Positions 1 to 58,683 of a stretch of 58,683 bases of DNA are shown here, in pieces; positions within the stretch are counted from its first letter, which is position 1; each line of letters opens with the position of its first letter. The notes under the pieces are model-generated. The model was not told where the DNA came from, searched no databases, and saw only the letters and a program-made list of their open reading frames with translations. A program made the position numbers and the translations under genes. This DNA comes from Negaprion brevirostris (Eukaryota): assembly GCA_030324005.1 (NCBI GenBank), contig JARDVH010000157.1, positions 13,993,685-14,052,367 of the forward strand. The letters are read 5' to 3'.

Positions 1-120
1 CCTCGGATGCATTCCATCCGGTCCTGGGGACTTGTCCACAATCAGTCCCTCCAGTCTGTCGAGCACCGCCTCTCTAGCAACAATAATGTCATTGAGACCC
101 TCCAGTCCTACCACCTTTCC
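1..120 (-). mobile_element. CR1 LINE ORF2 fragment (runs off window start)
   Basis: Reverse strand translates GKVVGLEGLNDIIVAREAVLDRLEGLIVDKSPGPDGMHPR; KSPGPDGxHPR is the CR1 pre-RT motif. Confidence 0.9.
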
Positions 121-179
121 TGTTGGAGTTGAAAGCAAGAGGTGATCCCATTTAGACAATTGGCAGGACCCAAGTAAGT

Positions 180-564
180 GACCATTACTGGGGTTGTGGT
201 CCCGTTAAGGACGGCAGTGCCAATGCCGTGGGGGCAGCTACAGCTGCTAGGGAGCCTTGTTGTGAGCCATCGAGTGTCCAAAAAGGACGCCTATGCCCCG
301 CTCCTGCAGAGCCAGCTGGGTGGCTGCCCAATTTCCCTTGACAGTCATCCCACCAGCTCTGGCAATAAGACATAAAGAGGACCTTATTGGGCCACTTAAG
401 TGATTCAGTTGAGTCCATGGCAGGTGGTCTATCACCTTTCCCACTTTAGCTGAATGGCATGGTGGCAGGAAAACATCAGCGATGCCACCCAATACCTTCT
501 GGTGTTATTTTGCTGGCCTGCCACCTTTTTAACCTTGTCCATAAGGGCTAATTAAAATTCAGCC
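180..564. mobile_element. Relic of a non-autonomous DNA transposon (MITE-like, probably PIF/Harbinger-type)
   Basis: Ends in TAAAATTCAGCC followed by TAA; shares GGCCACTTAAGTG and the terminal motif with 24350-24912. Confidence 0.4.
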
Positions 565-1199
565 TAACAGCTCCTTTAAAAAAACATTTTTGTTTCACAA
601 ATCTGCCTCACCACATTAATAGTTACATTTCAAAAAAGGAACAATAATATGTTTTGCAATTCTGGAAAGCTAGATTAGTGGACTCCCATTATGGGCAATT
701 ATTAAAATTCTCATTTGTCTCTCATGCCATTGGTAGGATACTTCTATTTATATGTTCACCTATCAAATTCTTAAAGGGAACAGTAAGAGTTTTTATTGTT
801 AAATTTTGGAAAAATTGGATTGTTTCAAACAGGGCAACTGAAAATGGCTTAAACCTTTTCCTCAAAGTCTTTTTTAAAAAAAACACTCATCAGGAGAGTT
901 ACAACAGCTTTAGGCAATTAAATAACTAACTGGAGCTCATGATACAAAGATGGAGTTTAATTGTTTCCTGCTTATGTAAACAGATAGCCAGACATGCTGA
1001 AAATTGAACTGTCATTCCAAATCTAATAGATCTGGTGCCATCTTTTAGATTTTTGTGACCCTCATTATAATGGAGATTGGGATTGCTGAGAGAGGATTTA
1101 GTTAGTGTTTTTGTATTGATGTGAAATATGCATATTTTTGTGTGTGATTGCAGTTTAACTTGGTTCTTTCTATTAATATTTTAAGATTAAACTCCCATT

Positions 1200-1405
1200 G
1201 CATTGGAAGCAGTTCAAAGAAGATTCACTGGACTGATCCCTGGGATGAGGGGGTTCTGTTCAGTATGAAAGTTGAGCAGGCCTGTACTCATTGGATTTTA
1301 GGAGAATGGGAGGTGATCTTATTTATGAAGGGATATGACACGATAGATGCTGGTCATGGGGAAATCTAGAATTAGTTTCAAAATAAAGTGTCATCAAATT
1401 TTAAG
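1200..1405 (+). mobile_element. CR1 LINE ORF2 C-terminal relic
   Basis: LEAVQRRFTGLIPGMRG...LYSLDFRRMGGDLI, with frameshifts. Confidence 0.85.
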
Positions 1406-2074
1406 AAAATATTCATTGGCAATTGTCAAACATAAATGTGTCAAAATTTGAATGGACAAACATAAAAAACAATAATATATTATCAGTACAATACCAAGAA
1501 TGAGTTCAAGCTGTAAACCAATCTTGAAAATTTTGATCTTTTTTGTAAACAGTCATTGTTTCTTACATTATCTAAATTGCACCTTACCAAACCTTTCCAT
1601 GATTAATTAATGTCAATGTTGGAAAGTTTAAAGATAGAGGTAAAAATTTTTCTTGTAGTGGTGCAAAATACAAGGTGTTCTATCAGCTTCACGTTATCTG
1701 CCGAGCCCGATGCTCAATCCCATTTAGTTCAATAGAGCTGAATAACAATGGGCTATATAACAATGACAAATGCATTGATGTCTTTTTTACTGCCTCCTAA
1801 GATTAATTTCTACTCTGCTGAATTAGGCTTAAGGATGTCACAATAAGATTTGGAAAAAAGAATCTACTCCTCCTGTACCTCTGCTTAAATGATACCATGT
1901 GCATGCGGGTGGAGGTACCACAAATCCAAAAGGGGGTGGAATGAAGAGAGAAGGTCACTGTTATAAGACAGAAATCCTCTTTTCAAGCAGCTGCCAGAAA
2001 ATAGGAGGGAAACAAATGAGGTCAACTTAGGTTTTGACAATGACAATACTTTTGAAGGAGAAAAAAAAGATGGC

Positions 2075-2400
2075 TAAGTCTCCAGCAGTAACTTTTTTTT
2101 CATGACAGCTTCTAGTAATTTCCCTATGCTGAATGGCCTGTAGTTACCTGCTCTCTGTCTCCCTTTCAAGAACAAGATGTTACGTTAGTTAATTTCTAAT
2201 CTACCGGGATCCCTGCAGAATCTATGGAATTTTGAAAGATTATAACCAATGCATTCACTACCTCTGCAGCTGCTTCCTTTAAGGTCCTATGATGCAGGCC
2301 ATCTGGTCATGGGGTTTTGTCAGCCTTTAGATCTAATAGTTCTCCGAACATCTTTTCCTGTGGGTTGATTATTTTGTTATTTTCTCCCGTTCACCTCTTG
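2075..2400 (-). mobile_element. CR1 LINE ORF2 fragment (decayed)
   Basis: Reverse strand LDLKADKTP*PDGLHHRTLKEAAAEVVNALVIIFQNSID...GNYRPFS...GKLLEAV. Confidence 0.85.
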
Positions 2401-2409
2401 TAACACTGC

Positions 2410-2660
2410 ATTGGCACAGTACTGTTGTCTCTAGATCAAATCCAGACACCCAGGGTAATGCTCTGGGAACCCAGTTTAAATCCCACCGTGACAGATGGTG
2501 AAATTTGAATTCAGTAAAAATCTGGAGTTAGTAGTCTTGTGATGACCATCAATTGTCGTAAAAACCCATCTCATTCACTAATGTCCTTTTAGGAAATGAA
2601 ATNNNNNNNNNNTGGCCTACATGTGATTGCCCTCTGGAATGGTTGAGCAAGCGCTCAGTT
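2410..2660 (+). mobile_element. tRNA-derived SINE relic (same family as 37510-37853)
   Basis: Shared core GTAAAAACCCATC..TTCACTAATGTCCTTT.AGGAA..GAAAT...TGGCCTACATGTGA; Pol III-like head. Confidence 0.7.
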
Positions 2661-4309
2661 CACCAGGCCCCTGGTCTACCTGCCAGGGTTATCCTGCTGG
2701 TGGGCCTGCTTTGTAAGGCCCTGGCTTGCTACTCATTAAATAACAACTGTAATGGGATTAGTCCTTTAAATGCCCTCTTAAAGGCCTTTGGGCAGGAAAA
2801 TTGGAAACAACTGCCATGGATTTAATAGGAGGTAAGCAGGAAGGCACTGGGTTCTCCACACAGCATGTTACTGCCCGATCACACACCCCTTCTCACACCG
2901 CCTACAACTCCAACCTCTTGGGGGAGGCATTAATTNNNNNNNNNNNNAATCCTAGTCTGTATGAGACTGGGTATTCTTTTTTAAAAAATCAAGATGTAGC
3001 TGTCTTTAAATTTTACTGAATGTACTGTTATAACTGAGGAATGCTACATTGTTTTTAAATTTTGTTTACTCCGTGTTTAAAATTTTTTACTCTGTTTTTA
3101 AAGTTACAAAGCCAGTGCTCAAGAGTGGACCGCAGATGCGAATCCATACCTTGTTTGATCTAAGAACCAAATACAAATTCCACTTGAATCCAATTTACGG
3201 CCCCCGTAAGGGAGATATTGGGGGTGTCTTTAAACCAAATCCTTACTTAATTACTTAAAGCAACATGAAAGATTTAATGACGCCACTCAAAAATAAACTT
3301 TTCTTATTCATATCTAATTGAAGCACCCATCTTTTCAGAGTGTCAGTGAGCTTGGAAATCCCATTCAGGCCAGAAAAACTGTATTTCATTGGTTTATATT
3401 GGAATTTTCTTCAACATTTAAAACACATCTGAGAACAAACAATAAATACCAGAAGTCACAGTTTTATACAAACTTTGAGAACCACTGCAATCCTAGCACG
3501 AATCCCTAAGAAGTAGAGATTTATTGTAAAATATAAATACGAGGTGCACGGTGAGCTGATTTTAAAAAGGAATATTGCTAATCTGCTCTCAAGGATGTAT
3601 CATAGTTTGGCTTTTGCACACTTGTTAAATTTCTCTCACCACACAATATCAAGTCTATTGAAAAGATGTTATTTGTTGGCTAAAAGTAGTGTTCAGCCTC
3701 CTACAAAAAAAATTCTGCTTTTAAGTACCAAAGTATTTATTTGGAAGAGGCTATTCATGAAGAAAGGGCAATATAAGGTACGTGGGATCCTGGAACTTCT
3801 GAATAGGAAGCATAGGTCATGACCTTCACTAGACTTAACAGAAATCTTCACTCATTAGAACAGTGGATGTGACTGCCACGTTGCTTCAAGTGTCAACAGA
3901 CTTTAAATTAAGGCTAGCCACTCTAGAAGAAGAAAAATGCTGTCTTTGAAATTTGATCAGTGTTTGAAAGCAGCACCCTGATTGGCCGAATACAGAGTGT
4001 TGGAACTTGATTGAGGACAGTCAAGGTTTGAGACGCTTACCTGCGACAGAGTCTCAACAAACTGTCCTATCCATGATATTAACAGCAGTGCATAGATCCC
4101 TGCTTCTACTTAAGACAGTTTTTTTTAGTGAAGCTCAAACAGTAACAGAATCTATAACTCACCAACAATAATTGATTCCACCTGCATTGTCCCTGAGAAT
4201 TAAGGTTGGCAGAGTGAAAGATTTTCTCTTTGAATTAGCTGTTGAAAACTGCAGTTCACCCTTTTCACACTGTGGGGTAGGTTGGTGGAAGTCCAGAGCT
4301 GGGCCAGAT

Positions 4310-4432
4310 CAAGTAGGGTCAGAATAAATAAAAATGGTAAAATATGTTATTAAAGGCTCTTTATCTGAATGCACACATCATTCATAACAAGAATTGATGG
4401 CAAGAAATATAACTGAATGGGCATGACCTGCC
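4310..4432 (+). mobile_element. CR1 LINE ORF2 endonuclease N-terminus relic
   Basis: ALYLNAHIIHNK...NGHDL resembles the CR1 APE start LYLNARSIRNK...NGYDL. Confidence 0.6.
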
Positions 4433-5469
4433 AGGCATAAGAAAGATATGCACCGGGATTCTTTGGCCTATCTGCTACGTTTTTCTTGGCAATGGGAGGT
4501 GGCGGGATCTTCTAGTCCTGCTGCTCTCACTGGGACTTCCCAGTGGCTCCTCCCCACTCTGCCAGGAAAAACACAGCAGTGGTGTGCCATCAGCGGGACC
4601 AGGAGATCCTACCAGCATGAAGAGGAAAATGGTTTCTTCTCTCTCTGCTGTCCTTCGACTGAACTGAGATGCAACCACCAACTGCTGCTTTAGACCCTTT
4701 ACCTGCCATTGATCTGGAGGAATCCAGTGTTCTGTTCCCAAGTTGCTTGGGGTACAGTTTTGTAATTTTACTCTTTCAGGGTCAATTCAGTGATGCAGTA
4801 TACGTGAGAATCAGCACTTTCCAATGAACCACATCCCTCCATGACAATCTGACATGGAACGCAAGAGATATAAGCCCATAAATATCTATCTGTGTCAAAA
4901 TACAACAAATGGATAAACAGAAATCTTTATACCAATGCAATAACATTGTCTTCCCAGCTGCCCCATCACCTTCATTCTCCTCCCCCACGCCCTCCAGCAA
5001 CAAGGAGCACTGAAAATGCCTTGGAAATCCACTCCAATGTTGCCTTTACACCCCAACCACTCTCCTCCGTCCATTTTATTCAGAGCACCTCACTTGACTT
5101 ATAAATCCTTTTTGAGAAAAGAACTCCTTAAACTGGCATCACTCAGTTTTTAGGGGGGAGTTTAGTTTGAAATCGGGTGGAATTCTCCCAGGTTTGGTGG
5201 TGGACAAATGTGCTGAATCTTGCATGACCCAAAAAATCAGAAACCTTCCAGAGTAAAATCCCATGGCAATTCTCCCAATGGCAGGTTTCTCTTCCTGCTG
5301 GGAGGTGGCACAAATGGCATTTACATTCTTTTGTATCACATGAATACTCATTCAAACAGCTACTCGCTGCCATCCCATCAGGCCTTTCAATCATGTGTTA
5401 CCCCACCAGAAATTTACACCGACATTTGCCCCAATTAGGAATGAGTATCATGCACAAGGCAGTCTTCAG

Positions 5470-5513
5470 TAAATAAACCTGCTGGACTTTAACCTGGTAT
5501 TGTGAGACTTCTA
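5470..5513 (+). mobile_element. Penelope-type terminal fragment
   Basis: AAATAAACCTGCTGGACTTTAACCTGGTATTGTGAGACTTCT closely matches 29790-29832. Confidence 0.75.
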
Positions 5514-7003
5514 ACAGACTTCAGTTTACCAGAGACTTCAGGGTGAGTGCAACAAGTTTCTGCCATACTGCTATGTTGCTCCTAATGCGCTGTTCACCAT
5601 ACTGCTGGGACAAATGGTTCCTGCCTCCAACTCTGTGCTGAGCTGGTTTTCATGGACAGCACCATGCTGCTGGACCCATGCACTCACTGCATCATCCAAT
5701 CAAATCAGTGATGCCTGCGGTTGGGGAGTAGAGGGTTCTCTCTAGCCCTGGTGCCTCACAGGAGTGTTATCTGGACAGGACAATGCTGCGGTACTCATGT
5801 TGCCACCATAACAAAGGCCCGAGGTTTAACTGGGGGTGGAGTGTGGGTTGAGGCCAGTGGGGTTTTGGGGGATGTGGCCTAATGAAGACAGAGGGATTCT
5901 GTTCTATGGATTATGAAGCATTTAATTAAATAAAATGGATAATGCATTTCAGAACTTTAGAAATGGTATTAACACTTCAGGGGCATAAATTATTGAATTT
6001 CCATTTGATGCAAGTTGAAAGAAAGCACTACTATGTGAAACCACCAGTATGTAGGGTGGCCAGAGCTGCAGGCTGTCAGAACTGGACATTTTCACAGGAT
6101 AATGCAATTGTGCTTGAGGGTGATGTGATCACTTTTGGGGATTCCATGCTGTTGGGGCAACATGGAGGTTGGAGATGAGAAGAAAGTATTAAAACAAACC
6201 AAGATTTTGCGGCCCGCCCGATAGAGTCTGCTACAGATAGGGAAAGGAATAGTTAGAGACTTACTAGTGTTTTACAAGGCTAAGTGACCTAAGGGCCAAA
6301 ATACTGGACCGTTGCCTGGCAATTATGTGCAATACTGAATGCCTCCAAATAGAGTAAAACTAATCCTGTGGATTATGCACCTTTGTAGTGGGAGGAAACA
6401 AAAAATATAATTTCTTAGAATTGTTGTTGAAATTGTCAGTTCAATGAAAACCCCATTCTAACAGCTACACCAAAGTAGCTGTCTTGTCTGACTGACAGTT
6501 AAGGCTATGGCAAGGAAAACTTGTAACATTTTGTTGTTTCTGCTTGTCCTTTTCCAAGCATGCTTTAAATGTGTTTATAAAACTGTACAGGGTGATGTAC
6601 TGTTCTACTTTAGATGAATTTGAAATGTACCCAGTTTTGTTTCAGAAAATNNNNNNNNNNNNNNNNNNNNNNNNNNNNNNNNNNNNNNNNNNNNNNNNNN
6701 NNNNNNNNNNNNNNNNNNNNNNNNNNNNNNNNNNNNNNNNNNNNNNNNNNNNNNNTTAGAGCCTACAAATTAATGGAAATTTTAAGAGGAAAATGCAGGC
6801 CAATTTTTGTAGAATTTAAATTGCCAAAATTGATTTTCTTTGGACAAAAGCTCTGTACTGAGATAAACTTTCTTCCATGGTTCAAAAACAAGTAGCTGCC
6901 TGCATGAGTACTTTGTCATGACCAGCCTGAATCAATATTCTGTTCTCCCTCTTTCAGATGATCCAGTTAAGGTACATTTTAGGTATTTTGGGATGCAGTT
7001 TAG

Positions 7004-7286
7004 GGGCAAGATTTTCTTATGGGCTTCTTTACCCTGCCATGAGGCTCAAAAGTCCACACTGTGAGCAACAGCAATTTTTCCCCAGTCAATCGGCTTTTAA
7101 TAATAACTTCAGTTGGCTACCTTCTACATGTGAGCAGGAGCCATGTGGCCAGCACCCCCTAATCCCATCTTTGGGAAAATGGCATGGGAGTGTGATGGAG
7201 CCTGGCAAAGGACATGAGTCCAGTGGCACAAAATCTTCTACTTCCACCACCTTTATTCACAACCCTGGGGACTAAAAATCCTGCCC
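7004..7286. mobile_element. MITE with GGGCAAGATTTT...AAAATCCTGCCC terminal inverted repeats
   Basis: 12-bp near-perfect TIRs at 7004-7015 and 7275-7286; no coding capacity; TSD not clear. Confidence 0.6.
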
Positions 7287-8329
7287 AGACCTCAACAAGC
7301 AGAGGTTCAGTGCATACTGATGTAAAACATGGTAAAACTAAGTTGATAGTATCATAGTAAGTCTACTGGAAGCCTTGTATCAGTGGGTGCAAATAGAAGT
7401 CGTCCCATCGGGTCCTGTTAGTATTCTATGACCTAATCTGAGCTGAGTGTTGATAGCATAATGTTACTTTCTGCATGTGCAATCTAGATAAAGGTGTTGC
7501 ATGGCCGTCATTCAGCCACCATCACCATGGCGACATCCCTCCCTGTTCCCAGGCCTGTTCGTCAATTACATTCGTGCTCTGATCAGCCTGTGCCATGAGA
7601 ATGTCTGATTAAAAGCCATTTGAAGTACAAAGAACCCTTTCGTTGACTGAGTGGAATCTAGCAAATTCTGTGATGGCTTAAAGTGAGCAACTTTTAAAAG
7701 GTTTTGCATGATCCTAATTTAGTACATGAAATTCAAAGCAAATCAGTTGAATTGACAAGAAACCAATAATAAGGAAGGCGATATCCCCTGCAACCATGTG
7801 TATTTAAAAAAAAATGTTGAACTAAGAGCAAGCAGATGGTGCAGTGAAAGTAGATCAATGTGTTTGGCAAAAGCTGTCTTTAATGACAGCTTTGTTGTAG
7901 CAAGATTTGCTGTTTTGGGCCTACAGAGGAAATCTGTGTCATTACTAATATAAATCTGAACCCTGATCACTTTTAGAAAAATGAGAATGAAAAAAATTGC
8001 TGATAATTTTGAGCCTTGCTGTTTTGCGGAGCATGAAAGATTTGCTCCTCTTTGCAAAGATTCTCTATTCGCTCATTATGGAAGGAAAATTGGAAGTTAT
8101 CTGCACTGGATTGCTCCATTTCACTTGCTCGGCTTCCTCATCCTCAAAAGTATGTTGCCTTGGGAGGATCCGTAAGAGAGGAGATCAGAAAGAAAAGGGG
8201 TGCCTGACTTCAGGGTAACAGAATCCCAAAATAAGCCTTTCAGAAATCAAATCTACTAATCACAGTTTATTAGTAACACAGCAATTAAAATAAAATGCTA
8301 ACATACATGCTGATTTCAAAGAAGAATAG

Positions 8330-8480
8330 AGCAAAAACTGAAAATGCTGGAAATACATTGAGATTCGATCACTTGAAATGTTCGCCTGTCGTTTTTCCCT
8401 CTCCAGATACTAACAGACCTGCTTTTGTACCCCCAGCACCTTCTGTTTAATTTCAATCCGGTACGCAGTTTTTTGTCTTT
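8330..8480. mobile_element. Decayed Penelope-like terminal repeat remnant (similar relics near 12770-12855 and 27345-27420)
   Basis: AAAAACTGAAAATGCTGG...CCAGCACCTTCTGTTT inverted arrangement; CAGATGCTG..AGA.CTGCTGAGTATTTCC-like motif across the copies. Confidence 0.45.
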
Positions 8481-8760
8481 TTCTAGGAGAAAGAATGGAT
8501 TCCGAGTAGAGGTAAAAAAAAGATTCGTGAACTGCACGATTGAAGCCCAAGTGGATTAGTAGCTTTAAATAAATTGTGCAACTGTCTTTAATTCTTTCTT
8601 GATATTTAATGTTTTGCAAGATGTGTCTTTGGTGGAAAAGTATGGTAATAAGTCAGGGATTGAAGTTCCTATGTGCTTTTTGAGTTTGTTCCCAAGTGTA
8701 GGCTATTTCAGGCATCATCTATCGATACAAATAGAGAAAAATAAAATCACATGCTGTCCA

Positions 8761-9048
8761 GGATGCAACAGTGGTAAGGACTGCTGCCTCAAAGCGCCAG
8801 GGACCCAGGCTCGATTCCTGTGTGAAGTCTGCACATTTTCCCCTTGTCTGTGTGGGTTTTCTCTGGGTGCCCCAGTTTCCTCCCGCAGTCCAAAAATGTG
8901 TGGGTTAAGTTGATTGGCCATGCTAAATTTCTCCTTACTGTTGGGGGGATGTCAAGGATTAGTGGGGTTACAAGGATAGGGCCTGCGTGGGATTGTCGGT
9001 GCATACTTGATGGGCCAAATGGCCTCCCCTTGCAGTGTAGGTATTCTA
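8761..9048 (+). mobile_element. HE1-type V-SINE with CR1-type tail
   Basis: tRNA-like head (GTGGTAAGGACTGCTGCCTC...TCGATTCC), V-domain GTGGGTTTTCTCTGGGTGCCCCAGTTTCCTCCC, tail GATGGGCCAAATGGCCTCC. Confidence 0.9.
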
Positions 9049-11231
9049 GTAGAAGGATATTACAAGATTTGTTTTTACTTCCTACACAATGTTACTTAAA
9101 TCATTTTTTTTGTTGCACATTTGTGTCCAAAACCGAGTAACTCTCCCAATTACCTTATTCTAGGCCCACCCCTAAAATTAGGGTAAATAATTATTATTGT
9201 AGAAATAATGGAATTTGACCAGTGCTATATTTATCGTGAAATTGTACATCCAGATTAAAATACAATAGTGCATTGCATTTTTCTAAGGTATAAAATTCTG
9301 GGAGTTGTACGAGCTTCTGAGACCAAAACCCCAGGCTGCAGCTGCAGTCATGCTGCTGGTTGTACTTGAAATCAGGAAAAGAGGGAGTAGTTCAGAAGAT
9401 AGGATTGCTGCAGTCTGGGCCTCTAGCCTGCTGGCTAGACTGCTGAAACTTATTACGAGTTCTTCACCAGTGCCTCTATCTCTAAACTATTGGCTGGTTT
9501 CCATGCCCTTTCTATGTGACCTTGCCTGGAAATAGAACAGAGGAATTTTAAAACTGGATGCCTGTAGTGTAGACTCAGTACAGAGTTGCCATTGCTTGAT
9601 ATTTTCATGGATGAAGTGCCTTTGCCCTAGGGTAATGAAACTACAAGGGAAAAAAAGAGTAATGTAAAAGCATCTGTAATTAAAACTTGTTATTCCAGTC
9701 CCTTATCGTTGTTTATGTCTACTGTAGTTTACTCCCATAAGCTGCATTTTCAGAAGCCTCCTTTTGCAATTAGAATAATTGTTCACAGAAGATATTCATC
9801 TATGCGCAAGTAAGGCTTAGTACAGGAGTTAAGGGGTGAGGTGTTGGGGGAGGGAGGGCGTGGTCGTGTGAACTTGATAAAGCAGCAACAGAACTGAAAC
9901 ACAGTAGACTAAAGTATCACACAGACTTGTTTCAAAACACACAGGAAATACGAATGTTGTTGAAAATCCAAAAGATTAAAAATGTTGCTTTTTAGGTTGG
10001 TTAATAAAATAGACACGTGCTACAGATTCTTAGGTGTCCTTGAAATTCAGGATATCTTGTGTTTAAAAAAAACTACACAACTGTTGCTGCACTTGTCAAG
10101 TCTCCAAAAGTGGATTCCTATCATAATTTCGGGTGAGGGAGAAAGAAGGGGCTGATGATTGTGGGAGGGGGTGGTGGTATGCTGGCTCTGATCTGGGGGG
10201 NNNNNNNNNNNNNNNNNNNNNNNNNNNNNNNNNNNNNNNNNNNNNNNNNNNNNNNNNNNNNNNNNNNNNNNNNNNNNNNNNNNNGGGTTTTGCTCACAAC
10301 CTTAGGCCTTGCCCTCCTGTCTGATGGTGTGATTCACGCCCCCTTGATTATCTTTTGGCAGTGTCGTGAGATCTGAAGAGAAACACGCTGGTTTTCTCGC
10401 CAGATTTACCAATTTTGGTGAGGTTTTGCCTGTTAACTCCAATTGGAATGTATGAGCCACTCCAAAGCTGCATTTAGATATCTACATCTACAAAAATAAT
10501 ATGACTGCTTTTATACTGAAGTCTTAGAGCAATTAATTCAAACAATGAACGAAGCAAGGCCGGTAATGTTGTGAAAAACATACTCAAAATAACAGCAGCA
10601 TTTTGCTACTGAAATTTCATTATAACCTAACTGCATTTTAGCAAAATCTTCTAGCAATGACATACAAATGACACCCTTTAAGGTGCTGTGTCGCCATATT
10701 GTGCAGTCTGTTGATTAGACAGATGGTATGCCTACAACTGGGCTATGTTCTGAGCAAACAGGCACTGGGCAGAAGAAAGTAAAGCAGGCCGTGTAGAAAG
10801 GGGGGGTAGTCGGATAGGAAGGTGTTGCTTCCACTGCGCGGTCCCACCTGGCTACCACCTGTTTCGTAAGCTAGAATCAATGCATGTTCTGTTTTTTCCT
10901 TCTGCTGTCTCCTTGGCCTCCAACAGGTATTGTACAAGGACAAGATAAAGGCTTATTTAAGCATAAAGGATGCAGAAAGTAGTATATTGGCAGGTGATAG
11001 TGCAAATTAAAGAGATACTGCAGTTAAAATAATTGAACTCAGAAATGAATTGAATATAAATAACACAAGTACTTTAAAGCATCTATTTCAGGTAACTGTT
11101 AGATATCTCATTCTTAGAAGTGATTTTTTTAATTCACTTTTTTAGTTCTGGATTTTCTGGTCCATTGTAACATGAGTTTAAGTGAGACTTTAAATCAAAA
11201 GGTGGGAGTTTCACTATTGATCTGAACTAGT

Positions 11232-11824
11232 GGGTGGCAAGGTGGTTGCTGCTTCACCGCACCAAGGACCTGGGTTTGATTCCCAGCTTGGATCACTGTC
11301 TGTGAGTCTGCATGCTCTCCTTGTGTCTGCATGAATTTCCTCCGGATGCTCTGGTTTCCTCCCACAGTTTGAGAGACGTGCTGGTTAGGTGCATTATTTA
11401 AAGTTTATTCATTAATGTCACAGTAGTCTTTCATCAGCAGTGCAATGAAGGTACTGTGAAAATCTCCTCGTCACCACACTCTGATGCCTGTTCAAGTACA
11501 CTGAAGGAGAATTTAGCATGGTCAATACACCTAACCTAACCAGCATATCTTTTGGACTGTGGGAGAAAACTGGAGCACCTGGAGAAAATCAATGCACACA
11601 CAAGGAGAACGTGCAAACTCCCCCACACAGTGACCCAAGCCAGGAATTGAACCCAGGTCTCTGACACTGTGAGGCAGCAGTGCTAACCACAGTGCTGCAT
11701 TGGGCATGCTAAATTCTCTCTCTGTACCCAAACAAACACCAGTCTGTGGCGACTAGGGGATTTTAACAGTAACTTCTTTGCAGAGTTAATGTAAGCTTAC
11801 TTGTGACACTAACAAATAAACTTT
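11232..11824 (+). mobile_element. V-SINE with alternative tail, split by a nested antisense copy (host parts 11232-11395 and 11696-11824)
   Basis: Head and V-domain up to GGTTAGGTGCATT, resuming TGCATTGGGCATGCTAAATT...GCGACTAGGGGATTTT...AATAAACTTT. Confidence 0.85.
11396..11695 (-). mobile_element. V-SINE with alternative tail, nested in the previous SINE
   Basis: Near full-length reverse copy flanked by TGCATT at 11390-11395 and 11696-11701 (TSD). Confidence 0.9.
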
Positions 11825-11904
11825 TTGAGCCACATCTTGAAATACCAGCCATTCTGTGTAATGCAAACAGCTGACATTCTGAAAATTGTTTTCTCTTTCA
11901 TCCC

Positions 11905-12050
11905 CATTTTACTCCCTTCCTCTCCTGAAAACACTCAATTGTGATGAGACAAGGTTCCACAGCACCTAGAATCCTCTAGGATTTTTCTCTCATGCCTTTT
12001 CATTAGGAGAGAATCTAAGAATTATGTAATGGCAGGCTATCGAACCAGAT
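11905..12050 (-). mobile_element. LF-SINE-like relic (3' part)
   Basis: CCTCTCCTGAA...GGTTCCACAG...GGCAGGCTATCGAACC resembles the reverse complement of the LF-SINE 3' region as recalled. Confidence 0.5.
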
Positions 12051-12307
12051 ATCTCAACATGTATGTTTTATTATCTCTCCCTCCCACTACCGTACCACCT
12101 ATTCAGGTGATCTACAGTCTGAGGCCCTTCCAACTCCTCACCGAAATTAAAGGTCACACAGTTACTAAAGCAATTGCCTACTCATAGGTCCATCTTTCTA
12201 CTTTTGAACTAAAACCTTAATCGCTATCTTTATAGTAACTTCACAAATACTGTCACTAGATAGCTTTCAGAAACTCTAATTCTGCTGCATGAGTTTTCAC
12301 CTATGAG

Positions 12308-12652
12308 GGCTGGATTAGAGATTGGCATCTGTGCATTGTGTGGTTGTGCAGCCAGCATAGTGGTGAATACTGCTGGTAACGCATCAATCTGCGGCCCACG
12401 ATTTTTAAACGTTCCAGGACACTGGAGGGTGATGGAGGGAGGGATTTGGCACCAAAAGTAATGGGATAGCTCTTAACCCCTACTTCCCAATACCAGGTCC
12501 CTCAATCAGGTACTGAGTGTCTGACGATAAGGGACACCTCCTGGAAGTCTGTCAGTGATCCTGACAAGCAAAGACCTTTGTTTACAGTGTCTTGTGTGGC
12601 TCGCCTGTCTTGCCGTGGGGGTTGCCTTTGGAAGGGTTGGAAAATCCTGCCC
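12308..12652. mobile_element. MITE-like element (GGGCTGGATT...AAAATCCTGCCC)
   Basis: Termini of the same type as 7004-7286 and 55106-56374. Confidence 0.45.
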
Positions 12653-14194
12653 AACGTATTTTTATTTCTGGAAGCATTCAGTAGATCAAGCAGCATGAGG
12701 CAATAGAGCAGATGAATCAGCATCTCAAGTCCGTTAACCCTTTGTCAAGACCAGGCAGTGTTCATACTCAAACCATAGTTTTGTCTGTTCTTTCCACAGA
12801 TGCTGACTGACGTACTTTTGTTTTTGTTTCAGATTTACAGCTGTATTTTTTTTGTTCATTTTCATTTGTTATCTGATTCGGCTTTTCATCACTTTTATCA
12901 ACACTGACTCAGAATTGACCAGTTCAAACAAAAAGAATTCCTAACATGTTGCTATTCTAACTTGTTGGATTAAGGGTGTTGGTGTGACTGTGCCAAGATA
13001 ACTGTGTGGAATGATTTGCTGAATTCTACTTACACAAAGTGTGTTAAGCTGTTACTAGGCACTCTGTGCCAAGCACATACAACTGAATCTTTAATGAGTA
13101 AAGTAGTTCACAGATAAGGAGTGATTAATACCCTCAAAGGAATTCTACGGCTGCCATTTGAGCATAATTATCAGTATAAATGTGAAAATTGTTTTTCTAG
13201 AAGGAAAAGCAAACTCAAAGGAGACAATGTAACCTGCCAAACTCTTCAGAAGGATGAAATAAAAATGGTAGCAAAATTCACAAGAAAGATCATCTTTCGG
13301 GTCCTGTTAGGCAGAGATAAAATATATCATGTCAGCCTGGGTTAAAAAATGTTATGCTAAGAGACTATAAAATGCTTTGAGCTACACAAAACCTGATTTA
13401 TGGAAAGGTTTATCACCCCAAATTTGATCACAGAGCTGATCCTTATTTTTATGAAATTAACTGAGATTCATTTTCATAGTCGTTCAAAGGCTGTTTGTAG
13501 GACGCATAGAATTTTAAAAGTGCTACGTGTGTTGGTATCTTCCTTTTATTGACTGCTGCTAACGTAGCAGAACTCTATTTAAGTAAAAATGTCTGAAGTA
13601 TACTCCCTCAAAGTCAGTTATTTGTTGGACCAATGAACGAATACAAGCAGCCCACAGTTAAGATCAAGTTTTGTAATCAGTATCATAGGATTGCATCTTT
13701 CATAATGTTTTACTGTAAGTCTGTTTAAAAAAAGACATGATGGCTTCAGCCTCGATTAATATTAATGTTTTTGATGAACTTGGTGAGACAGGTATACTCA
13801 CTGCAAATAACTTGAATGCATTGACCCCATAGTTACAAAAAATTGTATTAAGTTAGCTTGCTTTGATCCATTTTAATGACAGTGGTGGAGCTGAAACCAC
13901 AGTGATATAAGGTTGCGTTACACATTGTCTCTGAAGTCTGCAGGCCTTTATTCATCTAAGCAGAGCTTTGGCTGGTAGCCAGGATCATTTTACAGTCCAT
14001 CCCTTTAGCATGCCAAGAATGTATTTTAAAAAATGGCAAACACAGGAAATGCCTCAATAGCTTCTCCAGCTGCAGTTGGGAGGAGGTACAATAGGGATGC
14101 AAATTATTTGTTTAAAATGTGAATTAAAAAATCTAGCACCACCAGATTAGATTGGTGATGGATCTAGTGAACAATTGTTTAAACATTTTAAAAT

Positions 14195-14555
14195 CATCTT
14201 CCTCTCTGAGGGTATAATTCCTTATTTGGGTATGCTGTTATGGCTAATATTTACAATCCGCACCCAAGTGAACCATTCTTGATGTGTGAAACTAGACCGT
14301 CAACATCAGCAGGTCACAGGTGGCATCATAGCCAAGTTTAATCCAGCTGTGTCCAGTTTCCTATTTGCTACACACACTCTCATACATACCAAATCAGAGT
14401 CACTACCTAGCAACCAGAAGTACAAACTGTGGCTTGTGTTCACTTTCCTACCCATGAACACCTGAGGCTAATTGTAGTTCCTCCATTGCTGTACATCAGT
14501 GAATTCGGTAAAAACCTAGGATCACATTTGGGGTCTTACGTGCCTACTGAGTGAT
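14195..14555 (-). mobile_element. LF-SINE-like element, near full length, decayed
   Basis: CCAAGTG..CCATTCTTGATGTGTGA..CTAGAC...GGCATCATAGCC...CTGAGGCTAATTGTAG in LF-SINE order (reverse). Confidence 0.6.
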
Positions 14556-15800
14556 GTGAACAGTCTTAATTAGAGCAGACTGTACTTGTACACAATATTA
14601 ACATAAGCAGATTCTCAGCAAGTATCCCACTGATGCAAATTGTCCAAGTTCTGCTCCAAATGTATCAAGGAAGAGAAGCGATGATCTAATTACATGGTGT
14701 CACAGGCTTAAGGTTCTGAATGCCCTATTCCTTTTTATAGGGGTGGAACTTTACAACACCCCATGAGTGCCATGGCAGCAGCATTGTGCCATCACTTACC
14801 TGCCTCCATTGATATTTTATGAGGGGGAGTGCCTGTTCAGGCACTATAAGCTATTACACCCCACCCTCTGAACCCAGTTTTTCCATCCACCCCCCACCCA
14901 CTGCCTCTTCACTAGAGCTTGCCAAATTAGGTTTGGTGGAACCACCACCACCACCACCTGGTGGCACTGCTAAAGACAGTTGTTCAAGGATGCAGGACAT
15001 CTTCCCAGATGGAACAGGAAAACCTGTCCTGAGCAAATTAATGCCAGACTGATGTCAAATCACTCGAGGCTACCTGGCCCACAAGGCAGGCTCAACCTGA
15101 CTTTTAAGCAGACACCACAGCCTCTGCCTCCATGTTAAAGCTAGCTCCAGATTTTTGTGCTGTAATCAGTCTGGTGATAGGCCAGTGAACCTACAGACCA
15201 CTTTTATCTATACCCTGCCTGTTACATATACAGAAACGCCTTTTATATTTTGTTTGTATCTCTTCATTGTTGTTTGCATGCACAGTTTAATACTGTAAAA
15301 GTCCTAAAATTTGCTATTTGAATATTAGTGATATGAAATGTTACATATTTTATAAGCACTAAAGTGAAAACATCACCCACTAATTTGTTTCTTCAATCAG
15401 TGTAGCAAATAATCAAAGCTTTTAACAAGCAGGCTGGAACAAACCTTTTTGGGAATTTTTGAACATACTAAGACTAAAGCTTCAAAGCTTTAGATGTGTG
15501 TCTGTTTGGAACAGTAACAATTATTCAAATCCAACATTTGAACATTCAAGCTATATAAAACAAAGTCAATGTTAATAACCTAATGTCATTCTGCAAAAGT
15601 GTAACCACCTTAATAGAATTTGATAGCAACTGCCTATAAGCCTTAATTGTGAGGCTTCCTCAAAAAAACTTCAAAAATTGAGTTTGATAAAATTCAACAG
15701 ATCAGTGCTTATTTGAATAAAGTGTAATCAAGTTTGGCTCCTTAAACAACTGTGTAAAATTGCTGCTATGTTGTTGTTTTGTACTGTTTCCTTTTCATTC

Positions 15801-16005
15801 TGTAAAGATGTTCATTCACCAGTTTGGGGAAAACTCAACTAGTTTATTTACAGGTAAAAACTATACAGAGGCTTGTAGTCTCATGGCTGCAATCAGCTTC
15901 CAAGATGACTTGAGTACAGAATCTGGTGCTTTTCAGAGTGATTCCCCCACCCTGGATCATGTGACCCTTATTCTGCAATTGACCCTTAAAGGAACAATCA
16001 CTATA
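15801..16005 (-). repeat. 3' LTR of the Gypsy element
   Basis: Direct repeat of 19620-19837 (TGTAAAGATG vs TATAAAGATG; shared AGATGACT..GAGTACAGAA and CATGTGACCCTTA); PPT adjacent. Confidence 0.85.
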
Positions 16006-18601
16006 TCCCTCTCCTACAAATGTCAATAATCAATTTACACAGTCCAAGATAATCAAATATTTAGTACATGAACCATTTCAGGGTGTTTCCAAATCCTTAT
16101 GGAGTGGGTAATTCCTCCGTGAGGATTGCTGTCAGCTGAAACCACAGTGACAGGTGCCTCTACGGGCACAGGCAATTCAGTCTATCTGTTTCCTTGGAGA
16201 TGTCAATGATGTCTGCCACAGGAGAATCAAGTACTTCAGCAACATTTCCTGATGGTAACATAGTTCCTGACGGCAAAACTGGCTGCTAGGGCATCGCTCC
16301 TTTTCTCAAATGGCCTTGTGTTTTCGGACAATCCAAAATAGTTGAACGGCTCGCACCACTAGCTGTCATCTGTTGGATGCTGGATGGTAAGGCGCATTCT
16401 AATGAGCTTTATACTATTGAGTGTGGTGAAGCTTTGAAACTGAGCACTTGTGAATACTGACTTCAGGTATTCAGTGGGTGGAAAAACTATAGTGTAACCT
16501 TTCAATGGTAATGTGCGATGTAGGAGACTTCACCTCAAAAACATCAATCCACTTAGAGTGTGCATGAGCTTAGAGTGGACAAAAACACTTTGCCCACGAA
16601 TGGACCAACATAATTAATATGAACTCATACTCACGATCGAACAGGTCATTCCCAAGAATACAGTGGGGTTTCAGCAGGTAATCTTTGTTGCAATTGGCAT
16701 TGTTCACAGACTAGGCTTGACTAGGCTCTTGATATCGAAATCAATGCCTGGCCAACACACACAACATCTGGCGAGCGTCGTCATCTTTGAGGTGTCCAAA
16801 TAAGCACTCTGTAATTCCATCAGAAGCAGCTCTGTGCCTGATACAAAGACATACTGTCACTTCCCAGAGTATGATGCCATCCTGGCAAATCATTTCATTC
16901 TTTTGGGTAGTAAATGTTTTCATTTCTTCAGAAACTAGCTCATTGATGCAACTTGTAAGTAATTTGTATCTCACTTTGGACAGAGGTGGATGCCAACTGT
17001 ATATCTGTGGGTGGACAGAACTATCGTGCAACATTGAATTCTTGCCAGTACAATTGGTGGATAGCCTAGTCTTTAAAAAAGATCCAGGAGCGGTTTGTGG
17101 TCAGAAGTGATAAAATGCCTACCAGATAAGTACAGGTGGAATTTCACAACACCAAAAATTATTGATAATTCTTTCTCAATTTGAGAGTTGCCTTTNNNNN
17201 NNNNNNNNNNNNNNNNNNNNNNNNNNNNNNNNNNNNNNNNNNNNNNNNNNNNNNNNNNNNNNNNNNNNNNNNNNNNNNNNNNNNNNNNNNNNNNNTCCTT
17301 CTTTCTCAATTTGAGAGTTGCCTTTTTTGGCCTCTGCAAGGGTTCTTGAGACATAGCCTAATGATTGTTCAGATCCATCATCCATCTCATGGACAACACT
17401 GCACCAATGCCATATGGCGAGTCAGCGCAGGTCAACACCAGTTCCTTTACACAGGTCAAAATGTACTAACAAGTTGAAAGAATGCAGCAATTGTTCTGCT
17501 CTGTGGAAAGCTTTTTTTCAGGGGAGTCTTCCAAGACCGACGCCATTGTTTCTTTAGCAGAATATGCAAGGGGGCCAATTACATTGACAAGTTTGGATTT
17601 TAAAAATGCCGATAATTTACCATTTCCCGGGGTCTGATGCCTTTTCTATGGCCTTCATCTTCTGTGGGGTGTAATCTACATGATACCCTAAATAGGTTAC
17701 CTCAGTGAATTGAAAAATATATTACTGCTCTTGAAACAAACTCCAATCTCTTGAAATCTCTTCAGCATCTCCTAAATTTGCTAGATGCTCGGTTTCTATT
17801 GATCCAGTTATGAGAACATCATCAAGATATACCACAACTGGTGGCAGCACCTGCAGCAGAGCCTCCATTGTCCTTTGAAAAATTGTACATGTTAAAGACC
17901 TGCCAAAAGACAGGTGCATATATTAGGATAAATGTGTGTGTTTATCATGACAACCTCGTGAAGCATTGGCTTAATTCGAGTTGCTGATATGCATGACTTG
18001 TACCCAGCTTTGTATAAGATTGACCTCCAACTTGGCATACAGGTATTCCGCCTTTGGGATCGAATATTTATCCAGATTGGCAGTCCGATTAACTATTAAC
18101 TTGTAATCATCATAAATGCGGATGGTCTTGTCGGATTTCAAGACGCAAAGTATAGGTGCTGCCCTTTGTGGTAACTGAACTGTTTAGATAATGTCCAGTT
18201 CTTCCAATTGCTTTAATTCGGTCTCTACTTCAGCTCGCAAAAGCACCTGGTATTGGTCTCGCCCTAAAGAATCACGGGGTCGCCTCTGGGTCCACATACC
18301 TCTAACCTTGTATGCCTTTTATTTTGCCTAATTCATCCTTGAAGACCGTTTCATATTTCTTCTTCAGTTTGGGTAGTGCTCCTTCCTACACTTGGAAAAT
18401 CATGACCCAATTTAACTTGATTTTCTTAAGACAAATATGGCTGAGTAGCTTGGTCATTACCTGTCATTATGATCACTGGGAGTTGGGCAGACTGTTGTTC
18501 TTGACTTACAGGTCCAATTCTGGTCCCCAGTATTTTTTATCACTTCTCCAGTATAAGTTGTTAACTTGGTCATGGTACTCTTCATATTCAATGGTTACAA
18601 C

Positions 18602-18733
18602 CATAGAATCCATAAAGTGCAGAAAGCTACCTTCTGGCCCATCAAGTCTGCGCTGACCCTCTAAAAGAGTATCCCACCCTCCACCCTATTCCCATAATCC
18701 TGGCTAATCCACCGAACTACACATCTTTGGACT
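18602..18733 (-). mobile_element. 5'-truncated HE1 V-SINE inserted into Gypsy pol
   Basis: CATAGAATCC...GGCCCATCAAGTCTGC...CACATCTTTGGACT is the reverse HE1 tail. Confidence 0.8.
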
Positions 18734-19619
18734 CCTTTTCTCAATTACCAATATGTATTCTCATTTATTACATTAGCTGATGCCCCTGTATCAGCATTCA
18801 CCTTAAGAGGCTTCCCATTCACCTGGAGCATAACTGCATTAGGGGCTATCTTGCCCCTAATTTTTATTTTTAAACAGTGAATGAATATTTAAATAATTGG
18901 TCCTAGACTCATTGTATACTGGTGATGCATTAGTTAATAGGCTACTCAGTAGACTTAATTTGACTCAGCACCTATGCCCCTCCTATGACAAAAAAAAAGT
19001 CTCCTTATACCTGCAGGATTCAGGGGAGTGGTTACCGTCACATCGGTAACATTCCACATCAAATTTTGCTGATTGCCTCTTCTGAATCGTCTTATTTGTG
19101 GCTGAACTTGTTTTCTGCCTCGTGGCGGCTACTTCAATTTTGTTGCCACTGCTGACAACAGGTTCCCACCCTAGCTGGTGAACGGCGCCATTTTATGTGT
19201 GCTAACTCCTGTGCACCTTTTAAGCACTTTTTATTGCCTGTGATGTCTCTGCTAGTTTCACATGGGGCTCTCTCCTTGGATTAAACGTGAGTCAGTTGAG
19301 TATGACTGGTTTAGGCTGGAATTGTGACTTCAACAATTCCACAAACTTACTGAATGATTGGGAGTTGGTCACGTATGAGGCTGTGAGATTGCAATTTAGA
19401 TCATAAGTTTGAGTTCCATACACAGTCAGGACAATTGCCTTGCACTTTGCCTCTTCCCCCATTTCATTCACTTGGAAGTAATACCCAAAAAAGCATTCTA
19501 TATATTCGCGTGAATTCTACTGCCTCACCCACTACAGAATTGGGGTGGACAATGGGTTGACCTCAGGCAGAAATTTCCGGTTTCGCTCAAGGATTTTTTT
19601 TAATATCTTTGTTGCTAAA

Positions 19620-19837
19620 TATAAAGATGCTTGTTCCCCAGTTTAGGAAAACCAAACTTGTTTTATTATATATTAAAACTGTTCAGAGTCTTGTGGCTGT
19701 AGTCTGCTCCCGAGATGACTCTGAGTACAGAAGCCCTTGCTTACCAGGGTGATTTCCCCCACGTTGCTTCCCAATTGGTTCCCTGGGTCATGTGACCCTT
19801 AACCTGCAGATTGTCCCCTTAAGGGTCAATGACCACA
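19620..19837 (-). repeat. 5' LTR of the Gypsy element
   Basis: Starts TGTGGTC on the - strand; followed by a degenerate PBS-like TTAGCAACAAAG and then gag. Confidence 0.85.
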
Positions 19838-21039
19838 TTCATTTCTGTAAAAGCAAAGAAGGCAACACTAAATATGCCGCATGTTTAAATTTTATATATA
19901 ANNNNNNNNNNNNNNNNNNNNNNNNNNNNNNNNNNNNNNNNNNNNNNNNNNNNNNNNNNNNNNNNNNNNNNNNNNNNNNNNNNNNNNNNNNNNNNNNNNN
20001 NNNNNNNNNNNNNNNNNNNNNNNNNNNNNNNNNNNNNNNNNNNNNNNNNNNNNNNNNNNNNNNNNNNNNNNNNNNNNNNNNNNNNNNNNNNNNNNNNNNN
20101 NNNNNNNNNNNNNNNNNNNNNACAGTAAGTTAAAAGGTCGACCGTTGGTTATATGCATCCTGCCTTTCCAACGTTACTGATTTGATGCTAGGGGACATGA
20201 GGTAAGCAAAAGAATTCTTTAATGAGTGTCATATGAACAAGTGTGAAAGCTTTAACTGTTGAGTTTCTGTGTTGCCCTCATTTGCAGGGGTTTTAGAGAA
20301 TAAAATCTCTCGAATAAATTGAGCTTTACACATAACTGTAAAAGGCTATAACTGGACACTATTGATGAATTAAATTCATAAACAGATGTTTCTTGTCTGC
20401 GTCTAGGGACTTGCCTGTAACCTGCCATTTAATCAGTCTATGGTGGTCTGTTTGAGACTGTTATGTAAGGTTAGCCTGTTTAAATAAAAACCTGTAATAT
20501 TCAGGCAAGCTTGCTCAATAAGGATCTGTGACCTTACCATTTGCAGACGTCTGTCTGTGAAGGGCTTTATTCAAATTATGTGGTGATTCATAAATGCTTT
20601 TAGTGATTAGTTGAAAATCTCTTGGAATCTATCCCATTATAGATTTTGTCCAATGTGCATTATAAAATGGGAAACATAACAGTGGTGGCCTTTTAACAAA
20701 GCAAAACAGCATTTTGAAGGAGTTTTCTCCTCCAAAATAACTTGAGACTTCCCAGTGTTCTAAAAAAGTTAGACAAAAGGATTGTTAAATAATCAGGAAT
20801 TATTTAAATTCCTGATAAGGTTAAAGTTACTGATGGGCTTTCCCACAGAATTAACCAATCTCTATCAAAACAGTAATAGAGAAACATAGTTTGCCACAGT
20901 AGAGCAAAACATCAACCGTGATGCCAGCTCCTGTTGCAACACCTGTTGCAAAGGCACATGTGTGAACCTTGGGTGAGGACAGGATTGTGATTGACGGTGA
21001 CTTCCACCTTACTCCAAGTCAGAACATGCTTCAACTCCT

Positions 21040-23325
21040 GTAAATGTATGGGAACACAAGTGTGTGACAAGAGCATAGTCTAAAACCTCAGTGAGATGAG
21101 GTACGAGTGCTAACTTGGAAATTTGGTGCGGGTAGAAATCTCTCAAGATTACCAGCCAGACTCTAACTTAAAACTTTAAAATTGCAAGCCAGTTAAGAAG
21201 CCTAATTAACAGAAATTGCCTGGCAGTGATATTTTCAGTTGACTGACAGATAACTGAATAATAAGTGTCAGAAGAAGCTGATTTAACAGTTGTAACTTTG
21301 GTGTGAGTCACTCAGCCCTCTATAAAAGTAGACAGGTGTTGCTATTGCTTAGATTGTGGGAGCACAGTGTGTGATGAGGTCTGTCTCTATGCTGAGGTAT
21401 GGGTGTTGACTTGGGAATTTTATGCAGTGCAGACAGGGAAGAAGATCCTACTTTTTAAATCTTTTTCTTAGCCTTCTAGAAGGCAGTGAGTGTTCAAGGC
21501 TTTATTTGAATGAGCAGATAGGTGATTTGTGATTTTTGTTTAAAGATTTTGTCCCTGTAAACGTGGGCAGTAGTTTAACAGTATCAGTTAAACTGTTTGG
21601 TACAAGTACAAACAACAGATGAGTGGCTTTCTAAACTTGAAACCTAATTAGTTAAATTAAACACAATAAAGATGGTAGGGCAGATGATGTGTTGCAGTTG
21701 TAACATGTGGGAACTGATGGACACCAGGGAAATCCATAACAGTCACACCTTCAGTAAGTGTATGCAATGCAGCTTGAGGAAATTCAGCCCCAAATTGATG
21801 AGCTAGAGTCTGAGCTTTGGACATTGTGATGCATTAGGGAAAAAGAAAGTTACCTTGGCACTTTGTTTCAGGAGGAAGTCACATGCCTTAGGCCTGGTAC
21901 TTCAGATGTGGCTCATGATCATGGACAAAAGGGTAAGACTACAAGTCGGGCAGACGTGGGGATCCAGAAGGTAGCAATGTTAGAGCTTCAGGCCTTGCAG
22001 TTGTCCAATAGGTTCGCGGTTCATACAACTTTGTGTGGATGAGAGCAACGACTGCTGGGAAGATGACACGGTACTGTTGTTCAGAGAACCATTCAAATGA
22101 GAGGAGTAAGAATAATATACTTGCAGTAGGGGACAGTATAGTTGGGATATATAGTGCTGTCTGCAGCCACGAGTGACAGTGCCAAAGGCTGCGTTGCCTG
22201 CCTGGTGTCAGGTTAAGGGCATCAACTCAGAACTGAACAGCAACTTGGAGTGGGAGAAAAACCATGTAGTACTAACCCATAAATAGGACCACGAAAGACG
22301 TTATGCAGAAGGGACTATGAGAAGCTGGGGACTAAACAGAACCACAAAGAGAAAATTTCTGGATTACTATCTGAGTCATGAGAAAATTGCAGAGCTCAAA
22401 GATGGGAGAATGGGGTTTTGATTCATGGGACACTAGCACCAATACTGAGAATTTATTGGGATGGCCTTCACCTGAACTATGCTGAAAATTGTATAACTGG
22501 GGCTGTAGAAAGGGCTGTAAACCAAATCTTGTATATTTCAATAAGATTACCTCTCATTCTTCTAAATTCCAATGAGTATTGGCCAAGCCTATATTCAGGT
22601 GGGAGATCATTGTAGGTTGACATTCCGATCTGCTACTTATGTAGGCAGTGAGTGCCAGGAAGAATATCCTGATGCTGTGCAAGAGGAGGCCATCCCACCA
22701 AATAAAGGAGGTAAATCAAGGCAGGGTTTTGCGATATGATAACCAGAGCACACCATGTTATGCCTGCAGATCTAGGCTGTCACTTCTGCCCAGGCCTCCT
22801 TCATTTGATGGGATGGCTTTCTCTTGCACAGCATCAGGATGTCCTACCTGGCACTTGTTGCCTTCAAGAGTAGCGGGGACAGAGTGTCAACCTGCAATAC
22901 CCTCTCCCACCTGAGTATAGGCTTTGCCTATACTCATTGGAATTTAGAAGAACAGGAGATGATCTTATTGAAACCAAGATTCTGAGGGGGCTTGATAGGG
23001 TGGATATTTGAAAGGTCTTTCCTATTGTGGGAAATCTCGATCTAGGTTTCCTTGTCACAGTTTAAAAATAAGGGGGCCTCCCATTTAAACTGGGAAATGA
23101 GGAGGAATTTCTTCAGTCATTAGTCTTTGAAATTTTTACCCCCAGCAAGCAGTGGAGGTGGGGTCACTGAACATATTCCAGACTTGAGTTAAACAGATTT
23201 TTGATTGTCAAGGGAGTTAAGGGTTATGGGGCCTAGCACTAAAGTGGAGTTCAGGCCATTATCTTATTGAATGCTGGAACAGGCTCAAGCAATTGAATGG
23301 CCTACTCCTGCTCCTATTTCTTATA
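21040..23325 (+). mobile_element. CR1 LINE derivative: 5'UTR, decayed ORF1 (Zn finger plus SGNH esterase), hairpin, ORF2 3' end and 3'UTR; most of ORF2 missing
   Basis: From 21672 MVGQMMCCSCNMWEL...IDELESEL; LQLSNRF; AVGDSIV; CLPGVR; WDGLHLN; then LYSLEFRR..DLIET from ~22925 and tail TGGCCTACTCCTGCTCCTATTTCTTAT. Confidence 0.88.
22525..22981. repeat. Inverted repeat, arms 22525-22711 and 22795-22981
   Basis: TTCTTCTAAATTCCAATGAGTAT pairs with ATACTCATTGGAATTTAGAAGAA; ATCCTGATGCTGTGCAAGAG pairs with CTCTTGCACAGCATCAGGAT. Confidence 0.92.
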
Positions 23326-23498
23326 AAGTTATTATCTTAATATTTTGGTACCTGTGGCACTCCATCACATCAGTAAGAAATTCAAATTCACATTCAGAAC
23401 ATATTTAGGAAAACAACTAGCAGGGAAGCATATTTGAAATTTGCTTTACTTTCAAGGATGCTTTAACTTTTCAAATTTAAATTCAATAGTATGTCCGC

Positions 23499-23640
23499 AA
23501 GTTTAACCTGACATGCCTGTCAGAAAATTGACAGGAACAGATGCAACAGTGTAGTTGCACGCAGCCTGATTTTACTTTCGATTGAAATCACTCCCATCTG
23601 ATCCTTTGGGTTTCCCACCTAGCAAGTTAGGTTGAAATTA
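23499..23640. mobile_element. Short MITE-like foldback
   Basis: ~45-bp imperfect IRs AAGTTTAACCTGAC...GGAACAGATG and CATCTGATCC...GTTAGGTTGAAATT. Confidence 0.6.
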
Positions 23641-24349
23641 CCTAATTCTGTTTGTTCGGAAATATAGAATATTTTAGAAAACTTAACCTGACCTGAAGTC
23701 TTTCATTTCATCTGTCCTACAATTTAAAGGGACCATCAGAATAGTTAAAATTTTATTAACGTACAATGATTTTACAGTTTTTCCCCAGTATATCCTTTCG
23801 ATTTTAGCTGAACCAGGAACCAAATCTAAATTTTCCCAGTGGAAAGAGATAAATTAGCTTCCTTACACAATTCATTTTTGCAGTATGAAATATTTTTTGC
23901 TTTGGTAAACGTTTGATTTAGATGCTATTTAAAATGTCATTTTTAATTTTAGCATCTTCCTTTGATGCAAAAGATTGACTCCAACTCATTGTTTTTTTTA
24001 CTAAGTGTGGCAGTACCAAGGTACTGCAATGAAATGTGCAGAAGTAGATTTTTTTACTAACTACACACGTTGTTCAGAGATAATGATCAGCAAGCAAGGT
24101 GTTGGTGTTAGTGAAGTGATGGTCCTGACACTTTATTTCATGGGCACAGATTGCTCTGCAGCAGATCAGTGCAACAGTACATCAGTGTCACACTGCTAGA
24201 ATTCAGACCAGGTAAATGTTGTGATAAAATCTGTTAACCTTGTTCGTTGTCAAGTAACTGCTATGATAATTAATTTCACAGAATTATTGCTTCAAAAAGC
24301 CTACAAGTTTCAAAGTACAAGTATTAATAAGTGCTTCAGAGTTTGGGAA

Positions 24350-24912
24350 ACTTAATCAGGCGGGAGGATGATAGATTGGAACCCCAAAACCTTTCCCCTC
24401 TGCCACCAATTGAAGCTCTTAAATGGGCAACTAATGCCCACTTAAGGTCCTTATCCCATTGTCACTAGAATTCATCCAGTAGTGGGAAGGGGATTGGCCG
24501 TGTGGAAAGCCTTGGGCTTCCAGTGTCCCTCATTGGGCACTCAGTTCCTAATTAAGGGTTGATGGGCCTGTCAAGAGTTACTTTCTGCTTTTGTTGCTGA
24601 CCCTCTCCTTGCCCCCTCCCACCAAATGCCAGCCAGCCACCACTATCCTGTGGTCTGGATCCTGGACAATCCTTGGCTTCTGGTGGATGCATTACCAGCC
24701 ACTGTCTCCCTGGTGGCACTGCTGCATAGTACACAGCTATTGGCTTCTGGCAAACAGCTTTCGGAAGGATGGGGTCTCTGTCCCCAGGATCCTTGATCCC
24801 AAGGAAGGTCTGCCACTGGCCACTTAAGTGCCTGACAATACTTTATCCAACGAGCCTTCCCCAGAGGAGGTGACAGAGTCTAGACTCCCATTGCATACAT
24901 TAAATTCTGCCC
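24350..24912. mobile_element. MITE or non-autonomous DNA transposon relic (family of 180-564)
   Basis: GCCCACTTAAGG and GGCCACTTAAGTG motifs; terminal TAAATTCTGCCC. Confidence 0.45.
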
Positions 24913-25067
24913 ACGCCCTTAAGTATCCCTTGTTACGTACCTGGTGAATATATAGATGCATTAATGGTTTTGAACAATCTAGATAGAAGTCATGTCTGAG
25001 GATATGAGTGAGCACGTTGGTGTTCTACCAAGGTTTAAAACTAATGACTTGTAGTCTTTTTTAAGGC

Positions 25068-26020
25068 TGCCACAGGGATCGGTGCTGGGGCCTCAACTAT
25101 TTACCATATACATAGACGATCTGGAGGAGGGGGCTGAGTGTAGGGTAACAAAGTTTGCTGATGACACGAAGGTGAGTGGAAAAGCGAATTGCATGGAGGA
25201 CGTGGAAAGTGTGCAGAGATTTGGATAGGCTGAGTGAGTGGGCGAGGACCTGGCAGATGGACTATAACATTGGCAAATGTGNNNNNNNNNNNNNNNNNNN
25301 NNNNNNNNNNNNNNNNNNNNNNNNNNNNNNNNNNNNNNNNNNNNNNNNNNNNNNNNNNNNNNNNNNNNNNNNNNNNNNNNNNNNNNNNNNNNNNNNNNNN
25401 NNNNNNNNNNNNNNNNNNNNNNNNNNNNNNNNNNNNNNNNNNNNNNNNNNNNNNNNNNNNNNNNNNNNNNNNNNNNNNNNNNNNNNNNNNNNNNNNNNNN
25501 NNNNNNNNNNNNNNNNNNNNNNNNNNNNNNNNNNNNNNNNNNNNNNNNNNNNNNNNNNNNNNNNNNNNNNNNNNNNNNNNNNNNNNNNNNNNNNNNNNNN
25601 NNNNNNNNNNNNNNNNNNNNNNNNNNNNNNNNNNNNNNNNNNACATACAAGATAATGAAGGGGCTAGATAGGGTAGAGGTAGAGAGATTCTTTCCATTTA
25701 GAAAGGAAACCAGGACTAGAGGGCACAGCCTCCAAATAAGGGAGGGGGGGGTGGTTTAGAACAGAGTTGAGGAGGAACTTCTTCTCTGAGGGTGGTGAAT
25801 CTCTGGAATTCTCTGCCCATTGAAGTGGTGGAGGCTACTTCATTCAATATGTTTAAGTCACAGGTAGATAGATTCCTGATCAATAAGGGAATTAAGGGTT
25901 ACGGGGAGCAAGCAGTTAAGTGGAACTGATCCACTTCAGATCAGCCGTGACCTTATTGAATGGCGGGGCAGGCTTGAAGGGCTAGATGGCCTACTGCTGC
26001 TCCTATTTCTTATGTTCTTA
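25068..26020 (+). mobile_element. 5'-truncated CR1 LINE (HER1-like), RT C-terminal half and 3'UTR, interrupted by an N gap
   Basis: PQGSVLGPQLFTIYIDDLEEGAECRVTKFADDTK; TYKIMKGLDRV...TRTRGHSL; tail ATTTCTTATGTTCTTA. Confidence 0.95.
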
Positions 26021-27662
26021 AAATTAAATTTTAATATCCTAAAGGTGAGAATTGAAAGAACAATAGTACATGAGAGTGGTACTCTTCGTGAAAAGTTGTC
26101 AGCATCAGGAAGAGCCTTTTAAGTAACAGGCTACAGACTGAGGGGGTACTGCAGGTTTGCAGGAAATAATGAAGGAACTTGGGGAATCCAAATTGGAAAG
26201 AACTTTATCACCAGATAGTGTGAATTTTGAATATAGATATTAAATGTTTCATAGGAAAGGAATGAGAGGTCAAAAGTAAATATGACCTCCCATTCAGTCC
26301 CTTTCCCTGATCCAACTGAAATTAAAGAAAAAAGTTCAAACATTATTAACTGATACCATTGCTATGTTTAAATATTATTCTATGGAATCGTTACAGTTGA
26401 ATTTATCCAATGAACAAGTATATTATTGTCTTTGTCAATTTTATCTCCAGTATTAAGGTGATGAGAAAAAAAGTGGGTCGCAAAGTTATCAAAAATTTTT
26501 AAAATGCTTTATATTTGCTGTGTACTATATAATAAACAAATCCTTCATACCTACCAGAAAAACCCTTTTGAAGTAATGGTATCCTGTGAAACATTTTTAT
26601 GGCTTTCGGAGACGTACACCATTGGTACAAATTTAAATTGTTCAGTAGCCTGATGAGTTACTACTAGTGTTGTCAGTGTAGCATTGATTTTGCTGATATG
26701 TCCCATGGTTAGAAATCAAACTGAACTCTCGGCTGATGCTTTACAATGTACATTTTGTTGAATCTTACACATTGATTTTATTACTGTGCCCACAAGGGCC
26801 AACTTGATTTAGGAACCAGTCTACTCTCTCTTCTACTGAATTTCTTTCACTCTTTCCAGATACAGTTCTATGCATCTTTTAATAGCTTATCAAAATGTCT
26901 GTCATTTAAGTATGAATATTAACTGTGTTAGTATGCAGCAGGTTTACGGATGCATGACCAAATTAGATAATCCTCATCTTACGTCCATTCATTGAGGCCC
27001 TCAAGTGGATGTTTCTTATGTTAAATGGTTGAAAACTAGGTGAAGTGGGGAGAAGCATTAAAAGCTACCCCTTGCCTTTTTTTCTCAACCCTTTGCCCCC
27101 TTCTGCAGTTCTCTCTTTCCAAACCCAAACCGACCTCTCCTATCTGGCCTACGTTCATCGCTGATCCTACACCACTGCTGGGTATATTATTGACCGTTAC
27201 CAGTTCTTCCTTGGTGGTGCAGGTAGCAATGCAGAGCTGCTGGCCGCTACTTGGCTGGCAGTCCTCAGGTGGCGGTGGTGTCGTCGTCCAGCCATTGGGC
27301 AGGGCCCGTCACCAAGATTAATTTCTGCCCATTAATCCACCACCAATGATGCCAGATCTGCTGAGTATTTCCTTTGTTTTTATTTGATTTCCAGCAAGTG
27401 CAGAAGTATTTTGCTTTTGTGTCTTAGTGGACCTTTAATGGGAAAGGCCAATTAAGATGCATAGTTGGAATGGCCAGGCTGAAATAAGTCAACCAAAAAC
27501 AGAATAAGGATCTCACCTGAAATCTTCTTTATCAGTATGATTTGCTACCATGCCAATTACTGGCTTTTCCTTTTGAACAATCATTTTTATTATGTATAGT
27601 ATATATTTCCATAAGGATATGTTGGGGAAAATATTTAGGTTTGAATATATCACCACTTTTCT

Positions 27663-27957
27663 TTTAGTGTCACAAGTAGTCTTATGTTAATGCTGCAATG
27701 AAGTTGGTGAAAATCCTCTAGTCGCCACACTCCAGTGCCTGTTCGGGAACACTGAAGGGGAATTTACCGTGACCAGTGCACCTAACCAGCAGNNNNNNNN
27801 NNAGGTCTTTTGGACTGTGGGAGGAAACGGAGCACTTGAAGGAAACCCATGCAAACACGTGTAGACTCCACACAGGCAGTGACCCAAGACGGGAATCAAA
27901 CCTGGTTCCCTGGTACTGTGAGGCAGCAGTGCTAACCACTGTGTCAATATGCTGCCC
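27663..27957 (-). mobile_element. V-SINE with alternative tail
   Basis: Reverse GGGCAGC..ACACAGTGGTTAGCACTGCTGCCTCACAG head, V-domain and GGCGACTAGAGGATTTTCAC tail. Confidence 0.9.
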
Positions 27958-29551
27958 AATCTTCAATCTTGTCTGCATATCATGAGAGCTTGTGAGCAGT
28001 GTCATAGATATTGCAGGGGAAGAACATTCAGAATTTAATAAAATGATCTTCACTAAATTGAGTTGTTTTGTCTAAAGAATTTTGGAAATATACCTGAAAC
28101 GGAATGTACCAGAACATAATTAAAAACCTGCATTCCCTTAAGGCTCTGAAAGAAAGGACAAAAATAAACACCATTTCTTCTTCCAAGATCGCCTCAAAAA
28201 ATACAGACAAGGTAACAATCCAAGCAGACAAAACAGCCTCTGTCCTGGCACAGGCCAAAGGATTTATTTTAAGCTGTCTTTTTATTCTGCAAGCTGCCTG
28301 AATGCCAGCTGTTCTTGGGCTATGTCTTTTGTTTTACACGGTCATTGTTTTCATTCCATGAAAGGAAAACTTGCACTCTAGAGCAAAAAAGGAGTGGGGG
28401 AATAGAGAATGATTTTAACTCCTTAACTACTTGGTCACAACAAAGGCAGATTTGGGTTTAAGAAATATGAAAATACTTTGTTCTGATAGAACCAGTGAGG
28501 TTTACAAAAGGTAGGTATATTCCTATTTAGATATAAAGACAAAAATAAGATTTCTAGTGACAAAATGCCAAATGCTGGTTACATGGAGTTTTCAAAACTT
28601 TCAATCCTAGTTCATGAAGTCTCCTTTTTCTTTAACTTAATAGCAAACTTACTTGTTAAAATAACATGCATCCTTTTGAAAAATTAAAATATAAAATAGT
28701 TTTAAAATGTTTTGTACGTATATGCCTTGTGAAATAAAGATTCGACACTTACTGTCATTTCTTTGCTCATAGCAAACCAATAGTGCTTCTTTTTGAGTGT
28801 TCTGATTTTATTAGGGTCATGTGCCTTGTGGAATTAAAAGTATGTCTGGACAAATATTATAATGTCTTATTGAAAGACTCTTTAACATTCTATCATTTTC
28901 CCCAAAGAAATGACAATATTAGAATAATTGTAACTAATCTTATCACAATTATTCCAGAGATATTACAATAAGTGATCCTTTTAAAAAGAAATTGAACTGT
29001 TACAACCCTAGATCTTACTTTGCATATAACTTTTTTCAGTATTTTAATTTAAATTGAATGCACTGACATCGTTGCCCTGTCTTCTGATATTGTTCAGCTC
29101 CTACACAAAATATATTTTTTTCCTGGACCAAGGCATACAAGGCCCCTTAAAAACAACTCTTCATCCCATTGCTGGTCTGTTTGAGAGACTGAGATACTGT
29201 TGGTGAGATTTCCTCCACAAAAACATTTCACATGTCATTTCCCTGGTATCACCATCAACACTCATATTGGGACACAGATAAAACTAAAAAAAAAACCACA
29301 TCACAAATAAATTTTGTGATAAATATGGTGAATTATTTCACTTGATTGATTTTTAAGTGAAGTACCTTTGGTAAGACTTGCACCGTCCCCTCAAGGCCCA
29401 ATCTGCTGAGTAGCCCAGCATGGGAGCTGGCTGATTTTCCCCCTTTTCCCAGAACTAACAATCTGAGGGATGCCTACTTGGTGCGTACAGCTCTCTAGCA
29501 GCATGATAAATATGATGTGGGGATGCCGGTGTTGGCCTGGGGTAAACAGAG

Positions 29552-29833
29552 TAAGAAGTCTCACAACACCAGGTTAAAGTCTAACAAGTTTATTTGATCG
29601 TAAACCTACTAGCTTTTGGGGTTTGCTCCTTCATCAGGTGACTGGAGAATTCTGGTCACAAACAGAGCATATAAAGGCGCACACAGTTTACAGAATACTG
29701 ATTTCTAGAAATCAGTATTCAGTTTGTGACCAAAACTTGTCACTCACCTGATGAAGGAGCAAGCCCCGAAAGCTAGTGGGTTTACTATCAAATAAACTTG
29801 TTGGACTTTAACCTGGTGTTGTGAGACTTCTTA
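29552..29833. mobile_element. Penelope-like non-autonomous foldback element (inverted terminal repeats)
   Basis: Arms ~29552-29662 and ~29722-29833 are reverse complements (TAAGAAGTCTCACAACACCAGGTTAAAGTC / GACTTTAACCTGGTGTTGTGAGACTTCTTA). Confidence 0.85.
29743..29780 (+). ncRNA. Minimal type-I hammerhead ribozyme motif (Penelope-type)
   Basis: CUCAC / CUGAUGA / A-GGAGC-AA-GCCCC / GAAA / GC / UA / GUGGG: catalytic core boxes, stem I, stem II and palindromic AGCU in place of stem III. Confidence 0.7.
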
Positions 29834-29924
29834 ATTAGTATGATAAAGACTCAGACCTATCAAACAGGTGGACAGAGGAGATACTCCTTACTCATTCATG
29901 AGCTGCTTTAAAATCAATCCAAGC

Positions 29925-30140
29925 ATTGTATGACCATGGCGATCATCAGAATAAGGTAATCCTATCCTGAACCCATGTTCAAAGTGGTACATTTTCCAGC
30001 AGGGATTGCTAAGTAACAATCAATTGTAGAAGTAGTGGGCACCATTGCTGCTAATTCAGCACAGACCAGTGTTTGGATTTAGGATGATTTTGACCTATAT
30101 AGTTCAGTTACCCATAAACTCACTGGTTAATGCAAGGAAT
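29925..30140 (-). mobile_element. LF-SINE-like relic
   Basis: ATCCTATCCTGA...TTTTCCAGCAGGG...GCTAATTCAGCACAGACCAG in reverse LF-SINE order. Confidence 0.5.
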
Positions 30141-31655
30141 CCCACACAAAACAAATGTTATGAAAAGTTTCCACTCTGGCTTCCTTCCCCCCACCCTTGT
30201 TTGCCTAGCACACCCCCACATTATAAATATTTGAAGAGAAACATTTTTAAAACCAGTATATACTTGTTTCAGAGATCATTTAATACCTTAGATTTTTTTT
30301 AAACTCTGAGGCGCAACAACTCAAGAGCTTTTAAATATTTTATGAGCAACACAACAGGTTACAACAGTACTTTGCAGTGTAGACATATGTAAGGATTACT
30401 GCTGTTAAAATTTTTATGTTGGTTCTGGTAAGATTTATTTCTTCCAGATAGTATTAACCAAACAATTCCACACAAGCTTTCTACTTTTATGGAGGGAATC
30501 TTACCAACACATTTTTCAGTCCCTTAAACAGACTAGCAGTGGGATGGAAGTATTTTTTAAGGGGCCCCATATGCCTTAGTCCAGGGGAAAAAATACATTT
30601 TGTAAGCAGCTTCCAGCAGTCAATTCCAAGTAGGACCCAATTTGGATATTTAAGAAAACTCACCTTTTCATGTGTCTAGCTCTGTCCTATGATTGACTCT
30701 GAAATCAATTAAATGAATGTTCTACAAGGAGCAGGTGATTTACTGTAGAGCAACAGGCTGTTACTTTTAAAATTTATCAATTTTTAGATTTTACAAATTC
30801 TATAAACCTATGAAGGGATTACATCTTGGTTAATAGCCCTCCTCTTGAACTATTAAAAGTTAAATGTTTCTGTTGAATTGCAACTAGGTTTTGATCCAGT
30901 GATGATAGAGCTCTGAAGGGAATGCTATCCACAGCACACCATTTCCTTTCGTGATATTATATAACAGAAAGCTATTCCAAGATGTCTCTTTTCAGCCTAT
31001 CCCATACTTGAAAGCAATATCAAAGCAAAAATATGCTAACCAGGAACAGCCGAGTGACATTAGTGTTTAGGTGTGAACCATTAATGTACATCAGTGGAAT
31101 GCACTTCCCTTTTAGCTGTTCTTGCCTAGAAGACAGAGCTAGTCAAGAATTGATACACAATCTGGTAATGCAAACCTGAATATTATATGTTAGAAACTGT
31201 CTGGTCCACATTGATTCAGGAGTTCTTTTCCAGTTAGTATTATGACTGGAAGAAAAATCTGTTTCATTTCCGCCTGCAATGTCAACCTTTTTCACTAGTC
31301 TCCTGTGATTTTTGAAAAATATCTAGGGCACGTGTTCTTATCAATGCCTTTGCCAATGTAATCTTGACTTTGTGAGCAGTGCTGTAAATTAAACAAGGTT
31401 TTATTTCTGGCTCAGGTGGAGTCAAGAGCCACACAATGAAATGGAATTTATGGCATTTCTGTGAGTAGCTGTATAAATGGGAAACCATTTTCTTGCTGCA
31501 AGCATGGTACATCATTCAGCTAACCAATATAAGGATTGGTCTGGCAAAACTGAACAATCCCACAGTCAACTATGTATTGTGAAACTTGTACACCCACTAT
31601 TGTTGTTTGTTGTTTCAGGTGATGTGTATGATAAACGGCCTGGATTCCACAGTCC

Positions 31656-32894
31656 TCTAGGCTTAAAAACTGATCTAATTGAAAATATTCTAAAGTCTTC
31701 ACAGTATGTCACTTAAATGGTGCTCTGTAAATGGTTTGTTTACTCTCAGGAATATTTGGCCTAGTTTCTTGAAATTTGTCTGTGTGTGTCTCCGTGTGCA
31801 TAGGGCCACATCCTCTTGAATCAGTTCTGTAATATTAAATGCAGTATTCCCTTTTAATCAGCCCAAAATAATGGTTTCTCACATATCTTTTTCTTTTCCC
31901 CATTGATCCTTGACATAAGCATATACTAGATAAGAAAGCTTTAAACTTGCAATGAGCAAAAAACATGCACTCACTAATTGTTGAAATAAAACGTCTTTCT
32001 TTGCATGGAAGATTATTTACTTACTGAGCCAAATTGCCTGGTAACCAAAGGTGTGTCATATTAGCCCAGGTTGGATACAGTAGTCACCATGATCATTTGC
32101 AGCTGCATAAAGCACACAGCCATTCTAAAGCGGTGTTTATTAAACTGAGATTATGAGAAATGAAGGTTCACAAGCGAGCTCGTGATACATACACAGCTCA
32201 TTCAACATCCCTGCCCTGTGACAGATTCCTATCGAAACAGTTTTTGTTATGCATCTACAAGTCTTTCACCGTGATAAGGAAGTGAGTGCATTTAGCAACT
32301 ATGTTACTGAAAGCCAATTTAAGAAGGTTAGGCTAATGGAGCCCAAATTAAAACATCATTGGAATAAAAATGGCAGGTACAGTGCTCAAAGCCGATTTTT
32401 AAAAAATGCTTTTGCGAAAGAAGCATTATGGAAGAAAGGGTTGCTTCCCCCGACCCCCAAATACACAAGGTTCTGTAATGAATGGGCAATCCTATGCAGT
32501 ATGACCCAAGTTGATGTTTTATCCATCTCATGTAGATTTGCTATGAGATCTCTTTTTTTTTTAAATGGGAGTTGGGTTACTATCCACCTTTTTCCATTTG
32601 AAGTTTTACTGGGACCTATTCCTGGTCCTATCTTTTATGGAATATCAATGGCCCAATGATGATGTGGCTTTATCTAAAGAAAGAAAACAACTACAAGCAT
32701 GACTCTTTTTATTGATACTACATTTGAAGGATTTGAACTATGCAGTCTATGGGGAGGCCACACAGCTTATTCTAGGCTTAAAAACTGATCTAATTGAAAA
32801 TATTCTAAAGACTTCACAGTATGTCACCTTCTTAAATGGTGCTCTGTAAATGGTTTGTTTACTCTCAGGAATATTTGGCCTAGTTTCTTGAAAT
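31656..32894 (+). repeat. Near-identical ~120-bp direct repeat (31656-31775 and 32771-32894)
   Basis: TCTAGGCTTAAAAACTGATCTAATTG...CTAGTTTCTTGAAAT; one substitution and one 4-bp indel by eye. Confidence 0.95.
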
Positions 32895-34981
32895 CTGCGT
32901 GCATGTGTGTGTGTAAAAAAAAAATATATATATTTTTGCAATGCAATAGGAATTCCTTCAAGATTGAAAGAACAAAGTTCCTTTCAAGTTGTGTGAGTTG
33001 GCAAGTCTTAGGCCAGTTTTGTTAGAAATTGTTTAAAAAAATCTTAAGTCATCTGCTACCAGGAGATGAGTCCTGTTTGTCTAGCAACACTTTGGCCCAG
33101 ACCCACTGTTATGTCGGTTGCTATGGAGGGAAACATTTTGAGTGCCAGATTAAGAAAGAAACCGAAGTGAAATGGTTAGAAATATGATCCATGTTTAAGG
33201 GTGTGAATCATTGCACCACTTCAAGATGGGGCTGGCTGTACTGAATTCATTTTTCACTCCCCCCACTATTACAAAAAAAAATTGACTGACACCTTTCAGT
33301 TCCTTTCTAGCAGAGTTCAGGTTTCAGACCTTTATAGGCACTGTTTACAGATCAATCAAAAAAGCAGCTGTACATTCAAAGCAGGCTTCGTATCGGAATG
33401 TCTGCTTGCCTGCCTACCCGCCTGCCTCAGGCGTTGCCAAGTGTTGGCTGTTAGAGTGGTTGTGTTTGCTCATTGCATCTCAGACAGGCTGGCGATATGG
33501 ATAGCCTGTCTTCTTGAATGCACTGCACTCCATTTGACCCAGTAAGGACTGAAGAATTAAGAAGGGGAAGAATACCATTCGATAGATATTGTAGTTTCAG
33601 ATTTAAGGGGGCGGGGTGGACTTCAGACTTGATTCTGAATTAAAAACACAGCTAAAAGCCAGTTCAATTCAGGGTTTTGTGTAATCCATAATACAGTGCA
33701 TAACCTGCTAAAGTATTAAACAGTTCTCTTACTGACACGGCCATTAAAGGTACAGAAGTAATGCTTTGGATGTTTAACCAAAGCAGACTACTGCACTGTA
33801 ATGATATTTAAACTAAGACAAATGTTGTGAATTAGCCTATTAAGCAATTGCACCATATGATTCTGACTAATTCCCTGCCATATGGTTTGCAGTCTAGACA
33901 TGTTAGTGGAAATCTCTCTCGGTTACTTTCTTATTCTGGGATTAAATTTACCTAAATTACTATTTCCTTGCAGAAGGAACATCAACGTTAATGAAATCAT
34001 TTGGGAAGTGTTCAAAATATTCAATATAGCATGAAGTTGCAAATGTCATTTAACATTGTTTTGTCCAGCCTTGAATTGTACTACCTGACTCTCAAAGACT
34101 TCTAACCCTATGATCTATTAGCCTTCCACAATCTTCATCTACATTCAAACTCAAGTATTTCCACAATGGTGTTAAATTACATTTCAGATTACATTAGTGG
34201 CATCACATGTTGGATGCAGTAGGTGAAAGTTTATGCTTGGATGTGATGATGAGTAAGAGCCTCAATAAAATCATATGTAGATTCTAAAGAAATTTCGTGT
34301 GTGTAAATATATAATATGTATGAATAAAGACAATATAACAAGAATAATGGTCACACTTATATTCCTGCTATATTAATGAACAAAATAAAGAAATTTTATT
34401 ATGGAAACAAAACAAAAACGGGAAAAAGACCAATATGGTAAACAACGTGATGTTAACATTAGATTGTATCAATTAAATGTAGACCTATTTTAATAATAAA
34501 ACAAATACTGATTTGGTGTGAAACTGAAATACACCGAGCAAGAAGTTTGTGTATTTGATCTTTGAGTTATCTGATCTCAGCACAGGATGCAACTGGCCAC
34601 AGTTAGGGAAGGGCGGGGAAGGAAATAGTCTGGCGTTCCATTTCCTAATTGCTGTTGAGTGCTGTTCAGTTAAAAATTGTGCTGTTTGGAGTTTGGATGA
34701 GGATGGGGGCATTAGGCTTGGCCTTGAAACGTGGACAGATAACCTCATATCCAGGGTGAGAAATCGGGCTTGCCAATGCCTGTTTTATGTGTACAAGTGC
34801 CCTTAAAGCTCCAAAAAGGCATCACCAGTGCATGTGTACATTTGTGGGAGTGAATCATGCTAGACGTTGCAACCATTGATTTGACGCCTACCCAACCATT
34901 TTGAAGCTCAACACTCCAGCCAACGCACTCTGTAACATTGCAGAGCTGAACACTCAGCAGGAAGGACCTCCCCATCAGGGC

Positions 34982-36210
34982 TTTTTGTTTATCCTTTCAT
35001 GAGATGTGGATATCACTGACAAGGCCAGCATTTGTTTTCCTTCACTAATTGGTCTCAAGAAGTTCTTGAACTGCTGTAATCCACCTGGTGCAGGCACACC
35101 AACTTTGCTGTTAGGAAGGGGGTTTCAGGATTTTGATCCTGCAACAATGAAGGAATGGCTTAAGTTCCATGTCACGGTGGTGTAGGTTAGTGATTTGGAG
35201 GAAAATTTGCCAGTGATGTTCTTCCCATGTATCTGTTGCCTTTATCCTTCTAGGTGGTTATGAGTTTGGAAGATGCTATCGAAGGACCCTTGGTGAGTTG
35301 CGTCTTGCATATTGTGTTGTGCATCGGTTGTGGGGGCAAAATATGCTTAAATTGCTGGATGGTGTCCAGTTAAGTGGGTTACATTGTCCTGAATGATGCC
35401 AAGCTTCTTGAATGTTGTTGGAATTACACTCATTCAGGCAAATGAGTATTCAATTGTACTCCTGATTTCGTGTCTTACGGATGGTGGACAGGCTTTGGGG
35501 TGTTGGGAAGTGAGTTACTCAACATAGGATTGCCAGCACCTGACCACCTGTTGTAGTCACAGTATTTATATGCCTTCTGCAGTTCAGTTTCTGGCCCATG
35601 GTAACCCCTAGAATAGTGATTGTAGAAGATTCAGTGATGGTAATGCCACTAATCATCAAGGGGAGATGTTTAGAATCTCTCTGGTTAAAGATGGTCATTA
35701 TCTTACACTTGTGTGAATGTTATTTGCCACTGATCATCCCAAGCCTGAATGTTGTCCAGGTTTTGCTGTATATGGGCATGGGATGCTTTAGCGTCTGATT
35801 TATGAATGGTGCTGAATGCTGAGCCATGATTGGCAAACATTTCGACTTTTAATCTTATGGCAGAGGGAAATTCATTGATGAAGCAGCTGAAAATAGTGGA
35901 GCTAGGACACCACTCTGGGGAACTCCTGCAGTGATGGACTGAGATGATTGGCCATGAGACTTCATGGGTCTGGAGTCAGTGATAAGGACCTAAAGCAACT
36001 CCTTCCTGACAACCTGACAGGATACAACTGTGCTGCTGCCTCTTTCATGTTAGTGGTATAAGACATACCTCTGGGTGGGGTGATGGGATCTGGGACATTG
36101 ACTGTGAGATATGATTCTGAGAGTATGACAGTGTCAGCTGTTGTTTGACAACAGCTTGATATTGACAGCTATGGGACAACTCTTTCAATCTTGGCACAAG
36201 CCCCAGAGCA
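34982..36210 (-). mobile_element. Second CR1/L2-superclade LINE family, internally deleted (EN N-terminus joined to RT C-terminal half and 3' tail)
   Basis: Reverse: GLVPRLKELSH...VILSESYLT...PHEVSW, then AGVPQSGVL..FSCFINEFPS..VEMFAN; tail CAAATGCTGGCCTTGTCAGTGATATCCACATCTCATG-A-rich. Confidence 0.85.
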
Positions 36211-36249
36211 CATTCAAAATCAAATTTATACAGTGAATAAAGTCATGCC

Positions 36250-37260
36250 CTATTGCCGATGAAAGGCAAATAATCACGGCCTTGCCACCCACCCAGTTTG
36301 CCTTTGACTGCCCCATTGCTCCTATGTTGTACTGTGCCAGAGGCTGTAACAGAACTTGTGGGTGCCTGCTCAATTCCAGTGGAGAAGACTGCAGACACCC
36401 TTGGAGGACAAACTTGAACTGCAGTGGGCCTACCTAAAAGGCCCAGCTACAGACTGCACCATCTTAAACAGGCTAATCTAATGCAAGGACACTGTTGGAG
36501 TGGCGGTGCTGAAAGGATAAATGTTGCCTTCCTGAGGAAGGACAGCAGGTTTCTGCTCAATGGAATTATGCCATTTTCTCCAGCCCAGTCTCAGTAATCC
36601 TGTTAATCTGTTGGAGGACAGATTGCTGTGACACCTACAAGCCCTTTTTGTACAGTGTAATCCAAAGCCATGATGTGAAGACTCTGTACTTCTATGGATG
36701 CAAGCTGACTTTGCGTGACAGAAGTCTGTGTTCGCAGTGCTGTACTCAGTTGTGGCGTGGCTGTTGCTTGTGCTGCAATGGTAATCGACATCGATCATAC
36801 ACTCTCATGATTGGGCCCTCAATTGGGCAAATAGAGTTTGTTCCTCCTGTGCTGGAAAATTTAGACTCTGCTCTGTGCAAAGCCCTTTGCCAAATAGGTG
36901 TTGGATCCACCAATGCTGCTTGACATTTTCCACAGGCTTTCTGGCAGACATTTCAGGTACCAAGCATTTGGTTTTGCAAATTCAGTAACAACTTTCTGTG
37001 GCTGTAGCATCAAAATGCTCGTTTGAGTCCTCTGTGGAGTAACCTGTATGCAGCCTTAACCACTGACAAAGTGGCATCTGAACTACCTTTTATCTCCTGT
37101 CTTGGCTGTTGCCCATTCATGCCCAATGTTTCACCAGATGCAGATCCAGCCTCTGTCCTACCTGTGTGCAGTGTCAGTAACTAATCTCTTGTGCTACCTG
37201 CCTGTCATAATCTGTGTATCTGTTTTTGGGCTATCTAATTTGGGTCCCGCTGTTTGGGCT
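36250..37260 (-). mobile_element. Decayed coding relic, probably the accessory (Myb/SANT-type) ORF of a PIF/Harbinger transposon
   Basis: Reverse frames LLNLQNQMLG..LPESLWKMSSSI..NTYLAKGFAQS and MSITIAAQATA..IMALDYTVQKG; coiled-coil-like and broken by frameshifts; family assignment from recall only. Confidence 0.4.
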
Positions 37261-37509
37261 CACAGGCACAATTAGAGGACTACTAGAACAGCATAAATCA
37301 AGAGGAGGGGAGAAAATCCAGTTGAGAGTCCCTTAATGACATTTCAGAGCCTGGTCACAAAATGTACAACAATTAAGCAAAGTTGATATTAACAAGGAAT
37401 CAACCTAAAATTATTAGGGAGTAATTTTAATGAGAAAATTCAGCTGTGCAAAATGATAATCCTCTACTGCATTTCCATTGATACTTTCTACACTATCAAA
37501 GGTGGATGA

Positions 37510-37853
37510 TGTCAGAGTGGTGATATCACTGAACCAGAGACCCAGGTTTATGCTTTGGGACATAGGTTCAGATCCTGTCATGGGGCGGAGTTTACATTTT
37601 ATTGGTAAATCTTGAATATAAAGCTGGCAACAGTGTTTATTACCATGACAGCTATCATTGTTATAAAAACTCATCCGGTTTGCAGATGTCCTTTAGGAAG
37701 GAAACATGCCATCTATACCTGATCTGGCCTGCACTTGACTTGAAACCCACAGCAATGTGGTTGACCCACTGAAATGGCAATTGGGGATGGGCAACAAGTG
37801 CTGCCTTTGCCAGCAATGCCCATATTCCATAACAGAATAAAGGAAAAAAAAAA
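37510..37853 (+). mobile_element. tRNA-derived SINE with LINE-shared tail
   Basis: Head GTGGTGATATCACTG..GGTTCAGATCC; core shared with 2410-2660; tail GGCAATTGGGGATGGGCAACAAGTGCTGCCTTTGCCAGC..polyA matches the LINE tails at 34982 and ~51050. Confidence 0.8.
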
Positions 37854-39049
37854 TCAGTCCTCAAAAGCACAGAAAATTTGCAATTTACAAGATGTAAGAT
37901 GTTTGTATATAATAGTATTTTGAAATTGCACAAAAGTGAAGTCAGGCATAGCCTCATTATTTTGAATGACTTCTGATGTTGACTGTGGCCTTTATATATA
38001 ATGGGTATGTCAGTTGGCATTTATCCATTGAGAGCACTTTAAAGTAGTCACATCTCACAGGACAGTCTGTCCCCAGCTGTATACAGATAAGCTATTGAGT
38101 AATCTTCTCTCTACCACCAACAACCACCCCTCCGCCCCCCCCCAACCCGGATCTTTATGTCATGTTAACTACATAGTGCACTGTTCTTAGTGATCGGATT
38201 TTGAAATGAGAAAGAAAGAAGTTATTTTCCTGGAAACTGGATTCTGTGAATAATGGGGTCCATGCCATTCACAGAATTGCTGCTTTCTGAACTACATTGC
38301 TCTCTTTATATGTTAAAGTAATAATGCAATTCACTATTTTTCAAATTAAATAACACCCACTCTCCTGCTAACATGTATTGTTGACTATCTGAAGTTTATG
38401 ACTAGAGTTTGACTTAAACCCACAACAAAAAATGTAGAAAGCATTTGCTTGGTTACATAAGTATCTATAAAAACGTATCACACCATCATTGCTTTATCCT
38501 GACTAAGCTTCTCCAGGCTTTTCACACATACTGCTTGGAGATGCAGCCATAACATTTATCTCCACTACCTGATTCCTTGTGGTATTGCACATGGGTAGGC
38601 AGGGATCTTGTACATGGTTATGTTTAGCCCCTAACCTGATATGTGATTTTGTTGTCATTACTCAAATATTGCACGTGAAACAGTAGGTGATTGTAACTGC
38701 ATGTACGTATGCTGAGGCCAATTAAAGGTCAATAAATCACTTGTAAACTTTGCACTCCAGCTAAAAAGAACTAATAATGAAATGCTAGGCTTTCTTTCTC
38801 CCTTACTGAAAGCTCTTTTGTACCTACAACACATTATGTCATCTAGGATGTAATGGCTGTGTACTAAACTCAAGGCCATATGTCAATGTGTACCTGTGTA
38901 TGTGTGCTTGGACACAAACACATGTAATTACAATTTATTTGGTGTTTTAGAAGAACCAAGTCCCATTATTGTCAGAATTCAATGCAATGGAATGTTGATT
39001 ATTAACAGATCGTGTTTTTAAATCATTTAAATACTGTTATGGCATTTGT

Positions 39050-39485
39050 GCTTCTTATAAATACACACGACGACCTAGACCAACTTAGCTTTGATGGGTG
39101 TAGCTGCAACTATACTCAACATCATCTGGATGGAGCACTACATTTGATTGGTGCTGTTTCTATGAAACTAAATACTTATCCTTCCACTACTGTGACTGCA
39201 TTGTGAATGATGCATTGCATTATTTGTCGAGGTGAATTTGAAAGCACTTTCCTCCCCTGCAACTCTACCACCAAGAATTACAAGAGTGCCAATTTTCTTG
39301 GAGCACCATTACCCACAAATCCCTTCATGTCACTCAACTACACTTTTTTGGACCTAAATAATAATTTTTTCAGAATCACTGGGGTTTCTTGTAGAAGAAG
39401 GAACCCACTACCATCTTCTGAGGGCAACAAGGAATTGACAATAAATGTGGTCATTCCGCAATACCCCCGTCTGAACAACAAGAAC
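39050..39485 (+). mobile_element. Old LINE 3' end related to the 34982/50341 family
   Basis: AAGAAGGAACCCACTACCATCTTCTGAGGGCAACAAGGAATTGACAATAAATG resembles AAGAAGGTGGCTCGCCACCACCTTCTCAAGGACAGTCAGGGATAAGCAACAAATG at 51019-51073. Confidence 0.55.
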
Positions 39486-40380
39486 TTCTTGGTTCACCAA
39501 ATGAATACTAACAAAATAACAGTGAGAAATACTGGGACCCAAAGCATGGTGAGATTATATAGTGTGGAAAGTATATGTTTTATTCAAAATTTGAGGTGCA
39601 GCCTTTTCTACCAAGTAAAACTTCAGAGTTATTCATATATATTTNNNNNNNNNNNNNNNNNNNNNNNNNNNNNNNNNNNNNNNNNNNNNNNNNNNNNNNN
39701 NNNNNNNNNNNNNNNNNNNNNNNNNNNNNNNNNNNNNNNNNNNNNNNNNNNNNNNNNNNNNNNNNNNACTGATATTTCTATTAAATTGCCATTGAAATAT
39801 TATTGGGAGGGGAGGTTCTTCAAGTCCACCAGTTCCCAGCGAGTATTGCAATGGTCTGGAAAATGGGTTCTGCACCTATTGGCAAACCTATTGCAATCCT
39901 CCCAGGCCGCAATGCCAGCCCAGTGGGCGGAAACCTGCTGCATATTCAAATACACAACTATAATGAGGGGGCCTGAAGCCCAATTCAAATGGCCCTTGCT
40001 AATCACCCGCCTCCCCAACAGGATCTGTACCAGATGGGCTTTTTGTACAGGTGCCCACAAGTGAAGAACTGCCATGTTGAACTCCTAGGGTCGAGGAAGT
40101 ACCACAAATCTCTCAGCAATGAGAGGCGTGTCCCCCCCCACACCATGCTGACATGAGGTGAATCTAACCCGACCCACTTGACCCCCACTCAACCCCCTTC
40201 AGGCCATGTGCCGTGGTCGAGCCAACTGTGCACTGGCATTGACAACCTGGCGTGGCGTCTTGCTCCCCATGGGAGCTTGAGGAGGTAGGTCCAGTGACCA
40301 TTTTGCCCCTCTGCTGATGCCAGGTTGCAGAGGAAGGGTCTCTCATGGGGCTGGGTGTTGGGTGTGTTTGGGCTAGGGGC

Positions 40381-41492
40381 AAGGAATTGGCCCTGCCACA
40401 CCCCGTCAGGATGGGATGTTGTGGCTGGACTGCCCCTTCTAGCCCTGGCAGGCCTGAAGATCACCCCTGGCCTGGTGATTTCTGGCGGCCCTGTGATCAA
40501 AATCTGCATTCCTGCCTGTCAGCTGTGCCAGGTCACCGTAACCTCCATGTAATCTGCTCCTCCCCTCTCCCATTCCATTCTGCAGTAGAGAGCTTCCTTT
40601 TTCTCTGTCAGAAGCTGCAGGTGGGAGACTTCTGAAGTCCTCTGACCGGGGTTGTGGGGGGGGTGGGTGTTCACTTGGGAGAGGGGTTCCAGTTTGCATA
40701 GTTGTGCACTCAACTCCAATGTATGCACACAGCTTTGATTTGAAGTTGCTGCAGCTTCCCAGCAAGCTGAAATAATTGAGGCCCTCCGCATTGCACTTGA
40801 AGCCTTTGATCTGTAACAAATTCAATGTGCAGTGCCTCAAAAGAATCAGCTGCCAGCTCAATCCTCCAGACACCTGTGTTTAATTTTTATTTCCCTTCAC
40901 GGTTGAATGCACCTCAAGAACCCCATTAATCCTGACCGCAATGTTGACAAGAGTCTAAGCCTGATTAATAGTTTGTGGTTTCACTCCCTTTTTGAAGTGG
41001 TCTGAAAAAGGATGGCCGAATGAGGGAGAACGGGGTTGAGTGGGAATCTGATGGGGAAAGGGGGCCTGAGGGGTGGTCTGACAGGGAAAGGTGGCCTGAG
41101 TGGGGGGGCCTGAGTGGGGCATTCAGCAACTTCAAATCAAAGCTGTATGCATATATTGGGGCTGAGTGCACAGCTATGCAAACTGGAACCCCTCTCCCAG
41201 ATGAAGCTGACATCCCCCCAACCTCCCGGTCAGAGGACTTCAAAAGTCTCCCACCTGCAGCTTCTGACAGAGAAAAAGGAAGCTCTCTACTGCAGAATGG
41301 AATAGGAGAGGGGAGGAGCGGATTACATGGAGGTTAGGGCGACCTGGCACAGCTGACAGTTAGGAATACAGATATTGATCACAGGGATCCCGGAAATCAC
41401 CATGCCAGGAGTGATCTTCAGGCCTGCCAGGGCTAGAAGGGGCAGTCCAGCCGCAACACTCATCCCGATGGAGTGTGGCAGGGCCAATCCCT
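40381..41492. repeat. Large inverted repeat, arms 40381-40751 and 41124-41492 (right arm runs into an N gap), within a GC-rich DNA transposon relic
   Basis: The ORF track gives the same peptides on opposite strands (RSEDF.SLPPAASDREKGSSLLQNG; LQLLTEKKEALYCRME; GVIFRPARARRGSPA). Confidence 0.95.
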
Positions 41493-43524
41493 NNNNNNNN
41501 NNNNNNNNNNNNNNNNNNNNNNNNNNNNNNNNNNNNNNNNNNNNNNNNNNNNNNNNNNNNNNNNNNNNNNNNNNNNNNNNNNNNNNNNNNNNNNNNNNNN
41601 NNNNNNNNNNNNNNNNNNNNNNNNNNNNNNNNNNNNNNNNNNNNNNNNNNNNNNNNNNNNNNNNNNNNNNNNNNNNNNNNNNNNNNNNNNNNNNNNNNNN
41701 NNNNNNNNNNNNNNNNNNNNNNNNNNNNNNNNNNNNNNNNNNNNNNNNNNNNNNNNNNNNNNNNNNNNNNNNNNNNNNNNNNNNNNNNNNNNNNNNNNNN
41801 NNNNNNNNNNNNNNNNNNNNNNNNNNNNNNNNNNNNNNNNNNNNNNNNNNNNNNNNNNNNNNNNNNNNNNNNNNNNNNNNNNNNNNNNNNNNNNNNNNNN
41901 NNNNNNNNNNNNNNNNNNNNNNNNNNNNNNNNNNNNNNNNNNNNNNNNNNTCCTAGAAGCAGCTAAAATTCTACAAACTGGATATCACATGTGCCCCATA
42001 GGCATGTTGTATGATCCATTGTTGATTAGGTTCACAGTCCTTGACTTTGTAAATGGTTTTATCTGCAACAATGAGCATATTACTGAGGTGCATTTATTTC
42101 TCAAAGGGTTTGTTAGGTTGCAAGTCTTTTACATACAGAAATGTAAAATGATGTGTCCACTGCAGATCTTTTAGATTTCTGATATCCATTTAAGTTGTTG
42201 CACTTCAAAATGCTACACAAAGGAAGACCAGTCATTTCCTGTTGATTTTTCTGACCTTGATAACTGGCTTCTCCCAAATGGTATTTTGCTAGGGATTTAC
42301 AGCAGTCTGCAGAAACTGCCCCCAATAATCTGCCTCCATCATGATTTTAGGATTTGCCTATTTCATCACAGCCACAGGGGGTGCCTGGTCAGTAGTCTTG
42401 AAAAGACAAACTGAACTCCAGCGTAGCAGTTCAATATCACAACTGTGTAACAGAGTCCAGACTACCATGAGCAAGGAGATCAGCTAATACATTTATCTAT
42501 ACTATAATTAATGTGTACACTTTTCTCTCATTTTAATTACCTCCACTTATTGTATTTTCATCACACTAATTTTGTACTGCTATTAAACTTGCATATACTT
42601 AGCTCGCAATTAATCTTTCCTGTAGCACTTCCCAAGACAAATAGTGCTGTTTTCCGCAGTACTTCCCATTTGATACCAAAGGACTTTCACCTGTGTTCTC
42701 TCCAGTGCTGCCTCAAACTCTGCATAAACTCCCAAGAGACAATTCCATAGACCCCTGGAATTAAATGAATTTACACCTAACCCTTCATTCAGAGACAAGG
42801 ATTTGGCATGGCATGCCATCACAGCATTTTAACTTTGCTTCTCCCACCCACCTCACCCCCACAAAAGTCCTAAAGTTCTTACCAGTGGATCCAGTTCCCA
42901 CTATTTCCAGATCCAACGATTTCACTTCCCATGCCCATCCCACTATCAGTGTGCACAAACTCCCAGGATCTTCTCTTTCCACCACCACCCCACCACCGCC
43001 ACCATTGTTAAACCCCAGCAATTTGCCTCCCAATGTATCTACACTTCCAGTATGCCTCTGAGATACTCCAAGATTTGTAACCCTGTTCTGTTACTCTAAA
43101 ACTCCAATGATTCCCTTCCTCAAAGCTCCCACTTAACAATATTGCTGTGCCACCATCCGGCCTGTTCCCACACAGTTGATGATTCTCCCAAAGCCACATT
43201 ACACATTACATTTTGATGCGTACATCCTGCATGTTGCCTAAAACAAGTTCCGCACCCTCGAGCTTGCAACTTCCTCAAAACTATCTGAATTGAAGCTTAA
43301 GTTATTGCTAAAATATCCATAACACTTTGAATAATTAGAAATGTATTTTCATTATTTACCAAAAATCTTTGGTTCTGATGATGTATATTACCTAGCATGA
43401 AACAGGATATCAATCCATGTTGAATGCAGTAGTGAGATAGCCACTAAAAATATAAATCTAAATTTAATGGCGCCAGTCTAGATTTTCTGGTTGGTGTTAA
43501 AAATAACACCTGTTAGATCATCTA

Positions 43525-43680
43525 GGCTTCAGTGTGTGCCATGATGTGGCACTAAGCCATAGCGACCAACAGGATTCCAGAAATGAGAATTGATCTTTAT
43601 TGAGTTAGCTAATCTAACCACACTGGCAGCAGATAAAACTTGTCTCGTCTTGAGTATTGTCCCTACTGGAAATGAGCATT
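43525..43680 (+). mobile_element. LF-SINE-like 5' relic
   Basis: GTGGCACTAAGCCATA..GACCA...TGAGTTAGCTAATCT...CTACTGGAAA. Confidence 0.5.
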
Positions 43681-43681
43681 T

Positions 43682-43943
43682 AAAGTTTGTTTATTTATTA
43701 GTCACAAATAGGCCTACGTTAACATTGCAGTGAAGTTACTGTGAAAAATATGCAGTCACCACATTCTGGCGCCTGTTCAGGTACACTGAGGGAGAATTTA
43801 GTGTGGCGAATGCACGTTTTTCAGACTGTGGGAGGAAACCCACATAGACACAGGGAGAACATGCAGACTGCACACGTGACCCAAGCTGGGAATCAATCCC
43901 AGGTCCAAGGCACTGTGAGGCAGCAGTGCTAATTACCGTTCAC
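43682..43943 (-). mobile_element. V-SINE with alternative tail
   Basis: Reverse head CACTGTGAGGCAGCAGTGCTAA and tail TTATTAGTCACAAATAGGCCTACGTTAACATTGCAGTGAAGTTACTGTGAAAA. Confidence 0.88.
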
Positions 43944-44029
43944 GGTGGTGTGAATAAAAACATTGGACACTAATTGAGGCATCTTCAATTTATTACATTG
44001 TTTATTCTTCAGTTTTGTGTAAAGTTCTT

Positions 44030-44145
44030 GGTGCATTCAGCCTTGAGCCTATTTCACCAATTAATTAATTAGTTCATGGTTGATCTGTATCTTAACTGTA
44101 TTTACCTATCTCAGCTCTTTAACCTTTAATACCCTTGAATCTAAA
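44030..44145 (-). mobile_element. CR1 3'UTR relic
   Basis: ATTCAGCCTTGAGCCT...TCATGGTTGATCTG resembles the reverse of the CR1 tail at 25935-25985. Confidence 0.6.
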
Positions 44146-45149
44146 GGATTAATATGTTGACGTACTTACTTGCACACTGTTTCCTTCTATCCATTTTAGT
44201 TCCATTCTATGGTTCAGAGTATTTTCTGCATCTTTGGAGAGTTGCACTCTGTGTTACATCTTGAGTATTCAGAATTGGTTTTCCATTGAACTGAATTGTG
44301 AAAAATCTGCAAAGGTTTTTGTATCCTAGCAGCACTTTAAAAACATTTTTTTTCACAATTTTGAATATTCTAAGTGTGGATTTTAAAAATGATACTGATG
44401 CTTTTAAACTTTACTAGTGACAAGCAGAGATGGAGCTTTTTAGTCTTGCACACCAGTCAAGCATTGCAGCAGAATGTCACCCTGCATAAACGTGACCAGC
44501 TATATCACACAATTGAAGTTTTATAAACAAATATTTGAATTAATATTGAAATGTTTAACTGGATACTTAGGTATATGTGGATGTGCTACTCCAAGTATTC
44601 TCAGTGCTCTGTTACTAGAAATAAATGAGCCCTGACTCAGTCAGATAATCTGTGTTTGCATTGCCAGTTAATAAACTAATTATTATATTTTTAAAACCAT
44701 GTTAATAGATGCTTCTAGAGTAGGATCTGAAGCAGTGCATCAAATAGATGCACAGTACTTTGCCCCTAAGGACCACAACTTGATGATGAGGCAGTAATTT
44801 TGGTGGGAAGCAAAAGACCACATAATGAGTACACATAGAAAATCTATAATCCAAGTTCTAGCATTGGATGGTATCATTTCCTAAAAATGATTGCAGTCAG
44901 TTTGCTCTCCAGTGATTTCAATTATTACTTTAAAATGAAACATCTGCAGTATTAGGTGATAGAAAATGATAAACTTCAAATAATAATTGACTGCTGATTT
45001 AATTTCAGGCCAATACATGTTAATAACAAACACTCTATGCACTGTTATCAGTTCTTCTCCAATTCTCTCCCTCCTTTNNNNNNNNNNGGAATGCTCTCTG
45101 GAGGTCCAGTTTTGTGTTTCCTGTTACCCTCCAGTCTCCCATTGAGTTG

Positions 45150-45415
45150 GCAACCATGCACATGTGAATCTTGTCAGTGGGTGTTGGCAAGTAATCAAGA
45201 AATAGAGAATATCACAGCTGAATCCAACCCTATTGTCGTCTGATGTCAACAATTTAACTTACCATTCAAAAGCAGGGACCTAGCCTATTTTCCCCTTCCT
45301 AACGCAAAGCCACTGAAGCAAATTATAGCTGTTTCAGCCAAGGTCACAGAATCAGTACATACCAAGGATCAAGTTGCGAATTTTCCTCATCCCCGTGGAT
45401 CAGAGACACTGACAC
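45150..45415 (-). mobile_element. LF-SINE-like relic
   Basis: CATGTGA..CAGTGGGTGTTGGCAAG...ATCACAGCTGAATCC...TTTTCCCCTTCCTAAC...CACTGAAGCAAATTATAG. Confidence 0.6.
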
Positions 45416-46404
45416 AAATTTGAAAATCAAGGAAACTAAGTGAAGGGTCAAAGTCCACTGTATATCTCCCACCAGATTGAATAGGAGTGAAGATGAGGCA
45501 AATCAGTATGGAGGATCTAGATGATGCAAAGCATTGGTTTTAAAAGCCCATAGTTTGTAGACAAGAGGCAGAGGGCTCTATAATTTGTGTACTGCGAAAT
45601 ATTGAGTCAGAGTAGGGACAATGCAATGAGTATGTCAATACAGTAAAGATGTTGCATCTTTTATTATACACACAATCATATTGTAAAATAATTTTTGTAA
45701 CTATTGTATTTACATTGTAAGCATTCAATTTGATTAGCATTAAAGCTTTTGGAATAATTAGAAAGGAGTTACAGAGATGCATACTTATATTGTTAAACCC
45801 TCTTCTGATGTAACGCAGATGAGTATTGGCACCCTCACTAAGATGGAAATAATAGTAAATATCTTTAGGGAAGAGTTCTTCCATGCACTGTATATAACAA
45901 GATCATATCTTTGAGGAATGAACTTCTAATTTCACCAAACCTAGTGCCCAAAGGAAATCTTACTGCTTAGTATATGTCTCAATTTAATATATCTTTAATA
46001 TCGTCCCCACAGATCATGTTACAGGGAATAATTTGGGGGGTGGAGCTACTGTGCATGCAGACTCCATTCCCTAGAGTTTAATTTACAAAATTGTGATCAG
46101 TGACAATGTGACAAGTGCTGGTAACAGCCTGTTAGTCAAAGAGCAGTATTGTGATCTAAAGAGGCGAATTATTATAAGATCACATTACTGCTCCAGGATG
46201 TTATAATGTTAGTTTATTCAATTCTATCCATTGTTCTTGCATATTACGGAACTAATGATAACTTAACCTAAATCCTAAAGCCTTTTAGGTTCCCTACTTT
46301 TGTCAACTAGATGGGGGTAGCACTGTTGCATCTGAGCCTGGAGATTGGGGGTTGGAAGCCATTGCTGCGAGTGGATGAGAATGAAGGAGGGCAGCAAAAT
46401 TGCT

Positions 46405-46478
46405 GGCTGGTTAGGTTAGGTAGCTGGAACATGGTGCTAATAACATCAAGGTTGCAGGTTCAAGCCCTGTACTGGACA
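46405..46478 (+). pseudogene. tRNA-Ile(AAT) pseudogene or tRNA-Ile-derived SINE head
   Basis: 74 nt colinear with vertebrate tRNA-Ile-AAT, roughly three-quarters identical by eye; intact TGGTGCTAATAAC anticodon region; many CpG-type transitions. Confidence 0.85.
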
Positions 46479-46494
46479 CTTGATAATTTATCAT

Positions 46495-46845
46495 GGGCAA
46501 CATGGAGGTACAGTGGTTATCGTAGCTGCCTCACATGGCCTAGTACTGCTGCCTCACAGTGCCAGGTTCCATTCTAGCCTTAGATGACTGTATGTGTGGA
46601 GTTTGCATATTTTCCCTGTGTTTGCATGGGTTTCTTCCGGGTGCTCCAGTTTTCTCCCACAGTCCAAAGATGTGCAGGTTGGGTTGATTGGCCATGCTAA
46701 ATTGTCTGTTGGTGTCCTAAGATGTGTAGGTTAGTGGGATAAACACGAGGGGTTACAGGGATAGGGTTTGAGTTCGGTGCTCTTTCAGACAGTTGGTGCA
46801 GACTCGATAGGGCAAATGGCCTCCTTCTGCACTGTGGGGATTCTG
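46495..46845 (+). mobile_element. HE1 V-SINE, full length, CR1-type tail
   Basis: Head, V-domain and tail GCAGACTCGATAGGGCAAATGGCCTCCTTCTGCACTGTGGGGATTCT. Confidence 0.92.
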
Positions 46846-47950
46846 TTTTTTTTAAGGTTATAAGAAATACTACTGAAATTTCTAATTATTACTTAAGGGT
46901 TCTTTGAAAATTAAGGAAGTTAAGTGTAGTTAAGTAGTTTTAACAGAAACTGGGGGTGTTTTCCTAAGGAGATTTTATTCTGTTGTGTTGAAGGCATTAC
47001 AATTTTTTGGGCAGCTTTGAACTGCAACCAAAGTAGCCACCAAAAAATTGAATATTGTCATGATTTTCCACAGTAAGAATGAGCCCTTAAAAGTGGGTGT
47101 TGTCATGTAGATTTAACATCTGATAGGTAGAACTAGTTGTAAAACAGTAATTTAACTACTAAAGAGAAGGTTAAAAGAAGCCTCTCCAAATTTATGGAGC
47201 TTCTTTTCATACAGACTCATTTCTGTTTAGTTTGGCGCTCCCAGTCAGAGATGAGAGTTGTGGCATATTTGTGTTTTTCAATATCTGACCCAATTATTGC
47301 ACCATTCCTCCATTTTTTTTTTGCTTGTATCTCTTGCTAGTACAGATTCCACATAGTTGCTTTCAATATCAGTAGACCATAATACATAATTCATGGCATT
47401 TTGTTCCACCATAAGGTTTTTGTATACACGACCACAATGAATAAAAGGGCCTGGTTCCAGATGGAAACTTGGCAGTCTTCAATCACAATTCTTCCCTCCC
47501 AATCTGCACTGTACAGCTATTGAATACCTTTTTTTGGAAGGAGAGAAAAGCTGGAAACAGAATACTGCATTAAAGAACTGGCATTGGCTTTGTAGGCATT
47601 CACAGGCTGTATTGAAAACAGTAATATCACCCTGCACTTAAGCATATGAATATGTCTGAATTGACTAAAAGGCATACAGATTATAAATTGCAAATAATTG
47701 AAGTTATTTATGGCTTGTCTGCAGTGTTTTTAAGTTTAAAACAAAATCTCACTAAATAGTTTCTGTCACAAGAACCAATTTTCATTGTGGGTGTGACCTA
47801 CCAAGAAAAATTTTCAGATCCCTTTGAATCTTCCTTTAGTATGGCTAGGTATAATTAGACAATATACTCTGCCCTATGATTATCAAGAGAAATTACATTT
47901 CTGGCCACCTTTATTTTGCATCAACTTTCTATTGATTTGAATCAGAATGC

Positions 47951-48245
47951 CAGCCAGGATTCTCCCAAAAAAGTTCTACGTGTCAAATTTGAGGGAAAAC
48001 TGGAGTAAATCGTGCTTTTCTTTTCAGTGGGAGTTCACACTAGAACCCCACACTATGGGATCCCAGTACAGAGTGGCAGCTGGTTCCCTAGGCCCTGCCT
48101 CCTTGGCACTGCCCCTTGCCTGATGGGCAGTGCCAAGGTGGCCTATGGGCTTGGACACTTGTCCCCTTGGGCAGTGCAAGGGGACAGGCTGGCACTGCCA
48201 GGGGGCAACCTCCTGCTGCCTGACCCCCTGGGGGGCCCCGAGTGG
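47951..48245. mobile_element. GC-rich non-autonomous DNA transposon end, truncated by an N gap
   Basis: GCCAGGATTCTCCC terminus resembling GGGTGGAATTCTCCC at 5175; recurrent GGCACTGCC / GGCAGTGCC motifs. Confidence 0.4.
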
Positions 48246-48722
48246 NNNNNNNNNNNNNNNNNNNNNNNNNNNNNNNNNNNNNNNNNNNNNNNNNNNNNNN
48301 NNNNNNNNNNNNNNNNNNNNNNNNNNNNNNNNNNNNNNNNNNNNNNNNNNNNNNNNNNNNNNNNNNNNNNNNNNNNNNNNNNNNNNNNNNNNNNNNNNNN
48401 NNNNNNNNNNNNNNNNNNNNNNNNNNNNNNNNNNNNNNNNNNNNNNNNNNNNNNNNNNNNNNNNNNNNNNNNNNNNNNNNNNNNNNNNNNNNNNNNNNNN
48501 NNNNNNNNNNNNNNNNNNNNNNNNNNNNNNNNNNNNNNNNNNNNNNNNNNNNNNNNNNNNNNNNNNNNNNNNNNNNNNNNNNNNNNNNNNNNNNNNNNNN
48601 NNNNNNNNNNNNNNNNNNNNNNNNNNNNNNNNNNNNNNNNNNNNNNNNNNNNNNNNNNNNNNNNNNNNNNNNNNNNNNNNNNNNNNNNNNNNNNNNNNNN
48701 NNNNNNNNNNNNNNNNNNNNNN

Positions 48723-48935
48723 GTTCTCTTCGTGTCTGCGTGGGTTTCTTCCCACAATCCAAAGATGTGCAGGTTAGGTTGATTGGCCATGCTAAATTGA
48801 CTGTAGATGCATAGTTTAGAGGATTAGTGGGTAAAATATGTACTGATATAGGGGTAGGGCCTAGGTAGGATTGTGGTTGGTGCAGACTCGATGGGCCAGA
48901 TCGCCTCTCTCTGCATTGTAGGGTTTCTATGATTT
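48723..48935 (+). mobile_element. HE1 V-SINE 3' part (head lies in the gap)
   Basis: V-domain, TCCAAAGATGTGCAGGTTAGGTTGATTGGCCATGCTAAATTG, tail GACTCGATGGGCC..TCTATGATT. Confidence 0.9.
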
Positions 48936-49418
48936 CAAGGTAACCACCTACATTAAATACAATTACGAATGTGAGACATAATGGGTCCGAATCTCCTTGG
49001 ACACAACAACTCCATAGAAATGCCAGGAGTACACCCACGTGAGACCAATAAGGTTGACTGACCTGCCATGTGAAGATGCCTTTCCCTATATTGCTTTATA
49101 AATATTGAATGTAGAACTCTTTTTTTTAAGAGGACTACAAACAGACAGATCTCAGCAGCACCATGAATTTTGGTCACCGTGTTTTTGCAACCCAACTCGG
49201 GAATCATTTCTGTTTTACTAGTAAAATTGCAATGTTTTATTGCATGTTGTAATAGATGTTGTATTAGAGCGTCACCAAACTGAGAGAGAGACAAACCTTC
49301 CTCTTATAAAATATTCATTGCAGAGTGCAGGTGGTCTTAAAACCACAGTGTTGTGTTTAGTCTCTCCTATGTTTTAAAATATTGTACTGAAGAATAAAGA
49401 TTGGTCCAGATAACATAG

Positions 49419-49492
49419 TACTAACAATTGTTTTTTTGTTTTTCTTTTCATGTACCATCTAATTTACCTGCACTGTATACTTTCAGGTAAGT
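49419..49492 (+). promoter_or_regulatory. Candidate recursive splice site (3'ss immediately followed by 5'ss)
   Basis: TACTAAC at 49419-49425, ~60-nt AG-free U-rich tract, TTTCAG|GTAAGT with the junction at 49486/49487. Confidence 0.55.
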
Positions 49493-49809
49493 TTCTTTAC
49501 AGTTTTTATTCAAGTAGAAAACATTAACCCAACAATAACTGATGCTTAATTATATATCAACAAATGTCAACAAGCAGAAGGAAAGCCATACCACACACTA
49601 TTACTGTAGTACACCTTTGTAAGCAGCTTCCAAAGATAATTTGAGGCGTACTGTCCTTGCATACGCTGCCTGTGTAATTAAGAGTCCTATTCATTCCTAA
49701 AGTAGCATGAAAACATTTTGGAAATCGAGAATTTTATTTTTGTTAATATGCCAAGATATATTTCCTTTCATGTGAACACTATAGTCCAGTGAAACAGCAA
49801 AACCAAATT

Positions 49810-50167
49810 ATTTTCCAGAAAAAGCAAAGCGGAGACTTAATAGAAGTCTCAACCAAAATAATGAAGTGTGTTGTTAGAGGAAAAAGGGAAGAACAATTTG
49901 CTCTATTTGGGGAGTCAGTGACAGTTGGTTACCAATTTAAAATTAGTGCTTAAACAGTGAGGAAAAAAGTTGAGAAGCGTCTTTACACAGGCAACTGTTG
50001 GAGCATGGAATGCTATGCTGCAGGCAATGATGGAGGCAGAGACCATATCTGTTTCAATGGAAATTTGGATAAATATTTGAAGCAGAAGAGGATACAAAGT
50101 AATAGGCACAGAACAGGGGATTGGCATTAGTTTGTAATGACTTACCAAGAAATCTTCACAAAACCAT
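49810..50167 (+). mobile_element. Old CR1 3' end; its terminal 3'UTR appears to resume at 51121-51157
   Basis: GDLIEV..KIMK...TGGAATGC...TTGGATAAATATTTGAA; ATGGCCTCCTTCTATGCTG after the insertion. Confidence 0.75.
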
Positions 50168-50340
50168 TTGCAGCTCCTTGGGTACTGAAGCAATCTGATG
50201 CAGCAAGACTGGGAACTTTGTGTGGCAGCTCTGAGATGAATTATGTGAACTATACCAATATGCACACTGTTAGAAACCTTCCTTTGACTAACTCAAGTTA
50301 GCCTCCTTAAATTTGATGCATTTACTTCATTTGGTGCATT

Positions 50341-51115
50341 GACTCCTCAGATACTGAAGCAGTCTTGTATCCATAAGCAGCAAGATCTCAACTACGTTCA
50401 GGCTTGGGCTGATAAGTGGCAAGTAGTGTTCACACCACACAAGTGCCAGGCCGTGACCGTTTCCAGCAAGAGAGAATCTAACCATTGACCAAAATTTGAA
50501 CTGGACTAGCCATATAAATATTGTGGCTACAAAAGCAGGTCAGATGCTGGGAATTCTATGGCAAATCACTCTCCTCCTGATTCCTCAAAAAGGCTGTCCA
50601 CCATCTACAAGGCACACGTCAGGAATCTGATGGAATATTCTCCATTTGCCTGGATGAGGTGCAGCTCTAACAATATTTGAGAAACTCAACATCGTTTAGG
50701 ATAAAACAGCCTGCTTGATTGCACTCCATCCACCTTCACAAATATTCACTCCCTGCACCAGTAACTCAATGATAGCAATGATCTACAAAATGCAAGTAGA
50801 AACTTAACAGGGCTCCATTGACAGCACCTTCCAAACCCATGATTTCTTTCACCTAGAAAGACAAGGGAGCTGACGCTTGCAAATACACCTGCAAGCTCCC
50901 TTCAAGCGAAACACCATCCTGACTTGGAACTATGTTGTGGTTTCTTCTGGGTCAGAACTTTGGATCTCCTTTCCTAACAACACTTGGTGTACTGACACCA
51001 CGTGGACTGTAGCAGTTTAAGAAGGTGGCTCGCCACCACCTTCTCAAGGACAGTCAGGGATAAGCAACAAATGCTAGCCTAGCCAATAACACCCTTGTTC
51101 TCTGAAAAAAAATTT
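50341..51115 (+). mobile_element. 5'-truncated LINE of the second family with A-rich end
   Basis: QQDLNYVQAWADKWQVVFTPHKCQ...STIYKAHVRNLMEYSPFAWM...AAGAAGGTGGCTCGCCACCACCTTCTCAAGG tail. Confidence 0.88.
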
Positions 51116-52184
51116 AAAAGACGAAAAATGGCCTCCTTCTATGCTGGAAATTTCTATAGAGGTACTATCAAGTATCAGTTTATGAAAGAGNNNNGTTCTG
51201 TAATGGAAAATTTCTTAGCACAAACTATAATCAAATTAATACTCTGTACTTCTTTCCTGACGTAAAACAAAATTAAAGGGCATTGAATCAGTGCAGGTGA
51301 AAGAGAGTTTGGAAAATGCTGCCTGCAATTAAAGGGTTACGTTGTGCAGTAGAATCAAAGCAACGTGGGAATTTAGAATTTCATGAATGTTACTGGTAAA
51401 CATGTATACTGTATTGTACATTAATCCAGTTGCATTTAATTGAGGGTTCCTTAGTCCGACTCCAGAAGCCTACTGTATAAAAATAAATATCCGGGAGCAC
51501 TTTATGTCTATAGATTTATAGTGCATGCTCCTCATTTGCTACCAGCTGCTGCTTAACCTAGCCAGATTAACAAATGCTAACATTTGGCTGTCTGTCTGTT
51601 AGTTTTAAATTGAAACAAAATTGCCCAGTTGCACAATTATGGTTTGCTGCACCGGTAGTTGGTTTAGAATGAAACTAGTATTCAGTGCCTGATGTATAAT
51701 TCAGCAAATTATCATTCATTTATGGTATTAAAAAAAAAACACCATTTTAAATGAAAGATGCAGGCTTTATATAGTGTGACCACAACATCCTGTTTTACAG
51801 TAAGCGCACTTATAGTTTAGTGACATTTCCTTTATGGGTAATTATGGACAGGAATGTTTGTGTGTTTCATATTGATCTGTTTTAATGAATAGCTGGTGGC
51901 AGGCGTCCAGAACCCCCACTCCCTCCAGCCCTAAACCAGTCATGATATTGGAATGTCTGGTACATGAAGGCAAAGTAAAGCTTGTCTGGGAAAGTACTGT
52001 ATTTTCTCTGGGGCATTAGAAAAGTTCTTTACAGCTTTGAACCGTCCATTAAAATTCATGGCTATGGCCTTATTGGTTTATCTTGGATTTTATGTGTGCA
52101 GATTTATACGTTTACATAGGCTAATTTAGGTTACCAGATGGAGGAATAAAGTTTAGTCTGTTTACTTTTGCAAGTACTGTGCGC

Positions 52185-52540
52185 AACTTTCAGTGCAGCA
52201 ACTCCGAAATGAATTGTGTGAACTATACCAATACAGACACTGTTAGAAACCTTCCTCTGACTAACTCAAGTTAGCCTCCTTAAAGGAACCCCTGAATTTG
52301 GTGCATTTACTGCATTTGATGCATTGACTCCTCAGATACTGTAGCAGTCTGTGTCCATATGCAGCAAGACCTCAACTACGTTCAGGCTTGGGCTGATAAG
52401 TGGCCAGTAACCTTTGTGCTGCACAAGTGCCAGACAATGACTATCTCCAACAAAAGAGAATCTAACCGTTGATGAGGAATGGAACTGGACCAGCCATATA
52501 AATAATGTGGCTGCAAGAGCAGGTCAGGAGCTGGGATTCC
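52185..52540 (+). repeat. Direct duplicate of 50214-50555 (non-LINE segment plus LINE fragment)
   Basis: GTGAACTATACCAATA..CACTGTTAGAAACCTTCCT.TGACTAACTCAAGTTAGCCTCCTTAA shared, continuing into the same LINE junction. Confidence 0.92.
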
Positions 52541-54644
52541 ATGAATAGGTGCCATCATTGTAATTCACCACATGGGGTCTGGTCTGCTCTGTGGGGATGC
52601 GTTAAACTCGAATGTATCCTTGGAACACAGCCTATTTTGCTTCCTTCATCACTTGCACCCTGTTATGGTGTACTAGAAAATAGAACATCCATTAGTGGGG
52701 TGAAAAAAACGAGGCTGACCGCTAATTCTAATAACATGTCATCAAGTATATATAAAAATATAATTTTGGGGGCTGAAAAAAATGGTGTCGTCTTGTATAC
52801 CAGTTCAATTGTACACCGAAATCTATGGCAGTTTTTCCCTCGTGGATCCTTAATTTTAATGATATACATCTTATTTCTTCCTAAAAACTAAAACAAGAAG
52901 TCATATTGATCTACAAAAGAATCTTTCGTAGATTTCCTGTTTGACCAGTTCCCACCCACCTAGAAAGAACTTTCATTGGTTGTATGTGTAAACAGAGAGT
53001 GATAACCAGAAAGGATAATCAGCATACTGGATAAATGGCTGTTATGAATAAGCCGCTGGATTTTGGTCAAGGATCAGGTCTATGCGATGTTGACTGTTTC
53101 TTAGCTATGTCACCAAGCCAAAAGTATGAAAAATACAAATATTTCATTACTTGGACTAGCAAATGGAATTGCCAGTTCTGCAGCTGTTGTAAGTGCCAAG
53201 TCATTTCCAGGGATTAAAAGAGTAAGCATAATGGCATTGAAATTGGACCCTGTTTTACAGACAGGAAATGATTACAAGAACCAATTTGTATTGTCCCAAA
53301 GAGCATCTGAAGTTGGGTCAGCTGCTTTTACAGCCCACTCTGACTGATATTTAAAATTAGCGTTAGGCCCCTTATACAGGTATATGAGGGGCCTAATGCC
53401 TGTTTTAATCTATTTCACCAATATTCTATATTGTGAAACTGGATCCAGGCCTGCTGTCCTCAGGATTTTTAAGCAGTCGTTAGGCAACAGCCATCAAGAG
53501 GTAAATGTTTTGTTAATCATTGTTGTCGGACCAGAATAAACAGGGTTTCCTCTGGAGTGCTGTACCAGTTCCACAGTATACACAGTATCGCATGTCCCCT
53601 TCTACTTGTGACCTGAAATTAATTTCTTCAGTTGGGCAAGCTGTCTGGAGGCGCAAGAAGCTCCAGTAGATGCCTTTATTAATATTAAAATCAGGCCTCA
53701 TGTCTCCTAATTTATCACCGCCTTCAGACCAAAATTTGGTGCCAGTGAGCTTAGACCTCAATGTGCGTTAAGTTCTATAAAGTTTGGTTGCTTAGAGGTG
53801 AGGAACAGGTCAGTCTGCACTTGTTAATGTGGTTTTGTTGAATGAAATGTATTGTCTGGTTTCAGAGTAACTGACCAGACAGTCTCTATAAACAGTCTAC
53901 GTTTTATGGTTGGATAGCAAAGTTCATTTTGATTTGTAAAGAACCGTCTGGTTAGTAAGTATAGTTGCTGCATTGAAACGCACAGCCTTTGAGGAAGTGG
54001 TACTGATTGGAGTTCTGATTCTGAAATGAAGAATATTTATGTGACACATTTAAGAACCATAATGTATTTTTTTTAAAATTCACAGTCCTGTCATCCATGC
54101 ACATGTGCATTATGAATAAATTAATTTTCCTGTAAACAGTGTTATTCCACAGAAATATTTTAAAGATCTCTCTGTAGTCTTGCTTCCAAATAAAAACTTC
54201 CTGCCATATTCTTAATCTACACAAATGTTTTAAGTTATCAAGATTTGTAATTACATGGGATTGCATTTTATCTGATAAAGCAACTAAAGAAATGTTGTCA
54301 CACAAATATTATCAAATTATTCGAGCATCAATTAAAGTTTTAATAATTATTAATTAAAAGTCATGCCTTGGCAAACTTTAAAAACAAGAAACAAATAATA
54401 GTCACCAAAAGCAAGATTTTTAACTTTAGATACATATGTGACTTTTCAATGTTATGTCTCCCTAGAAATTAGCATTCTCCATCCATAAAATCACTATAAC
54501 TCCCATCTCTTTTTTGCCCCCAAATGAGTGAAGTATAATTAAAATTAGTCACAAGAAAAGGTCATTCACTCCCATTTAGCTCACTTCATTTTGTCAAGCT
54601 TTCTGTCAGACCCTGTGACCATTTACAGCACTTTTGTGCAAAGC

Positions 54645-55045
54645 ACTCCCTATAGAACTGCTCCTCATCATCCTTCTTGATCTTTTCTGCAGGCTTTGAC
54701 ACAAGTGGTTACATGTTTCTCTTTTAATATCTTCTTTCCATTGTCCAACTCTTTGTGAAATTGGTTCATACCTTTCTAATTACAACCAGAGCATCCCGAG
54801 CAATCTTCCCAACACCACACTTTCACATCTTGAGTTCCCCAAGCATCCATTCCTGGCTTCCTACTGTTCCTCATCCACCTTCTACCCCGTTGTGATATTA
54901 TCCACTGCCATTGTGCCAGCTTCCACATATTTGCTGAAATTCTGCTCTGACTTCTTAACCACCTGTCTTGACTTCCTCTGATGCCCTCTTGTTGTCAGAC
55001 TGCTCACCAGTCTGGCATGAGCCATAGCTTCTCCCTAGCTAAATT
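54645..55045 (+). mobile_element. L2 LINE RT relic
   Basis: LLIILLD..AGFDT...VPQASIPGFLLFLIHLLP..DIIH..SFHIFAE, matching L2 LDLSAAFDT / GVPQGSILGP / FHxYADD. Confidence 0.75.
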
Positions 55046-55105
55046 TTTCGGTAGCAAATGGGGAGCAACTTAAGTGTTTGAAATATAAAATATACAAAAT
55101 ATAAA

Positions 55106-56374
55106 GGCCTGGATTTTCATCATTAAGGTGTGTGGCAGGAGTGGAGAAAATTCCTGGCTCAGTCCACTTGCCACAGGAGAGAATGCCCTCAAGNNNNNNN
55201 NNNGGACAGGATTTTCACAGGTGGTAGGGGTGGGTTATGGATTCAGGGAGACATTTGGAGACAGCCACAGGGTTACCAGCTTGGTGGCCGAGTTATGATA
55301 AAAACAAGCCCTTCAGCTCTCATCCCTTCACCTACCACATACCTCATGTCCCACACCCATTTTGTGTGCATCCCCAGGCCAAGCTCCCATCCGCCACAAC
55401 CCTCTGTAGCCTCATTCCCTTCACCATCTATGCATCTGCTATCCCCTATTGAAGCAAAGAACATTGAAGTGACAGTAGGAGTTTTAAAAAACTAAAACAA
55501 AATACTTATTCATAACTTTTCATTTTCTTTATATAAAAGAGTTATTTTTACTACAGCCCAGGAGATCAGAGAGCCAGAGCTGTTAAATATGTAATGTTTT
55601 CACTGGGGACAGGAGTTTCAAAGTCTAAGGATGTCTGAGCTTTCAGCCAAGAATACAGAATGAGGCTTGACTGAGAGCCCAGAAATCCATTAACCTATTG
55701 GAACACCTGAGTCCAGGGAAAATATTGCTTGATTGGTGGCTCTGGTTACCTGATCTATGCTGTTAATTTCACAACGTTTAGTTACACAAGGTAGAGGTTT
55801 CAAGTGCTTGCAGTTTTAGCTTTTGAAACTGCTAACTGGTCTGAACGATTGACACTTTTATTAGACAGTAGTAAAAATGAGTCTTTTAAGAAATGGAAAG
55901 CTATCATTGAATGGCTTTATCTTTTTTTCTTTAAACATACTACTGTTGCTATATAGTTCATTGATTCTGTGCTGTGCATAGTGGGTGAATGGGCATGGAA
56001 GTGCCATACATAGGCATGGGGGCATGTTGAGCCATAGGAGGTGGGTGGGAGGCACACCTTGATATAGGGGACATTTTGAATGTGCCTTTGAAAAGATTAA
56101 CTCATGGAGACTATGGTTCAGAACACCTGTGAACCTCGATTCTTGGCCTCACCTCCTGAAAATTGGATAGAACAAGGATGCCTCATCCCTGAAATGGAAC
56201 AGGCTAGGTTGGGAGTTCAGGATGTCAGCTTGCAACCTGAACCAGCTCACACCCTTTTTAAAGGCACTCCCAAAAATTATAATCCCTGGGAATGATGCAG
56301 AGAATCCCGGAATAGAGATTTGCCTCCATTTGTAAAGGGCTCCCAAGTCATCCAGTTCGGTGAAAATCCAGGCC
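55106..56374. mobile_element. 1.27-kb non-autonomous TIR element (probably PIF/Harbinger-type MITE)
   Basis: Perfect 14-bp TIRs GGCCTGGATTTTCA (55106-55119) and TGAAAATCCAGGCC (56361-56374); AAA on both flanks; internal IR ~55510-55555 vs ~55867-55905. Confidence 0.8.
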
Positions 56375-58004
56375 AAAATATTTTATATGGCAGTTTTAAA
56401 GTTGAATATTATAAAGCACCAAAACAGCCAGTTTGTTGGGCTTTGCAAAAATATGAATTTATGCTGGTAATGTGTATCTAGTTTCACATATTAATTATGT
56501 TCTTGCGCCATTTTCCTTATATTAACCTGTTGCCAGCAAAGATCAGAAAATGTTAGTTTCCCACCCCAGCAACTCAGATCATTTAATTAATGAAGGAACA
56601 TAATGAAGAAACCAGCATTTAAAAGAATTTATTTTGGATAACCTCAGGGATTCAACGGTGACTTGCCATCAAAAGCTAATTTCTATTGCTTTTGTATTTA
56701 TTTAAAATGTAAAAAAAAATTCTGTGGCGCAACTACAGGAAATGGAACAGCACATCTTTGAAAAATTATCTTTATGCCATGGACCAAATTAGATATGCAC
56801 TCAAATTACACTTGAGGGTTTATTTTCTGAAATCTGTGCCTCCTTATTGTGTATCCTCTATACATACTACATATTTCCAATAGAATGCCTCCAGGAAGAC
56901 ATTAACCTACTTCCACGTTTGCATTGCTACTTGTCTTCTGTGTGTTGTTGATCTTATTTTTGCACCTGTGTGGTATTCTATGAAAGAGAATCTTTTTTAA
57001 AAAAATATCTTTACGTGGTCAGAACTTGCAACCATATAGACAAACAGGGAGGGGAGTTTTTCTGTAAATGCCACGGAGCCAATTTTATGAATATGCACCA
57101 TTAGTATGGAGCTTTTCCCAGAGGGAGCATACCTCAGGAAATTGATTTATTTTAATGGATAGAACATCATATTTAGTTCACCCATAGTTTCCTGATAATC
57201 ACTCCTGCCATGTCATGATATCTATCCTTTATAAGCTGAAGCAAATACCCCCCTTAGTATTGAAATGTTTTTTATTTCCTGGGCTACAGGATAAGAAAAA
57301 AAGGGGAGTTCCTGAAACATAGGATTCGCTGTGGTTCAGGCAAATTTCAAGGTGTTTCTATTGCAATCTGTTAATTAAAAATGATTATGACAAAAGAAAT
57401 AGGGCCTAATTTCAAGTATTGCACCTATAATAAAAGATACCCAGCAAGATTCTTTCAATATTTCAGTTTCTATGTAAGGATTTGTAATTGAAGAGTTTTT
57501 TGGCCGCCTTATCATAATTGCAAAGTTTCTTTACCACTGTAACTAATCTATTGTAAATACTTAAAATCGTGCAGCATTATTCCTTCTGTGTAGTATGTTG
57601 CAGGTATACAAGTTCTAGTACTATTACTCCATGTTTCACCAAAAGTCCTTCCATGCAGAGTAAGTTCTCCTGTTTCTTTTGGGAGGGGGGCTCACTTCAA
57701 AACTTATAGGGGTGGTCCTCCGTTTCTATGGGTGAGTTGAGAGAACTTACTTTAAACGCCGATTGGGGCACCTTTAAAGATGGCCCTGCCAGAGTGATGT
57801 CATAAACCATGTCCCCCGGGTTTTCTGTGCCAGAAATTCTGCTCTGAGAACTCAGCTGTGTTCTGGAAAGAAACATGCCAGTTTTCAGTCAGAGCCTGAC
57901 ACTCTTTAAGATTTTGGGAAAATCCTGAACATGGTGTTAAATGTCAGGTGATTTCAAGTTGGAAATAAATGTTTGAAAGTGTGCTCTGGCACACTTTGAA
58001 ACAG

Positions 58005-58056
58005 TGTTGCTCCAGGATGTCCTGAAGATATGATAGGTGCTGTATAAATGCACACT
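58005..58056 (+). mobile_element. L2- or DeuSINE-type 3' tail remnant
   Basis: GGATGTCCTGAAGATATGATAGGTGCTGTATAAATGCA resembles the L2-derived tail ..GGCGCTATATAAATGCA. Confidence 0.45.
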
Positions 58057-58589
58057 GTTTCTGAAGCATAAAACTGTAATGCTAAATGAATGTTTGCACT
58101 CTTTATAGAATGTACAGGCCATAGTTGCATTACTTAATCTAGCTATGGTCAGGCATTGTTTGTTTGTGTATTTCATTCTTTAATCTATGTCTGCCTTTGA
58201 TTATAAATCGATGACTGTCAGGATATAAATATGGGCCTTTGCCTTTGTGACCTGGTGCTGTCTTGTCAGACTTGGCTGTTTTGATTAATGTGAGGAAAAG
58301 AAGATAACATTCAGCTCAACAAAATGCAAAAAGGTGAAGAAGACCAGTGAAGCATTGGAAGAACAAATAGTTTGGTGTTTGATGAATTTGTATTGAGAGA
58401 GACCTTTACAAACACTGAGGCAAAACATGTTCTGATCAAAAATTATCATTAGAAAAAGGGCAAACAGCAGGCTTTGTGTTTCGTGACCAATCACTAGCAC
58501 CCTCACACCCAACTGAGAGTTTTATTGTTTTTGTTAGGCAAAGCTGATGGAGCCACTGGTATGTTGAAACCATGTGCATACCCAAAGTA

Positions 58590-58683
58590 CAGCACAGTAG
58601 CATAGTGGTTAACGCTGCTGCTTCACAGCTCCAGGGTTCTGGGTTCGATTCTCAGCGTGGGTTACTGTCTGTGTGAAGTTTAC
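58590..58683 (+). mobile_element. HE1/V-SINE 5' part (runs off window end)
   Basis: CAGCACAGTAGCATAGTGGTTAACGCTGCTGCTTCACAGCTCCAGGG..GGTTCGATTC. Confidence 0.88.

Follow-up and report, generated by a model that had tools for sequence, protein, structure and literature searches.

Does an AG that directly abuts a GT deep inside a long shark intron (AG at 49486, GT at 49487; YAG|GT, a 3' splice site joined to a 5' splice site) serve as a recursive splice (RS) site through which that intron is removed in steps? The stretch of DNA analysed here, called the window, is 58,683 nt long; positions are those of the window unless a contig (C157, C163 or C121) is named. Its place in the genome is as follows.

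Window 1-58683 (C157:13993685-14052367), + strand: middle of intron 1 of the SKI ortholog, located by a PF08782 match, a PDB match and the exon map.

The host gene encodes the ortholog of SKI, a broadly expressed protein. The c-SKI Smad-binding domain (PF08782) is encoded 44 kb upstream on the + strand, and in the PDB the domain exon prefers human Ski (220 bits) to Ski-like (177 bits), whereas the preference is reversed for a second copy on C163, which is SKIL. Seven SKI coding exons were mapped by tblastn with the protein of a 98%-identical relative, giving a coding span of 172 kb. Exon 1 ends at C157:13949723 (AGG|GTGAGC) and exon 2 begins at C157:14107492; 43,961 nt separate the former from the window, and 55,124 nt lie between the window and the latter. 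The whole intron (C157:13949724-14107491) measures 157,768 nt, of which 144,257 nt are readable. On the sense strand of this intron, the site is separated from exon 1 by 93 kb and from exon 2 by 64 kb. A sequence-only reading of the window had placed it inside a long + strand intron and had proposed that the flanking scaffold would name the host; the scaffold does so, and the placement was right. Among the 120 proteins listed, the closest named one is from electric ray (95%), followed by coelacanth (91%) and birds (89%), an order that suggests a place for this genome among the cartilaginous fishes. In the three closest of these 120 (P0001-P0003; 98%, 98% and electric ray 95%) exon 1 is joined directly to exon 2. 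The mature product of relatives thus carries no trace of the site, and the same would be expected were the site unused.

Some features of the gene were recorded in passing. SKI exon 2 (C157:14107492) itself starts with AG|GT behind 95 nt free of AG, more than at the other three acceptors checked, and its first residue is Val in most of the vertebrate homologues shown. Intron 1 also holds a microexon-like element of 8 nt (C157:14070923-14070930), in which an acceptor scoring 4.8 is followed by eight bases ending in AG and then by GTAAGC; its inclusion would shift the frame. The last SKI coding exon (C157 about 14121151) shows a frame shift in an A run relative to P0001, likely an assembly error. 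On C163, about 32 kb behind SKIL, lie exons (C163:6542082-6545294) of what we take, from their translations, to be the V2R/calcium-sensing-type receptor family.

All the splice-like motifs named by the sequence-only reading (TACTAAC at 49419, CTAAT at 49459, TTTCAG|GTAAGT at 49486/49487 and TTT|GTAAGC at 49619) are present base for base, and the site can be laid out as below.

49290-49650, + strand: slowly changing block, with 6 changes in 361 nt in the relative X11 against 62 in the rest of its contig.
49305-49311, + strand: TATAAAA at the start of the conserved block; such words occur at 0.64 per kb in SKI intron 1.
49419-49425, + strand: TACTAAC, whose A (49424) is the predicted distal branch point and lies 62 nt ahead of the acceptor.
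49428-49449, + strand: U-rich tract behind the distal branch point, 37-58 nt upstream of the AG and within the AG-free zone.
49459-49463, + strand: CTAAT, likewise with a predicted branch point, the proximal one, 24 nt ahead of the acceptor (A at 49462).
49481-49486, + strand: TTTCAG, predicted 3' splice site (score 3.6).
49487-49492, + strand: GTAAGT, a donor that joining to exon 1 would recreate as AGG|GTAAGT (score 6.6).
49487-49618, + strand: predicted RS-exon of 132 nt with 31% GC.
49619-49624, + strand: GTAAGC (TTT|GTAAGC), weak donor closing the predicted RS-exon (score -0.5).

Splice scores of the shark sites come from a rough splice matrix, not from MaxEntScan. The AG-free zone, put at about 60 nt by the earlier reading, counts 66 nt (49419-49484, with the previous AG at 49417-49418 and the next at 49485-49486), and a zone this long precedes just 1.4% of the AGs in SKI intron 1. 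RS sites usually have their branch point at a distance of 20-50 nt (PMC6110456). The acceptor score of 3.6 falls inside the range of four real SKI acceptors (3.2-7.1), and its pyrimidine content, 14 in the 20 nt before the AG, is lower than that of 17 among the 20 proven mouse sites (PMC8797253); the word 'textbook', by which the site had been introduced, therefore overstates the acceptor, and SKI does not belong to the long neuronal adhesion genes. The rebuilt donor would be stronger than the native donor of exon 1 (6.6 vs 5.4), with U1 matches of 8/11 vs 6/11. As for the claim that the DNA is non-repetitive, 451 nt around the site have one match only in the 2.69-Gb assembly and are thus single-copy, no repeat of the site exists in the surrounding 259 kb, and there is no tandem repeat; Rfam gave no match for the site at E<=1. 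A U12-type or non-AG acceptor was also considered for the site and dropped, as the motif is lacking. The segment 49401-49500 is predicted to fold into a hairpin in which the donor side is base-paired to the proximal tract; the fold of the whole segment has -14.8 kcal/mol, a value given no weight here.

Even before any joining to exon 1, CAG|GTAAGT has the form of an optimal donor (score 8.8). GTAAGT might be a donor only and close either a cryptic internal exon or an alternative first exon whose promoter lies inside the intron; TATAAAA at 49305, close to where the conserved block starts, is a candidate for such a promoter, and the U tract would then be exonic. There is a precedent in the second CADM2 site, which overlaps an exon from a minor promoter (10.1101/2025.08.14.666599), and the second site of the same intron described below has an acceptor 71 nt upstream. 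However, every one of the 16 AGs up to 260 nt upstream of the site scores -0.8 or lower, so that none of them could plausibly open an internal exon with its end at 49486; the fallback offered by the sequence-only reading, an ordinary U-rich exon ending in a donor, lacks a usable acceptor over this distance. An exon end that is AG-free over 66 nt, 50% U and equipped with two branch motifs is also hard to explain as an exon. As to the promoter version, TATA-like words are common in the intron, and the region, with 31% GC, lacks any CpG-island-like rise. We consider a donor-only role quite unlikely.

What follows the acceptor resembles the body of an RS-exon. Read in the frame of exon 1, the predicted exon meets an in-frame TAA (49547-49549) as its 21st codon, and its GC content is low (31% vs 44% at the end of exon 1). 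The donor at 49619 is the first downstream donor scoring above -2, and the rebuilt donor is far stronger (6.6 vs -0.5). The weak donor at 49619 and the in-frame stop bear out the RS-exon anatomy that had been put forward for this DNA, and the predicted anatomy fits the features reported for human RS-exons, namely a weak downstream donor, a stop codon and low GC (PMC6110456; 10.1101/2025.08.14.666599). The same parts would also suit a conserved poison cassette exon, in which the acceptor at 49486 would be used, the 132-nt exon mostly kept through the 49619 donor, the transcript degraded and SKI dosage tuned. In X11 none of the three parts this requires, the acceptor, the stop codon and the downstream donor, has changed, and both flanks are conserved, as is typical of regulated exons. 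This version supposes that the rebuilt donor is blocked, for example by the exon junction complex, which is known to repress recursive donors (PMC6224609). Birds do carry an alternative exon in SKI intron 1: an insert of 34-37 aa lies between exons 1 and 2 in five bird SKI proteins (P0015, P0026, P0029, P0107 and P0110; 5/120 listed), and seven other SKI proteins of the 120 listed have unrelated inserts of 14-96 aa at the exon 1/2 boundary. Yet the bird exon has no counterpart in the shark intron (tblastn with the 12 inserts, best E 0.15), and the closing donor is very weak beside the rebuilt one. A poison exon is thus quite unlikely in our judgement.

The site is not alone in its intron. A twin lies on the same strand at C157:13989847, 3.8 kb before the window and 53 kb upstream of the site, and is built of CTAAT, a pyrimidine tract, 69 nt without AG and CAG|GTAAGC; its core is single-copy, and a repeat fragment starts about 110 nt downstream. 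Among 525 sense AG|GT sites scored with the rough matrix, over a stretch 1.8 kb longer than SKI intron 1, the site and its twin rank 1 and 2. They stand at 59.2% and 25.4% of the intron, respectively, and would divide it into pieces of 40.1, 53.3 and 64.3 kb. The twin (C157:13989776-13989896) is preceded, 71 nt upstream, by an acceptor of its own (score 3.6) and followed after 50 nt by a donor (score 2.8), and it could be a distal-exon or dual-specificity site: like the sites so described in PMC10156609, it ends a possible exon, here of 71 nt, whose body resembles a branch point plus pyrimidine tract. The site at 49486, having no upstream acceptor, is not of the type described there (PMC10156609).

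How often such motifs arise by chance was estimated in several ways. YAG|GTRAG occurs only once on the + strand of the window, at the site, and four times on the - strand. A strict filter (YAG|GTRAG, an AG-free zone of at least 50 nt and at least 16 pyrimidines in 25), whose thresholds were chosen after the site had been seen, passes 2/3 sense YAG|GTRAG in the intron vs 1/123 in 1.68 Mb of control DNA made up of the antisense strand, the flanks and the SKIL and CDH4 regions (Fisher 0.001; 0.03 for the twin alone). The number of strict-filter sites expected in this intron is 0.087 under an order-5 Markov model (15 Mb simulated) or 0.20 by an independence estimate; the probability of two or more is then 0.004 or 0.017, respectively, and that of one or more, by which the twin should properly be judged, 0.08 or 0.18. 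With looser thresholds, two or more sites have a probability of 0.037 or 0.13. A filter derived from mouse (the motif plus 14/20 pyrimidines, from 20 proven sites, with no AG-free rule) picks the site and its twin again, 2/7 sense sites, together with 7 control sites, most of them from one repeat family (P 0.12). One strict-filter site is found by chance in about 15% of windows of this size, and an exact TACTAAC stands beside only 3/1031 comparable acceptors. The motif alone is suggestive, not decisive.

A common repeat (at window 29750 on the - strand and in many places on C157, C163 and C121) has AG|GT(A/G)AGT behind a run of pyrimidines and is chiefly responsible for the false recursive-like motifs of this genome. 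The sole control passing the strict filter, C121:36722252 (AG-free over 67 nt, CAG|GTGAGG), lies on the sense strand beside a repeat, 29 kb before a CDH4-like exon 2, and a donor, a recursive site and chance are all possible there. The region of the paralog SKIL has no passing site and shares no intronic element with SKI near the sites. As positive controls, shark orthologues of CADM were sought and not found, the matches being nectin-like, neurexin and other genes; HS6ST2/3 were likewise not found. Mouse Cdh4 has a proven recursive site (PMC8797253). The CDH4-like intron 2 is 295 kb long with 31.6 kb unreadable (10.7% N), and in it neither a sense site passing the strict filter nor a non-repeat AGGTAAGT with a pyrimidine tract turned up. 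The CDH4 control neither validates the filter nor supports sites common to sharks and mammals.

Twenty runs from nine studies match part of the stretch 48940-50210, none of them recorded as RNA. Comparison with relatives used contigs at 80% likeness from organisms D (X11), F (X16) and G (X18), all of which cover the site; that of organism H (X19) does not reach it. X11 has 68 substitutions in about 1,230 nt, X16 has 79, and X18 has 7 in 310 nt (depth 2.7). The differences were taken from 40 listed of 123 places, and the X11 rows were judged complete up to 49836 from the order of the listing. In X11, 24 changes fall in 48965-49289, 6 in 49290-49650 and 10 in 49651-49836; the slowly changing block 49290-49650, its boundaries drawn after the data had been seen, gives p 5e-5. 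Conservation had been named by the sequence-only reading as a check on its proposal. Over the 207-nt span it had delimited, X11 has 5 changes vs 63 in 1,023 nt (p 0.03; 0.089 on listed rows only), a change slower than in the flanks at p 0.03 to 0.09 in this one relative; the relatives compared are only about 6% diverged, and the slower change therefore says nothing on deep conservation. X11 shows no change in either branch motif, the acceptor, the donor or the RS-exon donor, with P 0.087 for the 33 core bases alone. One T is missing from the U tract (49428-49449) in X11 and X18, and a change at 49427, shared by organisms D and G, puts a new AG immediately after TACTAAC; this AG would do no harm if CTAAT serves as the branch or if it lies too near the branch.

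The 114 nt upstream of the branch point (49290-49403) are unchanged in X11 (P 0.0002), which is more than a bare acceptor needs, and this is where a conserved element without a splicing role has to be weighed. The block would then be an enhancer or an RNA-protein binding region, and the splice-like words in it chance or an unused decoy. TACTAAC at 49419-49425 is also a QKI/SF1-type ACUAA element, and QKI can repress ACUAA branch sites in competition with SF1 (PMC13004596), so that silencing by QKI is conceivable here. Such an element would agree with the conservation reaching 114 nt upstream of the branch motif, with core bases that are not significantly constrained by themselves, with the roughly 1 window in 7 that holds a passing site by chance and with human SKI being without a read-supported site in the tables searched. 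It accounts less well for a conserved block that has AG|GT at its centre and stops about 30 nt past the RS-exon donor, or for the scarcity of exact TACTAAC at comparable acceptors, and the same-strand twin requires a second chance event (P 0.08-0.18). On balance we regard an element of this sort as unlikely.

We propose instead, and give it an even chance, that the site at 49486 is a recursive splice site with a cryptic RS-exon, one of a pair that would allow SKI intron 1 to be removed stepwise; its use would more probably be partial, in some transcripts, than obligatory. At first, U2AF/SF1 and U2 would recognise the branch point, the U tract and the AG at 49486, and recognition of the acceptor would be assisted by exon definition, with the weak donor at 49619 marking the other end of the 132-nt RS-exon. 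Exon 1 would then be spliced, directly or via the twin site, to 49487. This joining would rebuild AGG|GTAAGT, which would out-compete the RS-exon donor, so that the rest of the intron would be removed to exon 2 and the mRNA would keep no trace of the site. Occasional use of the 49619 donor would insert the stop codon and lead to nonsense-mediated decay.

Should they prove to be in use, the site and its twin would be the first recursive splice sites reported from cartilaginous fish and from SKI within the openly readable literature searched, and fixed-site vertebrate recursive splicing would extend beyond neuronal adhesion genes to a developmental transcription regulator. A search of that literature by title and abstract returned nothing on recursive splicing of SKI or on splicing of the SKI intron, and nothing on recursive splicing in sharks beyond one unrelated review. 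The earlier suggestion was that a chondrichthyan example would bear on the age of vertebrate recursive splicing; the gain for dating the mechanism is small, since recursive splicing is already known in zebrafish (PMC5126111) and flies and has been suggested in lungfish (10.1101/2024.12.11.627982).

Within the Ski/Sno family, two known systems invite comparison. Human SKI intron 1 (73,242 nt) holds two predicted AGGT sites, hg19 chr1:2186375 and 2203455, at 34% and 57.7% of the intron, with PhastCons of 0.82 and 0.999 and moderate acceptor scores of 7.2 and 6.7 (PMC6110456 S1 Table). Gene, intron and number of sites are the same as in shark, and the position of one site is close (57.7% vs 59.2%), whereas the other differs (34% vs 25%) and both human sites are motif-and-conservation predictions only. 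They come from a set of 36,870 such predictions, about 1.7 per long intron (PMC6110456), so the match in relative position is weak evidence. Human SKI is absent from the read-supported tables searched in that source (files 11 and 12 of PMC6110456), and SKI is absent from the supplements covered of PMC10156609 (Hoppe), PMC13622621 and PMC8797253 (mouse brain). The union table of five human studies in PMC13622621, which takes in the 434 putative sites of Sibley 2015, has no chr1 + entry between 2,148,668 and 2,305,501 (after lift-over).

The other comparison is with the fly gene FBgn0085450, which we take to be Snoo, the Ski/Sno homologue. Four recursive sites are listed for its 78-kb intron, and two rows are of high confidence with junction reads (PMC6110457). 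Like the shark intron it is a long Ski/Sno-family intron divided by AG|GT sites; unlike it, it has four sites, with junction reads behind them. Since recursive sites are common in long fly introns, the likeness may be convergence. Stepwise removal of the intron behind the first coding exon could be an old trait of Ski/Sno genes, retained in fly, shark and, at a weaker site near 58% of the intron, human; we find this quite doubtful. Were it true, the human site would control how much of a TGF-beta repressor is made, and deep-intronic variants would become candidates for SKI-related disease.

Vertebrate sites with cryptic RS-exons have been described in CADM1, CADM2, HS6ST3, PDE4D, ANK3, ROBO2, OPCML, NTM, NCAM1, LSAMP and CDH4 (Sibley 2015 as cited in PMC6110456, PMC5126111 and 10.1101/2025.08.14.666599). 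In mouse, 15/20 proven sites have the motif AGGTAAGT and 75% lie in first introns, and the host genes tend, though not as a rule, to be over 294 kb long and brain-specific (PMC8797253). The shark host departs from this pattern, for it encodes a TGF-beta/Smad co-repressor where the known hosts are neuronal adhesion or signalling genes, and its SKI intron and gene are shorter (a coding span of 172 kb vs >294 kb in mouse). The proximal tract is also weaker, its pyrimidine fraction of 0.70 being near those of Hs6st3 (0.75) and Ncam1 (0.60-0.65), and the shark site, unlike the proven ones, is a prediction from sequence. In other respects the two agree: AG|GTAAGT lies in the first and longest intron, which exceeds the 51-kb criterion for long introns, and it is followed by a predicted RS-exon with a stop, low GC and a weak downstream donor. 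Local conservation may be a further likeness, and the shark SKI intron would share the presence of more than one site per intron with CADM2, PDE4D and LSAMP.
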